From positions 1 to 64,000 of the forward strand of contig JASFQK010000034.1 of assembly GCA_050115495.1 (NCBI GenBank): DNA of 64,000 bases, written 5' to 3'. Positions 1 to 64,000 of the stretch are shown one piece after another (the stretch's first letter is position 1; each line of letters begins with the position of its first letter). The notes below the pieces were generated by a model. It did not search any database, was not told the origin of the DNA, and worked only from the letters and a program-made list of their open reading frames with translations. The DNA is from Phycisphaerae bacterium. Lineage in GTDB: Bacteria > Planctomycetota > Phycisphaerae > UBA1845 > Fen-1342. A program made the translations under genes and the position numbers.

Positions 1-187
1 CGATTGCACCCTTGACAACCAAAGCGCCTTTCATGAATAGGGCGGGTTTCACCCGCTGATCGCTCGGCCGCCAGGACAACGCTTGCTCCACGTCAAACGA
101 CACTGAGTAACGAACCAAACGGCGGGCAGACCGTTTCCCGAGAACGCGAAGGCCACGCGCTGGCTATGGGCGTGTGCTGAGGCGACA

Positions 188-2938
188 ATGATCGACATGA
201 CGCTATCTGTCGCTCTCTGTTGCCTAATGTTGGTGCCGCAGGCTCCGCCGGAACCGCGGGTGCAGCGGCTCTCGAACGGCCTGCGTGTGGTCATCGTCGA
301 ACGGCACGCCGTGCCGCTGGTGAGCGTGCAGCTTTGGTATGGCACGGGGTCGGCGGCGGAAGGGACACTGCATGGCTTGTGTCACGTGGCACGGACGGCG
401 CTCGAACACCGCGACGATGCGGCGTTGCGCCTGCGGGCGGCCGGCGTGCAGTTCACGTCGCGAACGCTGCCGGACGCGTGCTGCTTCTGCTCAACGGCGC
501 CGCTGGAACTGTTCGATTTTGTCCTGGACATCGAAGCCCGCCGGCTGCGGCCGTTTACGCTGACCGGCGAAGCACTGGAACGGGCGCGGCAGGCTGCCGC
601 CCGTACGCCCGGGTCGGCGACCATCGGCGTGCGTGGGCCGGTCGAGCGCGAGCTGCTGGCCGCCGCGTACGCGGGCCATCCGTACGGCCACCATCCGGAG
701 CTCGTCGTCGACCGGCTGGCACGGCTCGATGTGGACGATGTCGCGGAATTCATGGAACGTTGGTTTGTGCCCGGCAACGCCACGCTCGTGATCGTCGGAG
801 ACGTCAGCGAGGTGGCGGTGCTGGAGCAGGTTCGCCGCCGGTTTGGGGAGGTGCCCTGGGCCGAGCCGCCGCGCCAGCCGGAACCGCCGGCGCTCGCCGA
901 CGCCAGCGTGCACCAGTCTGCGCCAGCCGGCGACACGCCGCGACTGGACGTCGCCTGGTGCACGCCGCGGGCGGGGTTGTTCGAGAACGCCGCCCTCGAT
1001 GTCCTGATGCAACACCTGACTAACCCGGTCGATGGCACGCTCGTGGCAGCACTGGCCGGCCGCGGGGCGACGATCCGTTCCTGGCGGCGAAAGAGCTGGG
1101 ACGACGGCGGGCTACTGCGGCTGAGTGTCGAGCTGTCGCCGGAGGGGGCGACGGCTGCGGAGGTCGAACGGGCGATTCGGGCCGAGCTCGAACGCGTCGC
1201 GAACGCGGTGCCGGCGGAGGTCGCGCTGAACCGGGCGCGGTCGCTGGCGGCGGGTGCCGTTCGGCGGTCGCGGGCGGGATTCGCGGATGCGGCGTTCAAC
1301 CTCGGCTGGCACGAATTGGTGCCCGGCGACGTCCTGCTGGCGGATTACGAACTGCCGCGCGTGCTGAGCGTGACCGCCGGCGATCTCCAGGAGGCGGCGC
1401 TCGAACTGCTCGCCGCCCGCAGCGTCTGGCGCGGGCCGGGGCTGAGAGCAAGTGAAGCGGCCCCTCAACACAGGGTGGGGCAGGCGTCTCGCCTGCCGTC
1501 TTCTCCCCGAAATGAGGAAATGTCGGGCGGGACGCCCGACCCACCCGACTCACCCGAGGCTGATTCGCAGGTTCGGATGCCCGACCTACCCGAGAATGGT
1601 CCGCGAGCCTTGACGCCGGCGGAGGGTGAATCGGCGGAGACGCCGGCGCTGCCGACATTGCTGGTGCCGAAGAAGGCGGAACGGCTGGATGTGCCCGAGG
1701 CGCTGGCGCTGCTGGAGGTGTCGGCCGCGGATGCGCCGCTCGTGCACTCGCCGACGTCGCCGCCAACCGTGAGTCGATTTGAGCCGGTTGCCGGCGTGCG
1801 GTTGGTCGTTTGTCCGCTCGCTGGCGTCGGCGTGGTCGAGGTGGTGACGCTGGGATGGCCTGCGGGCGCGATGTGGGAGGTTGCGGCCTCGCCATTGTGC
1901 GGCGGCTCGACGCGGCATTCCGCCGAGCAGGTCCGCGATTACCTGTCGTACCACGGGATTACGTTCCGGTGCGTGGACGGGCGCTGCCAGAGCGGCCTGC
2001 GCGGCCAGGGCCCGCCGGACCGCGTGGCGCAGATGGTCGAGTTGCAGGCCGAGTTGCTGCGCTGGCCTGCAGAGCAGGCCGAAGCTACGAAGAGTCTGCG
2101 CGACGTGCTGATCGTGGTCGTAGGCGACGTGCGGCCGGCGGACATCGCCGAGGCGGCGAAGCTGGTGTGGGGCGACTGGAAGGAGCCGACCGCCGAGGTG
2201 CCCGACGGCACGAGCGATTCTCTGAAGTCGGTGGGTTGGCAGACCCCCGTCGGCCAGGACGTGTACACGCTCTATGCCGAGTTCCTCAATCTGGCCGACA
2301 TTCCCCAGCCCCGGCGACGGCTGCTGTTCGACGTGGCGACGCGGATGTTCGGCGGGCCCGAGCAGGGCGTGTTCGAGTCGGCGTGGATCGACGGCGAGCG
2401 CAGGTGGAGCTGGACGGCTACCGGCGGCAGTTGGCTCGAAGCAGCGGTCCTATGCGCGGACACGGGAACTGTCGCGGATTCGGCGAGTGATGCGGGAGGG
2501 TCAGGTGGCACGGATGGCTTGCCGGGTGCCACTGGTGGCTTGCTCACCAGTGTTCCAACGTCTGGCAGCCCGGCCGCCGGGGAAGGAGAACGCGAAGGGA
2601 GCGTCGTACTCCGCATGATGTGCCTGCACATCGACCGGTTGCGCCTGGAGCGCATGGCGGCGGAGATCGTGCCGCCGGCGGTGCGGCTGGCACGGGCGGA
2701 GCGGCTGATCCGACTGGGCGAGCCGGCGTTCGTCGCCGAACTGCTTGCCGCCGGCGTCGAAAACCCGTGGGATCTCGTGGATTCGTGCGGGTTGGCGGAG
2801 ATTGTCGCCGATCTGCCCGCCGTGTTCCGCGAGCCGCGGTCCGGCTCCGACAGCCGCACGCCGAAGGCCTGGCGTCAGCGGCTCGAACGGCTCAGCGAGT
2901 CGGCCGCCGACACCGTCCGTCCGCCGGCCTCGCCATAG
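188..2938 (+). CDS. M16 (insulinase/PqqL-like) peptidase family protein, probably catalytically inactive
   Basis: Signal-like N-terminus, then LSNGLRVVIVERHAVPLVSVQLWYGTGS, HPYGH and WFVPGNATLVIVGD motifs typical of M16. The HxxEH site reads GLCHVART. Confidence 0.8.
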   Translation: MIDMTLSVALCCLMLVPQAPPEPRVQRLSNGLRVVIVERHAVPLVSVQLWYGTGSAAEGTLHGLCHVARTALEHRDDAALRLRAAGVQFTSRTLPDACCFCSTAPLELFDFVLDIEARRLRPFTLTGEALERARQAAARTPGSATIGVRGPVERELLAAAYAGHPYGHHPELVVDRLARLDVDDVAEFMERWFVPGNATLVIVGDVSEVAVLEQVRRRFGEVPWAEPPRQPEPPALADASVHQSAPAGDTPRLDVAWCTPRAGLFENAALDVLMQHLTNPVDGTLVAALAGRGATIRSWRRKSWDDGGLLRLSVELSPEGATAAEVERAIRAELERVANAVPAEVALNRARSLAAGAVRRSRAGFADAAFNLGWHELVPGDVLLADYELPRVLSVTAGDLQEAALELLAARSVWRGPGLRASEAAPQHRVGQASRLPSSPRNEEMSGGTPDPPDSPEADSQVRMPDLPENGPRALTPAEGESAETPALPTLLVPKKAERLDVPEALALLEVSAADAPLVHSPTSPPTVSRFEPVAGVRLVVCPLAGVGVVEVVTLGWPAGAMWEVAASPLCGGSTRHSAEQVRDYLSYHGITFRCVDGRCQSGLRGQGPPDRVAQMVELQAELLRWPAEQAEATKSLRDVLIVVVGDVRPADIAEAAKLVWGDWKEPTAEVPDGTSDSLKSVGWQTPVGQDVYTLYAEFLNLADIPQPRRRLLFDVATRMFGGPEQGVFESAWIDGERRWSWTATGGSWLEAAVLCADTGTVADSASDAGGSGGTDGLPGATGGLLTSVPTSGSPAAGEGEREGSVVLRMMCLHIDRLRLERMAAEIVPPAVRLARAERLIRLGEPAFVAELLAAGVENPWDLVDSCGLAEIVADLPAVFREPRSGSDSRTPKAWRQRLERLSESAADTVRPPASP
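1473..1591. repeat. Cluster of GTAG/GTGG-type REP-like palindromes inside the M16 CDS
   Basis: GGGTGGGGCAGGCGTCTCGCCTGCC (1473-1497), an inverted copy GTCGGGCGGGACGCCCGACCCACCC (1522-1546), and a degenerate third copy ending CCGACCTACCC (~1591). Confidence 0.7.
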
Positions 2939-2986
2939 GTGGGTTGCCGTCTATAATGCCGGGCCGAGCCCTGGGCTGAGACCCGG

Positions 2987-3297
2987 GATTTGAGATCTCA
3001 GATTTGAGATTTCAGATCAAGGCCGCCGTGTGTGCCACTGCTCTTGAGCAGTGCGTTGCGGAGCCCGGACGCCATGGTTGTGTGGCATGCCGAAGCGCAG
3101 CGCCGGCATGTTGGCCCCGAGGCGAGGAGAAGACATGCCGGTGCCTGAGGCTTCAGCATGCCACACTCGCGACGCGGCGTTGTTCGTACTCGACGTCGGC
3201 CACAGGGGGCCGACGCTACGAAGAGGGCCGGCACGCGAGCCAACGGCCTCCGGCTCAAGGCTCAAGGCTGATGGCTGACGGCTGACGGCTAACGGCT
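2987..3297. repeat. Intergenic repeat cluster: heptamer tandem repeats and REP-like palindromes
   Basis: GATTTGA/GATTTCA heptamers (2987-3017); GTGCCACTGCTCTTGAGCAGTG; inverted pair GTGTGGCATGCCG...CATGCCACAC; CGTCGGCC-N6-GGCCGACGCTAC; GGCTCAA/GGCTGAC heptamers (3252-3297). Confidence 0.7.
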
Positions 3298-3350
3298 CCC
3301 CAATGCCGTTCGTCACGGAACCTGAACATCACACACGCTGGAGCGCAGCG

Positions 3351-4670
3351 ATGATCGATATTAAGCGGATTCGCGAAACGCCGGACATCGTCAAGAAGGC
3401 GGCGCGCGACAAGAACCTCCCGTTCGACGTGGACCAGGTGCTCGAGTTGGACAACCGGCGGCGGGCGCTCGAGACCGAGTGGAACAACCTGCGTCACGAG
3501 CAGCGCACCGCTGGCGAGCAGATCGCCAAGGCGAGTAAGGAGGAGAAGGCCGCGCTCAGCCAGGCCATGGGCAAGCTCAAAGGCCGGCTGAAGGGGCTCG
3601 AAGAGCAGCGGCAGCAGGCCGACGCCGAGTTGCAGGAGCTGATGCTGCTCGCCCCACAGATCCCGCACCCGGAAGCCCCCATCGGGCCCGACGCCAGCGG
3701 GAACGTCGAGGTCCGGCGGGTCGGCACGCCGCCGGCGGCGGACCGGTTCGGCGACAGCTTCAAGGACCACGTGGACCTGGGCGAGGCGCTGCGGCTGTTC
3801 GACGTCGAGCGTGGCGTGAAGCTGGCCGGCTCGCGCAACTACGTGCTGACCGGCGCTGGCGCCGAGCTGCACGAGGCCGTGTTGCGGCTGGCGTGGGACA
3901 TCATGCTGTCGCGGAGCTTCGAGCCGCCGGCGCAGCCGGGTCGCAAGCTGCAATTCGTCCCGTTGACCGTACCGGCCCTGGTGAACAACAGCCTCATGTA
4001 CGGCACCGGCTTCTTCCCGCTGCACCGCGAAGAGGTGTACATCTGCGAGCGCGACGACCAGGCCCTGGTCGGCACGGCGGAAGTCCCCGTTACCGGTCTG
4101 CACGGCGACGAGATCCTGCCCGCCGAGGAGCTGCCCAGGCTGTACTTCGCCCGCAGCACGTGTTTCCGCCGGGAGGCGGGGGCCGGCGGTAAGGACACCC
4201 GCGGGCTCTACCGCATCCACTTCTTCGACAAGATCGAGCAGGTGGTGGTCTGCCGGGCGGACGCGGACGAGGCGGCGTTCTGGCACGAGGTGATCGTGAG
4301 CAACGCCGAGGCGGTGCTCACGGCGCTGGAGTTGCCGTATCGCGTCGTCGAAGTCTGCACGGGCGACATGGGCCAGAGCAAGTTCCGCATGTACGACATC
4401 GAGACGTGGATGCCCAGCCGCGGCGACTACAGCGAGACACACTCGGCGAGCAGCTTCCACGACTTCCAGGCCCGCCGGCTGAACCTGCGCTATCGCGACG
4501 AGGCCAGCGGCAAGCCGGAGTTCTGCTACACGCTCAACAACACCGTCGTGGCCAGCCCGCGCATCCTCATCCCACTGCTGGAGATGAACCAGAACGCGGA
4601 CGGCAGCATCACGATTCCCGCAGCGCTGCGCAAATACCTGTCCGGCCGGGAGCGCATCGGCGGAGCGTAG
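3351..4670 (+). CDS. serS: Seryl-tRNA synthetase
   Basis: MIDIKRIRE start, N-terminal coiled coil, LVGTAEV, CFRREAG..GKDTRGLYRIHFFDKIEQ, YDIETWMPS, DFQARRL, YTLNNT motifs. Confidence 0.97.
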   Translation: MIDIKRIRETPDIVKKAARDKNLPFDVDQVLELDNRRRALETEWNNLRHEQRTAGEQIAKASKEEKAALSQAMGKLKGRLKGLEEQRQQADAELQELMLLAPQIPHPEAPIGPDASGNVEVRRVGTPPAADRFGDSFKDHVDLGEALRLFDVERGVKLAGSRNYVLTGAGAELHEAVLRLAWDIMLSRSFEPPAQPGRKLQFVPLTVPALVNNSLMYGTGFFPLHREEVYICERDDQALVGTAEVPVTGLHGDEILPAEELPRLYFARSTCFRREAGAGGKDTRGLYRIHFFDKIEQVVVCRADADEAAFWHEVIVSNAEAVLTALELPYRVVEVCTGDMGQSKFRMYDIETWMPSRGDYSETHSASSFHDFQARRLNLRYRDEASGKPEFCYTLNNTVVASPRILIPLLEMNQNADGSITIPAALRKYLSGRERIGGA

Positions 4671-4780
4671 ACCCGCCTCCGGATCACGGCCGGCGAAGGA
4701 AATGACCGCGCGTTCCTCTCACGCGACTCGGCGTGGTGGGGCCTGCGCCGCATGCGACGTCGGGCCGCGGTGCACGCTGC

Positions 4781-6574
4781 TCAAGGACTGCCGGCAAGTA
4801 GGGACACGAACGGGGCGATGTCGAAGTTGTCCACGACACCGTCGCCGTTGATGTCACCGTTCATGTGGTTGCAGTCGGGATAAGCGGCGTAATATTCCGG
4901 ATAATCCGGCGGCGTGGCCGTGAGCGCCTGGACGAACGGCTTGATATCGAAGTTGTTCACCGCGCCGTCGCAGTTCACATCACCCGCGATGCCCGGCAGC
5001 CACGTCGCGAAGACGCCGTAGTTCGGACCGAACAACCCGCCCTCACCCTCGAAGCAGAGCAGCACGTCGCCGGCGTCGGTGCCGGTTTCCTGCATGAACG
5101 CCTGGTACGTGGTCGGGATATCGAGCAGATCGGGCGACCAGGTCGTGCCGTCGAAGAGGGCGGAAGTAATCTGGAACTCGCCCGCCTGCGCGCCGCGGAA
5201 CGTGGCCACGGCGTGGTCGCCGCCGCGGAAGGCGATGCGCGTCCGTGTCGTGATCGTGCTGGTGTCCGAGTACGCAACCGAGGGCGTCTGCCAACTGCCA
5301 GTGGCGCCGTCGAAGAGCAGGGTCCAGACGTTGTCGAGCCCGGTCGTGTGGATCTCGCAGCGCTGGAACACCAGGAACGTGTCGCCGGTGGGACCCGTCG
5401 CGCCGCCGGCGAAGTTCTGGAGGTCGGCGTCATCCACGTTCGCCGGCAGAAGCGGGTCGGCACGCTGCCAGACGCCCGCGGCGGTGCGGTTGGCCTGAAT
5501 GCTGCCATCGCCAATCTCGTAGCAGACGGTGGCTTCGCCGGCGCGGTTCGCCACGGCGAGCAGCCGCGTGAACGGCCCGATGCCGCCGGGGAAAGACGCC
5601 CCGTCCGACTGGTCGAGATGCACGCCGGCCAGCCAGGTCTTCGTCGCCGAGTCGAAGCGGTGAGCGTAGATGCCGGGCGTGGCGGTGCCCGAGCTGACCC
5701 AGTAGAGGGCGTAGATGGCTGTGCCGTCCTCGTTCTGCACCAGCGTCGGCAGCCGGGCCGTGCTGTCGGCCGGCGAGAGTTGCGTGGCCGCCGCCCACGT
5801 GCCGGCGTCGGCGTCGTAAATCGCCGTGTACATTGTCGAGTTGTTCGGCGGGCCGTCGAAGGACACGATCACGTTGCCGTCGCTGTCGGCGGCCACCTCC
5901 GGCGACTGGAAGAACGCCCCGGAGTAGGGCGTCTCCGGCGATGTCCAGCCGGTGCCGGGGATGTAGCGGATGATCTGGATCTGCTGCGAACTGGCCAGGC
6001 GGCGGTACATGACGATGACTTCGTCGTCGGGCGTGATGGTAATGCCGCAACGGCCGATGTAGTTCGTCGTTTCGAGCAGGACATCGGCCGGCTGCCACGT
6101 TCCCGTGTGGCCATCCGAACGTCTGACCGTTATGGTCTTGCCGCTGGAAGCACTATGCACGATCAGCAGCCAGGCGTTGCCCTCACTGTCGAAGACGGGT
6201 CCGTAGGCCGAGTCCGATTCGCCGTCGCCGGGAGCGGGGCGGAGTTGAGCGAGCGCTTGCCACGCCGACTCGCGCGACAGCGGGTCAAGCCACGGGCGGA
6301 CGGCGGGATCGCCCAGGCGCAGCACCAGGCGACCGCTGTCGTCGAGGAGCATGGCCCGGTCGATCAGCGTGCCGGTACCGTCGGCGTACTCGGCGACCGG
6401 CCAGGGTTGATCCGCGTGGAAGACCCACGCCGGCTGCCCATCAGGCAGCGTGCAGGTCACACGTCCGTCGGGGCTGGTGGACAGCGCCGGCGATGCCGTC
6501 TGGCCGGCGACGGTCACGCAGCAAGTCAGGGCGATACCCAGGACCACCGTCAGAAGCACTTTGCGCGTCTGCAT
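4781..6574 (-). CDS. Secreted beta-propeller-like protein with C-terminal dockerin-like EF-hand pair
   Basis: Signal peptide MQTRKVLLTVVLGIALTCC after a GGAGG RBS. C-terminal GDVNCDGAVNNFDIKPFV...GDINGDGVVDNFDIAPFVSLL. Confidence 0.75.
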   Translation of the reverse strand: MQTRKVLLTVVLGIALTCCVTVAGQTASPALSTSPDGRVTCTLPDGQPAWVFHADQPWPVAEYADGTGTLIDRAMLLDDSGRLVLRLGDPAVRPWLDPLSRESAWQALAQLRPAPGDGESDSAYGPVFDSEGNAWLLIVHSASSGKTITVRRSDGHTGTWQPADVLLETTNYIGRCGITITPDDEVIVMYRRLASSQQIQIIRYIPGTGWTSPETPYSGAFFQSPEVAADSDGNVIVSFDGPPNNSTMYTAIYDADAGTWAAATQLSPADSTARLPTLVQNEDGTAIYALYWVSSGTATPGIYAHRFDSATKTWLAGVHLDQSDGASFPGGIGPFTRLLAVANRAGEATVCYEIGDGSIQANRTAAGVWQRADPLLPANVDDADLQNFAGGATGPTGDTFLVFQRCEIHTTGLDNVWTLLFDGATGSWQTPSVAYSDTSTITTRTRIAFRGGDHAVATFRGAQAGEFQITSALFDGTTWSPDLLDIPTTYQAFMQETGTDAGDVLLCFEGEGGLFGPNYGVFATWLPGIAGDVNCDGAVNNFDIKPFVQALTATPPDYPEYYAAYPDCNHMNGDINGDGVVDNFDIAPFVSLLAGSP

Positions 6575-6905
6575 TTTCGTCCTCCTGTGTAGCTGCGTGG
6601 GGGTTGGATGACGCCCGACATGGCGGCTTCGCCGCATCGTGCCCCCATGTAGCCCCATTGCCCGTGGCGCCGCGCCGGTCCGGCTGGGCCGCACACGCGG
6701 CTGACACCACACCGCACAGTATAGCAAATCCATAGGGCATATGACAGCGCCGGCGACGGTTGCCGCGCGGACACTGGCAATACGCGTATCTTCAAGTGAT
6801 TCGGAAATGAAGCCTGGCGGCGGCCTGGTTACAATACTCGCCGGCGTCGCCGTGTTGGCCGAAGCCGGGCGCAGACTTGGGGACCATAGCTGTGGGGAGA
6901 TTCGC

Positions 6906-7550
6906 ATGACACAACGACGGCTGGAGCCGCGAGGGCTGGCCATGAGTCTGGTCCTGCACAGCATCGAGGAGGTTGTGCGGAGCAGGTGCGGCGGAGGCCG
7001 GGCCCCGCAGGCGATCGAGATTTCGCCGGAGATGTTGGCCGAAGCGCGAGAGAAGGCGCTCGGCGAGGCCGATCGCGTGTTCGTTCTGCCCGAAGACGAA
7101 CGCGTGCCGACGGAGGCGCTCGCGGCCGTGATCCGGGACGCCGGGCTGCCGGAGTTGGCTGCATACGTTCGCGAGACGGCGGACTACCGCCGGGGCGGAG
7201 AGCGCATGGCGTCTGTCCTCAGCGTGACAGCAGAGGAAACGGTGTTGTTCCTGCTCATCGCTGCGTCGAACGAAGCCCGCATGACCGGCGGCGTGCGCAC
7301 GCTTCGCTCGTCCGGTTGGCTGCTCCGCTGCGTCGGGGCCTGGTCGTACAAAGCCTCGCTGCGCAACCCGAAGTCGCGGATGGTGAAGCTAGCCGAGTGG
7401 TTGTATGACCTGTCTCGCGGGCTGCGCGTTGGTGTGGTGATGTTGCCCTATCGCCTCAAAGGCTGGCGGCGGATGCCGACGCGACCTTCGGGCCCGGGCC
7501 CGCAGACCGGCGGAGAGGCAGCGGATGGCCCTCCTTCAGGCGCAGTGTAG
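6906..7550 (+). CDS. Hypothetical protein
   Basis: Open frame with GGGGAG RBS before MTQRR; no recognisable motif; start uncertain. Confidence 0.5.
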   Translation: MTQRRLEPRGLAMSLVLHSIEEVVRSRCGGGRAPQAIEISPEMLAEAREKALGEADRVFVLPEDERVPTEALAAVIRDAGLPELAAYVRETADYRRGGERMASVLSVTAEETVLFLLIAASNEARMTGGVRTLRSSGWLLRCVGAWSYKASLRNPKSRMVKLAEWLYDLSRGLRVGVVMLPYRLKGWRRMPTRPSGPGPQTGGEAADGPPSGAV

Positions 7551-8034
7551 CTGGCTCAGCGGCCCGCGAGCGGTCTCGCGGAGCCCGGGCGTCGCCCACG
7601 CCGGGAAATGATCGAATCTCGATACGAATACGTCTTCGCCAGCGAGGGCCTATAGGGGGGATGAAGGGGTACGGGACATAAGTCATTTCATGGTTGGATG
7701 TTAAGGTGTACATGCCATGTTTCTGTGCCTGCATAACCGTCCGCCATCCGAGCGAAATTAAATGATCGTGTCATGAGGAATTTGCTTGCAATTCCCTCGG
7801 CGTCCTGGGTAGGATGAGTGCAGTTACCCGGCAAGTTCTGCGGCGTCGACGGGATGCCGCGGCGGGGCAGGCCGGGCGGCGGAGTAGTGCAAGTCGCCTG
7901 TTCCGTCCCAGGGTAGGGCAATGAGGCGGCCCGGAAACGTGCTCTCCGGCGACAGGAGTGACGCCGGCGGCGAAACGGGCCCATGTCTCGCGGCCCACGC
8001 GCTCGGCGTGGGCGGCCAATGCAGGAGGTTAGGA

Positions 8035-8637
8035 ATGCGAAGACTGTTGGTCGTAGTCACACTGCTGGCGGTCAGCACCGCGCTTGCCGAGAACGTCTAC
8101 GAAGACCCGATGGACGTGGCGCCCGGCGGCTGGGGTTCCGATGTGACCGTGATTACTGAAGGCGATCGCACGTTCACGCGGGCGTACAACTTCTGGTCGG
8201 ATCCTCCGGGACCGTGGTTCTACGTGAACAAGTGGGCCGGCGGCGAGGTCGATATCAGCCAGGCCATTCGCTTCGAGTGCGACATCCGCTTCCACCAGGA
8301 AGGCTCGAACCCCTACGCCAACGCCTGGCTCGGCATACGGCTCGGCACGCCTGACGTTGAGAACTGGGGCGAGTACTTCCAAGACCCGCTCATCGTCATC
8401 GGCGTCGAGCCCCCGGACAGTGTGGGTGACGAGTGGATCCACGTCGGCTTCGATCTCACGCTGGCCGATCCGTGGATGGATCGGGTCCACTTCGACGGCT
8501 TCGAGTTCTTCGGGTCGTACGACAACGACGCCCCGACGGTCGACTACGTGGACATCGATAGCGTCGTCTTCACGCCGGAACCGAACGCTCTTCTCCTTCT
8601 CGGCCTGGGGTTGACCGCGGTTTTGCGCCGTCGTTAG
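8035..8637 (+). CDS. Secreted PEP-CTERM protein
   Basis: Signal peptide MRRLLVVVTLLAVSTALA; C-terminal TPEP-hydrophobic-RRR. Confidence 0.85.
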   Translation: MRRLLVVVTLLAVSTALAENVYEDPMDVAPGGWGSDVTVITEGDRTFTRAYNFWSDPPGPWFYVNKWAGGEVDISQAIRFECDIRFHQEGSNPYANAWLGIRLGTPDVENWGEYFQDPLIVIGVEPPDSVGDEWIHVGFDLTLADPWMDRVHFDGFEFFGSYDNDAPTVDYVDIDSVVFTPEPNALLLLGLGLTAVLRRR

Positions 8638-8987
8638 CCGCCACATCCAGACTACCTGCCGTGCAGTCCTGCCCGGCAGATGAGACGGGGCCCGTGTGCG
8701 TTGAGGCGCCGCCACGGGCCTGCGGTCTGCGCTGAGCTCGCCGTCTCATTTACGGAGGGCCGCCGTTCACCTCTGAAGAGCCGGAAATCGGCGCGTGCCC
8801 GCCATCAGGCCGGGTACATTGCTTGACTTTGGCTATCGGAACTGCGTAGCACGGTTGCCAGGAGTCTCAGTCTGGGACGCCGGGAGGCAACGGTCGACGC
8901 GACGGTGAGGGTCACCGTTCGTAAGTGGGGTACAGTTCACAAATAAGACCACACGCTGACGCACTTTCGCGGGAAGGAGAAGCTGCT

Positions 8988-11900
8988 GTGTCGAGTTTCA
9001 CGTATTGCGGGCGGCGGCTTGCCGTGCGCGCATGTTGGGGCATTCTCTGCACTTTGCTGCTGATCGCCGTGCCGGCGACGGCGCAGGTAAACGCTGTATG
9101 GACGAATCCGACTGGTGGCGCCTGGGACAACGGGGCGAACTGGAGCACGAATCCGGCTTACCCCGATAACGGCGGTTCCACGACATACAACGCCACGATC
9201 GACCTGACCGGCAACGCCTACACGGTCAGCCTGGGTGTGCCGATCACGATCGAGAACTTCCTGCTGAACAGCTCGAGCGCCACGTTACAACACACCGCCG
9301 GCACGTTCACCGTGAACGGTACCGCGAACCTGTCGGCGGGGACCTACGTTCTGAACGGTGGCACGATCGCCGGCGGAACGTGGAACGTGGCCCCGGGGAC
9401 GTTTCAGTTCGCCAACAACAGCAACAATCGGTTTGACGGCGTGCGGTTCGTGGGCGACCTGGATCTGACCACGTCGTACGCCAAGCTGCACATCGCCGGC
9501 GGGCTGGACATGGAAGGCAACATCAACGTCACCGGGCACCGGGCAGCGCTGGCGTTTGAGGGTGAACAGACGCTTGATCACACGGTTGTGACGCTTGTGG
9601 GTGACGGCTCATACAGGAGCTCGTTCGGTGTCTTGGAAGGTGGCGTCCTCACGCTCGGTCCGGACCTTCTGCTCAACGGCGACGGCGCGCGTATCGAAGG
9701 ACCAGGCTCGGTAGTGAACCGGGGGACGATCAGCGCCAGCGTCGCCGGCCACATCCTGGAGATTTGCCCAACATCGTTCGTGAATGACGGCACGATTCAG
9801 GCGGTCAACGGCGGTCAGCTCAACATCGGCTACGTCGACAGGGCCTGGATCAACACCGCTTCCGGCAACATTACGGCCACCGGATCCACACTGACGCTGG
9901 GTGGCGACTGGGCCAACGCGGGAACGATCACCGCCGTCGATTCGACCGTGGTGCTGGGCGGTTCGTTCTCCACGGCTGACCTGGCGGGGTTCAGTCGCTC
10001 GGGCGGCACGGTGGACCTGGACGGCTCGCTGAACAACGAGGACGCCACGCTCGAGCTGAGCAGCACCAGCGGGCCGTGGTACATGGACATGGGCTACATC
10101 ACGTGCGGGACGATCAACGTCGCCGACCCGAGCTTCCTGGAGTTTGATGGGTCGAGCCACGCGACGTTCGACAACACGACGATCAACGGCGATCTCAGTC
10201 TTGAGGGGTATGTCGCGCTACAGAACGGCGCCGTGGTGAACGGGGATGTGGAGACGACACGGGGAACGCTCGCCCTCTATAGTGGCGCGGATATCAGCGG
10301 CTCGATTAGCGTCTCGGGAAGCCGGACCGAGCTACGATACGGGGACAGCCGTACCATCGACGGTAAGACGATCACGTTTGCCGGCGGTACGTATGACGTG
10401 GAAATGACTGGCTCGTCGGGCGTAGAGCTGACATTCGGGCCCGATCTGCTCATACATGGCGGAAACGCGGTCATCGGTGGGAACTACCCGGACGACCCGT
10501 TCGACGCGGTGAACTACGGCACGATCTCGGCGGATGTATCGGGGCAGGAGTTAACGCTGCGTCTGAACGCGTTCACGAACCACGGGTCGATGGAGGCCGT
10601 GAACGGGGGCATCCTGCGCGCGGGCTCGTACGGCATGCAGTGGGAGAATGCCGCTGACGGCAGGATCGACGTGGTGGACTCGAAGCTCGTGCTGGATGGC
10701 GCGTGGACGAACGCCGGCGTGATCAACGCCACGAACGCCACGGTTGTGCTCGGTGGCGAGTTCGCGACCGCCGACATCGGCAACTTCAACCGCACGGCCA
10801 GCACGGCGATCCTGGCCGGCGAACTGGACAACACCGGTAGCACGCTGACGCTCGATGAGAGCGACGGGGAATGGCAGCTTGGTGGGGGCACCATCACCGG
10901 CGGCACGATCGACATGGCCGGCGGCGACGGTGTGCTCGCCGTCACGAGCATCAGCACGAGCGGTTCACTTACGTACCTGGACAACGTAACCGTCAACGCC
11001 GACATCCTGATGGCGAACAGCACTTTCGATGACGTGTTGCACCTGCGTCCTTCGGCGACCATCAACGGCGAGATCACAGTGCTGCACGAGAATGAGCTCT
11101 ACGTCGACACGGGGCGCACGCTGGACAACACGACGATCCACTTGTCCGGCCCGAACAGCACGATGACCGCGACGCTCCGCGCCCGAGAGACCGGGCAACT
11201 GACTCTCGGCCCGAACCTGGAGGTCTACGGCGATTGCGGCTGCATCGCCACGTCCGGCTACACGGACGTTTCTATCCTTAACCAGGGGCTCATCGCGGCG
11301 GAGGGAGGCGGCACGATGTACATCTGCCAGAGCTTCACCAACGCCGGCACCGTCCGCGCCGACGAAGGTAGCCGCGTCTCCTTCGAGGGCTCGCCAACCA
11401 ACGCCGCCGGGGGCCAGATCGTTACTACCGGCGGCACCCTGATGTTCGCCGAGGGCTGGGATAATCTCGGAACGATCACGGCGAACCAGGGGGAAGTCTC
11501 CTTCGACCCATCCCATGACAACTACTCGCGCAATGCGGGGTTGATTGACGTGGCCGAATCCACCTTGCGGTTCAACGGTCACTGGATCAACGAGGGCACG
11601 ATCAACGCCCACGGATCGACCGTAGAGCTCGCTGGCTGGTTCAGCACGGATAGCCTCGATGATTTCAACGTGGACGATTGTGACGTCTACATCAAGGGGC
11701 ACCTGGATAACGCCAATAACACGTTCACGCTCGATGGCTCCACGGGTTCGTGGACCATGAGCAGCGGGGACATCATCGGCGGCACCATCGTCCAGGCCGA
11801 CGGCGCCCGTTTGTGTTTCGCTTCGGGCACCACCTCGTATCTCGATGGCGTCACGGTGCTTGGCGATCTCCATGCAACCGCCGCGGTCACCATCCGCACC

Positions 11901-12749
11901 GGCCTGGAGCTAAACGGCGATCTGTACGTCGGCGGGCAGGGGAGCCGCGTATCGTTCCCGCAAGGCTACACGTTGGACGACCTGACCGTGCACCTGGGCG
12001 CGGATTCGTTGCCCGGCGTGGCGACACTCAGTACCTTAGGGGCGTTCACGCTGGGCGAGGATCTCGTCGTGCGGGGCGGGGCGGGCCTCATACAGGGAGC
12101 CAATCTCGAGAACTACGGGCACGTCACCGCCGACGTGGCCGGCAAGGAAATCCAGCTCGCCGGGGACCTGGTGACCAACCACGGAGTGCTGACGGCCGTC
12201 AACGGCGGCGGCATCCGCATGAACAGCGGCCAGGCGACACCCTGGACAAACGCCGCGGACGGGATCATCACCGGCGACGGTGGCACGCTGTGCTTCATCG
12301 GCCCCGGGCTCAATCAGGGCGTCATCGCGGCGAACGACGGGGTCGATGTCTGGCAGGATCTCTTCAACGAGGGGACACTCGATGTCGGGGTCGGCAGCCT
12401 GTGGGCGTTCCACGGCACCTTTGCTCAGGCTCCGTGGGCCGAGATGCTACTGCACCTTGATGGCGGCTGCGGCCTGCTCGACGTGGACGGAAACGCCCAA
12501 CTCGGCGGCCTGCTGAGCGTCATTCTGGACCCGGGCTTCTCGCCGATGTATGGCGACACGTTCGAGTTCCTAACGGCCGGGGCGCGGCTGCGCACGTTTA
12601 GTGACGTGAGCCTGCCGGACCTGCCCGGCGTCCTCCGCTTTGAGATCGAATACGGGGCCACGAACGCCTTGCTGCGCGTGGTGCCCGAACCGTCCACGCT
12701 GCTCCTGCTCGGGGCGGCGGCCCTGACTCTGTTCCGGCGACGCGGGTGA
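8988..12749 (+). CDS. Large beta-helix / autotransporter-passenger-like PEP-CTERM surface protein
   Basis: Signal peptide, WTNPTGGAWDNGANWS, repeated F.N.GTI.A..GG and LTLGPDL units, C-terminal VVPEPSTLLLLGAAALTLFRRRG. Confidence 0.85.
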   Translation: MSSFTYCGRRLAVRACWGILCTLLLIAVPATAQVNAVWTNPTGGAWDNGANWSTNPAYPDNGGSTTYNATIDLTGNAYTVSLGVPITIENFLLNSSSATLQHTAGTFTVNGTANLSAGTYVLNGGTIAGGTWNVAPGTFQFANNSNNRFDGVRFVGDLDLTTSYAKLHIAGGLDMEGNINVTGHRAALAFEGEQTLDHTVVTLVGDGSYRSSFGVLEGGVLTLGPDLLLNGDGARIEGPGSVVNRGTISASVAGHILEICPTSFVNDGTIQAVNGGQLNIGYVDRAWINTASGNITATGSTLTLGGDWANAGTITAVDSTVVLGGSFSTADLAGFSRSGGTVDLDGSLNNEDATLELSSTSGPWYMDMGYITCGTINVADPSFLEFDGSSHATFDNTTINGDLSLEGYVALQNGAVVNGDVETTRGTLALYSGADISGSISVSGSRTELRYGDSRTIDGKTITFAGGTYDVEMTGSSGVELTFGPDLLIHGGNAVIGGNYPDDPFDAVNYGTISADVSGQELTLRLNAFTNHGSMEAVNGGILRAGSYGMQWENAADGRIDVVDSKLVLDGAWTNAGVINATNATVVLGGEFATADIGNFNRTASTAILAGELDNTGSTLTLDESDGEWQLGGGTITGGTIDMAGGDGVLAVTSISTSGSLTYLDNVTVNADILMANSTFDDVLHLRPSATINGEITVLHENELYVDTGRTLDNTTIHLSGPNSTMTATLRARETGQLTLGPNLEVYGDCGCIATSGYTDVSILNQGLIAAEGGGTMYICQSFTNAGTVRADEGSRVSFEGSPTNAAGGQIVTTGGTLMFAEGWDNLGTITANQGEVSFDPSHDNYSRNAGLIDVAESTLRFNGHWINEGTINAHGSTVELAGWFSTDSLDDFNVDDCDVYIKGHLDNANNTFTLDGSTGSWTMSSGDIIGGTIVQADGARLCFASGTTSYLDGVTVLGDLHATAAVTIRTGLELNGDLYVGGQGSRVSFPQGYTLDDLTVHLGADSLPGVATLSTLGAFTLGEDLVVRGGAGLIQGANLENYGHVTADVAGKEIQLAGDLVTNHGVLTAVNGGGIRMNSGQATPWTNAADGIITGDGGTLCFIGPGLNQGVIAANDGVDVWQDLFNEGTLDVGVGSLWAFHGTFAQAPWAEMLLHLDGGCGLLDVDGNAQLGGLLSVILDPGFSPMYGDTFEFLTAGARLRTFSDVSLPDLPGVLRFEIEYGATNALLRVVPEPSTLLLLGAAALTLFRRRG

Positions 12750-12853
12750 TGATCGCTCGCAACCCTGAAGTGGTCTGGCCTGTACACGAGAAGAGACCCC
12801 GCGGTGCGTGGCGAACGTTGTCTGACCGCGCGACCGCGAAATGGGAGGTGCCT

Positions 12854-15800
12854 ATGTTCGCGCGAGCTGCTTTCACGGCGGCGGTCCTGGCTGCACTGAT
12901 GGTGTCCAATGCGTCGGCGCTGACGTTCTACGTTAATGGCGCGTGTGGCAATGACGAGTGGAGTGGACTGAGCCCCGAGTGTGTCGCCCCGGACGGGCCG
13001 AAGGCCACCATTCAGGCCGCCATCGACGACGCCCTCAACTACGACACGATCATTGTCTACCCGGGCACGTACGTCGAGAACATCTCCATTCCGGGCCTGC
13101 AGATCGATCTGCGCAGCACCTCACCCGAAGACCCGCTCGTCGTGGCCGCCACCATCATCGACGGCGGCGGCAATGGAACGGTGGTCAGCTTCGCCGGTAG
13201 CGAGTGGGCATCCACCGTTCTCCGCGGCTTCACGATCACGAACGGCTCAGAGGGTGGCATTCACGGCAATGGTAACCACGCGACCATCAGCCATTGCGTC
13301 GTCTGCCGGAACAGCGATTTCCGTTCTTCCGGCGGCATCTACAAGTGCAACGGCGCCATCAGCGACTGCATCATCAGAGAGAACTTCACGGAGGGAGCCG
13401 GCACGCACGCCGGCGGCGGAGGGCTGGGGCTCTGTGATGGGACGATCAGCCATTGCCTGATCGCGTCCAACCGGTCTGATGGTTCACTGGGTGGTGGTGG
13501 TCTTCGCCTGTGCAACGGGACCATCTCGCACTGCCGGATCATCGGCAACTGGGCGAACGAGGACGGCGGAGGATTGGCAAGCTGCAACGGGACCATCGAG
13601 TCCTGCGAAATCAGTGATAACATAGGCGGAAGCGGGGGGCTGGCGTTCTGCAACGGAACAGTGCGCAATTGTGTCATCGCGCGCAACACTTATATCGGTG
13701 TTTCGTATTGCAGTGCGGCCTTTGTCCACTGCACGATCGTCCGTAACTGGGGCTCCGGAGTTGTCCATGGGAGCGGCACGTTCACCAATTGCATACTCGC
13801 GTGCAACTACCCGTACTCCGTGGATGCCGACTGCGACGGCCCGCCAATCGAACTCATCCACTGCTGCGTGGAAAGGGGGCCGGACGGCACTCACAATGAC
13901 GTTACCTGGGGACCGGGCAACATATGCGACCGCGTCCGCTTCGTCTTCGATGACGACTTCCATCTGTTGCCCGATTCACCCGGCGTCGACCAGGGCATGG
14001 CGGCAGGAGTGGACACCGACGCAGATGGTCACCCGCGTCCGCTCGGCGACGCACCGGACATGGGAGCCTACGAGTTTGTTCCGGACGGGCCGACCACCGC
14101 TCTGTCGCCCGTAGCGATGACGCTGCGCGGCACACTGGGCGCGGCGACGTCCGATGTCGCAGAACTGAAGCTGGCCAACTGCGGCGCCGGCGTGCTGAAC
14201 TGGACGCTGTCGGCCGACGTCGATTGGCTGGTGTTCGATCCCCCGGCAGGCTCGACCACGGAAGAGACCGACGAGGTGACCGTGTGGGCGGATCTGGCGG
14301 ATCTACCACTCGGCATCTACGAGGCAATGATCACCATCGCCGACCCGGCGCTGCCGGGCTTCGAGCGTCAGGTGCCGCTGCAACTTGCGGTCGGCCTGCA
14401 CTACACGGTCGCCACCGACGGCAGTGGCGACTACACCGTCATTCAGAACGCCATCGACGCCGCCGCTCCGGGAACGGTCATCGAGATCCTGCCCGGCACG
14501 TACGTCGAGAACATCGAGATCGGCGGCAAGTGGATTGAGCTGCGCGGCAGCGCCCCGCTCGACCTGGCCGTCGTGGCCGACACAATCATCGATGGTGGGG
14601 CGAACGGCATCGTCGTGGAGTTCAGCGGTTCGGAAGGTCCGCAGACGCGGCTGAGTGGTCTGACGATTACCAACGGTTCATGGGTCGTCAACGGCAACGG
14701 TGCGATTGACATCGGCTACATGTACTCGTGGGAGCATCCTCGGGCGACGATCGAGTATTGCCGATTGGTGGCCAACGACTGCATGGCCATTGCCCATGTC
14801 GACGGAGCTATTCGGTACTGCACGCTGATCGGGAACGCGGGCCGCAACGACTACGGTGTCGTCGAACGCTGCCACGGGTCAATCCGCCACTGCGTGTTCC
14901 GGGAGAACCGAGCCCACAGGGGTGCCGCCATCACCTCCAGCTACTGCGTTGTCGAAGACTGCCTCATGCTTGGCAATCAAGTGGGCGGTCACGGTGGTGC
15001 ATTTTACCATTGCTACGGCTACGTCGCCGACTGCGTGTTCGCCGGCAATGTCGCCGTGGCGTCTGGTTCGTCCAGGGCGTACGGGGGCGCCGTGTATGGC
15101 GGCGGCGGTTTCCTGGAGAACTGCGTCTTCGTCGGCAATACCACCGATGGCACTGGCGGCGGTGTTGCAGGCTGGTGCGGTGTCGTTCGCGACTGCACGA
15201 TCTGTGGCAACTCAGCCCAACGCGGGGGTGGGCTGTCCGGGAGTACGACAGAGGCCGTCAATTGCCTGATCACGGGGAACACCGCCGAGGTCGGTGGCGC
15301 CGGCGTGTACAACTGCGGCACCATGACCCACTGCACCATCGCCGACAATGAGCCCGGCGGCGTGCTGCAAGAGGGGGCATACTCGACCACGGCATCGGGC
15401 GTGATGACCAACTGCATCGTCTGGGACAACGGGCCGCAGGCACTTCACGTAGGCAGCGACGCTACGCTGGCCGTGGACCACTGCTGCGTCGAGGGCGGGC
15501 AAGAGGCGGTCGAAGTGGCGGAGGGCAGCGAGTTGTTGTGGGGGGACGGCAACATCGATATCGATCCGGAGTTCTATCTCCCCGGCGCGTGGCAGCTCAG
15601 CCTGGGATCGGTCTGCGTCGATCTCGGTACGGACGCCAGGGTCACCGCCGACCTGGAGGCTGTTCCGCGGCCGCTCGCCGACGGCTATGACCTCGGTGCA
15701 TATGAGCAGGACGTGACGCAGCCGCGGGCGGCGATCGCCCCGAGTGGACTGTCACTTCGGGCCGCAGAGGGCCTGGCGCGTCCGCGGCCGCAGGAACTGC

Positions 15801-17404
15801 GCATTGCCAACAGCAGCACGGGCACGCTGGACTGGTCGGTCAGCACGGACGCCACGTGGCTCAGCCTCGATCCACCCGCCGGACAGAGCACCGGCGAGAC
15901 GGATACGGTTACGCTGACGATCGACAGCAGCGAACTGCCGGTCGGTCACTATGTGGCCCGTATCGACGTGGCGACGCCCGGAGCCGCCTGCCCGCTGAAG
16001 CAGATACCAGTGGCGCTGGTCGTCCACCCGGTGCTGTACGTCTGCCCCGACGGCAGTGGCGACTACCTGACGATACAGGAGGCGATCGACGCTGCGGCCA
16101 CCGGCGACATGATCGTTGCCTGCCCGGGGCTGTACCGCGAGAACATCTACTTCGATGCCAAGGACGTGGTGGTGCGCAGCATTGACCCCGAGGATCCGGC
16201 GGTGGTCGGGGCCACCATCATCGACGGCGGCGGTACCGCAGCCGCCGTGACCTTCTATGGCACCGAGACCGACGACGCCGAACTGAGCGGTTTCACGATC
16301 ACCAACGGCGGCGGCAGCTACGGCGCCGGTATCCGCGGCCGCAACACGACGTCGGACTACTACACGGAGGCCACCATCAGTCACTGCGTCATCGTTCGGA
16401 ATGCGACGGTCAGCAACGGCCAGGGCGGCGGGCTGTATCGCTGCAGCGGCCTGATCCATGACTGCCTGATCCAGGATAACACCGCCTTGTACGGCGGCGG
16501 GCTCTGCTACTGCAACGGCCGCATCGTGGACTGCACGATCAGAGGCAATGTCACGACCGGGCAGGGAGCCGGGTTGTTCCGGTGCGACGCGCTGATCGAA
16601 CGCTCGCACGTTGTGGCCAACAGGTCGAGCTCGCAGGGTGGTGGCCTCTACTACTGCACCGGTCAATTGACCGACTGCCTCATCGCGGGCAACGTGGCTA
16701 CCAGCGGCGCCGGCCTCTACAACCAGGGCGGGAGCCTGATCAACTGTGATATCCTCGGTAACCGCCCGAATGCGCTGCGTGTCTACAACAGCACGCTGGC
16801 GATGCAAGGCTGCATCGTTCGCCAGAATACCTCGACGCAGATCAGCGTGGGTTCTGCGGGGCAGTTGACGGTCTCCTATAGCAACATCGAAGGCGGCTGG
16901 ATCGGCGAAGGCAACATCGACGCCGACCCGCTGTTCGTTCGCCCCGGTTACTGGGATGACGCCGGCACACCCGGCGATCCTGCGGACGACGTCTGGGTCG
17001 ACGGCGACGACCACCTCCTGGAGTTCTCTCCGTGTGTGAACGCCGGCGCTCCCGACTACGATCCCGGAGCGCAGGCCACCGACCTCGACGGGAACCCGCG
17101 CGTGCAGTACTGCCGCGTCGACATGGGCCCCTACGAGTCCGCCTACTTCTTCGACTGCAACGAGACGGGCGTGTCGGACGCCTGTGAAACCACCGGGCCG
17201 GGGGACTTCACCGCGGACGGTTTCCTCGGCTTCGGCGACGTCGCGGCGCTGCTCACCACGCTCGGCGGTCCGGACGTCGTACCCGAGCCGGCGATGCCCC
17301 CGTGCCTGCCGCTGTACCTGAGCACGTGCGACCTGGACGCGGATGGAGATCTGGACCTCGCCGACGTTGCCGCCTTCCAGACGCTCTTCGGCGGTAACCG
17401 GTAG
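12854..17404 (+). CDS. Secreted protein with three Cys-rich right-handed beta-helix modules, BACON-like linkers and a dockerin-like C-terminus
   Basis: Three TIQ.AID.A..G..I...PG.Y.ENI modules; two LNWT/LDWS..WL..DPPAG.ST.ETD linkers; DMGAYE-type motifs; C-terminal DLDADGDLDLADVAAFQ. Confidence 0.8.
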   Translation: MFARAAFTAAVLAALMVSNASALTFYVNGACGNDEWSGLSPECVAPDGPKATIQAAIDDALNYDTIIVYPGTYVENISIPGLQIDLRSTSPEDPLVVAATIIDGGGNGTVVSFAGSEWASTVLRGFTITNGSEGGIHGNGNHATISHCVVCRNSDFRSSGGIYKCNGAISDCIIRENFTEGAGTHAGGGGLGLCDGTISHCLIASNRSDGSLGGGGLRLCNGTISHCRIIGNWANEDGGGLASCNGTIESCEISDNIGGSGGLAFCNGTVRNCVIARNTYIGVSYCSAAFVHCTIVRNWGSGVVHGSGTFTNCILACNYPYSVDADCDGPPIELIHCCVERGPDGTHNDVTWGPGNICDRVRFVFDDDFHLLPDSPGVDQGMAAGVDTDADGHPRPLGDAPDMGAYEFVPDGPTTALSPVAMTLRGTLGAATSDVAELKLANCGAGVLNWTLSADVDWLVFDPPAGSTTEETDEVTVWADLADLPLGIYEAMITIADPALPGFERQVPLQLAVGLHYTVATDGSGDYTVIQNAIDAAAPGTVIEILPGTYVENIEIGGKWIELRGSAPLDLAVVADTIIDGGANGIVVEFSGSEGPQTRLSGLTITNGSWVVNGNGAIDIGYMYSWEHPRATIEYCRLVANDCMAIAHVDGAIRYCTLIGNAGRNDYGVVERCHGSIRHCVFRENRAHRGAAITSSYCVVEDCLMLGNQVGGHGGAFYHCYGYVADCVFAGNVAVASGSSRAYGGAVYGGGGFLENCVFVGNTTDGTGGGVAGWCGVVRDCTICGNSAQRGGGLSGSTTEAVNCLITGNTAEVGGAGVYNCGTMTHCTIADNEPGGVLQEGAYSTTASGVMTNCIVWDNGPQALHVGSDATLAVDHCCVEGGQEAVEVAEGSELLWGDGNIDIDPEFYLPGAWQLSLGSVCVDLGTDARVTADLEAVPRPLADGYDLGAYEQDVTQPRAAIAPSGLSLRAAEGLARPRPQELRIANSSTGTLDWSVSTDATWLSLDPPAGQSTGETDTVTLTIDSSELPVGHYVARIDVATPGAACPLKQIPVALVVHPVLYVCPDGSGDYLTIQEAIDAAATGDMIVACPGLYRENIYFDAKDVVVRSIDPEDPAVVGATIIDGGGTAAAVTFYGTETDDAELSGFTITNGGGSYGAGIRGRNTTSDYYTEATISHCVIVRNATVSNGQGGGLYRCSGLIHDCLIQDNTALYGGGLCYCNGRIVDCTIRGNVTTGQGAGLFRCDALIERSHVVANRSSSQGGGLYYCTGQLTDCLIAGNVATSGAGLYNQGGSLINCDILGNRPNALRVYNSTLAMQGCIVRQNTSTQISVGSAGQLTVSYSNIEGGWIGEGNIDADPLFVRPGYWDDAGTPGDPADDVWVDGDDHLLEFSPCVNAGAPDYDPGAQATDLDGNPRVQYCRVDMGPYESAYFFDCNETGVSDACETTGPGDFTADGFLGFGDVAALLTTLGGPDVVPEPAMPPCLPLYLSTCDLDADGDLDLADVAAFQTLFGGNR

Positions 17405-17442
17405 AGAGACGTGCGTTTCAGATTGGTGGGGGGCAGACGGAC

Positions 17443-17483
17443 GGCGGGGCCGCGGCAACGTAGCGGCCCCGCCGCCATCTTTT
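17443..17483. terminator. Putative intrinsic terminator between convergent genes
   Basis: GGCGGGGCCGC...GCGGCCCCGCC hairpin followed by ATCTTTT. Confidence 0.6.
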
Positions 17484-17487
17484 CGGT

Positions 17488-20400
17488 CTAACGACGGACG
17501 CGGCGTTTCAGGCCCATGATGCCCAGCACGCAGAAGGGCAGCACGCCGAGCAGGCCGCCGCCGCACGCGCCGCGGGCCGGTTGATTGGCCACACCCGTCA
17601 GCGTGTCGTCGTCGGACAGATCGCGCTGGCTCTGGTCTTCCTGATTGTTTTCTTCCTCGATGATCGGCTCGTAGGGCGGCGTGTACTCGTTGACGTCCTC
17701 GACCTCCGGGTCGCAGGTGTCGCCGATGCCGTCGTTGTCGGCGTCGATCTGATCGGGGTTCCAGATGAACTTGCAGTTGTCGCAGGCGTCGCCGGCGCCG
17801 TCATTGTCCGTGTCGGCCTGGTTGGCGTTGGGGACGAACGGACAGTTGTCGGCGCAGTTCGGGATACCGTCGCCGTCCGTGTCGGCGTCGCTCGCGCCGC
17901 AGCCGCACCAGCCGGGATCGACCTTGTCCGGATCGTCGGGGCAGCCGTCGACGCAGTCGGGCGTGCCGTCGCCGTCGGAATCGATGTCGGACAGGTCACA
18001 GCCACAGATGCCCGGCTCCGTGCGGTTGGCGTTGTGCGGGCAGCCGTCGATGCAGTCCGGGACGCCGTCGCCGTCGGAGTCGATGTCGGGTACCCCGCAG
18101 CCGCAGTCGCCAGGGACGGTTTTGGCCTTGTCGTACGGGCAGCCGTCGATCGTGTTGGGCACACCGTCGCCGTCGATGTCGTTGTCGCAAATGTCGCCGA
18201 TGCCGTCGGTGTCCAGGTCGGCTTGATCAGCGTTGGACAGCGCGGGGCAGTTGTCGCAGGCGTCGCCGGCCCCGTCGCCGTCGAAGTCGTCCTGCATCGG
18301 GTTGTATTCATCGGGGCAGTTGTCGGCGTCGTCGGCGATCCCGTCGTCATCGACGTCGATGAAGACCTCGTTGACGAAGATGATCGCGGTGGCCGAGCCG
18401 CTGACCCCGGAGACCGGGTTGGTCACTTCGAGCGTGACGGTGACCCCTTCCGGGAAGGGCGTGGTGTAGACGTGCTCGAACTCGGCGGTATCGGCGGTGG
18501 TGCCGTCGCCGAAGTCCCAGTGGTAGACGAGCGCGGGGTTCGACTCACCGTTCTCATCGAGCGAGCCGGAGCCGTCGAACTGAACGCGGAGCGGCACGCG
18601 GAAGAAGGGATTGGTGTCCTGATCCGGGTAGGAGACGCTGATCAGGGCCAGCACCCGCGGCACGAGCTGCCCGTTGTGGATCTCGATCGGGACGCTGTAG
18701 GCGGTCTGGCCCGTGGTGAGGAACTGGAAGCGATCGGCGTCGCGGTCTCCACCGCCGTGCGAGAAAGCGTGCACCCGGTAGCTCACGCCGCCGGCGCCGG
18801 CCGAGTTGCCGGGATCGCTGGCGAGGCGGAGTACGGTGGGCGACGGGACCTCGGTGATCGTGTAGAAGCCCGGCCTCACACCCGGGCCGTCGATCAGGCG
18901 AACGCGATCGCCGGGGCCGAAGTCCGTGGCCACGAACTGAGCGGACGGATCGATCAGCGTGTACAGGCCGTCCGCGTTGTTGACGTTGGCGCCCGGGCCG
19001 CCCTGGCTGATGTAGTCGGCCACGATCGTGAACGTGACTTCACCGTCCTTGGCGGCGGTGTACGGCACACCGGTGATGGCGTCCGGGTGCTGTCCGGACA
19101 GCGAGCCCTGGACCTGCCAGCGTTCAGCGCCGGCGATGGTGTGGTCGATGCAGGTGAGGGTCCAGTTCTCCAGTTTGGCCGTGTCGGGGTCCACGACGAT
19201 GTCGGCGATGTGGCCGCGGCCGCGGTTGGTGGCGTCGGCCCGCGGGGTGGAATAGGCGGGTTCGACGTGACCGTCCTGGCCGACGCCGGGCACGAGGCGG
19301 GCGTAGAAATAGTACAACCCGTCGCCGGGCAGATTGCTGAGCGGGAAGGCGTACGTGCCTTCGATGTCGCCGGGATTGCCCTTGATCACGGGGCCCGGCG
19401 GAGTGATGAGCGTGCCGTCGTAGCCGCCGCTGTCGCGATCGTAGAAGAACTGAAGCTCCGTGCCGCCGTAGAGGTCGAAGGCTTCGTAATGCAGGATGAG
19501 GTTGTTGTAGAGGATGTTGCTGGCGGGCGGGCGATCGAAGGTGAGCGTGGGCACCAGCCGTGGCTTCCAGAGGAGCGTCACGACCGACCGGTCGGCCAGC
19601 TCGACGATGTTGGTGATTTCGAGACCGCTACGGGTCTGGCCGTACCAGCGTGAGCTGGGGTCGGTCTCGTGGTTCCAGATGGTGGTGCCGGACGTGCCGG
19701 GGAACGGATCGCCGTCGTCGCCGTCGTTCTCGCCGTTGTCGAGCTGCTGGAGACCGTCGGCCTGTACGATGGCATAGGCGAAGTGCGTGCCGACGCGCTG
19801 CTGGAGGGGGAACGACTCGAAGTTGCCGGCGAAGCCGGCGAAGTTCTGGCCGAAGTCGGTATGCATCACCATCATGCCGTCGCCCGGCAAAACGCGTGAG
19901 AAGTTGACTTCGTGCGGGTCGGTGGGGACGACACGGGTGAGGCGCCACAGGTAGAAGCGTTCACCGGCGTTGTTGAAGTTATCGAAGTAGAAGACGGAGC
20001 CGGTGGGGTGGAAGGCGTAGTCGGGGAGGACGACCTCCTTTTCGACGGAGGGTGTGAGCACGTTGCGCAGATTGGTGGTTTCGAGCCACGGGGCGTGGTC
20101 GGTCCCGAACAGGGCGATACCGGTGCCGAACTCCTTGAGGAACGGCGCGGGATGCACGAAGGCGCCAGACATGATGTCCCACATGCCGACCGGCTTGTTC
20201 TCGAAGCCGCCAATGTAGACGTCGTAGTCGTAGAGGTCGGGATAGCCCTCCCAGACGTGGAGCCATTCGTGGGCCATGACATTCTTCTGGAAACCACCGT
20301 CCGACTGGCCGGACTCGCCGGTGCTCCCCAGCGCGGTCACGAAATCAGAGAAGAAGATCGGCGAGAGCGGGTTTGCCGGGTCTTCCTGGATCTGGATCGG

Positions 20401-22494
20401 CAGGTTCATGGCGGGGGCCGGGAGCTGGAAGAGGCCGCGGCCACCGGGGGCCAGTCCGTCCGGGTACAGGCCCTCCGGCAGGAGGACCACGCAGTGCAGG
20501 AAGTTGAGCTGGTAGACCTGGCCTTCGAAGGTGACCGACACGCGCATGACGAGCTCGTCCCAGTCGACGGTGGTGTCGATGGCGGCCACGGTGTCTTCGG
20601 TGAGACGGGCGCGGTTGAAGGGATAGAGGCTGCCGTCGCCGCCGTTGTTGTTGGTGCCGGCGTCGAGATCGATGCAGTAGTTCTCGGTGCCGGCGGCGCG
20701 GACCTCGCCCAGGTCGAGCAGGCCGTCGAGATTGTAGTCGCGCTTGAGCGTTTCCGGGCGAGGCGTGACGCCGTCTTCTTCGTACGTCTCGGCGGAGTCC
20801 TTCATCCAGGTGAGGAACTCGAGCGTGAGCACGTTGCCGCCGTCGTAGCCGTTGGCGCCGTGCACGTTGTAGGCCAGCGGGCCGGCGGGCGGAATGATCT
20901 GGTCGCCGCCGCTGGAGCCGGGCTCCGTGGGGTCGCCACTGCCGACGTCCTCCCCGTAGGCCGCGGTGTTGCCGGTCGAAGTGACCTCGCCGAGGCGGCC
21001 GTCACCGCCGTAGCCGAGCCCCGAGATGGAACGGGCGTGGTAGATCGAGGAGGGGAGGTCGTCGAACTCGGCGGGGCCGTCATAGTAGTCGGGCGTCCCG
21101 TTGTTGTCGGAGTCGAGCGTGTCCGGCAGGATCTCGCCGGTCAGTAGCGAGGGATCGACGGAGCCGTCACCGACATTGGCCGCATCCTGGTCCGGCACCT
21201 CGCATTCGGGCGGGTCTGACTCGGGCGTGCAGTCTTCGCCGGTGCGCGTCAGCGAGCCGCCGACGCTGGGGTAGAAGGGCCGGTCACCGGGGTCGGCCGC
21301 GTCAAACTCGCGCATGTTGGGGACGTTGGGGGCGCCCTCGGGCCAGCGTGGCGCGGTGGGCGGGATCGGCGTCGCAATGTCCGCTGCCGCGTGGCGGTCG
21401 GCCCAGTACGCGGGCCACCAGACGCCGCTGTAGTCCCAGGCGGTGTAGGGGGAGGCGATTTCATCCGGGCTGGGCGTGTAGGTCGTGGCGCCGGCGCCTT
21501 CCCACCTGGTGCTGCCCGCGACCTGCTGCATCTTGGAGCTGCCGTGCTCGGTCCAACTGTCCGGGCCGTCGTACTTGCCGTTGCCGCAACGGGCGATGAG
21601 GGCCTCAGCGTCGCCGGGGTAGTTCCGGCGAATGTAGGCCAGCGCCCAGGTGCGCGTGCCGACGGCCTGCGGATTCGGCGGGTCGGCTTCGTACGTGTTC
21701 TTCGAACTCGGGTCAAGCTTGATCCACGGCGGGTCGAAGCGCGGATCGTAGATGACGAGGAAGTCCTCGAACGGCTCGGGGAAGTCCCATTGGCCGTCGT
21801 CGTCGGTGTCGGCGCAGAGCTCATCACTCTCGATGATGCCGTTCTTCTCGCAGTCGGCGTTCCAGCCGTCGCGGCCGTTTTCAAGGAGGGCGTCATACCG
21901 GCCGTTGCCGTTGATGTCGCGGAAGCGCTCGCCGGGCGTCCACACGCCGTCCACGAGGCCGGCGGTGACCACGTCGTTTCCGGGCGGCTGGCCGGGTGTG
22001 CCGGTGCCGGGCAGGTCGCCGTTGTAGTCGATGAGGAACATCTGCTGGGACTCGTCGAAGTCCTCGCCCGCGAACTGGTCACAGCGGCCATTGTCGTTGA
22101 GGTCGGCGAAGGGCAGGACGAGCTCACGCATGGAGTATTCGTCGCCGGGGACCGAGAAGTCCGGGTAGTCCGGCAGTATGGGCCAGGGGAGTTCGGCCCA
22201 GGCGCCGACGTCGCCGGTGACGCTCACGGTGTTGTAGGAGATCTCGTCCCAGTATTCGGCGAAGGAGTCGATGTCGGGGTTCGCCCGGTCGAAGTAGTGC
22301 TGGTAGGCATCGTCCGGGTTCGGCAGCGGTTCTTCGGGCGGCCATGTCTCAAACGACTTGACCGGTGCGGCCATCATGACGGTGAACTTGCGCACGTCGG
22401 CGGAAGCGGGCACGACCAGGGTTGCCGACAGCAGCAGCGCAACGAGGACGCAGGCGGACAATGGACGGCGGGCGAGTAGCGCATGAGGTTGCAT
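17488..22494 (-). CDS. M6 (immune inhibitor A-like) metalloprotease with PKD domain, thrombospondin type-3 repeats and a Cys-Gly/TM/Arg C-terminal sorting signal
   Basis: YWDEISY; zinc motif AHEWLHVWEGYPDLYD; Met-turn GMWDIMS; PKD YHWDFGDG; many D.DGDG..D.CDNCP repeats; ends ACGGGLLGVLPFCVLGIMGLKRRVRR. Confidence 0.85.
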   Translation of the reverse strand: MQPHALLARRPLSACVLVALLLSATLVVPASADVRKFTVMMAAPVKSFETWPPEEPLPNPDDAYQHYFDRANPDIDSFAEYWDEISYNTVSVTGDVGAWAELPWPILPDYPDFSVPGDEYSMRELVLPFADLNDNGRCDQFAGEDFDESQQMFLIDYNGDLPGTGTPGQPPGNDVVTAGLVDGVWTPGERFRDINGNGRYDALLENGRDGWNADCEKNGIIESDELCADTDDDGQWDFPEPFEDFLVIYDPRFDPPWIKLDPSSKNTYEADPPNPQAVGTRTWALAYIRRNYPGDAEALIARCGNGKYDGPDSWTEHGSSKMQQVAGSTRWEGAGATTYTPSPDEIASPYTAWDYSGVWWPAYWADRHAAADIATPIPPTAPRWPEGAPNVPNMREFDAADPGDRPFYPSVGGSLTRTGEDCTPESDPPECEVPDQDAANVGDGSVDPSLLTGEILPDTLDSDNNGTPDYYDGPAEFDDLPSSIYHARSISGLGYGGDGRLGEVTSTGNTAAYGEDVGSGDPTEPGSSGGDQIIPPAGPLAYNVHGANGYDGGNVLTLEFLTWMKDSAETYEEDGVTPRPETLKRDYNLDGLLDLGEVRAAGTENYCIDLDAGTNNNGGDGSLYPFNRARLTEDTVAAIDTTVDWDELVMRVSVTFEGQVYQLNFLHCVVLLPEGLYPDGLAPGGRGLFQLPAPAMNLPIQIQEDPANPLSPIFFSDFVTALGSTGESGQSDGGFQKNVMAHEWLHVWEGYPDLYDYDVYIGGFENKPVGMWDIMSGAFVHPAPFLKEFGTGIALFGTDHAPWLETTNLRNVLTPSVEKEVVLPDYAFHPTGSVFYFDNFNNAGERFYLWRLTRVVPTDPHEVNFSRVLPGDGMMVMHTDFGQNFAGFAGNFESFPLQQRVGTHFAYAIVQADGLQQLDNGENDGDDGDPFPGTSGTTIWNHETDPSSRWYGQTRSGLEITNIVELADRSVVTLLWKPRLVPTLTFDRPPASNILYNNLILHYEAFDLYGGTELQFFYDRDSGGYDGTLITPPGPVIKGNPGDIEGTYAFPLSNLPGDGLYYFYARLVPGVGQDGHVEPAYSTPRADATNRGRGHIADIVVDPDTAKLENWTLTCIDHTIAGAERWQVQGSLSGQHPDAITGVPYTAAKDGEVTFTIVADYISQGGPGANVNNADGLYTLIDPSAQFVATDFGPGDRVRLIDGPGVRPGFYTITEVPSPTVLRLASDPGNSAGAGGVSYRVHAFSHGGGDRDADRFQFLTTGQTAYSVPIEIHNGQLVPRVLALISVSYPDQDTNPFFRVPLRVQFDGSGSLDENGESNPALVYHWDFGDGTTADTAEFEHVYTTPFPEGVTVTLEVTNPVSGVSGSATAIIFVNEVFIDVDDDGIADDADNCPDEYNPMQDDFDGDGAGDACDNCPALSNADQADLDTDGIGDICDNDIDGDGVPNTIDGCPYDKAKTVPGDCGCGVPDIDSDGDGVPDCIDGCPHNANRTEPGICGCDLSDIDSDGDGTPDCVDGCPDDPDKVDPGWCGCGASDADTDGDGIPNCADNCPFVPNANQADTDNDGAGDACDNCKFIWNPDQIDADNDGIGDTCDPEVEDVNEYTPPYEPIIEEENNQEDQSQRDLSDDDTLTGVANQPARGACGGGLLGVLPFCVLGIMGLKRRVRR

Positions 22495-22873
22495 GACTTG
22501 TTCCCCAGACCCGATTAGAAGTTGCAGGTGGCGGCGGCGTACACGGCCGCACCACCGACGCGAGGCATCGGCGCCCAGCGTGCCGGACGCGAGACGTCCG
22601 GGCTGGCGCGCTGAAGCGGCGCACCAACAATACAAGCCGAAACTCCTCAGGGCCCGCAACCGCTCCAATGCTAGCGCCGGAGAGGTGTCCGTCAATGTCA
22701 GGCGGGCTGCAGAGATACAACTACGACGGTGTGGAGCCAGCGGACGAGTTGACGACCGGCCGTGGGCACGCCGGAGGCGCAGACGGTTTCGCTTGAAAAA
22801 GCGGGGTGCGCGAGCTAGGCTGCTATCGCCGGATCGAGTGAGGCAGTGCATGTGTGCCGCTCGTCTGCGGTAT

Positions 22874-22947
22874 GCGCCCGTAGCTCAGTTGGACAGAGCA
22901 GCGGCCTTCTAAGCCGCGGGTCGCAGGTTCGACTCCTGCCGGGCGCG
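22874..22947 (+). tRNA. tRNA-Arg(TCT), no encoded CCA; probable prophage integration site
   Basis: Acceptor GCGCCCG/CGGGCGC, D-arm AGCTCAGTTGGACAGAGC, anticodon arm GCGGC-CTTCTAA-GCCGC, T-arm GCAGG-TTCGACT-CCTGC. Integrase starts 116 bp downstream. Confidence 0.95.
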
Positions 22948-23062
22948 ATGCTGTAAACCACGCCGAAAGCGTAACTTACGCTTTACCTCTCCCGAGGGAG
23001 GGCGCGGCAAACCGGTCCAGTTGCGCGGAGCGCGCTCCGCGCAACTCACGGAGAGCCGCACA

Positions 23063-24250
23063 ATGCCACGCCAATCTGCCCCGCCCGCATACCGTAAACG
23101 CCTTATCCGTGGTCGCGAAGTCGCCTTTGTCACCCTTCGGGACCCCGAAACGGGCCGTCGGCGCGATTACTGGCTCGGCGCCTACGGCACCCCCGAGAGC
23201 CGAGCTGCGTACGCCCGCATCCTCGCCGACTGGGAGTCGCGCGGCCGGCGGCTCCCGGACGCCCGGGGTCCGCTGCGCCCCGCTGACGGCGTCACAACCA
23301 CACAGATCGTCGCGGCCTACTGGCAGCACTTGCAGGCGACGAAGCCCGGGAGACAGTCCGCTATGACTCGCACGCGGCTGAAGTCCTGGCGCGCCCACTA
23401 CGGCAACATCGCGGCCGGCCAGATCGGCCCGGTCCTGCTGAACGGCTGGCGAAAGGCGGAGTTGGCCCAGCATTCGGTGGATTGGGTGGCCCGAGGGACG
23501 ACGGCTGTGCTTGCGTTGTACCGCTGGGCCGTGGCCAACGAACTGGTCCCGGTCGACACCTACCAGCGGCTGAAAACGGTCGAGCCATTGCGGCACGTAA
23601 AACGTAAGCGCGTACTCCCGGCTCCCGACGCCGCGATCGCGGCCGTGCGGAAGCTCGTGGGCCGCCAGGTCGGGGCGATGATCGACCTCCAGCTCGTCAC
23701 CGGCATGCGCCCCGGCGAGGTTGTCGTCATGCGGCCCTGCGACATCGACATGTCCGAGAAGGTGTGGGTCTACCGGCTCGACTCGCACAAGACGGCATAC
23801 CGGGGACGGGAGCGGGTCGTCTATCTCGGCCCGCAGGCGCAGGAGATCTTGCGGCCGTTCCTGCGGGGGCGGGCCACGACGGCCCATTGCTTCTCGCCAG
23901 TGGAGGCCGAGGCTGAGTGGCGGCTCGAACGGCGCAAGGCGCGCAAGACGCCCCTGTCGTGTGGGAACCGCCCTGGCACCAACCGGCAGGCTCGCCCCCA
24001 ACGAAGGCCGGGTGCCGCGTACACGACGCGCACGTACGGACAGGCCGTCGAGCGGGCCTGCCAACGAGCAGGCGCAGGCCATTGGTCTCCGCACCAGCTT
24101 CGGCACAACTATGCGACAGAGGTTCGCCGGCGGTATGGGCTCGAGGCCGCCCGGATCCTGCTCGGCCACTGCTCGGCGCTCGTTACCGAAGCTGTCTACG
24201 CCGAGCGCGATCAGGCGGCGGCCATGCGGATCGCGGCCGAGATCGGCTAG
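23063..24250 (+). CDS. Tyrosine recombinase / phage integrase
   Basis: Catalytic set TGMRPGE, HKT, HQLRH, LLGH, VY. Confidence 0.93.
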   Translation: MPRQSAPPAYRKRLIRGREVAFVTLRDPETGRRRDYWLGAYGTPESRAAYARILADWESRGRRLPDARGPLRPADGVTTTQIVAAYWQHLQATKPGRQSAMTRTRLKSWRAHYGNIAAGQIGPVLLNGWRKAELAQHSVDWVARGTTAVLALYRWAVANELVPVDTYQRLKTVEPLRHVKRKRVLPAPDAAIAAVRKLVGRQVGAMIDLQLVTGMRPGEVVVMRPCDIDMSEKVWVYRLDSHKTAYRGRERVVYLGPQAQEILRPFLRGRATTAHCFSPVEAEAEWRLERRKARKTPLSCGNRPGTNRQARPQRRPGAAYTTRTYGQAVERACQRAGAGHWSPHQLRHNYATEVRRRYGLEAARILLGHCSALVTEAVYAERDQAAAMRIAAEIG

Positions 24251-24374
24251 CGGGGCCCGCAGAACCCGGCTAGGGCGCGCGATCGGGACTGAGGCGGTAC
24301 GCCTGGTCGCCCCCGATGCGCCACGGGCCAGCAAACGCGTCGCGCAACGGCGCGCGAAAAACGCGAAGGCGGCC

Positions 24375-24402
24375 TTGACGCGTGCGGCCGGGACGGTAGG
24401 GT
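24375..24402 (+). promoter_or_regulatory. Putative sigma70-type promoter
   Basis: TTGACG-N16-TAGGGT upstream of the structured RNA and small ORF. Confidence 0.45.
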
Positions 24403-24474
24403 GGCGGGCGATATGAATCGGGAAAGTTCATCTCAGACGCCCCCATGGCGCGCGCCTGCGCGCCGTATGAACGA

Positions 24475-24547
24475 CCCCACGCTGACCTGCGGGGACCGGC
24501 GACGGCCCGACCGCCTTTCCCGGGCGGATATCCAGATCAGCGTGGGG
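24475..24547 (+). ncRNA. Candidate three-way-junction antisense RNA (P4 CI / P1 C4-like architecture)
   Basis: Perfect 11-bp stalk CCCCACGCTGA/TCAGCGTGGGG, GCGA-tetraloop hairpin, CCGCC-TTTCCCG-GGCGG hairpin and ATATC bulge; complementary sites at 24410-24426 and 24749-24759. Confidence 0.55.
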
Positions 24548-24567
24548 CTGTTCGTTTGGAGGCCCCC

Positions 24568-24768
24568 ATGCCTGCCTTGGATGAGTACAGCCAACTCCCC
24601 CTATCCGAGCTGGTCAGGAGTCTGAACGACGTCGGCAGCGAGACAGTCACAATCGAGATGATCAAGGCCGACATTGCCGCTGGTGCGCCGACGAATCGCG
24701 ACGGGACGATCAACCTCATCGACTACACCGCATGGCTCGCGGCCCAGCGGATCGGGAAAAGACCTTGA
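24568..24768 (+). CDS. Small HTH-like protein, paralogue of the putative small terminase at 46143
   Basis: GGAGG RBS; 29/48 identities to the 46143 product (AAGAPTN.DGT.NLI.Y.AWL). Confidence 0.75.
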   Translation: MPALDEYSQLPLSELVRSLNDVGSETVTIEMIKADIAAGAPTNRDGTINLIDYTAWLAAQRIGKRP

Positions 24769-24793
24769 CCGGACAGATGACGAACATTAACCT
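24765..24793 (+). promoter_or_regulatory. Putative sigma70-type promoter
   Basis: TTGACC-N17-TAACCT. Confidence 0.45.
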
Positions 24794-25018
24794 AACACAT
24801 GATCGCTCGCCGCGTGGGCAAGAGGGGCGGCGAGACTCGCGATTCAGGCCAATTACTCTGGCGGCTGACAGGGAATCGCTGGCCATGGAGGGCCGACGCC
24901 GGAGGGGAGTTATGCTGCCGGGGCAAGCCGCATGTACTGGGCCATTACAGAAACGGCCAACGATTGTGTGGCAACACAACCGTCGGCCTGACCGTAGGAA
25001 CCTTGTGAGGAGGTTCCC

Positions 25019-25414
25019 GTGGCTGGGGATATTGTACCACCGCCGCATGGCGGATGCGCGACGATATGGGAACGGCCGGATGATCCGTCGCTGAGGCGCC
25101 TGATTGAGCGTTGGCCATCGCTCTCGCAGGCTGTCAAGTGCGGCATTCTGGCTATGGTTGATGCGATTGCCGAGGTGCGCCCGTGGATTACGAGTGCAGA
25201 AGCGGCTCGGCTGCACGTTACGGACATGCGGCCCGCGCTCGACGACGAGGACGCACGAGCCTTACTCCTGGCCGCGAAGAAACGGATCAGTCGTGCGTGC
25301 CAGTCTGGACAGGTGCGATGTACTGGCGTCGGCTTCGACAGGCGGGTTGACCCCGACAGTCTCGACGCATGGCGCATTCACATGCGACAGCGTGATCTGA
25401 ACCGGGAGAACTGA
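25019..25414 (+). CDS. Hypothetical DNA-binding (excisionase-like HTH) protein
   Basis: GAGGAGG RBS; WITSAEAARL...RRVDPDSLDAWR resembles MerR/Xis-type wHTH. Confidence 0.55.
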   Translation: MAGDIVPPPHGGCATIWERPDDPSLRRLIERWPSLSQAVKCGILAMVDAIAEVRPWITSAEAARLHVTDMRPALDDEDARALLLAAKKRISRACQSGQVRCTGVGFDRRVDPDSLDAWRIHMRQRDLNREN

Positions 25415-25437
25415 CCCTGCTGACGTCACTGGAACGT

Positions 25438-26421
25438 TCAGCGTTCAATCATGTCTGCCGGAATTTCGAAGCGGATCATTCCGGTTCCGCCGAAGTTGTC
25501 GGCAGGCAGCTCCAGCCGTAAGTATTCGAAACCGTCCACTGGTCGCTCAAATACCAGCACATCCTGCAGTGACGTTCCAGGGTACAGCGATTCTCGCTCT
25601 ATAGCATTCTCTGCGCGAGTGCTGACACCGAAGCTGATTCTCTTGTATGTATTGCCGTGCTTGTCTCGGATGACGGCGTAGTCTCTGGACAGGGAGTAAT
25701 CCCGTCCCATCCAGGTAGCAAAATCGGCCTTCTTGTTCGGGCTCCCATTCGTCACGTTGACAAGGATCCGCAGGTAGGTCTCGCTCGATTTCCAGGGCGA
25801 CGAATGGGCGCGAATGGTGTCGACCAGGTCGACCTCGCCTATTCTCGCCGACAGTACCGCTATTCGCATATCTCCGCTTGCGACGATTTCTCCGGCCTTC
25901 GTCCACGCGCTGGGTGTCGTTGAGGCTTTGGCCCGTTCGATGATCGCTGATGTGCTCTTGCGGACCGGCGCGGCGGCTACCGACCATGCGATCCAAATGG
26001 CCAAACCAGAGACAAGCACTCCGGCCAGCGGATACCCTACAGCAGCCGCCCGGCGTTTGATGGCTATCAAGAGACCGATCAATCCGAACAGCAACCCTAG
26101 GCCACTAATCGGCATTGATACGATGCCTATTATTGGAATCCAGCAAACCACAAACGCCAACAGTCCGAATATCAGCGACACAATACCAAAGCTGGACGTG
26201 CGCTTCGGAAGATGCACGTTGAGCGCTGGCACCTGTGGATCATGCCCAGGAGTGCTTCGCTGGACAGAAGGCTGGACCACTGACGGCATGCGATTGACCG
26301 TTGCCACCACCATGTTCCGCCTGTTGGCCACAGCCTCCGCGGCGACTTCGTCCGCGGCATCGATGACGATTTCGACAGCTTCCCCGGTCTCCCGGTCTGC
26401 CCCGTTGACCTGAAACTTCAC
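25438..26421 (-). CDS. Membrane protein with three TM helices and an extracytoplasmic Ig-like (DUF4352-like) domain; possible superinfection exclusion factor
   Basis: GGAGG RBS before GTG; hydrophobic FGIVSLIFGLLAFVVCWIP... segments; C-terminal D..GNTY...LYPG...DVLVFE...LRLELP; lower GC. Confidence 0.7.
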   Translation of the reverse strand: MKFQVNGADRETGEAVEIVIDAADEVAAEAVANRRNMVVATVNRMPSVVQPSVQRSTPGHDPQVPALNVHLPKRTSSFGIVSLIFGLLAFVVCWIPIIGIVSMPISGLGLLFGLIGLLIAIKRRAAAVGYPLAGVLVSGLAIWIAWSVAAAPVRKSTSAIIERAKASTTPSAWTKAGEIVASGDMRIAVLSARIGEVDLVDTIRAHSSPWKSSETYLRILVNVTNGSPNKKADFATWMGRDYSLSRDYAVIRDKHGNTYKRISFGVSTRAENAIERESLYPGTSLQDVLVFERPVDGFEYLRLELPADNFGGTGMIRFEIPADMIER

Positions 26422-26647
26422 CGTGTACCTCCGACCTAGTCCCCAAGTGGAGCGCCTTGCGCACTCGCACAATCATTCTACATGAAAAGGCGGGGTTCGT
26501 GGCAAGCCCCGTTGGTCACACCAAGACGGTTGGGGCGGAATCGAAACTTTGTTTTTCGACGTAACCCAATATGGGACACGGACTTGTGTAACTGTTCGTG
26601 GATGTCGCCGAGGGACACTCGCCGAGCCACCCGTACAACCGCCCGCG

Positions 26648-26866
26648 ATGGACGCGACGCACGCAACACGATGCAAGGCCACGCAGGCCGCGATTGCTGA
26701 GGGCCGGGTGCCCACCGGCTGGCGGCCTGACGCGTGGGCCGCGCGGTTGCGGCAGCTCGCGGACGCCTGCCGAGCACTCCACCCCGAACGTGCCGCCGAC
26801 CTCGTGGCCTGGGCCACGGCGGTCGAGCGCGCCCAAGGAGCCGACGTATGCCCGCCGCACGAGTAG
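26648..26866 (+). CDS. Hypothetical phage protein
   Basis: First ORF of the rightward early operon, overlapping the next start. Confidence 0.5.
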   Translation: MDATHATRCKATQAAIAEGRVPTGWRPDAWAARLRQLADACRALHPERAADLVAWATAVERAQGADVCPPHE

Positions 26867-27213
26867 CCGCTGCTCGGGAACCTGCCGCACGAGTATCAGC
26901 CGTGTCATTCATGACGCTCGAAGAGGCCACGCGGTGGATCCCGCGGCGGTTCTCGGCGGCCACGATCTGGCGCTGGATTCGGTACGGGCTCACCACGTCA
27001 TCCGGCACGGTCGTGAAGCTGCGCCACCTGCAAATCGGCAGGCGGATGTTCACGACGGCCGCCTGGCTCCAGGAGTTCTTCGACGCTCTGACCGCAGCCG
27101 CCGACCAGGCGTTTCAGGGGAGATCCAAGCGCCGGCCGCAACGGAAAACGCGGAAGACGCGGAAGACGCGACGCACCGCTACCCGACAAAGGAGGCTCGC
27201 CCGTTATGCCTGA
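26848..27213 (+). CDS. Planctomycete HTH protein (DUF1580-like)
   Basis: TLEEA...SAATIWRWIRYG...KLRHLQIGRRMFTTAAWLQEFF. Confidence 0.7.
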   Translation: MPAARVAAAREPAARVSAVSFMTLEEATRWIPRRFSAATIWRWIRYGLTTSSGTVVKLRHLQIGRRMFTTAAWLQEFFDALTAAADQAFQGRSKRRPQRKTRKTRKTRRTATRQRRLARYA

Positions 27214-27496
27214 GGACTACATCAGCCTCGCCCAAGCGGCGCAACGCACGCCGAGCCGGGTTTCGCCGGCGACGGTCTGGCGCTGGGCGCGACGCGGCGT
27301 GAAGTCGCGGATCGGCAAAATGATCCAACTGCAGCACGTGCGGGTGGGTGGGCGGGTCTTCACGAAGCAGCGGTGGCTGGACGAGTTCTTCGCCGCCGTC
27401 GCCGCGGCGGATCTGGAGCACCAGAACCGCATCCTGGCGCCGCAGGCCCCGCCGCACGACGAGGCCGAGGCCATGCTGAAGGAGGCGGGGCTGTGA
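27206..27496 (+). CDS. Planctomycete HTH protein (DUF1580-like), tandem paralogue
   Basis: ISLAQAA...SPATVWRWARRG...QLQHVRVGGRVFTKQRWLDEFF. Confidence 0.75.
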   Translation: MPEDYISLAQAAQRTPSRVSPATVWRWARRGVKSRIGKMIQLQHVRVGGRVFTKQRWLDEFFAAVAAADLEHQNRILAPQAPPHDEAEAMLKEAGL

Positions 27497-28395
27497 GCGA
27501 AGCACTGATCCGACTTGGTCAAGGCGACTACCAGCACGACGTGCATCCGGAGGACCTCAACATGCCCGGTGATGACAACCACGAAACACCGCAGCTCGAC
27601 CTGCGCTTTCTGATCCGCGAGCCCGCCGACGTGTACCACGCGCGGACGGGCGACCTGCTGACTTCGCATACGCTGAACGACTTCCGCCGCTGCCCGCTGC
27701 TGTTCCGCAAGAAGGGCCTCGGCCTGGTGCCGGAGCGCGACTCGGCGGCGTATCAGATCGGGCGGGCGGCGCATGCCCTGATCCTCGAAGGCCGCGAGCG
27801 CTACGAGCGCGAGTTCGCGGTCGGCGGACCCATCAACCCGAAGACGGGCCAGCCCTTCGGCTCGCAGACGAAGGCCTTCGCCGAGTGGGCGGAGCGGCAG
27901 GGTAAGCCGGTGCTCAGCGACATCCAGGCGGCGCTGGTCGAGCAGATGGCGGCGGCCGTGCGGGAGCACGCCGTGGCCGCGGCGCTGCTCGCCGCCGGCG
28001 TGGCCGAAGGCGTGGTGCGGGCCTGCTACGGCGGGATGCCCAGTCAGGCCCGGCTCGACTGGCTCAACCCCAGCACGGACGCCGGCATCGTCGACCTGAA
28101 GACCTGCGACCACCTGGACGAGTTCGAGCTGGCGATTCGCACGTACGACTACGTGCATCAGGTGGCGTTCTACCGGGCGCTGGTCGCGCTGGTCAGCGGA
28201 CACGTCCTGCCGGTGCACATCATCGCCGTCGAGAAGCGCGAGCCGTTCCGGTGCGGCGTGTGGCGCGTGCTGCCGTCGGTGCTGGACGAGGCCCAGCGCC
28301 AGAACGAAGCGGCGATGGCCGAGCTGCAAGGCTGCCGGACGACCGGCAACTGGTTCACCCGTTACGAGGCGCTGCGTGTGATTGACCGCTTGTGA
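27493..28395 (+). CDS. PD-(D/E)XK exonuclease (RecE/ExoVIII-like)
   Basis: IGRAAHALILEG, ARLDWL, IVDLKT, Y..Q.AFY, IAVEKREP. Confidence 0.85.
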   Translation: MSEALIRLGQGDYQHDVHPEDLNMPGDDNHETPQLDLRFLIREPADVYHARTGDLLTSHTLNDFRRCPLLFRKKGLGLVPERDSAAYQIGRAAHALILEGRERYEREFAVGGPINPKTGQPFGSQTKAFAEWAERQGKPVLSDIQAALVEQMAAAVREHAVAAALLAAGVAEGVVRACYGGMPSQARLDWLNPSTDAGIVDLKTCDHLDEFELAIRTYDYVHQVAFYRALVALVSGHVLPVHIIAVEKREPFRCGVWRVLPSVLDEAQRQNEAAMAELQGCRTTGNWFTRYEALRVIDRL

Positions 28396-28528
28396 GCCCG
28401 GGCGCGGGGCCGGGTGGCGTGGCCGTCGCTCCTCCCGCCCCTTCCCTCGACGGTCGGGACTCCCTGTCCCGGCCCCGCCCCCGGATTCACGGCACACGAC
28501 TGGAGACCGCAACCATGAAGGAGAACGT

Positions 28529-29311
28529 ATGAGTCTGCTGGAGCAAGTGCAACGCGGGTGCGTGGCGGCGCCGCGCCGGGTGAAGATCTACGGCCAGCAC
28601 GGCGTCGGCAAGTCGACCTTCGGCGCGATGGCCGAAGCGCCGGTCTTCATCCAGACCGAGGACGGCCTGGCCAACATCGACTGCGCGCGTTTCCCGCTCG
28701 CGTCGGTGTATGCCGACGTGATCACGGCGCTGGGAGCGCTCTACACCGAAGCGCACGAGTACCGCACGGTGGTCATCGACTCCGTCGACTGGCTCGAACG
28801 GCTGATCTGGGCCGAGGTGTGCCGGAAGCGCGGCGTCGAGAGCATCGAGGACATCGGCTACGGCAAGGGCTACGTCTTCGCCCTGACGCAGTGGCGCGAG
28901 GTGCTGCAGGGCCTGGACGCCCTGCGCAACGAGCGGGGCATGCAGGTCATCCTGATCGCCCACGCTCAGATCGAGAAGTTCGCCAACCCGGAGACGGACA
29001 CGTACGACCGCTACTCGCCGCGGCTGCACAAGCTGGCGTCGGCGCTGGTGCAGGAGTGGTGCGACGAGGTCCTGTTCGCGACGTACAAGGTCCACACCAA
29101 GACCACGAACGAGGGCTTCGACCGCAAGCGGGTGCAGGGTATCGGCACCGGCGAGCGGATCATCCGTACGACCGAGCGGCCGGCGCACGTGGCCAAGAAC
29201 CGCCTCGGCCTGCCCGAGGAGTTCCCGCTGGACTACCGCCTCTACGCCGCCTTCTGCCGCGGCGAGGACCCGCTCACCGAAACCCCGGAACCTGCTGAGG
29301 AAGGAGCATAG
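28529..29311 (+). CDS. Sak4-like AAA ATPase (phage recombinase)
   Basis: Walker A IYGQHGVGKST, TVVIDSVDWLE, GYGKGY, AKNR. Confidence 0.88.
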   Translation: MSLLEQVQRGCVAAPRRVKIYGQHGVGKSTFGAMAEAPVFIQTEDGLANIDCARFPLASVYADVITALGALYTEAHEYRTVVIDSVDWLERLIWAEVCRKRGVESIEDIGYGKGYVFALTQWREVLQGLDALRNERGMQVILIAHAQIEKFANPETDTYDRYSPRLHKLASALVQEWCDEVLFATYKVHTKTTNEGFDRKRVQGIGTGERIIRTTERPAHVAKNRLGLPEEFPLDYRLYAAFCRGEDPLTETPEPAEEGA

Positions 29312-29316
29312 CCGTC

Positions 29317-29781
29317 ATGGCGGATCTGAATGGATTCGATGCGCGCACCGTGGACCCGGCCGTCGCGTACGACCCGATCCCGGCCGGCAAGTACCTGGCC
29401 GTCATCGTGGAGTCGCAGTTCAAGGCGACGAAGAGCGGCGCCGGGCAGTACCTGGAGCTCACCTTCCAGGTGTTGGAGGGTGAATGCAAGGGCCGGCTGC
29501 TCTGGGCCCGCCTGAACCTCGACAACCCCAACGAGATGACGAAGAAGATCGCCCGGGCCGAGCTGTCGGCGATCTGTCGGGCGGTGGGCGTGATGGCGCC
29601 GAAGGACTCGATCGAGCTGCACAACCTGCCGCTGGTGATCAAGGTCGCCCACGCGAAGCGCAAGGACACCGGCGAGCTGACCAACGTCATCAAGGGCTAC
29701 GAGCCGAAGGGCGCGGCGGCGGCGACGCCGGCGACGGCGGCGGCGGCAACCGCGGGCGGGAAGGCGCCGTGGCAGCGCTGA
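29317..29781 (+). CDS. Phage single-stranded DNA-binding protein (DUF669-like)
   Basis: YDPIPAGKY...GQYLELTFQVLEG; low-complexity tail ending PWQR; follows Sak4. Confidence 0.8.
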   Translation: MADLNGFDARTVDPAVAYDPIPAGKYLAVIVESQFKATKSGAGQYLELTFQVLEGECKGRLLWARLNLDNPNEMTKKIARAELSAICRAVGVMAPKDSIELHNLPLVIKVAHAKRKDTGELTNVIKGYEPKGAAAATPATAAAATAGGKAPWQR

Positions 29782-30170
29782 CGCAGGTCTTCGAGCTGCC
29801 GTACCCGCCGTCGGTGAACCACTACTGGCGGCGGGTCGGCTTCCGCACGCTGATCAGCCGCGGGGGCCGGCGCTACCGCAGGGACGTGGTCGCGCTCCTC
29901 GCGGCGGGTCGGGCGGCCCCGCTCCGCGGGCGGCTCGAGCTGGTCGTGCACGTGTTTCCGCCCGACCGCCGGCGGCGCGACCTGGACAACCTGCAGAAGG
30001 CGCTGTTCGACGCGTTGCAGCACGCCGGCGTGTACGGGGACGACAGTCAGATCGACCGGCTCGACGTGCGGCGCGGCCCGGTCGTGCCGGGCGGCAAGGT
30101 GCTCGTGCAGGTCACGGAGAGATCATGCGACGAAGTGAAGGACCACTCACGCGATGCGAAGCCGAGCTGA
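29769..30170 (+). CDS. rusA: RusA-family Holliday junction resolvase
   Basis: LPYPPSVNHYWR, PPDRRRRDLDNLQKALFDAL, DDSQI. Confidence 0.9.
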   Translation: MAALTQVFELPYPPSVNHYWRRVGFRTLISRGGRRYRRDVVALLAAGRAAPLRGRLELVVHVFPPDRRRRDLDNLQKALFDALQHAGVYGDDSQIDRLDVRRGPVVPGGKVLVQVTERSCDEVKDHSRDAKPS

Positions 30171-30379
30171 TCGGCGCCGCGCTGCGCTATACCGCGGTGG
30201 CGGACTGGTTCGAGTCGCGGCCTATCACGCGGGCGGCGCGAGACGGCGAGGCCGAGGCCATGGCCGCGTTCAACCGGATCGAGGCCGAGCTGCGCCAGGC
30301 CGGCCGGCAGGTGCTGCGTCACCTTGAGCATCGCGAGCTCGTGCTCCGGCAGGCGCTGGACGGGGTGGCGACCACATGA
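30125..30379 (+). CDS. Hypothetical phage protein
   Basis: Short ORF overlapping both neighbours in the operon. Confidence 0.45.
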   Translation: MRRSEGPLTRCEAELIGAALRYTAVADWFESRPITRAARDGEAEAMAAFNRIEAELRQAGRQVLRHLEHRELVLRQALDGVATT

Positions 30380-32163
30380 TGGTGCTGCGGCCGTATCAGC
30401 GCGAGGCGGTCGACGCCGTGTACGCGTTTCTGCGTGCGCGGGACGATAACCCCTGCGTCGTCATCCCGACGGCCGGCGGCAAGACGCCGGTGATGGCGAC
30501 CATCTGCCGCGACGCCGTCCAGGTCTGGCACGGCCGCGTGCTCATTCTGGCTCACGTCCGCGAGCTGCTCGAGCAGGCGGCGGAGAAGCTGCAGCTCGTG
30601 GCGCCGGACCTGCCCGTGGGGGTCTACTCGGCGGGGCTGAAGCGCCGCGATCTCGGCTACGCCGTCACGATCGCCGGTATCCAGTCGCTCTATCAGAAGG
30701 CCTGCGACGTCGGAGCGGTCGATCTGGTCATCGTCGACGAAGCCCACCTCATCGCCCCCGACGGCGAGGGGATGTACCGCACGTTCCTGACGGACATGCG
30801 GCAGATCAACCCGCTGGTCCGCATCATCGGCCTGACGGCGACGCCGTTTCGGCTGCGGTCGGGGACGATCTGCGCGCCGGACAACATCCTCAACGAGGTC
30901 TGCTTCGAGGTGGGCGTGCGCGAGCTGATCGTGCAGGGCTACCTGTGTCCGCTGCGCACCAAGGCCGGCGCGCAGCGGCCCGACTACGACCAGCTGCACG
31001 TCCGCGGCGGTGAGTACGTCGCCGGCGAGGTCGAGGCCCTGATGGATAACGAGGACCTGGTCCTCTCCGCCTGCCGGGAGATCGTCGAGCAGACCCGGGA
31101 TCGACAGAGCGTGTTGATCTTCGCCTCGGGCGTGCAGCACGGGGAGCACGTCTGTCAGGTGCTCACCGAGCGGTACCAGGTCGAGTGCGGCTTCGTCTGC
31201 GGCGAGACGCTGCCGTTTCAGCGCGATGAAACCCTGCGCCGCTTCCGGGCGGGCAATCTCAAGTATCTCTGCAACGTCAACGTCCTGACGACAGGCTTCG
31301 ACGCCCCCAACATCGATTGCGTGGCGCTACTGCGGCCGACGCTGTCGCCGGGGCTGTACTACCAGATGGTCGGCCGCGGCTTCCGGCTGCACCCGGGCAA
31401 GAGCGACTGCCTCGTGCTGGACTACGGTGGCAACGTGCTGCGCCACGGGCCGGTGGATGCGATCCGCCTGGCCGACCGCGAATCCGGCGTCGGCGGCGAG
31501 GCGCCGGCGAAGGAATGCCCGAAGTGCCACGCGCTGATCGCCGCCGGCTACGCGGCGTGTCCGGAGTGCGGCTTCGAGTTTCCCGAGCGTCAGCGCAGCA
31601 AGCACGAGGCGACGGCGGGCACGGAGGCCATCCTGTCGGGCGAGGTCACCCGCACCGAGTACGAGGTTGCCGAGGTCTTCTACGCCGTGCACATGAAGCG
31701 TGACGCGCCGCCGGATGCGCCGCGGACGATGCGCGTCGAGTACCAGACCGGCTTCCAGACGTACGTCTCCGAGTGGGTGTGCTTCGAGCATCAGGGCTAT
31801 CCGCGGCAGAAGGCCGAGATCTGGTGGCGGGCCCGCTGCGACGGGCCGGTGCCGGGGAACACCGAGGAAGCGGTCGAGCGGGCCCGGGCCGGCGCGCTGG
31901 CTCCGACCGTCGCGATCACCGTCGAGCACCGCGAAGGCGAACGTTTCGATCGCGTCGTCGCCTATCGCCTGGGGGACAAGCCCGCGGTCACGGAGACGCC
32001 GGTCGAGCTCGAGTGCCCGAACTGCGGCCGGACGGAGCGCTCGCTGCAGCCCGGCTCGGGGCCGCACGCGGCGAAGGAAGTGTGTGCGTGGTGCGGACGC
32101 TGGCTCCGCTGGGTGCCGCAGGCGGAAGCCGAGGCGCGGTGGCTGGACGAGGTGCCGTTCTAG
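30376..32163 (+). CDS. SF2 DEAH helicase (RadD/YejH-like) with Zn ribbons
   Basis: LRPYQ, PTAGGKT, VDEAH, GLTATP, TTGFDAP, QMVGRG; CPKC/CPEC and C-terminal CPNC/CAWC. Confidence 0.9.
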   Translation: MMVLRPYQREAVDAVYAFLRARDDNPCVVIPTAGGKTPVMATICRDAVQVWHGRVLILAHVRELLEQAAEKLQLVAPDLPVGVYSAGLKRRDLGYAVTIAGIQSLYQKACDVGAVDLVIVDEAHLIAPDGEGMYRTFLTDMRQINPLVRIIGLTATPFRLRSGTICAPDNILNEVCFEVGVRELIVQGYLCPLRTKAGAQRPDYDQLHVRGGEYVAGEVEALMDNEDLVLSACREIVEQTRDRQSVLIFASGVQHGEHVCQVLTERYQVECGFVCGETLPFQRDETLRRFRAGNLKYLCNVNVLTTGFDAPNIDCVALLRPTLSPGLYYQMVGRGFRLHPGKSDCLVLDYGGNVLRHGPVDAIRLADRESGVGGEAPAKECPKCHALIAAGYAACPECGFEFPERQRSKHEATAGTEAILSGEVTRTEYEVAEVFYAVHMKRDAPPDAPRTMRVEYQTGFQTYVSEWVCFEHQGYPRQKAEIWWRARCDGPVPGNTEEAVERARAGALAPTVAITVEHREGERFDRVVAYRLGDKPAVTETPVELECPNCGRTERSLQPGSGPHAAKEVCAWCGRWLRWVPQAEAEARWLDEVPF

Positions 32164-34599
32164 ATGGCCGAGACGCCGGTGGCAGAGTCGATTCAGCGCT
32201 TCCTCGGACTGCTCTTCGAGCCGGGGGACGTCTTCGAGGTGCGGGCCCCCGATTGCCGGGACCGCCCGGACGCCCGCTACACGTACGTCTGCTGCGGCTA
32301 CTTCACACATGAGACCATCGGTGCCGCCGCGCAGGCGATCGCCGAGCTGGACCGCGCCGCCGTTGCGCCGGCCGTCTACGTGACGATGAATCCGGTTGCG
32401 CCCGCGCTGCTGGCCCGCTCGGTCAACCGCATCAAGCCGCGGGCCCGTGAGACGACGCAGGACAAGGACATCGTCTGCCGGCGTTGGCTGCTGGTCGACG
32501 TCGATCCGGTGCGGCCGGCGGGCGTCAGCTCGACCGACGTCGAACTGGCGATGGCCGCCGAGCGTGCCGGGGTCGTGGCCGCGTACCTGGCGGATTCCGG
32601 CTGGCCGGCGCCGATCCGAGTGATGTCCGGCAACGGCCATCACCTGCTGTACCGTGTCGAGCTGCCGGCGGACGACGAGGGGCTGGTGAAGCGCGTGCTG
32701 GTCGCCCTGGCCGAGCGCTACGACGACGCGGACGTGACGATTGATCGGTCCGTCCACAACGCCGCCCGGATCGTGAAAGTGGCCGGAACAGTCTCACGCA
32801 AGGGCGATGATCTCCGCGGCGTCGCCGGCCTGGACGATCGGCCGCACCGCCGGGCCGAGCTGCTCGACGTGCCCGAGGCGATCGTCGCCGTGCCGCGCGA
32901 GCTGCTCGAACGCATGGCGCCGCCGGCGGAACCGGCATCCCTCCCACCCCCGGCGGACCGCCCCATGTGCGACCGCCTCGACTGCACGCCGGCGGGCGTA
33001 CGGGCGTGGCTGGAGGCGCACGGCGTCGAGGTCAAGGGCCACCGCCGCAACGGCGACAAGACGCTCCTGCTGCTGGCACGCTGCCCGATCAACCCCGAGA
33101 TCGCGTCCACCGGCGGCTCCGACATAGCCGTGCTCGTCGGCGACGACGGCAAGCTCGCCTACTGCAACAAGCACAGCCGAGGTCAGGGATACACGTGGCA
33201 CGACCTGCGCCGCGCCCTCGAGCCCGACTGGCAACCGCCGGCGGACGAACCGGACGTCGATCTGTCGGCGTTCGTGCCCGACCGCCGCGCCGTGGCGGCG
33301 CCGAAGCCGGCGCCGTCGCTGCCCGATCCGAGTCCGCTGCCGGACGAGCTCCTGCGCGTCCCGGGCTTCGTCGGCGAGGTGATGGACTACTGCCTGGCCA
33401 CCGCGCCCTATCCGAACCCGGTGATGGCCTTCTGCGGGGCGCTGGCCCTGCAGGCGTTCCTGGCCGGCCGCCGCGTCCGCGACGCCGGCGACAACCGCAC
33501 GAACGTCTACCTGCTGGGTCTGGCCCACTCGGCCGCCGGCAAGGACTGGCCCCGCAAGGTCAACACGCGGATCGTGCACGAGGTCGGCCTGGCCGAGTGC
33601 CTCGGCGACCGCTTCGCCTCCGGGGAGGGCATTCAGGACGCCCTGTTCCTGAACCCCTGCATGCTGTTTCAGACCGACGAGATCGACGGCATGCTGCAGT
33701 CGATCAACAAGGCGAAGGACGCCCGGCACGAGAACGTCATGGGCACGCTGCTCACGATGTACTCGTCGTCGACCAGCGTCTTCCCCATGCGTCGCAAGGC
33801 GGGCAAGGCCGCTCCGGGGGTGATCGACCAGCCCACACTCGTGATCTTCGGCACGGCGATTCCGAACCACTACTACGAGGCCCTCTCCGAGCGCATGCTC
33901 ACCAACGGGTTTTTCGCCCGCATGCTCATTCTCGAATCCGGGCCGCGCTGCAAGGGGCAGGAGCCGCGGATCGCGGACGTGCCCGGGCGTGTCATGGAGA
34001 CGGCCCGCTGGTGGGCGGACTTCCGGCCGGGGCGGGGCAACCTGCAGGACTGGCATCCGGTGCCGCAGGTCGTGGCGGCGACCGAGGACGCCCAAGCGCT
34101 GCTCGTCGAGACCCGTGAGCAGGCCGAGATCGAGTACGCCCGCGCCGAGTCCGCCGGCGACCCGGTCGGCACCACGGTATGGGGGCGCGTCAGCGAGCAG
34201 ACCCGCAAGCTGGCGCTGCTGCACGCCGTCAGCGCCGACCACCACGCCCCGTGTATCGACGTCGAGGCCGTCCGCTGGGCGTCGCAGTTCGTGCTGCACC
34301 AGACGCGTCGCATGCTGTTCATGGCCTCCAGCCACGTGGCGGACAACCCCTTCCACGCCGAATGCCTGAAGCTCCTGGAGAAGCTGCGCGACGCGCCCGG
34401 TCAGGAGCTGCCCCACAGCGTGCTGCTCAAGCGCATGAAAACCGACGCCAAGACGTTCGGCACGCTCGTCGAGACGCTGGCCCAGCAAGGCGACATCGAG
34501 GTGGTAACGGCGCCCACACCCGGCCGGAACATGCGGGCTTATCGGCTCGCCGGGGCGGTGAAGGAACGCTCCGAAACAACCCCAGGAGGTGAAAGATGA
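32164..34599 (+). CDS. Phage primase-like N-terminus fused to a DUF3987-type helicase-like domain (replication protein)
   Basis: LLVDVD and SGNGHHL (AEP-like motifs); AHSAAGKD, ASGEG, DEID, NGFFAR. Confidence 0.8.
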   Translation: MAETPVAESIQRFLGLLFEPGDVFEVRAPDCRDRPDARYTYVCCGYFTHETIGAAAQAIAELDRAAVAPAVYVTMNPVAPALLARSVNRIKPRARETTQDKDIVCRRWLLVDVDPVRPAGVSSTDVELAMAAERAGVVAAYLADSGWPAPIRVMSGNGHHLLYRVELPADDEGLVKRVLVALAERYDDADVTIDRSVHNAARIVKVAGTVSRKGDDLRGVAGLDDRPHRRAELLDVPEAIVAVPRELLERMAPPAEPASLPPPADRPMCDRLDCTPAGVRAWLEAHGVEVKGHRRNGDKTLLLLARCPINPEIASTGGSDIAVLVGDDGKLAYCNKHSRGQGYTWHDLRRALEPDWQPPADEPDVDLSAFVPDRRAVAAPKPAPSLPDPSPLPDELLRVPGFVGEVMDYCLATAPYPNPVMAFCGALALQAFLAGRRVRDAGDNRTNVYLLGLAHSAAGKDWPRKVNTRIVHEVGLAECLGDRFASGEGIQDALFLNPCMLFQTDEIDGMLQSINKAKDARHENVMGTLLTMYSSSTSVFPMRRKAGKAAPGVIDQPTLVIFGTAIPNHYYEALSERMLTNGFFARMLILESGPRCKGQEPRIADVPGRVMETARWWADFRPGRGNLQDWHPVPQVVAATEDAQALLVETREQAEIEYARAESAGDPVGTTVWGRVSEQTRKLALLHAVSADHHAPCIDVEAVRWASQFVLHQTRRMLFMASSHVADNPFHAECLKLLEKLRDAPGQELPHSVLLKRMKTDAKTFGTLVETLAQQGDIEVVTAPTPGRNMRAYRLAGAVKERSETTPGGER

Positions 34600-34806
34600 T
34601 GGCTTCGACTTCGACCATGCTTCACCCTTGTTCTCCCTTCCTTCACCCCCTGAGGGTGAAAGAAGTAAATCGCGCAAATGGCTATAATATAAATAGAAAC
34701 AACTACTCTCTCTATATATATAAGCCTTTCACCCTACCCCCCTCGCGCACCCCCTGTACGCGCTATTATGCGTGTGTATACGCGAGGGGGGGTGAAAGAG
34801 TGAAAC
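34556..34806. other. Putative phage replication origin (iterons around an AT-rich core)
   Basis: Seven GGTGAA/TTCACC copies in both orientations around TATAATATAAATAG...TATATATATAA, right after the primase gene. Confidence 0.6.
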
Positions 34807-35145
34807 ATCGGCCCTTCCCGTCCCGAGCGACGGAAGCCAGCCGCGGTCACCACCACAACCGACCGGCCTGGTCGCTACACCAGAACGCCACAGGACGCCG
34901 TCCCGTTGTGCCTGTGCGGCGATCGCCACTCGGCCGGTACCCCCGGTCCACCCCATCGCGCCACGGGCCGCAGACGGCCTGCTACGGGTCCTCCCGGGCC
35001 GAGAAGAGGGAAGACGCCCGCGGGAACCGCCACCGACGGGATCAGACTTTATTTCCAGGGCCGAAATTCAACCAGATGCGATCCGCCGTAACCCGCTGTG
35101 ACGCGGCGCGATGAACGCGACCCGCCGCAACGAAAGGAAACAGCC

Positions 35146-36855
35146 GTGATAAACGCGAAGCTCAACATCGGACGGGCGGGAGCCGGCAGGCGATTCGAGC
35201 TGCCGACCGACCTGGTCACGCGGACGCAGGCCATCCTGGCGATCAAGGGTGCCGGCAAGACCTACACGGCGATCGTGCAGATGGAGGAGATGCTCGCCGC
35301 CGGCCAGCAGTGCGTGGCGATCGACCCCACCGGTGTCTGGTGGGGCCTGCGAGCCGGGGCCAACGGGCGGTCACGCGGGCTGCCGGTGATCATCCTCGGC
35401 GGAGACCACGGCGACGTCCCGCTCGACCCGGCGGCCGGCGAGATCGTGGCCGAGTGGCTGGTCGAGGCCGGGCAGTCGGCGGTCCTGGACCTGTCGGCGT
35501 TCGAGAGCAACGCCGCTCAGGATCGGTTCGCCACGGCGTTCGCCGAGCGGCTGTACCGCCGGAAGGCGACGGCCGCGGCTCGCACACCGCTGCACATCTT
35601 CCTCGACGAGGCGGATTCGTTCGCGCCGCAACGGCCGCTACCCGGTCAGCAGCGGATGCTCGGAGCGTGGGAGGCGATCGTCCGGCGGGGTCGGTCGCGG
35701 GGACTGGGGCTGACGCTGATCACCCAGCGGCCGGCGGTGCTGAGCAAGAACGTCCTCACGCAGAGCGAGTTGCTCACCTGCCTGCGGATCGTCAGCCCGC
35801 AGGACCGGAAGGCCGTGCTGGACTGGGTCAACGTCCACGGCGACGTCGAGCGGCGCGAGCAGATGATGCGCGGCCTGGCCTCGCTGCCGCGCGGTACGGC
35901 GTGGTTCTGGTCGCCGGGCTGGCTGGACCTGTTCGAGCGCGTGGAGATCCGCCGCCGGCGGACGTACGACAGCTCGGTGACGCCGGGCACGGGCGAGACG
36001 CCGATCCGGCCGCGGAAGCTGGCGCCGGTCGACCTGGCGGTCCTCAGCGAACGGATCAAGGCCTCGGCCGAGGCCGTCGAGGCGAACGACCCGAAGAAGC
36101 TCCGGGCCGAGGTGGCGCGGCTGCGAGCAGAGGTCGCCCGGCTCGAAGGGCAGACGGGCGGGCCGGACGAGGTGGAGGTAGCCCTTCGCATTGCCAAATC
36201 CGTGCGCGCCTCGATCGTCGAGCGAGACGCCGAGTGGGCTCGGGTGGTCGATAGCTGTCGTAAAGCAGTCGAGGAGTCGATCCGCCGAGTGGTCGCGCCG
36301 CCGGAGACCGGGACCGTCGTCCTGCCCGAGGCGGCGCCCGTCGTTAAGAAACCGGCGCGGATTATTCCCACTTCTATTCCCGCCGACGGCGAGCTGAACG
36401 CGTACCAGCGGGATCTGCTGGCGGTGCTGCTCGACCGGTCGCCGGTACCGACGCCGCGGGGGCAGCTCGGAGCACTCGCCGGCCGGTCGATCAAGAGCTC
36501 GGCGTTCGGGCCGAACCTGCGGGCACTGATCGACCGCAGCCTGGTCGAGGCCAACGGGCGGGGCTACGTCGCCACGTCGGCCGCGCTGGCGGCGTGCCCG
36601 GACCATCGGCCGGCGCCGCGTTCGGGCCGGGCAGCGCTGGACCACTGGCTCGGCAAGCTGCCGGCGTACGAGGCCTCGCTGCTGCGGGCGATCGCCGACG
36701 CCGGCCGGGCGCTGACGTCCGACGAGATCGCCGACCGCGCCGGCCGGTCGACCGGCAGCAGCGCCTTCCGCCCGGCGCTGCGGAACCTCGTGGACTTGGA
36801 GCACGTCGAGCAGGCCGGCGATCGGTACGTGTTGGGGACGGCGTTTCGGGCGTGA
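35146..36855 (+). CDS. HerA/FtsK-superfamily ATPase with coiled coil and two tandem C-terminal wHTH-like repeats
   Basis: Walker A AIKGAGKT, IDPTG, Walker B IFLDEAD, RRGRSRG, LITQRPA; duplicated L.AY...LL...AGRS..SSAF...LR.L.D motif. Confidence 0.8.
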   Translation: MINAKLNIGRAGAGRRFELPTDLVTRTQAILAIKGAGKTYTAIVQMEEMLAAGQQCVAIDPTGVWWGLRAGANGRSRGLPVIILGGDHGDVPLDPAAGEIVAEWLVEAGQSAVLDLSAFESNAAQDRFATAFAERLYRRKATAAARTPLHIFLDEADSFAPQRPLPGQQRMLGAWEAIVRRGRSRGLGLTLITQRPAVLSKNVLTQSELLTCLRIVSPQDRKAVLDWVNVHGDVERREQMMRGLASLPRGTAWFWSPGWLDLFERVEIRRRRTYDSSVTPGTGETPIRPRKLAPVDLAVLSERIKASAEAVEANDPKKLRAEVARLRAEVARLEGQTGGPDEVEVALRIAKSVRASIVERDAEWARVVDSCRKAVEESIRRVVAPPETGTVVLPEAAPVVKKPARIIPTSIPADGELNAYQRDLLAVLLDRSPVPTPRGQLGALAGRSIKSSAFGPNLRALIDRSLVEANGRGYVATSAALAACPDHRPAPRSGRAALDHWLGKLPAYEASLLRAIADAGRALTSDEIADRAGRSTGSSAFRPALRNLVDLEHVEQAGDRYVLGTAFRA

Positions 36856-36947
36856 GAGGAATGAGGCAGGACAGCATGAGCACAACGGACATCAGGACCA
36901 ATCTCGGCGCGACGCGCCGCTACCCCGCAAACCGAAGGACGCCTGTG

Positions 36948-37286
36948 ATGACAAGACGTTGCACGAAGCGGCACGAAACCAAGCCCGGCCGCATGGCCCG
37001 CTGGCTGGCCACCTGCCGATCGGTCTGGCCCGAACTCATCTGGGAGCGCAATGACACGCTTGGCGGGATCGCCGGACAGCGTCCAGACGACGACATGTCG
37101 AGCGTGGTGATCTTCCCAACCGATTACGGCTTGGGTGCCGTACTCATGATCGATATGAACGAGCAGGAGCTCAAGATCGTGTCGAGCCCCCACGCCTCAT
37201 ACGAAGCGGCCGTGCGTGCCCTGCGTGGCGCAGTGCTGAAGGCGATTCCGGCCCTGCAGGCGCTGACACGAACGGGGGGACGGTGA
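36948..37286 (+). CDS. Hypothetical phage protein
   Basis: Open frame in operon; start uncertain. Confidence 0.45.
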   Translation: MTRRCTKRHETKPGRMARWLATCRSVWPELIWERNDTLGGIAGQRPDDDMSSVVIFPTDYGLGAVLMIDMNEQELKIVSSPHASYEAAVRALRGAVLKAIPALQALTRTGGR

Positions 37287-37963
37287 TGGACGAAGGGCGT
37301 GGCGTGAGCACAGTTGACCTGATTACCGCCGAGCTGGTGCTGTCGTGGCGGCCGTGCTCGCAATTCCCGAGAGAGCGAGTGCGCGAGTTGTTTGGCGACG
37401 GCTTGACTCCGTTGGAAGTGTGCGGCCTGGAGGTCCCGTCGCGTGACCGTCTCTGGGTGCTACTCAGAGACGAGATCGTGCCGATACGGACCATGTTGCT
37501 GCTGGCATGCCGATGGGCTTACGGCGTACAGCCGATCTATGACCGCTGGCATCCTGATGATAGGCGTGTTCGTGATGGTATTCGCGTAGCCCGTCGGTAC
37601 GTTCTGGGGCAAACAGAGGCAACTGCACTGTCTGCTGTCGAGAAGCGCTTAATCGCTGCGGCGGCAGCAGCGGCTAGAGACTCGTATAACGGCACATCCG
37701 TCGCGGCCGAAACTGCGTTTGCTGCGGTGAGGGCCACTAAGTGCTTCGCCAGATCGGCGCGCGACCATTACAGGGCCTCGCTCTGGACTGAACTAGCAGT
37801 TGGCCATGTCGAGTTTGCGTCCTGGATGGCGGCCCACATTAACAAGCGATCGCCGGACGCCATATGGGCCGCACAACTCGCCGACGTCCGGGCCGTGCTG
37901 ACTGGGGAGTTGGATCTGGCCACTGAGGCGCACGCTGCGCTCGAAACGGAGGGTGTGGCGTGA
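37283..37963 (+). CDS. Hypothetical phage protein (Imm5-like helical region)
   Basis: DRLWVLL...LLACRWA...HPDDRRVRDGIRVARRY motif. Confidence 0.55.
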   Translation: MMDEGRGVSTVDLITAELVLSWRPCSQFPRERVRELFGDGLTPLEVCGLEVPSRDRLWVLLRDEIVPIRTMLLLACRWAYGVQPIYDRWHPDDRRVRDGIRVARRYVLGQTEATALSAVEKRLIAAAAAAARDSYNGTSVAAETAFAAVRATKCFARSARDHYRASLWTELAVGHVEFASWMAAHINKRSPDAIWAAQLADVRAVLTGELDLATEAHAALETEGVA

Positions 37964-38829
37964 GCGACACATCGACCATGCGAATCACCGCCCTGGCCCA
38001 GTGGTTCGGCGGCAATCGCGGACTCGCCCATACGGTCGGGGCCGCCCTGGGGAAGCTGCGCTGGTGCGGCGTGCCGTTCGCCGGCGGCTGTGCCGAGCTG
38101 CCGCACATCCAGACGGCCGCCGGCGTCGCCAACGACCTGCATCGGCACATCATCAACCTCGCCCGCGTGGTTCGCGATGACGAGCTGGTCGAGCAGCTCG
38201 TGCACCGGCTCGAAGGGGCCCTGTTCCACCAGGACGAGCTGGCCGGCGCGCAGCGCCGCTGCCGCGAGCGGGAGCAGCGAGGCGGGAACGGCGACGCCGC
38301 AGACGTCGTTTGGGCGAGGGACTACTTCCTCGCCTGCTGGATGGGCCGCGGCGGCCACGCGGGCAAACGGAGCGAGTTCAACCAGACGCTGTCGGCGCGG
38401 TGGACGGCCAGCGGCGGCGACTCGGCCGTCCGGTTCCGCAGCGCCGTCGAGTCGCTACGGGCCTGGCACGACGCCTTGAAACGCTGGTCGTTCCTGTGCC
38501 TGGACGCGTTCGAGTTCCTCGGGCACGTCCACGACAAGCCCGGCGTCGGCCTCTACGTCGATGCCCCGTGGCCGGACGCCGGGGAGGACTACCAGCACAG
38601 GTTCCCGGCCTACGACCACATGCAACTGGCCGACGTGCTGAGCCGCTTCCGGGAGATCCGGATTGCCATCCGGTTCGGCGATCACCCACTGATTCGCGAG
38701 CTCTACACCGAGCCGCAGTGGACCTGGCTGAGGCAAACCGGGCGCAACCAGCAGAACAACGAGACGGCCGAAGTGCTGATCGTGAACGGGAAGTGCGACG
38801 TGAGGGATCTACAGGCGGACCTGTTCTGA
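37960..38829 (+). CDS. Dam-like (D12 class) DNA adenine methyltransferase, divergent
   Basis: WFGG, VPFAGG, ANDL, DAFEF, LYVDAPW (DPPY equivalent), EVLIVN. Confidence 0.75.
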   Translation: MSDTSTMRITALAQWFGGNRGLAHTVGAALGKLRWCGVPFAGGCAELPHIQTAAGVANDLHRHIINLARVVRDDELVEQLVHRLEGALFHQDELAGAQRRCREREQRGGNGDAADVVWARDYFLACWMGRGGHAGKRSEFNQTLSARWTASGGDSAVRFRSAVESLRAWHDALKRWSFLCLDAFEFLGHVHDKPGVGLYVDAPWPDAGEDYQHRFPAYDHMQLADVLSRFREIRIAIRFGDHPLIRELYTEPQWTWLRQTGRNQQNNETAEVLIVNGKCDVRDLQADLF

Positions 38830-38849
38830 CAACCCATAGGAGGACGTAC

Positions 38850-39134
38850 GTGATGATCGTGTCATTCAGAGCCGACAACCAACTCACGCGAGAACTTGGC
38901 GGCCTAGCCAGGGACCTCGGCTTCTCTAGGGCGCACCTCTGCCGCGCGATTCTGCGCGGCGTGCTGCGCGACAAGGAGGGGATCCAGAAGTGGATGGACA
39001 TCGTTCTCGGGCCGCGATTCGCGTTCTGCGTGGTGCCGGACAGCTGCCTGAAGCGCGAGCCTGCCGTTCCCGAGGCCGCGAACGACGGCGACGCGCAATC
39101 GCCACAGACGCCTCACCGGAGCCACGAACGATGA
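38850..39134 (+). CDS. Ribbon-helix-helix (CopG-like) protein
   Basis: AGGAGG RBS; IVSFRAD..L...L..LARDLGFSRAHLCRAIL. Confidence 0.55.
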   Translation: MMIVSFRADNQLTRELGGLARDLGFSRAHLCRAILRGVLRDKEGIQKWMDIVLGPRFAFCVVPDSCLKREPAVPEAANDGDAQSPQTPHRSHER

Positions 39135-39457
39135 CAGACGAGCTTACGCACTGCCGGCGCTGCGGTCGGCCAGCTCGTGGTGGAGTCGGCTCGCCTCAGG
39201 CGCGCATGTTGCGACGGGCTAGGAAAGGCGTGTGCCTGGAGTGCGGAGTCGTCGAGTTCCTGCAGAGGCTCGACAACATGCACGGCGGACACTTGTTCGG
39301 GGCCGGCCCGGAAGCGCTGCGCCTTCCGCACATCCAGCAGCAGTTCGCGTCCGTGATGCGCGCCGGGCTGTCAGACGCCAACCCGGACGACGTCGACTGG
39401 GAACGCGTGATTGCCCTGTGGAACGTCGCGCCGCCGGCAGACCGGATGCTGTTCTGA
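39131..39457 (+). CDS. Hypothetical Zn-finger phage protein
   Basis: CRRC...CLEC; translational coupling with the upstream ORF. Confidence 0.5.
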   Translation: MTDELTHCRRCGRPARGGVGSPQARMLRRARKGVCLECGVVEFLQRLDNMHGGHLFGAGPEALRLPHIQQQFASVMRAGLSDANPDDVDWERVIALWNVAPPADRMLF

Positions 39458-39480
39458 TCGATCGAACAGGAGGTAATGCA

Positions 39481-39930
39481 GTGGCTTGTACAGACGACTC
39501 GACAAAGAATGATGACTTGTGGCGATCCATGAGTGCCACGGTACGAGCGGCGGAGCTGGCGTTCTGCGCGGCCGTTGTACTCGACAAGCTCGACTTGCCA
39601 ACCGACTACGAGATTGGATCGCTTAGAAACTACGAAATTCTCGAAAGAGCGATGGACTTGGCCCGTAAGGCTGTTGAGACGGCCATGCACTCAGAGCGCG
39701 TTGCGCTGCCCGAGAAGTCGGCGCCGCCGCCCCAGCCGGCCGGTGACCTGGCGAGTGAAGTGGCCAATCTTAGAGCCGAAAACGAACGCCTGCGCCGCGG
39801 GCTGGAGGTGCACCTGCACACGCAGGAGTGCCTGGAGTACGCAGCCAATACCGCACGCCGGTGCGGGTCTTACTACTGCCTCGCCAAGTGCGCCGACTCT
39901 CGGCGGGCAATCCTCGGGGAGACGTCATGA
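39481..39930 (+). CDS. Hypothetical phage protein
   Basis: AGGAGG RBS; coiled-coil segment EVANLRAENERLR. Confidence 0.45.
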   Translation: MACTDDSTKNDDLWRSMSATVRAAELAFCAAVVLDKLDLPTDYEIGSLRNYEILERAMDLARKAVETAMHSERVALPEKSAPPPQPAGDLASEVANLRAENERLRRGLEVHLHTQECLEYAANTARRCGSYYCLAKCADSRRAILGETS

Positions 39931-40124
39931 GCGACACGATCGCGGTTACGTCAGACATGCGCGGCCTGCTCGACGAGCTGCTCGACTGCGAAGACGGCCT
40001 GAGCGGCTGGGAGATGGACTTCCTGGGCAGCCTGGATGTGCAGTTCGACGCCCACGATCAGGTCTCGCGTAAGCAGCTCGACAAGCTGCACGAGATCGCA
40101 CGCAAGATGGGGCTGATCGACTGA
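39927..40124 (+). CDS. Small phage protein (LS.WE..F..S...S.KQ...L family)
   Basis: LSGWEMDFLGSL...SRKQLDKLHEI. Confidence 0.6.
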   Translation: MSDTIAVTSDMRGLLDELLDCEDGLSGWEMDFLGSLDVQFDAHDQVSRKQLDKLHEIARKMGLID

Positions 40125-40204
40125 TCGGGTCGCATGGGCGAACGTCGAGCAGGCCGAGGACCAGTGTGTTGGAGGCAGCGTTGCTGGTGTGAGACTGAGA
40201 CGAG

Positions 40205-40429
40205 GTGAGCATGGACGGGCTCGAGCTGGTTCCAACGGAAGAGCTGATCGCGGAGATCCTCCGACGTACCGACCAGGGCCTGGTGATCTGGATAGACCCG
40301 CATGATCGCGTGGAAATGCGATTCCATGGTCGCCACGTCTCCGCAATCGGACTGGCCGAATACGCGCGACGGCGGATTTACGAACAGCTCTTCCTGGCAC
40401 AACCACCGCCGCCGGAGATCGAAGACTAG
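40205..40429 (+). CDS. Hypothetical phage protein
   Basis: LELVPTEELIAEILRR motif, in operon. Confidence 0.5.
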   Translation: MSMDGLELVPTEELIAEILRRTDQGLVIWIDPHDRVEMRFHGRHVSAIGLAEYARRRIYEQLFLAQPPPPEIED

Positions 40430-40439
40430 AAGGTGTGTT

Positions 40440-41024
40440 ATGGATGTTGACGTCGTGCAGATAGCAACCATCAAACCCTACGAAAGCAACCCGCGGATCA
40501 ACGATGCGGCGGTGGACGCCGTTGCCGAGTCGATTCGGCGGTTCGGGTTCCGCCAGCCGATCGTCGTCGACGAGGCCGGCGTGATCGTTTGTGGGCATAC
40601 ACGGTGGAAGGCGGCGCTGAAGCTCGGGCTGACGGCGGTGCCCGTGCACGTCGCCCGCGACCTGACGCCGGAGCAGATCCGGGCGTACCGGATCGCGGAC
40701 AACAAAACTGCCGAGCTGGCCACGTGGAACCTCGACCTGCTGCCGATCGAGCTCGCCGAGCTCCAGGGGGCCGGTATCGACTGGTCGCTGCTGGGGTTCG
40801 ACGCCGACGAGCTGGCGAAGCTGCTCGGCGGCGACGTGAAGCCGGGCCTGACCGATCCCGACGAGATCCCCGAGCCGCCGGACGAACCGGTCACGCGGCC
40901 CGGCGACCTGTGGATTCTCGGCGAGCACCGGCTGCTGTGCGGCGACGCCACGCGAGCCGGAGACGTCGCCAGGCTCCTGGACGGTGCGTCGCCGCTGTTG
41001 ATGGTCACCGATCCGCCGTACGGC
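40440..41024 (+). CDS. ParB-N + N6A/N4C DNA methyltransferase, 5' exon
   Basis: IKPYESNPR, FGFRQPIVVD, GHTR, YRIADNK (ParB); GDLWILGEHRLLCGDAT, ends VTDPPYG. Confidence 0.9.
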
Positions 41025-43472
41025 GTGCGCCTGATGTATCGCGTTGCTGCGTAAGGAATTACGAGCATGCGAGAGACCTTGTTGGCAATGTTTGGAAGCA
41101 AACCGTGGCCGTTTGGCCGGCCATTGTACCTAGGGAGTAAGTTGGCCAGCACGTGTGAGCTGGCTGGCGACATAGCTCTCCCGACAACGTGGGACCCAGG
41201 TGAGGCTTCACAACCGATGCAGTCCTGCCAGGTAGAGCTTCCGCACGACTACGAAAGGAACCGACCAATACCTTCGGGAAAGTGGGCCCCCATTCCTGCG
41301 AATACTGGAGCCGCCCGGGAGTACCCCGCCCGGGCTAGGGAATGGCCCAAGCGGGCAAGCGCTATCGTTGTAGGCGCATGCCCTGGCGAATCGCTTCGGC
41401 GATTCCGAGGTCGGCGGAGTGGTCAACTATCCGCCGGTGCTTGGGGGAGCAGCGGAGAGCTGTTGGGTATCGAAAGGTCGGAGTCTACCCGGAAGCGTTT
41501 GAGTGCCAGCAAGGGAACCAGGGAAGCCCAGCCGAGTATGGCAGTCGCACAGATAGGCCGCCTTCGGGCGGCTGAATCTCTGCCGATGAGGCGGCTGGGT
41601 GGCGGAGCGTCCGTAGTAGTCCGAGGACGGGAAAACCGTCTACATGGCGAAGGGACGCAGGATGTTTCGTTCTGGACGGCCAAGGCGTTCGTCAATCGCG
41701 AGGGCTCGCGATGAACGTGGCGGAAGTCCAGAGAAGGCTGTGGGAGCAATCCGGCTCGCATCGGCAATTGCGTGCATCCGGGACACCGCTGTTCCCCACC
41801 AACCCGTATGACGGGCGCGTGCGGAACCTGATGGACCTGATGCACCACCCGCACTGGCTGCGGGATGCGGCCGACCGCGTGCTGAGGCGGTCCCACAACA
41901 AAGCGCCGGGCGTAGACGGCGTGACTGCACGCGAGTTCCGCAAGGGGCTCGACGGCAAGCTCGAATGTCTGCGCCTGGAATTGAAGCGTGGAACGTACCA
42001 ACCCCAACCCGTGCGGCGGGTGATGATCCCGAAGGCCAACGGCAAACTGCGGCCTCTGGGCATCCCCTGTCTACGGGACAAGATCGTCCAGGAAGCCATC
42101 CGCATGGCGCTGGAACCGATCTTCGAGGTGGAGTTCCACGATCATTCGTACGGGTTCCGGCCTCACCGAAGCACGCACCATGCCGTTTTCCGTTGTCAGC
42201 ACCTGATGAAGCACGGCTTCACCTGGGTGATTGAGGGAGATGTCAAGGCATGCTTCGATGAGATCTCGCACCGGTCCATCCTGCGGGCCGTGCGGGAGAA
42301 GGTCATGGACAACAAGTTCCTCGCGCTGATCCACCGGTTCCTCAAGGCTGGTGTGGAGGTCGAGGGCATTGTCCAGCCGACCGAGAAAGGCGTACCCCAG
42401 GGTGGCGTGATCTCACCGCTGCTGGCCAATGCGGTCCTGAACAAGCTGGACTGGTTCCTGCACAGTAAGGGCACGCACGAGCAGGCCATGATGCGGGCCG
42501 CCCGCAACCGGCGGCCGAATGTTCGGTTCGTGCGGTATGCGGACGACTGGTGCGTCTTCGTCACGCGGGCGTCGCGGCGCTATGCCGAAACGCTGCGCGA
42601 TGACATCCGCGAGTTCCTTCGACGCGAATGCGGCCTGGAACTCTCGGTGGAGAAGACACACGTCACGCACGTCCAGGATGGGTATGACTTCCTCGGCTTC
42701 CGCCTGAGCTATGAAATCGGCCAAGGCGGTAAGCGGGTGCCGAAGATCAAGGTTGGTCTGAAGGCCCTGGCGAACGTGAAACAGCGGCTGCATGACGCGC
42801 TGCGGAATCGCCCCCACCAGGAATCGGTGGCCCTGCGGTTGCAGCGTGGCTCGGCGGTCGTGCGCGGGTGGTCGGAATACTTCCGTATCGCCCACAACTT
42901 CACGGACCTTGCTGGAACGTTGGATCATCATGCGCTCTGGATCGCCCTAAAGGGTATCTGTCGCAAGTTCGACATCCCTACGGGCACGGCCATGAAGCGG
43001 TACTACCGTCGCGGCGGACTCCAGGTTGACGACCTCTGCCGCTTGGAGACGTTCAGCGGATTTTCGATGAAGCTGGACTATCGCGGACCAGAACCGTACA
43101 TGCCCGGCCAGGGCGACTATGAGACTGACGCCGAGATGGAAGCGGCGTTCGCGCAGTTCAATGAACGCCGGCGCCTGGGGAACCTGGACGCGAAATACCG
43201 CGCCTTACAGCGTGACGGCTATCGCTGTCGCGCTTGTGGGAAACGGGTTACGGACCGGAACTCCCAGGCGGACCACATCGTCCCCGTACATCGCTTTGCG
43301 AGCTTCGCCCTGGCGACCACCGATGAGAACCTCCAGACCTTGTGCCTGGATTGTCACCGGGAGAAGCACAGTGCGTAGCAGAGCCGAGAATCATCTGGAG
43401 AGCCGGATGCACGGAAACGTGCAAGTCCGGTTCGGGGTTGGGGTCGGGATGCAATCTCCCGGCCTACACCAC
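41025..43472 (+). mobile_element. Group II intron (IIA-like), 2448 nt
   Basis: 5' GTGCG; domain V GAGCCGGATGCACGGAAACGTGCAAGTCCGGTTC (43400-43433) with AGC triad; domain VI ending ...ACACCAC. Removal restores the frame DPPYG|VRVEPRSNNAIAAG. Confidence 0.93.
41711..43378 (+). CDS. ltrA: Intron-encoded reverse transcriptase/maturase with HNH endonuclease
   Basis: [70 protein letters not shown]-terminal [23 protein letters not shown]. Confidence 0.96.
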
Positions 43473-44201
43473 GTGCGTGTTGAGCCGCGCAGCAACAACG
43501 CGATCGCGGCGGGGCTGTCGTCGTTCCCGGCGGAGGAAGCGCAGGCCGGACGCCGGAAGCTGCGCCCCAGGGACCGCCCGCTCGAGAACGACTTCGTGTC
43601 GGACGAGGAGTTCGGGCGGCTGCTGCACGCCTGGTTCGGCAACATCGCCCGCGTGCTATTGCCCGGGCGGGCGGCGTACATCTGGGGTGGCTACGCCAAC
43701 ATCGCCAACTACCCACCGGTGCTGAAGGCCGCCGGGCTGTACTTCTCCCAGACGATCATCTGGGTGAAGGAGCACCCGGTCCTCACCCGCAAGGACTTCA
43801 TGGGCAACCACGAGTGGTGCTTCTACACGTGGCGCGAGGGTGCCGCCCACGTCTTCCTCGGGCCGAACAACGCCACCGACGTCTGGTCGGTCAAGAAGGT
43901 CAACCCGCAGAGCATGGTCCACCTGACCGAGAAGCCGGTCGAGCTGGCGGTGCGGGCGATGCAGTACTCGTCACGCCCGGGCGAGAACGTGCTGGACTTG
44001 TTCGGCGGCAGCGGCTCGACGCTGATCGCCGCCGAGCAGACGGGCCGGCGGGCGTTTCTGATGGAGCTCGACCCGCTGTACTGCGACGTGATCGTGCGGC
44101 GGTGGGAGCAGTTCACGGGGCAAAAGGCGGAGCTAGCCTCCGGTCCCGATCCATTTCGCGAGGAGGATGCTGATGACGATGAGGATAATCCCGACAACTA
44201 G
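43473..44201 (+). CDS. ParB-methyltransferase, 3' exon
   Basis: IIWVK, NHEWCFY, HLTEKPVEL, VLDLFGGSGSTLIAAE, MELDPLYCDVIVRRW. Confidence 0.92.
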   Translation: MRVEPRSNNAIAAGLSSFPAEEAQAGRRKLRPRDRPLENDFVSDEEFGRLLHAWFGNIARVLLPGRAAYIWGGYANIANYPPVLKAAGLYFSQTIIWVKEHPVLTRKDFMGNHEWCFYTWREGAAHVFLGPNNATDVWSVKKVNPQSMVHLTEKPVELAVRAMQYSSRPGENVLDLFGGSGSTLIAAEQTGRRAFLMELDPLYCDVIVRRWEQFTGQKAELASGPDPFREEDADDDEDNPDN

Positions 44202-44825
44202 ACCGAGCAGCAGGAACTGCCAGAGGAAGCGGTCTCCGAAAGGTGTCAGCTTCCGCGACTCCGTCCCCGTAATGATGGTGACATAATCAATGTCCCATCG
44301 CACTGCTGGATCAAGGTCGAATTCAATCAATTGAGAGGTACGCCGTTCAAGAGCGCGAGGTGGGATTGACCAGTGATAGATAGTGTGGCAATCGCTTATC
44401 AACGGGATACTTTCGAGAGGGAGTGGCGCTCTTTCCCGGTGGAAGTAATCGCTGTGGGGCGGCGAGTCATCTTTCAGGCCGAAGTACTCGATTCGCGTGT
44501 CATTCACCGAAATTCGAACACGGGCATCCCGCACCTTCGAGTGCAACCCAGCAAATGGGCGTCGAGCGGCGACTACGAGTCGACTGCGCGCGATTTTGGC
44601 AAGGTCTTCCGGTCGCACCCTCACCTCATAGTGCACAATGGTCGGTTCTGGGGCGTCGATGTGCGAACCGACTATCGCCGTCTCAGGGCCGACGAACCAA
44701 TTCGCATCGCATTCGCCTGGATTCTCCTGGGTAGCGACGCGGCCACGCACAATCGTCGCCTTGGAGCCGTAGACGGGATCAGCCGCCGACCACTGAACGT
44801 CTCGCAGGTAGAAGCGCGGGAGCAT
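44133..44825 (-). CDS. Low-GC moron, hypothetical protein with C-terminal TM helix
   Basis: GGAGG RBS; upstream TTGCTC-N18-TACAAT; C-terminal FLLLGLVVGIILIVISILLA. Confidence 0.65.
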   Translation of the reverse strand: MLPRFYLRDVQWSAADPVYGSKATIVRGRVATQENPGECDANWFVGPETAIVGSHIDAPEPTIVHYEVRVRPEDLAKIARSRLVVAARRPFAGLHSKVRDARVRISVNDTRIEYFGLKDDSPPHSDYFHRERAPLPLESIPLISDCHTIYHWSIPPRALERRTSQLIEFDLDPAVRWDIDYVTIITGTESRKLTPFGDRFLWQFLLLGLVVGIILIVISILLAKWIGTGG

Positions 44826-44912
44826 GGGCATCCCTCCTGCTGCATGCATATTGTAAGCCTTGGCGGTGCAACGGAGCAATCCTGCCCACGTCACACCGCC
44901 CCCTCGCAGGCA

Positions 44913-45386
44913 TTATCCGCAAAACGCGAACTGCCCGCGGCCGGTCTTCCTGAAGCGAGCCTTGTCGCTCTTGGCGCCGATCTCCCGCAGGATCGCGGCG
45001 TAGAGTGTGGATTCCGGCGTCTTGCCGTTGGGACTCGTCCACAGGCCGCGCTCGGCCATCGCCTCGATCAGCTCCTTGGCCCGCATGGGCTGGCCGGCGT
45101 CGGCCAGGACCTGGGCCGCGGCGTCCAGGGCGCCGACACGCCGAGGCCGCGGCTCGGCGGGCTGCTTCGGGCGGCGTTTCTGGGCTGGCTGAGTCTCGCC
45201 GCCGCCGGCGGTCTCAACCGGGCGCCACAATCGCCGGGCGCTCTTGATGCGGATGCGCTTGCCGGTGGCGGTGTTTGTGGCGTTCCAGCCGCCGTGGCTG
45301 TTGGTCGAGTCGATCCGCACCGTGACGATGCGGTTACTCACCTTGGCCTCGTACGTGTGCCCGATTTTGACCTCGTCCTTCGTCAT
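44913..45386 (-). CDS. Winged-helix (HARE-HTH-like) protein
   Basis: LDAAAQVL...M...ELI..M...GLW.SPNGKTPESTLYAAILREI......RF.K..RGQF. Confidence 0.75.
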   Translation of the reverse strand: MTKDEVKIGHTYEAKVSNRIVTVRIDSTNSHGGWNATNTATGKRIRIKSARRLWRPVETAGGGETQPAQKRRPKQPAEPRPRRVGALDAAAQVLADAGQPMRAKELIEAMAERGLWTSPNGKTPESTLYAAILREIGAKSDKARFRKTGRGQFAFCG

Positions 45387-45467
45387 GGCTGGTCCTTTCA
45401 CGTTGCCTCGTCAGGCCCGGGTCTCACGCGCCCGGGCGATCCCGACCGGGTCGGGATTTCGGCGGCG

Positions 45468-45683
45468 TCAGTTCTGCCCGTCGGCGTCAAGTACGCCGTC
45501 GAGCTGGTTCCGCAGGGCGATCGCCGTCTCGCGCGTGAGGATCATGGTGGTCTGGTTCGGTGCCGTACCGCGGGTGTAGGTCAGGTCCAGGCGGACCACT
45601 CGCTCGCCGGCCCGGTTGGTCCCGGCGTCGGCGTTCGTCTCGTCGTATACGGCCCCGTCGAATCTCGTGATGTCGTCGGTCAT
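45468..45683 (-). CDS. Hypothetical phage protein
   Basis: GGAGG RBS, in leftward cassette. Confidence 0.5.
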   Translation of the reverse strand: MTDDITRFDGAVYDETNADAGTNRAGERVVRLDLTYTRGTAPNQTTMILTRETAIALRNQLDGVLDADGQN

Positions 45684-45719
45684 GTCGGCCTCCCTCGTTC
45701 CGTCCCATGGGGGCCGGGC

Positions 45720-45908
45720 TTAGAACTCGAAACCCAGGTTCAGGCACCGCTCCAGGTCGCTCATCGTCATCCGGCCGGCTCGCAGAATCTGGGTGGCCCA
45801 GGCCGCCAGGCTCGGCGACTGGCAGCTTGCCGTCTCGCGCAGGAATCGCTTCAGGGCCGCATCCAGCCGGATCTCGTTCGTCTTCGCGTTGCGGTTCGTG
45901 GTCGTCAT
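45720..45908 (-). CDS. Hypothetical phage protein
   Basis: AAGGAG RBS, MTTTNRNAK start. Confidence 0.5.
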   Translation of the reverse strand: MTTTNRNAKTNEIRLDAALKRFLRETASCQSPSLAAWATQILRAGRMTMSDLERCLNLGFEF

Positions 45909-46142
45909 CGCGTGCTCCTTTGTGTTCCGCGTGCACACAGGACATGCCATGGGTTTGGCCGGAAATCCACTCGCAGCGTTAGAATCTGCATGAATTCTCG
46001 ATATCCTAGGGATCAGGTCCGAGTCGTCCCCGAGAGCGCTCTCGCCGGCGGACCGGCGGCTTCCGGGCCGCGGCGGGCGGCTGCGGGGCGACACGGCCGC
46101 CGTGTGGCGGTCTGGGGCGCGAGTGCGCGGGAGGTGGCGTAG

Positions 46143-46355
46143 ATGGACGGAGCGGAAGCGAGGCTGAACCCCGCGGCTCTGCCGCTGGCCGACGCCGCCC
46201 GGCTGCTGTCGGCGGCCGGCGGTCAGGCGGTCACGGTCGAGATGCTGGAGGCCGACGTGGCCGCCGGGGCCCCGACGAACGCGGACGGAACGCTGAATCT
46301 GATCCGCTACGCCGCGTGGCTGGTGAAGGAGATGGCCGGCGGAGGGCTATCGTGA
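46143..46355 (+). CDS. Putative terminase small subunit (Nu1-like HTH)
   Basis: GGAGG RBS; position upstream of the GpA terminase; GAP...DG..NL...AW resembles Nu1-type wHTH. Confidence 0.55.
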   Translation: MDGAEARLNPAALPLADAARLLSAAGGQAVTVEMLEADVAAGAPTNADGTLNLIRYAAWLVKEMAGGGLS

Positions 46356-47143
46356 TGCTCACGAAGCAAGAGCAGCGAGCGGTCAAAGACTTGGTGATTG
46401 CGGCATGTCACGCTGAGCCGGATTTGATTGGGGTGCCAGTGTGGTATGTCCCGAACTGTGACACCGTACACTCGTCAGTCAATGATCTCGCCAAGTGCTT
46501 ATACAAGCGCAGGATGCTTCCTTGGCCTGCTGCGCCGTCAATCTGTATATATAACCCTCAATACACAAACGCAGAATATATCGCGTGCGCACCAAGCACA
46601 GAGGACGATCTGTCCTTCGCCTTCTGGTCAATGGTATATGAACGAGGCAATCCGCGCGTCTTCTATCATCGACCGCATTCCTACGATGCCGACAAGGAAC
46701 TCACATCGATCGTCATTTTTGCTCTCGCCGCCATGTCCATGCCGTGCGGCTACATCGTGAAGCACCGCTCGTCTTGCGGTTTCGGAACCGGCGCTCTGCG
46801 CCGGGAGACGCGGGAGCGACCGATCTTCTCGATCGTGCCGTATGAGCGGCTGTATCGTGAAGTGAGATCGGCGGGCCTTGAGCCCCGTGAGGTTCATCCC
46901 CATCAGCGCCGTGGGCACATGCGGTACCTGTGGAAGGCAGCCGGCGTTGATCGTCACGCGCTACCTCGCACGGCGGCCGAGCGCCTTATGGTTGCGCTGG
47001 AACACAACGTACGAATGGTGCGCGTGCCGCCAACGTGGGTCGGCGAACGGGAGTGGAGCGACGGAGCGTTCACGCACGAGATTCAGATTGGCGAATTCCC
47101 GATGAACCCGTGCGTCACGAGGTTGTTCGCACATGCCGATTGA
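46355..47143 (+). CDS. Low-GC hypothetical protein with H.RRGH.R...V.P.WVG motif
   Basis: Open frame overlapping both neighbours; VHPHQRRGHMR...VRVPPTWVG. Confidence 0.65.
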   Translation: MLTKQEQRAVKDLVIAACHAEPDLIGVPVWYVPNCDTVHSSVNDLAKCLYKRRMLPWPAAPSICIYNPQYTNAEYIACAPSTEDDLSFAFWSMVYERGNPRVFYHRPHSYDADKELTSIVIFALAAMSMPCGYIVKHRSSCGFGTGALRRETRERPIFSIVPYERLYREVRSAGLEPREVHPHQRRGHMRYLWKAAGVDRHALPRTAAERLMVALEHNVRMVRVPPTWVGEREWSDGAFTHEIQIGEFPMNPCVTRLFAHAD

Positions 47144-49433
47144 CCCGCGCAAGCTGAAGCCGAGCGAGGTCGTGCAGTTGCTGAACAGCACGCCGCTGGG
47201 CGAGGTCATGTCCGAGCGGCAGCTCTACCGCCACCGCTCGCGCGCCGGCTTCCGCATCGGCGACGGGCGGACGATCGACCTGCTGCGCTACGCCGCCTGG
47301 CTGGTCCTCGAACGCCACCGGCCGCGGCCCGAGCCGGCGGGGCTGACGGCCTACGAGGCCCACCGCGAGCGGGCGGCCCAACGCGGGCGGGAGATGGCCC
47401 TGCTCGGCCGCGACATCGCCGGCGGCGAGTGGGTGCACCCGCCGCTGAATCTCGAGCGCCGCGCCCGGGCCGAGCGGGACTTCCGCTACTTCTGCGAGGC
47501 GTACTTCCCGCAGACGTTCCACCTGCCGTGGTCGGAGGACCACCTGAAGGTCATCGCCAAGATCGAGCAGGCGGTGCTCGAAGGCGGGCTGTTCGCCCTG
47601 GCGATGCCGCGGGGCAGTGGGAAGACGTCGATCTGCGAGGTCGCCTGCCTCTGGGCCATGGCCTACGGCCACCGGGAGTTCATCGCGCTGATCGGCAGCG
47701 ACGAGGAGCACGCCGCCGGCATGCTCGAGAGCATCAAGGTCGAGGTCGAGACCAACGACCTGCTCGAGGAGGACTTCTCCGAAGTCGTCGGGCCGGTGCG
47801 GGCGCTGGAGGGCATCCACCAGCGGGCGGCGGGTCAGCTCTACGAGGGCAAGCAGACACGTATCGGCTGGACGGCCCGCGAGATCGTCCTGCCGACGATG
47901 CCGGCGCTGCCGTGGCTGGACGGCCCGCCGAAGTCGAACGGGGCGATCATCAAGGTGGCCGGCATCACCGGCCGCATCCGCGGCATGAAGTACAAGCGGG
48001 CCGACGGCTCGTCCGTGCGCCCGTCGCTGGTTTTGATCGACGATCCGCAGACCGACGAATCCGCCCGGTCGCCGATGCAGTGCACGGTACGGGAGCGGAT
48101 CCTGGCCGGCGCGGTGCTCGGTCTGGCCGGGCCCGGGCGGAAGATCGCCGGTCTGATGACGCTGACGGTCGTGCGGCCGGAGGACCTGGCCGATCGCCTG
48201 CTCGACCGCGAGAAGCACCCGCAGTGGCAGGGTGAACGCACGAAGATGGTCTACGCGTTCCCCAGCAACGAGAAGCTGTGGGCCCGCTACGCCGAGCTGT
48301 GGCGCGAAGGAATGCGGGCCGATCAGGGCGCGGCCCAGGCGACGGAGTTCTACCGAACGCACCGGGTGGCGATGGACGCCGGCGCCGTGATCGCCTGGCC
48401 CGAGCGGCACCATCCCGACGAGCTCTCGGCGATCCAGCACGCCATGAACCTCCGTCTCGACCGCGGCGATGCGGCGTTCTGGGCGGAGTATCAGAACGAA
48501 CCGCTGCCCGAGCAGCAGCCCGACGACGAGCTGCTCACCGTCGACCAGATCGTGGCCAAGCTCAACGGCCAGCGGCGCAGCGAGGTGCCGCAGACGGCCA
48601 CGCACCTGACGATGTTCGTGGACGTGCAGGGCAAGGCGCTGTTCTACGTCGTGACGGCTTGGGGGGACGACTTCTCGGGGGCGGTGATCGACTACGGGAC
48701 CGAGCCCGATCAGAAGTCGCCGCACTTCACGCTGCGCAGCATTCGCCGGACGCTGGCGGCGGCCGCGCCACGCGCCGGGTTCGAGGGGGCGATCTACGCC
48801 GGCCTGGAGCGGCTGACGGAGGCCAAGCTCGGCCAGGAGTGGAAGTGCGAGGACGGCTCGGTGCTGCGCATCGGCCGCTGCGTGATCGACGCGAACTGGG
48901 GCCAGGCGACCGACGTCGTGTACCAGTTCTGCCGGCAGAGCCAGTATGCCAGCGTACTGCTGCCGAGTCACGGGAAGTACGTCGGGGCCTCGTCGATTCC
49001 GTTCGGCGAGTACAAGCGGAAGCGCGGCGACCGCGTGGGGCTGAACTGGCGAATACCGGCGGTCGTGGGCCGGCGGGCCGTGCGGCACGTCGTATTCGAC
49101 ACGAACTACTGGAAGAGCTTCGTTCAGGCCCGTTTGGCCGTGCCGATGGGCGACCCGGGTTGCCTGTCGCTCTTCGGTCGCCAGCCGGAGCGGCACCGCC
49201 TGCTCGCCGAGCATCTGACGAGCGAGTACCGCGTGAAGACCGCGGGCCGCGGCCGGACCGTCGACGAGTGGAAGCTCCGCGTCGACGGCCTCGACAACCA
49301 CTGGCTCGATTGTCTGGTCGGCTGCGCCGTGGCGGCGTCGATGGGCGGCGCGGCACCTCCCGGGCTCGTCAGCGGCGTACCCAAGCCGCGCCCGACGGTG
49401 CGGCTGTCCTCCCTTCAGGGGACGCGGCGATGA
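47133..49433 (+). CDS. Terminase large subunit (GpA family) with N-terminal HTH-like extension
   Basis: Walker A AMPRGSGKT, LIDDPQ, EYQNEP, MFVDVQ, IDANWG, DNHWLDCLVG. Confidence 0.9.
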   Translation: MPIDPRKLKPSEVVQLLNSTPLGEVMSERQLYRHRSRAGFRIGDGRTIDLLRYAAWLVLERHRPRPEPAGLTAYEAHRERAAQRGREMALLGRDIAGGEWVHPPLNLERRARAERDFRYFCEAYFPQTFHLPWSEDHLKVIAKIEQAVLEGGLFALAMPRGSGKTSICEVACLWAMAYGHREFIALIGSDEEHAAGMLESIKVEVETNDLLEEDFSEVVGPVRALEGIHQRAAGQLYEGKQTRIGWTAREIVLPTMPALPWLDGPPKSNGAIIKVAGITGRIRGMKYKRADGSSVRPSLVLIDDPQTDESARSPMQCTVRERILAGAVLGLAGPGRKIAGLMTLTVVRPEDLADRLLDREKHPQWQGERTKMVYAFPSNEKLWARYAELWREGMRADQGAAQATEFYRTHRVAMDAGAVIAWPERHHPDELSAIQHAMNLRLDRGDAAFWAEYQNEPLPEQQPDDELLTVDQIVAKLNGQRRSEVPQTATHLTMFVDVQGKALFYVVTAWGDDFSGAVIDYGTEPDQKSPHFTLRSIRRTLAAAAPRAGFEGAIYAGLERLTEAKLGQEWKCEDGSVLRIGRCVIDANWGQATDVVYQFCRQSQYASVLLPSHGKYVGASSIPFGEYKRKRGDRVGLNWRIPAVVGRRAVRHVVFDTNYWKSFVQARLAVPMGDPGCLSLFGRQPERHRLLAEHLTSEYRVKTAGRGRTVDEWKLRVDGLDNHWLDCLVGCAVAASMGGAAPPGLVSGVPKPRPTVRLSSLQGTRR

Positions 49434-49618
49434 ACGAACGGCCAGTGAAGCCAGAGCAGAAATCAGACGATCATCGCGGGCTGGTGTGCCCGAGATGCGG
49501 CTGCGAGCATTTTCGCGTGACATACACGCGGCGGGCTCTCGGTGGAAAGGTCGTTCGCAATCGTGAATGTCGTTGCTGCGGGAAGCGTGTGATCACGCAC
49601 GAGCAAGTTGCGTTCTGA
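49430..49618 (+). CDS. Small Zn-ribbon protein (Ogr/Delta- or NrdR-N-like)
   Basis: CPRCG...V.YTR.....VVRNRECRCCGKRVITHE. Confidence 0.7.
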   Translation: MNERPVKPEQKSDDHRGLVCPRCGCEHFRVTYTRRALGGKVVRNRECRCCGKRVITHEQVAF

Positions 49619-49672
49619 GACCGTGCTCCGCTTCTGACGCAGCGTGCGCCAGCTGTGCTGTCGCCAGTGAGG

Positions 49673-50665
49673 CTAGTTCCCACGCATCCTATTCACTTCG
49701 TTGTCGACATACGCTTCGTGCGCGGCGACGGCGTCACTTACGACATCTTCAATTGGCGTGAACTGGTCATCGATGTTCCTGTACTTCGCAAGCAGGACAC
49801 TCGTTTGGCGTTCATTCTTCAAGGCTCGCGCGGATTGGCACCACTTCCCAAGGGTGGTGTACTTAACGTGCGGTTGATAGGCAGCCAACTCATCTTCCCA
49901 TTCTCTCGTCCGGCGCTGAAACCACTCAGTCGTGCGATCGTCTGCTTCGACTTGTCGTTCCGTGCGATCATTTGCGTAGAATTGAATGTGCCGCAACGTG
50001 TCCTCTACCGGCAATCCATACGGTTCTTTTGCCAGTGAGTCTACTTGGCCAATCGTCTCCCCGATACGGCGACTCAGATTGCCAGCCAGAGCCTGCGCAA
50101 GATCGTTGTGCTCGCAACTCCTTCCTTTTGCCAAGCAAGCCAGAATGCTGTTCGCACCGTCCGGGTATTGGCTGGCGTCAGTGAAGCCATGTCTCGCGAA
50201 GAGCGGTTCGTTGCAGCTCATGTCTACCATGACGTTACCGTGTGATCGCGAACAGACTCTGCAAGCGTACTCGAAGTACTTCCGTGCGACGTGCTCAATG
50301 ACGTCCTCGTGATAGCGGACGTGGTGGTACGACTCATTCCGAAAAGAGTGGATGCGCTTGGCTGCTTCGGCCGCCTCTCGGTCTACGACGCCTGCGTCGG
50401 TCACGGCAAGGAAGCTCACCTTCGAGTCAAAATCGCTCGTGATGCGCTTGCGTGTGCGTGGCGGGTACTTGAAGCCCACAGCACGCCCGACATACGCATC
50501 GACAGCGAATTTGTGCTTGATGATGCGGACAGCGATGCCTTCCATGACGTTGTCGATCAAGATTAGCGCGAGGCGTGCAGCGGTGGGAGTCTTCCGGTCG
50601 AGCAACTCCGCCGCAAGTTCCAGTTGCTCCAAGTCTCGGACGATTGTTGGGAATGACGTGATCAT
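49673..50665 (-). CDS. Low-GC moron, HEPN-like protein
   Basis: RLALILIDNVME helix and Rx4H motif RNESYH; opposite strand to the late genes. Confidence 0.65.
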   Translation of the reverse strand: MITSFPTIVRDLEQLELAAELLDRKTPTAARLALILIDNVMEGIAVRIIKHKFAVDAYVGRAVGFKYPPRTRKRITSDFDSKVSFLAVTDAGVVDREAAEAAKRIHSFRNESYHHVRYHEDVIEHVARKYFEYACRVCSRSHGNVMVDMSCNEPLFARHGFTDASQYPDGANSILACLAKGRSCEHNDLAQALAGNLSRRIGETIGQVDSLAKEPYGLPVEDTLRHIQFYANDRTERQVEADDRTTEWFQRRTREWEDELAAYQPHVKYTTLGKWCQSARALKNERQTSVLLAKYRNIDDQFTPIEDVVSDAVAAHEAYVDNEVNRMRGN

Positions 50666-50861
50666 CGACTCACCATTGCCTCGTAAGCAGACCATCGGAC
50701 GTGCGACGAGCGCCTTCGCACGAAGCTCTCCGGCCGGACAGGCCTCCAGCCAACTGGGACGGGGCTTCCGCTGCCGTAGATAGTGTGTCGGTTGCCCTTG
50801 GGTCGGACAAGGTCCTTTGAAGGGGGAAGGTAGCTCTGGATGGGAGTTTCACTCGCCGCGA

Positions 50862-50875
50862 TTCCATATATGGAA
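50862..50875. promoter_or_regulatory. Perfect 14-bp palindrome, candidate operator upstream of the head operon
   Basis: TTCCATATATGGAA. Confidence 0.5.
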
Positions 50876-50949
50876 CAATCTCATTCGATGTGCCTCTCCG
50901 CAGTTGCATCGCGCGAGACGAAGGCGTAAGTATCGGCTAGACAACCAAG

Positions 50950-51064
50950 CCGGGTGATCCCGGAGGCGAGCGGTCGGCGGCTGATCCCCGCCGGCTCTCA
51001 CGCGAGCAAACAGGCCGTACGGGGCCGTACTCCCCCGTGCGGCCTTTTCGTTTGGCCTCGCCTC
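50950..51064 (+). ncRNA. Candidate structured RNA in the head-operon leader
   Basis: Closing stem GAGGCGAG/CTCGCCTC enclosing hairpins GTCGGCGG-CTGATCC-CCGCCGGC and AGGCCGTACGGGG-loop-CCCCGTGCGGCCT. Confidence 0.5.
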
Positions 51065-51084
51065 GTGGAACGCCCGGCCGGTTT

Positions 51085-51155
51085 GGCGGGATGGTGTAAC
51101 GGCAACATGCCGGCTTCATGCGCCGGAGCCGCGGGTTCGAATCCCGCTCCCGCAA
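51085..51155 (+). tRNA. Prophage tRNA with CAT anticodon (Met/fMet-like, atypical)
   Basis: Acceptor GGCGGGA/TCCCGCA with G1.A72 mismatch, D-arm GTGT-AACGGCA-ACAT, anticodon arm CCGGC-TTCATGC-GCCGG, T-arm GCGGG-TTCGAAT-CCCGC. Confidence 0.8.
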
Positions 51156-51167
51156 GTGGAGGACGCG

Positions 51168-51362
51168 ATGGCTGAGGAGCTCGAAGACGCGATTCGCGAG
51201 GCGGCCCAGCAGCCGGCCGAGGTGACGATCGACGGCCAGACGTTCAAGCAGCAACCGCTGCGCGACCAGATCGAGGCCGATCGTTACCTGGCCAGCAAGC
51301 AGGCCACCCGCAAGGGCCTCGGCGTGCGAATGACGAAGGTCGCGCCTCCGGGAGCAGTGTGA
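51168..51362 (+). CDS. Head completion protein (gpW-like)
   Basis: Small ORF just before the portal; EVTIDGQTFKQQPLRDQIEADRYL. Confidence 0.65.
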   Translation: MAEELEDAIREAAQQPAEVTIDGQTFKQQPLRDQIEADRYLASKQATRKGLGVRMTKVAPPGAV

Positions 51363-51367
51363 CAGGA

Positions 51368-51441
51368 GCCATCAGCCATCAGCCGTCAACCGGAGTGCGG
51401 CGGCAATGGAGCTGACGGCTGAGGGCTGAAGGCTGAGGGCT
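51368..51441. repeat. Inverted heptamer arrays (AGCCATC / GGCTGAN)
   Basis: AGCCATC-AGCCATC-AGCCGTC ... GCTGAC-GGCTGAG-GGCTGAA-GGCTGAG; same unit as the host array at 3252-3297. Confidence 0.7.
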
Positions 51442-51445
51442 TTCC

Positions 51446-52924
51446 GTGCTCAAGTGGCTGCGACAACTCGGCGGCAAGCGGCTGGCCCGGGCGGTGACCC
51501 GCGGTCGGCTGTTCGTTCGCGGGAAGTACGACGCTGCCCAGACCACGCACGAAAACCGCCGCCACTGGGCCAACGCCGATCTGCTGTCGGCCAATGCGGC
51601 GATGTCGGCCGACGTCCGGCGGGTGCTGCGCAGCCGGGCCCGCTACGAGGTCGCCAACAACAGCTACGCCAAGGGCATCGTGCTGACGCTGGCCAACTAC
51701 ATCGTCGGCACCGGCCCGCGGCTGCAGATGCTCACCGAGGACCCCGACGCCAACCGCTTCGTCGAGCGGGAGTTCGCCGGCTGGGCCAAGGCGGCCGGGC
51801 TGGCGCACAAGCTGCGGACGATGCGGATCGGGCAGAGCGAGTCGGGCGAGTGCTTCGGGCTGCTGATCAGCAATCCCCGCATCGCCGCCCCGGTGCAGCT
51901 CGACCTGCGACTGGTCGAATCCGACCAGGTCGCCTCGCCGTGGCCGCTGCCCCGCAGCAGCGCCAACATCGTGGACGGCATCGTCTTCGACGAGTTCGGT
52001 AACCCTGTGGCGTACACGATTCTCCGCCGGCATCCGGGGGACAGCACGGCCTTCCGCATCGCCGACAACGACTTCGACGTCATGCCGGTCGAGTCGGTGA
52101 TTCACCTGTTCCGGGCCGAGCGGCCGGGGCAGAGCCGGGGCATTCCGGAGATCACGCCGGCGCTGCCGCTGTTTGCCATGCTGCGGCGGTACACGCTGGC
52201 CGTCCTCGGTGCGGCCGAGCAGGCCGCGCTGCCCGGCGGCGTGATCTACACGGACGCCGCGGCCGACGCCGAGGTCTCGAACGTCGAGCCGATGGACACG
52301 GTCGAGATGGACCGGGGCACGTGGATGACGATGCCCTTCGGCTGGAAGATCGGCCAGGTCAAGGCCGAGCAGCCGACGACGGTGTACGGCGACTTCAAGC
52401 ACGAGGTGATCAACGAGATCGCCCGCTGCCTGGAGGTCCCGCTCAACATCGCGCTGGGCAACTCCGCGAAGCTCAACTACGCCTCGGGCCGGCTCGATCA
52501 CCAGGCGTTCTTCAAGAAGATCCGCATCGATCAGGCCTATCTCGGCGACGTCGTGCTGGACCGCGTGCTGAGCGCCTGGCTGAGCGAGGCGGTGCTGATC
52601 GAAGGGTACCTGCCGCAATCGCTGCGGACGCGCGATGCGCTGTTCCCGCACCAGTGGTTCTGGGACGGGTTCGAGCACGTCGATCCGGCCAAGGAGGCCA
52701 ACGCCCAGGCCACGCGGCTGGCCAGCCTCACCACGACGCTGGCGGCCGAGTACGCCAAGCAGGGGCTGGACTGGGAGAGCGAATTGCGCCAGCGGGGACG
52801 GGAGCAGGCCCTGCTGCGCGAGCTGGGACTGACCGCCGCCCAGGCGGCACCGGCGGTGACGGACGCCGACGAGGAGGATGAGGACGATGTCACGGAAGAC
52901 GAAGACGCCCGCGCCGCGGCGTGA
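51446..52924 (+). CDS. Portal protein (lambda family)
   Basis: LRSRARYEVANN.YAKG, VGTG, GECF, RPGQSRGIP, NYASGR, HVDPAKEA. Confidence 0.92.
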   Translation: MLKWLRQLGGKRLARAVTRGRLFVRGKYDAAQTTHENRRHWANADLLSANAAMSADVRRVLRSRARYEVANNSYAKGIVLTLANYIVGTGPRLQMLTEDPDANRFVEREFAGWAKAAGLAHKLRTMRIGQSESGECFGLLISNPRIAAPVQLDLRLVESDQVASPWPLPRSSANIVDGIVFDEFGNPVAYTILRRHPGDSTAFRIADNDFDVMPVESVIHLFRAERPGQSRGIPEITPALPLFAMLRRYTLAVLGAAEQAALPGGVIYTDAAADAEVSNVEPMDTVEMDRGTWMTMPFGWKIGQVKAEQPTTVYGDFKHEVINEIARCLEVPLNIALGNSAKLNYASGRLDHQAFFKKIRIDQAYLGDVVLDRVLSAWLSEAVLIEGYLPQSLRTRDALFPHQWFWDGFEHVDPAKEANAQATRLASLTTTLAAEYAKQGLDWESELRQRGREQALLRELGLTAAQAAPAVTDADEEDEDDVTEDEDARAAA

Positions 52925-54914
52925 GGACGCCGAGCAGGTCCCGGACCGGCTGGCCCTGCTGTGTGGTGCCGAGTGCATCACGCTCGAGGCCCTGGCGACC
53001 GAGGGCGACGCTCCGGCCGTCCCGCGTTTCACCATGCTGGCCTATACCGGCAGGCCGATGCGGGTCGAGGGCTGGCGGTTCCCGGTCGTGGTGGACCTGG
53101 AGGGGCTGGTGATCCCGTCACAGCGGCGGTCGGTGCGTTTCGCGCACAGCATGTACGCCGGCGTGGGGCACACCGAGCGGATCGCCGTCGAGGCCGGCCG
53201 GCTGATCGCCGAGGGCATCGTCAGCCGGGACACGGCGGCGGCTCGGGAGGTGGTGACCAGCGGCAAGCGGGGCTTCCCGTGGCAGGCGTCGATCGGGGCC
53301 CAGGTAGCCCAGGCCGAGTTCGTGCGTGGCGGTAAGAGCGTCCTGGTGAACGGGCGGACGTTCGAAGGGCCGCTGTACGTGGCCCGGCGGACCGTACTCG
53401 GGGAAATCAGCTTCGTGGACCTGGGGGCGGACGGCAACACGGCTGCGACCATCGCGGCACAACAGCAGGAGAGCGCACTCATGGACGAGACGAACGACAC
53501 GCCGGTCACGCCGGCCGAAGACACCCAGCCGACGGCGGAGTCCACCCCCGCGGGACAGACGGGCGGGAGTGGCACGGAGGCCAACCCGTCCGTCGACCCG
53601 GTCGCCGAGATCCGGGCCCAGGCCGTGGCCGAGAGCAAGCGCATCGCGGCCGTCCGCCGGATCTGCGGTGGGCGGTTCCCGCAGATCGAGGAACAGGCCA
53701 TCGCCGACGGCTGGACCGAGGAGAAGACCGAGCTCGAGAAGCTGCGGGCCGGCCGGCCGAAGGCTCCGGCCGTCCACGTGGTCGACGAGACGGTGAGCGG
53801 CCGGATCCTCGAGGCGGCCTGCATGATGGCCGGGAAGATCACCCGGGTCGAGCAGCAGTACGACGAGCAGACGCTGGACGCCGCCGCCCGGCGATTCCGC
53901 GGCGGCATCGGGCTGCAGGAGCTCTTCCTCGAGGCCGCCCGGGCCAACGGCTACACCGGCTGGAACTTCCGCGACAGCCGTGAGGTGCTGCGCTGTGCGT
54001 TCGGGCAGGGGCTGCAGGCCGGCTTCTCGAGCATCAACATCGGCGGCATCCTCAGCAACGTGACGAACAAGTTCCTGCTGGAGGGCTTCTTCAGCGTGGA
54101 GCGGACCTGGCGGAACATCTGCGCGGTCCGCAACGTCAGCGACTTCAAGACGGTCACCAGCTACCGGCTGATCGGCAAGGACCAGTACGAGAAGGTCGCC
54201 CCCGGCGGTGAGCTGAAGCACGGCACGCTGGGCGAGCAGAGCTACCAGAACAAGGCCGACACGTACGGTCTGATCCTCGGCGTCGACCGGCAGGACATGA
54301 TCAACGACGACCTGGGGGCGATCACCACGGTGCCGCGCAAGCTGGGCCGCGGGTCGGGCCTGAAGATCAACGACGTCTTCTGGTCGACCTTCATGAACAA
54401 CGGCGCGTTCTTCTGCGTCGGCAACAAGAACTACCTCAGCGGCGCCGACACGGCGCTGTCGATCGGGGGGCTCAGCAAGGCCGAGGTTGCCTTCCTCGAG
54501 CAAACCGATCCCAACGGCAAGCCGCTGGGCTCGATGCCGGTGATCCTGCTCGTGCCGACGGGGCTCTCGGCCACGGGCACGGGGCTCTACAAGTCGCTGG
54601 AGATCCGCGACACGACGGCCAGCACGCGCTATCCGGTGGCCAACCCGCACGTCGGGAAGTTCCGGGTCGAGGTCAGCCGTTACCTGAGCAATTCCCAGTA
54701 CCCCGGCCATTCGAGCAAGGCCTGGCACCTGCTGGCCGATCCGCAGGACCTGGCGGTGATCGAGGTGGCGTTCCTCAACGGTCAGGAGTCGCCGACGATC
54801 GAGACGGCCGACGCGGACTTCAACGTGCTCGGCGTGCAGATGCGCGGCTACCACGACTTCGGTGTGGCTCTGCAGGAGCCGTGCGGCGGCGTGAAGAGCA
54901 AGGGCGAGGTGTAG
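52887..54914 (+). CDS. Prohead protease-scaffold-major capsid fusion (Mu gpT-like capsid domain)
   Basis: AYTG..M, WQASIGA, LGEISFVDLGAD (protease); VSDFK, GELKHG, TYG, INDDLGA, LLVP, FLNGQESP, DFGV (capsid). Confidence 0.88.
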   Translation: MSRKTKTPAPRREDAEQVPDRLALLCGAECITLEALATEGDAPAVPRFTMLAYTGRPMRVEGWRFPVVVDLEGLVIPSQRRSVRFAHSMYAGVGHTERIAVEAGRLIAEGIVSRDTAAAREVVTSGKRGFPWQASIGAQVAQAEFVRGGKSVLVNGRTFEGPLYVARRTVLGEISFVDLGADGNTAATIAAQQQESALMDETNDTPVTPAEDTQPTAESTPAGQTGGSGTEANPSVDPVAEIRAQAVAESKRIAAVRRICGGRFPQIEEQAIADGWTEEKTELEKLRAGRPKAPAVHVVDETVSGRILEAACMMAGKITRVEQQYDEQTLDAAARRFRGGIGLQELFLEAARANGYTGWNFRDSREVLRCAFGQGLQAGFSSINIGGILSNVTNKFLLEGFFSVERTWRNICAVRNVSDFKTVTSYRLIGKDQYEKVAPGGELKHGTLGEQSYQNKADTYGLILGVDRQDMINDDLGAITTVPRKLGRGSGLKINDVFWSTFMNNGAFFCVGNKNYLSGADTALSIGGLSKAEVAFLEQTDPNGKPLGSMPVILLVPTGLSATGTGLYKSLEIRDTTASTRYPVANPHVGKFRVEVSRYLSNSQYPGHSSKAWHLLADPQDLAVIEVAFLNGQESPTIETADADFNVLGVQMRGYHDFGVALQEPCGGVKSKGEV

Positions 54915-54985
54915 GACTGGCGCGGTGAACACGGGCCGCGCCTTGTGCTGCGGCCCGTGCTCGCCTCAGCCTGAGGAGATCCACG

Positions 54986-55801
54986 ATGCAAGCGACGTAT
55001 GAATCCAGCGGGGAGACGATCGACTACACGCCCGGCGCGGACGTGCCGGCCGATTCGATCGTCGTGCAGGGCAAGCTCGTCGGCTACACGCCGCGGCCGC
55101 TGCCGGCCCATCAGCAGGGCGCCCTGCGCGTCCAGGGCGTCATTCGGGCCGCCAAGGACGCCAGCAACATCACCGGCCCCGGGCTGCCGGTCTTCTGGAA
55201 CATCGCCGGCAATCCGGTCGGCGGCGAGGCCGGCTCGGGCTGTATGACCACGACCGCCACGGGCAACGTGTTCGCCGGCTGGTCGCTGGAGGCCGCCGAT
55301 CCGGCCACCGGTACGGTCCTCATGCTCCTGCGTTCGGCGAACGACGCCGACACGATGGGGATCGACGACCTGTCCGACGTCGGGGCTGTGAGCCACACGG
55401 CTGGCATGCTGCTGGTGGCCGACGGTACCGCCTGGCAGAGCGTGTCGCTGTCGGGGCTGCTGGCCCTGGCGGCGTCCGGGGCGCTGCGCATGGCGGTCGC
55501 CGCGGTGGCCGCGACCGGCTCGACGCAGGCCGCCGCCGCCGCTGTGGCCGAGGGCCTCACGCATGCGACCGGCGCCGATGCGACGAAGGGCGTGCAACTG
55601 CCCACGGCCGCCGCCGGGAAGGTGTGCGTCATCAAGAACAGCGAGGTGGCCGACGCCGTGCTCAACGTCTACCCGGCCACCGACGACGCGATCAACGCGT
55701 TGTCGGCGGACGCGGCCTTCGAGATGCCGGCGAAGTCGGCGGCGGTGTTCGTCGCCCTGGACGACACGACCTGGGTCACGGTTCCGCGAACGCCTTCCTG
55801 A
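54986..55801 (+). CDS. Capsid cement/decoration protein (DUF2190-like) with C-terminal extension
   Basis: GETIDYTPGADVPA..IVVQG...GALRVQGV; directly after the capsid gene. Confidence 0.7.
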   Translation: MQATYESSGETIDYTPGADVPADSIVVQGKLVGYTPRPLPAHQQGALRVQGVIRAAKDASNITGPGLPVFWNIAGNPVGGEAGSGCMTTTATGNVFAGWSLEAADPATGTVLMLLRSANDADTMGIDDLSDVGAVSHTAGMLLVADGTAWQSVSLSGLLALAASGALRMAVAAVAATGSTQAAAAAVAEGLTHATGADATKGVQLPTAAAGKVCVIKNSEVADAVLNVYPATDDAINALSADAAFEMPAKSAAVFVALDDTTWVTVPRTPS

Positions 55802-55817
55802 TTCTGAACGGTGACCC

Positions 55818-56204
55818 ATGGCGAACCTGCTCGAACGTGGTGCCGCTTGGCTGAGCCGACAACGCACACAGCATTGTGCGTCGCTCGTGACGTACGAGGA
55901 CCACGGCAGCCGTGTGGACGTGCGGGCGACGGTCGGCCGCACCGCGTTCGAGCAGGTGGATGAATTCGGCGTCGTCCATCGCACCGAGTCGCGGGACTTC
56001 CTGATCGCGGCGGAGGACCTGGTGCTCGATGGCGCCGTGGTGCTCCCCCGGGGCGGCGCTCGTATCCGTGAGCCGGCCGGCGGGCAGACGTTCGTCTACG
56101 AGGTGATGGCGCCCGGCGGCGAGCCGCCCTGGCGCTACAGCGATGCGTTTCGTCGCACGCTGCGGATTCACACGAAACACGTAGCCACGGAGACCGGCGA
56201 ATGA
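55818..56204 (+). CDS. Head-tail joining protein
   Basis: Position; ATVGRT.FE...RDFLI...PRGG.RI...LRIHTK. Confidence 0.6.
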   Translation: MANLLERGAAWLSRQRTQHCASLVTYEDHGSRVDVRATVGRTAFEQVDEFGVVHRTESRDFLIAAEDLVLDGAVVLPRGGARIREPAGGQTFVYEVMAPGGEPPWRYSDAFRRTLRIHTKHVATETGE

Positions 56205-56428
56205 GCGATCGACCGTGCCAGCATGAGCCGGAGTGCCGCCAGGACCTGAAGCAGGTGCGGGAGACGGTGTACGGCAACGGCCACCCCGAGAAGTCGCTGA
56301 TCATGCGCGTCGAGTTCGTCGAGCGACAGCTCAACACCATCCGGCGGATGTCGCTGGCCACGCTCGGTGGGGTCGGCATGCTCGTCGGCAAGCTCATCTT
56401 CGCCTGGCTCGAAACGTTGGTGCACTGA
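56201..56428 (+). CDS. Small membrane protein (YGNG..SL..RV motif)
   Basis: Coiled segment plus one C-terminal TM helix. Confidence 0.55.
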   Translation: MSDRPCQHEPECRQDLKQVRETVYGNGHPEKSLIMRVEFVERQLNTIRRMSLATLGGVGMLVGKLIFAWLETLVH

Positions 56429-56429
56429 C

Positions 56430-56870
56430 ATGGCCCAAGCATCGATCATCACGCTGGCCAACGCGATCACGGTCGACCTCAACGGCGGTACGTTCGAGGG
56501 TCGGTTCGTCGCCCAGCGCGGGTACCGGCCCGTCGTCGAGTTGCCGGACATCACCGGTGCGATTGTGACGGTCGTGCCCGCGAGTCTGAAAGGTGAGGTC
56601 GCCGACCGAAGATCGTGGTTCTACGACGACCGGATCTACATCGGCCTGCTCAAGAAGGTCGATCCCGAGGACCTCGCCGAGCTCGACGGGCTGATGGCCC
56701 TGGTCGAGGAGATCGGCGACCACCTGATTGGTAGCGAGCTGGCGGCGTTTCCCGAGGCCCGCTGCCTGGCGATCGAGAACGACCCGCTCTTCTCGCCGGA
56801 GCACCTGGAGCAACGACGGCAGTTCACGAGTCTGCTCACGGCCGTGTACCGCCTGCGGAGGGTCTCATGA
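56430..56870 (+). CDS. Putative tail terminator/completion protein
   Basis: Position; VTVVP...IGLLKK...LMALVEEI...FTSLLTAVY. Confidence 0.55.
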   Translation: MAQASIITLANAITVDLNGGTFEGRFVAQRGYRPVVELPDITGAIVTVVPASLKGEVADRRSWFYDDRIYIGLLKKVDPEDLAELDGLMALVEEIGDHLIGSELAAFPEARCLAIENDPLFSPEHLEQRRQFTSLLTAVYRLRRVS

Positions 56871-57169
56871 ACGTCCGGGCCCTGGCCATCACGCCGGACG
56901 CGGCCGTGATCGCGCTGGTGGGCGACCACGAGCTGCGGATCACCAAGACCTGGCTGGCGAGCCAGTTCGCCGTCGCGCCCGGCGCGTCGGCGGCCGAGAA
57001 GCGGGACGCCACGCTGGCGGCGCTGCGGGAGACGTTTGTGGACCCGGAGCTGCTGGTCCCGGAGCGGCTGTGGGTGGACTTCGAGGACGACGGCACGATC
57101 CGTGCGGTCGTGGTGACGCGTGAGGACGGGTGTCCGTTCAACAACGCACGGTGGGCCCATCTGGCGTAG
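56867..57169 (+). CDS. Hypothetical phage protein
   Basis: Coupled ORF in the late operon. Confidence 0.5.
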   Translation: MNVRALAITPDAAVIALVGDHELRITKTWLASQFAVAPGASAAEKRDATLAALRETFVDPELLVPERLWVDFEDDGTIRAVVVTREDGCPFNNARWAHLA

Positions 57170-57181
57170 GAGACGATTGCC

Positions 57182-58549
57182 GTGCCTGTGCAGTGGTGTG
57201 CTGGTTTCGAGGCGGGTGACGCCAACGAGCTGGTCGGCGTGGCCGGGTCGGTCTCAGTTATCGAGGCCGCGGCCCGCACCGGCCGGTACGGCGTGCGTAT
57301 CGCGCCGCCCGCCGGCGGCGACAGCGCCTACATCACGCTGGCCAACACGCTGACCGGCTTCGGGACGCCCAGCGTGACCTCGCGGTCGGCGTACGTGCTC
57401 GGCTTCGCGTTTCGGGTCGTCGCCCCGCCGACGGCCCCCGGGACTTGGGAGTACCTGCTCTACATCGCCAACTACACGCAGCACCGGGCGTCGTTGTCGC
57501 TGTCGGGTGAGGGCCGGCTCGCGTTGCGGATCGGCGCGATGGACGCGCCCGTGTCGGCGACGTTTGGGCCGGTCGTGCCCGGGCGCTGGCACTACTGCGA
57601 ACTGGCCGTGCTGGCCGACAGCTTCGTTTGGCGCATGGACGGTCAGCTCGTGGCCACCGGCGCCGCCGCGCCCGGCGGAATCATGAACCGAGCGTATCTC
57701 GGCAAGCGCATCGACCTGCAGGAGCAGGGCTACACGCTCGACGTGGACGATCTCTACACGGAGACCGCGCCCGACTTCCTCGGACCGACGGCCCGCGTAC
57801 TCCGACTGGCTCCGAATGCCGACGGCGAGACGGTGGCGTGGGTCAGGCACGGCATCGGCCTCACGAGCTTCTGGCAGCACCTGGCCGACGTCCCGCACGA
57901 CGGCGACGTCACCTACGTTTCAAAACTCCTGGCGGCCGGAACGTTCGGCGTCGGCTTCGAAGACATCGCGCTGCAAGCCGGCGAGCAGATCGCCGCGGTC
58001 ACTGCGGCGGTGGTCTGGCGGTCGACCACTTCGGCGAACGGCAGCGCCTACTTGCGCGTCGGCGACCACAGCGACGGGGCCGGCGGGGCGCCGGTGAGCA
58101 CGTCCTACGACACCGCGTTCGTCCTGTCGCGGCTGGTGCCCGGCACGTCGCGAAAGTGGACGAAGGCCGACGTCGATGCCGTCGTGGCCGGCGCTGCGAT
58201 GGCCTCGGGCACTGAGTTGTGCTGCACGCAGATCGGCCTGCACGTGCTGCTGTACGCGCCGCCGGCCGCGACCTCGATGTTTCGGTTTCAACGAAAGGAC
58301 ACGCCCATGAACTTCGTGGCGATGGAACCGCTGGTGGCCAGCGGATCGGACCAGCCGATCGAGGTGCCTCGCGGGGCAACGCTGCTGGTGCACCCGCTGG
58401 AGGCTGGCGTGGAGGTCCGCGACCGGCCGGGCGCGACCGCCAAGCTGACGATCACGGCCGGCTCGCTGGTGCCGCTGGGCCCGTCGTTGGGCCAGAAGGT
58501 GTACCTGCGGGCCACCGCGGGAACGACGATCGAACTGGCGCTGACGTAG
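57182..58549 (+). CDS. LamG/concanavalin-like virion protein (possible receptor binding)
   Basis: GFEAG, AARTGRYG, PGRWHYCEL, MDGQ, VDDLY, L.PNADG motifs. Confidence 0.6.
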   Translation: MPVQWCAGFEAGDANELVGVAGSVSVIEAAARTGRYGVRIAPPAGGDSAYITLANTLTGFGTPSVTSRSAYVLGFAFRVVAPPTAPGTWEYLLYIANYTQHRASLSLSGEGRLALRIGAMDAPVSATFGPVVPGRWHYCELAVLADSFVWRMDGQLVATGAAAPGGIMNRAYLGKRIDLQEQGYTLDVDDLYTETAPDFLGPTARVLRLAPNADGETVAWVRHGIGLTSFWQHLADVPHDGDVTYVSKLLAAGTFGVGFEDIALQAGEQIAAVTAAVVWRSTTSANGSAYLRVGDHSDGAGGAPVSTSYDTAFVLSRLVPGTSRKWTKADVDAVVAGAAMASGTELCCTQIGLHVLLYAPPAATSMFRFQRKDTPMNFVAMEPLVASGSDQPIEVPRGATLLVHPLEAGVEVRDRPGATAKLTITAGSLVPLGPSLGQKVYLRATAGTTIELALT

Positions 58550-58566
58550 CGCAGGAGGATTGAGAC

Positions 58567-58980
58567 ATGCCGACTTTCTATCTCGGACGCAAGGGCCACC
58601 TGTACTACGGCGTCGAAGGCGTGTCGCCGTCGGCCGAGCTGCTCGATATCGAGGGGCTCACGCTGGATTGCGACGCCAACACCGTCAGCTTCGTGACACG
58701 TCGCGGTGACGGCATGGAGACCACGGTGCAGGTGTCGCGCTCGTGTGCCGTCGACTTCACGCTCGTCAAGTATCCCGAGGCGGCGGCCGCCTACGCGATG
58801 TTCCGCAACGCGTGGCGCACCGGCGCCCCGATCGCCCTGAAGATCCTCGACGAGACCGGCGAGGGCCCGGACGGCGACTTCACGGTCACCAAGTGCAGCC
58901 GCAAGGAGGATGCGGGTGACGTGGTGAAGGTCGACATCTCCGTCAAGATCGTCTCGCTCCGAGACTGGATTGGAGGCTGA
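58567..58980 (+). CDS. Putative tail tube protein
   Basis: LG..G.LYYG...LTLD...TR...G.DGDFTVT..SR.E....VK.DI.VK. Confidence 0.6.
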   Translation: MPTFYLGRKGHLYYGVEGVSPSAELLDIEGLTLDCDANTVSFVTRRGDGMETTVQVSRSCAVDFTLVKYPEAAAAYAMFRNAWRTGAPIALKILDETGEGPDGDFTVTKCSRKEDAGDVVKVDISVKIVSLRDWIGG

Positions 58981-58982
58981 AC

Positions 58983-59582
58983 ATGTCCACCGGAACACTG
59001 CAACTGACCGGGCATATCGCCGGCATCGGGCTGGGCGGCGAAGCGAAACGCACGGCCGACGCCCATCTCGGGCTGGACCCGACGCTGCCGGCGGCGAAGT
59101 CCGGCACGCTCAGCACGCGCACGAGCGACACCGCCGGCACGCTGACGCTCAGCACCGGCCACGGCTTCGCCGAGGGCGACGTGGTGGACATCTACTGGAC
59201 GGGCGGCTGCTGCTACGGCGCCGAGGTTGGCGTCGTGGTCGGCAACGACGTGCCGTTCACCGGGGCCGCCGGCGACGTGCTGCCCCCGGAAAGCGCGACG
59301 ATCACCGTCCAGGAGCAGCAGGTCCACAACATCGACTTCGTGGGCGATCTGGCGGTGGCGATCGCCGCGCACTGCTCCCAGAAGTCGCAGCTGCTCTTCT
59401 GGGCCAATTCGTCGGTCGTCCTGGCCATCCCGCTGGCCGCCGGCGAGCCGTGGTTTTGGCTCGACGGGCAGACGGCGGCGAACCCGCTGGCCTCGGAGAC
59501 GATCACGCACGTCACGATCACGCAGGGTGGGACGGAGGCGGCGATGTTTCGAGCGGGCGTGCTCTACGACTCCGCGGGGTAA
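58983..59582 (+). CDS. Hypothetical virion structural protein
   Basis: Thr/Gly-rich beta protein in the tail operon. Confidence 0.55.
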   Translation: MSTGTLQLTGHIAGIGLGGEAKRTADAHLGLDPTLPAAKSGTLSTRTSDTAGTLTLSTGHGFAEGDVVDIYWTGGCCYGAEVGVVVGNDVPFTGAAGDVLPPESATITVQEQQVHNIDFVGDLAVAIAAHCSQKSQLLFWANSSVVLAIPLAAGEPWFWLDGQTAANPLASETITHVTITQGGTEAAMFRAGVLYDSAG

Positions 59583-59620
59583 CAACGGGCCGGGGAGCCG
59601 GCCCAGGGAGGTAACTGTCC

Positions 59621-60106
59621 GTGAAGGTCTTCAAGGACAACGAGAACCGCGAGTGGCAGCTCGCCGTCAACGTGAACGCCATGAAGCGCGTTCGCGGTCT
59701 GCTCGACGTCAACCTGCTCGACTTTCTCGACAACAGGATCGTCGAGCGCTTCTACGGCGATCCGGTCCTGCTCTGCGACGTGATCTACGCGATCTGCAAG
59801 CCGCAGGCCGACGCCGCGGGCGTCAGCGACGAGGACTTCGGCCGGGCGATGGCCGGCGACGCCATCGACGCGGCCACGAAGGCCCTGCTGAAGGAACTCG
59901 TAAATTTCTGCCCGAGCCCGAGGGATCGGGCGAACCTGAATCGCGTGCTCGACGTGACGCAGACCGTGATGGATCGGGCGAGGGACGTGATCGAGACGAA
60001 GCTGGCGGAGATCGACGTGGATCAAATCGTCGAGCAAGTCCAGACGAGCTTGAACGCTGGATCTGGCAGTGTGCCGGCGTCGCTGGCGTCGATCCCGGAC
60101 CGCTGA
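59621..60106 (+). CDS. Tail assembly chaperone (gpG-like)
   Basis: FKDN..REW...VN...KRVR...LCDVIYAIC...FG.AM.GD; contains slippery heptamer AAATTTC. Confidence 0.7.
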   Translation: MKVFKDNENREWQLAVNVNAMKRVRGLLDVNLLDFLDNRIVERFYGDPVLLCDVIYAICKPQADAAGVSDEDFGRAMAGDAIDAATKALLKELVNFCPSPRDRANLNRVLDVTQTVMDRARDVIETKLAEIDVDQIVEQVQTSLNAGSGSVPASLASIPDR

Positions 60107-60321
60107 CGCTCCGCGAGCTCGCCGACATGGCCGAGGCCCGGTCGCGCGGCGAATGGGCTCGCGCCTCGGCGCTGATGATGACCGTGGCGAACTGCCACCG
60201 CGGCCCGAAGACCAGGCCGTTCGAGCCGTCCGACTTCGATCCGTACGCGAAGTCCGACGAACGTGAAGTGAGCAGTATGGCGGAGTTGAAGCCCTATTTC
60301 GTTGATGACGAGGAGGACTGA
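59902..60321 (+). CDS. -1 frameshift extension of the tail chaperone (gpGT-like)
   Basis: A-AAT-TTC slip site; the -1 frame stays open to 60321 and encodes GVDPGPLTLREL..MAE...ANCHR...PSDFDPY. Confidence 0.6.
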   Translation, partial: KFLPEPEGSGEPESRARRDADRDGSGEGRDRDEAGGDRRGSNRRASPDELERWIWQCAGVAGVDPGPLTLRELADMAEARSRGEWARASALMMTVANCHRGPKTRPFEPSDFDPYAKSDEREVSSMAELKPYFVDDEED

Positions 60322-60324
60322 CCG

Positions 60325-60630
60325 ATGTTTGCGAAGACGATTGCGTGTGTGCTGCTGCTGGGGCTCCTGCTGGGACTGCCCGGGTGTGCGACGCTGCTCT
60401 CCAAGAACCCCGAGCCGACGCAAATGGAGCGCGAGCTGAACGCGCTCGAACGGTCGAAGTTCCGCGGGCGGTTTTTGTTTCGCGCCTGGGGCGCGCCGCT
60501 GTCGATCTGGAACTGCGCCGGTGTCGGGCCGAATGCCCTGATCGAGGCCGACGGCGACGTGGACTTCACCGGCCCGCCGGCGTCGCTGGCGGGGCCGGCG
60601 CCGACCACGCAGCCGGCGGGCGGCACCTGA
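60325..60630 (+). CDS. Lipoprotein
   Basis: Signal with lipobox LLGLPGC. Confidence 0.65.
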   Translation: MFAKTIACVLLLGLLLGLPGCATLLSKNPEPTQMERELNALERSKFRGRFLFRAWGAPLSIWNCAGVGPNALIEADGDVDFTGPPASLAGPAPTTQPAGGT

Positions 60631-60663
60631 GACTCCAAGACCAACCACTAGGAAGGAGACGTC

Positions 60664-60978
60664 ATGACGACGACCAGCCCCAAGCCGGGGTGGAAGACCA
60701 CGGAGTTCTGGGCGGTGATGACCGCCAACGTCGCGATCCTGCTGTCGGCCGTGACCGGCTGGCTGCCGGCGGACTGGGCCTGCGCCGCCGCGGCCGTCGC
60801 CGATGGGCTCTACGCCGTCGGCCGCGGCCTGGCGAAGCAGGGAACCGCGACCAACGACACCGCGCTCAAAGAGGAGGTGATGCGTGCGCTCGTCAACCGT
60901 ATCGCGAGTGGCGGCGGCAGTACTACTGCTGCTAGCTCTGACGGGGTGCATCCGAGTGACCCCGCCGCCGGCGGTTAG
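60664..60978 (+). CDS. Holin-like small membrane protein
   Basis: KPGWKTTEFW followed by two hydrophobic segments and Y..GRG..K. Confidence 0.6.
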   Translation: MTTTSPKPGWKTTEFWAVMTANVAILLSAVTGWLPADWACAAAAVADGLYAVGRGLAKQGTATNDTALKEEVMRALVNRIASGGGSTTAASSDGVHPSDPAAGG

Positions 60979-61129
60979 CCCGATCACGATCGACGACCCC
61001 CGCGTCCAGGTCCAGCACCTGGACGCGGGCGAGCCGGCGCCCGCCGCCGGCGTGTGGATGTCCCAGTGGACGTTCGAGCGGCTCATCGAAGCCACGAAGC
61101 CGCCGGACAGTGAGCAAGCGAGCCGGTGA
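60884..61129 (+). CDS. Overlapping lipoprotein (o-spanin-like)
   Basis: GAGGAGG RBS, lipobox LALTGC, Pro-rich; start embedded in the +1 frame of the holin-like gene. Confidence 0.55.
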   Translation: MRSSTVSRVAAAVLLLLALTGCIRVTPPPAVSPITIDDPRVQVQHLDAGEPAPAAGVWMSQWTFERLIEATKPPDSEQASR

Positions 61130-61132
61130 ACC

Positions 61133-61603
61133 ATGGTGTCGATGCGGATGCGTATGCTTCAGTTTGACGCCCGGCCGTTCATGCGGGCGGTCGAGCGGGC
61201 CAATCGCAGGAATCTGACGCAGGCCGCGGACGAGATTCGCGATGTGGCTCAAGGCAGCATGCAGCGAAGGGTGGGCCTGGCTCCGCCCGGGCATCCTCCG
61301 TACATGCGGTCGCGCTGGCTGAAGCGAAGCGTCCGCTCCGGATTCGATCGCGGCACTCGAACGTCGGTTGCCGGCCCGGAGCGTGCGAGGGGCGCCGGAG
61401 CGACTGAGGAGCGGCTGCTGATGCGGTCGCTCGAGTTCGGGGACCGGTACGCGCTTGGCCGTCGTGCGAAGAAACGCCGCAAGGTCGGCGTTGACGAGAA
61501 GGTCGTGGTGACGATCCAGCCCAAGCCGTACATGGCTCCCGCACTGGACAAGGAACGCTCTCGCCTGCCGCGGATGTGGGCCGACGCGATCATCGGAGGA
61601 TAA
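61133..61603 (+). CDS. HK97 gp10-like neck/tail protein
   Basis: APPGHPP.....LKRS...LEFG...PKPYMAPAL. Confidence 0.65.
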   Translation: MVSMRMRMLQFDARPFMRAVERANRRNLTQAADEIRDVAQGSMQRRVGLAPPGHPPYMRSRWLKRSVRSGFDRGTRTSVAGPERARGAGATEERLLMRSLEFGDRYALGRRAKKRRKVGVDEKVVVTIQPKPYMAPALDKERSRLPRMWADAIIGG

Positions 61604-61606
61604 CAG

Positions 61607-63958
61607 ATGGCCGGCGCACGAGGCATTCGAGCGGGCCGGGCGTACGTCGAGCTCGGCGTGAACGACAAGATCGCCGCCGGGCTCAAGGCGGCCCAGCGCC
61701 GGCTGCAGGCGTTCGGGGCCAGCGTGCGTTCGATCGGGCAGAGGATGGTGGCCGTCAGCGCCGGTGCGGCTATCCCGCTAGCGCTCAGCGGGAAGGTGTT
61801 CGCCAACTTCGAACAGAAGATGGCCCGCGTCCAGGCGCTCACCGGGGCAACGGGGAAGGACTTCGAACGTCTCGCGACCGAGGCCAAGCGCCTCGGCGAG
61901 ACCACGGTCTTCTCGGCCAGCCAGGCCGCCGAGGCGATGAGCTTCTTTGCCTTGGCGGGGTACGACGTCGAGAAGATCCTCACAGCCATCGGGCCGACCC
62001 TGAACCTCGCCGCCGCCGGGCAGCTTGAGATCGCCCAGGCTGCGGACATCGCCGCCAAGATCATGGCCGGCATGGGCCTGGAGGCTGACCAGCTCGGCTA
62101 CGCCGTGGACGTGCTGACCAAGGCCATGACGACGGCCAACACCGACCTCAATCAACTCGGCGACGCCATGAAATTCGTCGGGCCGATCGCCAAGTCGGCT
62201 GGGATCGCTTTTGAGGAAGTCGTCGCCGCGGTCCAGTTGCTGTCGAACGCGGGCATCCAGGGCGAGATGGCCGGCACCACGCTGCGCGGGGCGATCCTGG
62301 CCCTGACCAGCCCGAGCAGTGAGGCTGCCGACGTGCTGAAGGAGCTCGGCGTCAGCGTCACCGACGCGAGCGGCAACGTCCGGCCGCTGGCCGACATCAT
62401 CGGCCAACTGAACCGGGCGATGGAGGGCATGGGCAGCGGCCAGAAGCTGGACATCCTCGGGCGGATCTTCCCGGCCCGCACTGCCGCCGGCGTGGCCGAG
62501 CTCCTGTCGCAGGGCGCGGATAAGCTGCGCGAGTACACCGCCGCTCTCGGCGAGTCGGGCGGGACCGCAGCCAAGATCGCCGGCACGCAGCTCAACACGC
62601 TCCAGGGCAACGCGACGATTCTGAAGAGCGCCATCGAGGGGCTGGCGATCGCCGTCGGCGAATCGCTCGGCGGCCCACTGCGCGTGGTCATCGACGCCGT
62701 CACACGCGTCGTCGGGCAATTCGCCCAGTGGATTCGCGCGAACCGCGAGCTCGTCGTCATGGTCTCGGCGGCGGTCGTAGGCGTCGGAGCCCTCGGCGCC
62801 GGGCTTGTAGGGCTCGGCGTGGCCGCTCAGGCGGCGGGCTTCGTACTCGGCGGGCTGGGCACGATCCTGGTCGCCGTGAAGGCGGCCCTGATCGCGACTA
62901 CGGCCGTGCTCGCCGCGATGGCTTCACCGATCGGCCTGGTGGTGACGGCCGCCGCAACGCTGGGAACGGCACTGGTCGTGTACAGCGGTGCCGGAGCGGA
63001 CGCGCTGGCTTGGCTGGGCGAGACGTGGGGGTGGCTGCGTGATACCGCGTCGAAGGTGCTCAAGGGCATCTCCGACGCCCTCGCCGCTGGCGACATGCAG
63101 CTCGCCGCGCAGGTGATGTGGGCGGGGCTGCGGGTGGTCTGGAAAACCGGGGTCGGCGCGCTGAACAAGGCGTGGCTGGCTGCGAAGCAGTTCTTTGTCA
63201 GAATTGCGTACGACATGTGGTACGGGGCGCAGGCGGCCTTCGAGATCGGTTGCCACGGAATCAAGATTGCGTGGGTAGAGACCACGGCGTTCATGTCTCG
63301 CATGTGGTACGGCATCGTTGACGGCATCAAGGACGCATGGAATGCGGTAGAGCACTGGCTCCAAGTCCGTTGGATCAAGCTGAAGTATGCGTACTTCTTG
63401 CTCTCTGACGAGCAGAAGCAGGCTGCAATAGCGCTTGTTGATCAGCAATACGCCGCGAAATCGGAAGGGGCGAAGAGCGAGAGCGCGGCCGCGCTCGACC
63501 AGCTTGAGGCCGATCGAAAAGCTGCCCTGCAGAAAGAAAGCGATTTCCATCAGTCCGAGCTCGAGCGCATCGGCCAAGCCGATCGAGAAGCCTCTGAATC
63601 GCTCGGTAAGGAAACGGACGCCGCAACCAAGGCTGCTGAAGATGCCCTCGCCCAAGCCAAGGCCGACCTGGACGCCGCTCTGAAGGCCGCGGCGAAAGCT
63701 CGCGAGGAAGCCGGCCTGCCGGCTGCCCCTGGTCGCCCGGCGGCTGTTGCGCTGCCGAACATGGACGACGTCGCCGCCAGGGTCGCCAACGCGATCGCCC
63801 CGCAGACCAGCGCCGCCGGCACGTTCAACCCGTTCGCGGTTCAAGGTCTTGGCCCCAGCTCTGTCGCCGAACGCACGCTCAAGGCGACGGAGGACGTCGT
63901 GAAAGGCGTCAAGCGAGTTGAAGAGAAGCTGGACGTCATCAAGTTCTCGCACGGGTAG
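61607..63958 (+). CDS. Tail tape measure protein (TP901 family)
   Basis: IRAGRAYVEL, FEQKMARVQA, TTVFSASQAAEAM, NAGIQGEMAGTTLR, LKSAIEGL. Confidence 0.93.
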   Translation: MAGARGIRAGRAYVELGVNDKIAAGLKAAQRRLQAFGASVRSIGQRMVAVSAGAAIPLALSGKVFANFEQKMARVQALTGATGKDFERLATEAKRLGETTVFSASQAAEAMSFFALAGYDVEKILTAIGPTLNLAAAGQLEIAQAADIAAKIMAGMGLEADQLGYAVDVLTKAMTTANTDLNQLGDAMKFVGPIAKSAGIAFEEVVAAVQLLSNAGIQGEMAGTTLRGAILALTSPSSEAADVLKELGVSVTDASGNVRPLADIIGQLNRAMEGMGSGQKLDILGRIFPARTAAGVAELLSQGADKLREYTAALGESGGTAAKIAGTQLNTLQGNATILKSAIEGLAIAVGESLGGPLRVVIDAVTRVVGQFAQWIRANRELVVMVSAAVVGVGALGAGLVGLGVAAQAAGFVLGGLGTILVAVKAALIATTAVLAAMASPIGLVVTAAATLGTALVVYSGAGADALAWLGETWGWLRDTASKVLKGISDALAAGDMQLAAQVMWAGLRVVWKTGVGALNKAWLAAKQFFVRIAYDMWYGAQAAFEIGCHGIKIAWVETTAFMSRMWYGIVDGIKDAWNAVEHWLQVRWIKLKYAYFLLSDEQKQAAIALVDQQYAAKSEGAKSESAAALDQLEADRKAALQKESDFHQSELERIGQADREASESLGKETDAATKAAEDALAQAKADLDAALKAAAKAREEAGLPAAPGRPAAVALPNMDDVAARVANAIAPQTSAAGTFNPFAVQGLGPSSVAERTLKATEDVVKGVKRVEEKLDVIKFSHG

Positions 63959-64000
63959 GGTTCAATATGGCGGTCACTCTGGAAGAGTTGCGGGAAAGTC

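Follow-up and report, generated by a model that had tools for sequence, protein, structure and literature searches.

The C4 antisense RNA of phages P1 and P7 is about 77 nt long with three stems and binds a bipartite target through its two unpaired elements, of which the loop determines the specificity (PMC5320573); a motif for an upstream target, c4-a1b1, exists for C4 (PMC2864571). In P4 CI and Gifsy-1 IsrK, a promoter, a 5' complementary site and the structured RNA are combined in one leader (PMC4825925, PMC3632133). The Rfam family c4-2 (RF02944, clan CL00128) was reported by Weinberg et al. in 2017 (PMC5737381), the main text of which presents it only as a likely distant homolog of a known RNA; the supplement of that paper may bear on c4-2 targets and hosts. 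The comparison with the C4/CI leaders also draws on PMC11701678 and PMC5499578. The literature consulted holds no description of the present RNA in planctomycetes.

The window analysed here is a stretch of 64,000 nucleotides from a Phycisphaerae bacterium (contig C34), in which a prophage starts at a tRNA-Arg gene and continues with an integrase and later the replication, gpA-type terminase, portal and capsid genes. The original prediction had proposed, from the letters of the sequence, an antisense-RNA switch of the P4 CI/P1 C4 type beside the integrase in a prophage, and both the setting and the individual parts were recovered at their places (Table 1). The promoter-like hexamers TTGACG (24375) and TAGGGT (24397), separated by N16, score 8/12 and are unlisted by a consensus scan. 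The bipartite site GATAT-gaat-CGGGAAAG is present at 24410-24426, and its loop complement itself occupies a hairpin loop in the predicted fold. The 73-nt fold, with its 11-bp stalk and both hairpins, has a predicted energy of -44.4 kcal/mol (z -4.3, with 1/200 shuffles as good), and the loop, the bulge and the 66-aa ORF with its GGAT-CGGGAAA were likewise present as claimed. The proposed complementarity of the two unpaired parts holds for the upstream site, but at the downstream site only 3 nt face the bulge proper and the fourth pairs a base of the stem. Bipartite complements on both sides were observed for 6 of 22,310 comparable hairpins genome-wide, 2 of them, the window's included, at the window's strength. 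No intrinsic terminator was found 3' of the window leader.

Table 1. Features of the leader and its surroundings in the window.
Feature	Position	Strand	Remarks
tRNA-Arg(TCT)	22873..22948	+	prophage left end
Tyrosine integrase	23063..24250	+	PF00589, phrog_1
59-nt segment	24279..24337	+	resembles the post-primase region of the same phage (34919-34976; 76%)
Promoter P1	24375..24402	+	-35 TTGACG, -10 TAGGGT; inferred start about 24409-24410
5' target	24410..24426	+	bulge complement 5 nt, GAA spacer, loop complement 7-8 nt
Anti-Shine-Dalgarno position	24439..24445	+	degenerate in window copy, intact in ortholog L099
GC-rich hairpin without U-tract	24445..24466	+	found in most long-leader homologs
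Outer stem around RNA	24467..24555	+	internal loop joins stalk; 3' side of the loop is a conserved CU
c4-2-like RNA, 73 nt	24475..24547	+	stalk, GYRA-tetraloop hairpin (24499-24502), variable loop (24516-24522), variable bulge (24528-24532)
Shine-Dalgarno GGAGG of orf66	24558..24562	+	
orf66, 66 aa	24568..24768	+	paralog of small gene 5' of terminase (46143-46355); predicted fold resembling the lambda TerS DNA-binding domain
Downstream partial complement, 7+3/4 nt	24749..24759	+	GGAT-CGGGAAA
Second promoter-like site	24765..24793	+	TTGACC-N17-TAACCT, before orf131

Homologs of the RNA were identified with successive covariance models. A model made from the single window sequence gave 5 strong homologs among 72 genomes of the family, and a second model matched 11/72 genomes of the family and 23/151 of the order, yielding the 35 RNAs of the first set, from which L106 (a weak locus below the cut-off) was left out. 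The third model (R3) matched 23/101, 10/49 and 6/35 genomes in three other families of the order, and 31 new RNAs among these matches constitute the held-out set, 4 more in one genome being left out. The 66 distinct homologs analysed (35 + 31) all lie within one order; R3 found none in 130 genomes of the class outside the order or in 150 genomes of the phylum, in a filtered search with 27 candidates scored each.

The conserved fold expected in homologues was borne out by covarying stems in both sets. In the first alignment (36 rows, one of them the reverse-strand row of the window) 89.9% of the cells are paired, and in the held-out alignment (31 RNAs) 88.7%, both alignments being fitted to the model; two-sided changes occur in 31/31 pairs of the latter, against 0/500 shuffles. 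The tetraloop is GCGA, GCAA, GTGA or GTAA in 35/35 first-set RNAs, and the variable loops are all different (35/35 and 31/31). A TTG hexamer is located 33-37 nt 5' of the target in 30/32 homologs, with an overlapping TTGAC in the other 2, and the distance from target to RNA ranges from 55 to 120 nt; members with short leaders are devoid of the GC hairpin and often of a clear anti-Shine-Dalgarno (anti-SD) tract. Seven copies of the RNA were noted in a single-contig genome (G604:C1), and two tandem modules at L424:1251-1596, where the leader of the second is matched by the first RNA.

Searches by other routes returned no further members. BLASTN with 851 nt against 61 genomes retrieved orf66 paralogs only, a protein-anchored search for the RNA gave orf66 matches that were terminase-adjacent or spurious, a homolog search with orf66 returned only itself, and orf66 was found within 1.5 kb of 0/29 other integrase loci. 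Loci from a pattern scan (3 viral and 1 metagenome) were rejected as chance matches; R3 gave 0 matches among the viral loci (80 of 120 tested) and the genome loci (80 of 88 tested), and phage records held no real match. The locus L112:970-1608, which consists of tandem 138-nt structured repeats and scores weakly with the first model, was rejected as a member of the C4-like leader family.

The transcript starts with the bulge complement, followed by a GAA-type spacer and the loop complement, which together take up its first ~16 nt, at a fixed distance from the TTG -35 box. In the first set, at least 10 complementary Watson-Crick nt were observed in 28/35 cognate pairs against 20/1190 mismatched pairs, and in the held-out set in 27/30 (one contig-end locus left out) against 15/870. 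With G-U pairs allowed, at least 11 were reached in 29/32 anchored loci (three unanchored rows left out) against 24/992. Several pair types occur at every loop position, an optimistic estimate since the best register was picked for each RNA. In one genome with three copies, the stems are 92-95% identical and the keys are different, each key being matched by its own target. True misses include the closest ortholog, L099, and L131, where the key is unmatched to the own target; L125 is without a target. No extra cognate sites were found on either strand of the flanks (about 0.5 Mb; 4.0 vs 3.9 per Mb), and a candidate third site in the window (25394-25409) was rejected as it was equalled by 12/100 shuffles. 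The key and its lock vary in concert among dozens of related mobile elements, so on comparative sequence evidence the fold and its upstream target form a real RNA family, a branch of a known type of phage RNA switch that has not been catalogued.

Comparison with the catalogued RNAs places this branch close to c4-2. Both have a GGG-hairpin with a GNRA-type loop followed by a CGC/GCG hairpin, a variable loop of about 9 nt and a bulge, and the homologs agree with c4-2 in topology and core motifs, aligning across all 79 model positions with up to 40.8 bits; the planctomycete family differs in adding an outer stem, the GC hairpin and the anti-SD tract. The c4-2 model matched 7/35 first-set and 5/20 further loci with 24.7-40.8 bits, below the 41-bit gathering cut-off, above which 0/151 genomes of the order gave a match. 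Thus the suggested search with C4-type Rfam models recovered homologs at sub-threshold scores, but in the window itself the Rfam scan detected neither C4 nor c4-2 nor IsrK. At the family loci the C4 (RF01695) and IsrK models likewise gave no match, a few overlaps within the clan being suppressed unnamed. The family shares with P1/P7 C4 the three-way RNA with a covarying stalk and two hairpins, a covarying upstream bipartite target and the prophage or satellite location; it differs in having no conserved target over a downstream ribosome-binding site, and its stalk starts with CCC, in contrast to the GGW reported at the stalk start for C4 processing. The order of the leader is the same as in P4 CI (with seqA/seqC) and Gifsy-1 IsrK, from which the family differs by the absence of an IsrK-like terminator leader (no Rfam match) and of a conserved seqC, and in that its gated genes are integrases or unrelated small ORFs rather than kil/epsilon/alpha. 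The C4/CI-like architecture originally proposed therefore stands for the RNA fold and the upstream target, by covariation and the sub-threshold c4-2 matches, but not for a downstream bipartite target of the seqC/a2b2 type. Judged from these alignments, the family would operate in the manner of the P1 C4 and P4 CI leaders; its relation to c4-2 is a near-threshold one, but it falls short of the formal cut-off and of a downstream target.

The order read from the comparison is promoter, 5' target, then in most members the anti-SD tract, the GC hairpin and the RNA, with the first gene's SD directly after it. In most long leaders the tract is CCTYC-like, lies immediately 5' of the GC hairpin and is complementary to this SD. 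The predicted probability of the SD being paired to the linker is 0.64 vs 0.35 in shuffles (32 rows), and the anti-SD:SD duplex scores -9.0 vs -5.5 and -6.0 in shuffles (0/500 in both sets; 23 + 15 selected rows). Cognate tracts beat non-cognate ones in a narrow window (235 and 706 of 100,000 permutations, in 23/35 + 15/31 selected rows), and were not separated from them in a broad window (28,101/100,000). The tract of the window is weak (0.15 vs 0.21 shuffled), and in the predicted fold its SD forms a local hairpin with the beginning of orf66 instead of a helix with the degenerate anti-SD. Control at the ribosome-binding site directly after the RNA appears the more likely. Two other candidates were rejected: a leader peptide from ATG 24413, the ATG being missing in many homologs, and intrinsic termination at the GC hairpin, which has no U-tract.

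We consider it rather probable, from sequence, that the leader is a c4-2-related antisense switch with one strong target, which would give a sequence-specific shut-off by masking of the ribosome site. When the element enters a naive cell, the 5' target would first pair in cis, with the loop and bulge of the same transcript; the linker left free spans 3-13 nt, which is short relative to the roughly 21-bp stalk, so this pairing would compete with the anti-SD:SD helix and the gene would be translated. The RNA would then be cut from the long stem and accumulate; a nuclease other than RNase P is possible, given the CCC at the start of the stalk and the pairing of the leader. Accumulated RNA would occupy in trans the 5' target of new transcripts, leaving the SD masked and the gene, often an integrase, off, and an incoming element with the same key would be silenced likewise. 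This direction, with the trans RNA turning the gene off, is proposed by analogy with P1/P4, and the diversity of the keys is consistent with repression in trans and superinfection immunity. In the window, the gated product would be a TerS-like protein, with the SD hidden by the local hairpin.

The genes following the RNA are often integrases. A same-strand integrase follows within 4 kb in 17/35 first-set loci (3 of them weak 26-31% matches) and within 1.5 kb in 10/31 held-out loci, and is the first gene in 5 Pfam-confirmed first-set loci and 5/31 held-out loci. The neighbourhood often resembles that of satellites, with genes for primase/helicase, small terminase and capsid on the 5' side and a tRNA on the far side of the integrase. 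The window and L099 depart from this, the cassette lying between the integrase and orf66. The product of orf66 matches its paralog (46143-46355), encoded directly 5' of a gpA-type terminase, at 61% over 41 aa. Its AF2 model (pLDDT 88.9) gave as best structure matches the lambda TerS DNA-binding-domain entries 6HN7_B, with a middling Z of 6.4 (rmsd 2.5, 54 aligned), and 7LXS_A (Z 6.3, rmsd 1.6, 49 aligned), with excisionases at 4.8-4.9; Foldseek returned nothing at E <= 0.001, and no sequence match was found. The predicted likeness to the lambda TerS (gpNu1) DNA-binding domain and to the Rpp of PICIs would be that of a small winged-helix fold, and an interference like that of Rpp (PMC6739421) may be considered for orf66.

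The reach of the switch looks limited to the 66-aa gene, judging from the second promoter-like site that follows orf66. A similar promoter-like site lies directly 3' of the integrase in L066, which makes 24250-24764 look like an inserted unit gating one gene; the segment 24279-24337 is possibly a copy of the packaging region that arrived with the cassette. Further on, 24795-24905 is non-coding, highly conserved with L099 and predicted to be structured. Opposite the orf131 RBS, the minus strand at 24949-25025 has sub-threshold FinP (40.5 of 45 bits) and SymR matches, an extended -10-like box and a terminator-like hairpin; the signal may mirror sense structure, since L099 retains the minus-strand -10 poorly, whereas both copies retain a hairpin on the sense strand that hides the SD of orf131.

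Chance as an explanation, namely a GC-rich fold with coincidental complements, has practically no standing for the fold and the upstream target: 5 other hairpins among the 22,310 in the genome do pass the loose test, but family-wide covariation, repeated in the held-out set, refutes it. The a1b1 and seqA sites of P1 C4 and P4 CI have a decoy role. In a classical two-target arrangement of that kind, the upstream site would be the decoy and the RNA would also pair the short site in the first gene (24749-24759), leading to Rho-dependent termination. The C-rich linker, resembling a Rho loading site, and the 7+3/4 nt of the window site speak for it, as does an excess of 5-nt loop complements downstream that is confined to the sense strand (53/65 vs 64.5%; 30/20,000 permutations, with three strand controls null) and is seen in the central register (22/62 vs 12.1 expected). 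This excess, however, has no fixed position and no bulge partner and is weaker in the held-out set (p about 0.05), and downstream bipartite sites within 300 nt occur at the background rate (2/35 and 1/30) and are no family feature, so the covariation foreseen for both targets is confined to the upstream one. The flanks with their background density of cognate sites also argue against it, and in L099 the position of site 2 keeps similar coding letters under a wholly different loop, hence failing to track the loop. The arrangement is therefore considered unlikely for the family and the site 24749-24759 is probably incidental; given the weak downstream excess, a second site is still a possibility, and that it matters in the window is conceivable if rather doubtful. 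At L099:1500-1980 the orf131 homolog has, at its start codon, 7 nt that complement the loop of the L099 RNA, which may represent either a key swap or a classical downstream target.

Two further readings keep the upstream target and alter its action. In a purely cis-acting pseudoknot leader, target-loop pairing within one transcript would set translation, with neither trans RNA nor immunity. Covariation is blind to cis and trans and the sole cognate target lies in the same transcript, but keys diverge on near-identical stems, co-resident copies included, as expected for specificity groups, and the relatives C4 and CI are processed trans RNAs in the accounts cited (PMC5320573, PMC4825925), making this reading improbable. 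Less probable again is the opposite sign, in which the trans RNA would activate by opening the SD-masking fold, as IsrK activates its own mRNA in trans (PMC4825925). Most members are indeed predicted to have the SD paired by default (mean 0.84, 31 rows), but the anti-SD:SD helix stays intact in silico when the target is held unpaired, and positive feedback on an integrase would fit lysogen biology less well. The masking switch with one target is preferred to these alternatives. A more specific proposal, which we advance tentatively and at somewhat less than even likelihood, is an order-specific branch of the C4 clan that has lost the second target and become a portable, self-keyed 'first-come' switch: one 5' bipartite lock would toggle the anti-SD helix, dozens of orthogonal keys would gate satellite integrases as an RNA-based exclusion at integration, and the window copy would have been captured to gate a TerS mimic.

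Several features of the prophage and its host genome were observed besides. The 3' 43 nt of the tRNA-Arg recur on another contig (G000:C67:10730-10773), where this 3' half is a candidate right attachment site on a contig with RHS-like genes. Contigs C4, C14, C22 and C40 of G000 carry 5' remnants of the integrase family, 3 of them just after tRNA-like genes, and C39 and C63 full relatives. Between the integrase and the early operon (24250-27500), no CI-like repressor was recognised; the region contains a membrane protein (25438-26472, minus strand) and two excisionase-like HTH genes. A group II intron-type reverse transcriptase/maturase with an HNH domain (41711-43378) lies inside the prophage methylase region. 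The assignment to the phylum is supported by a structural neighbour cluster of terminases that comes mostly from Planctomycetota.

With the present analysis, c4-2-like RNAs, so far catalogued by fold, gain a target and a mechanism open to testing, and C4-type control would extend to a lineage missed by Rfam and to integrase genes. More than 60 natural key-lock pairs are available, about 2% of mismatched pairs reaching 10 nt; these would be useful for understanding how mobile elements diversify their specificity and may serve as orthogonal translation switches.
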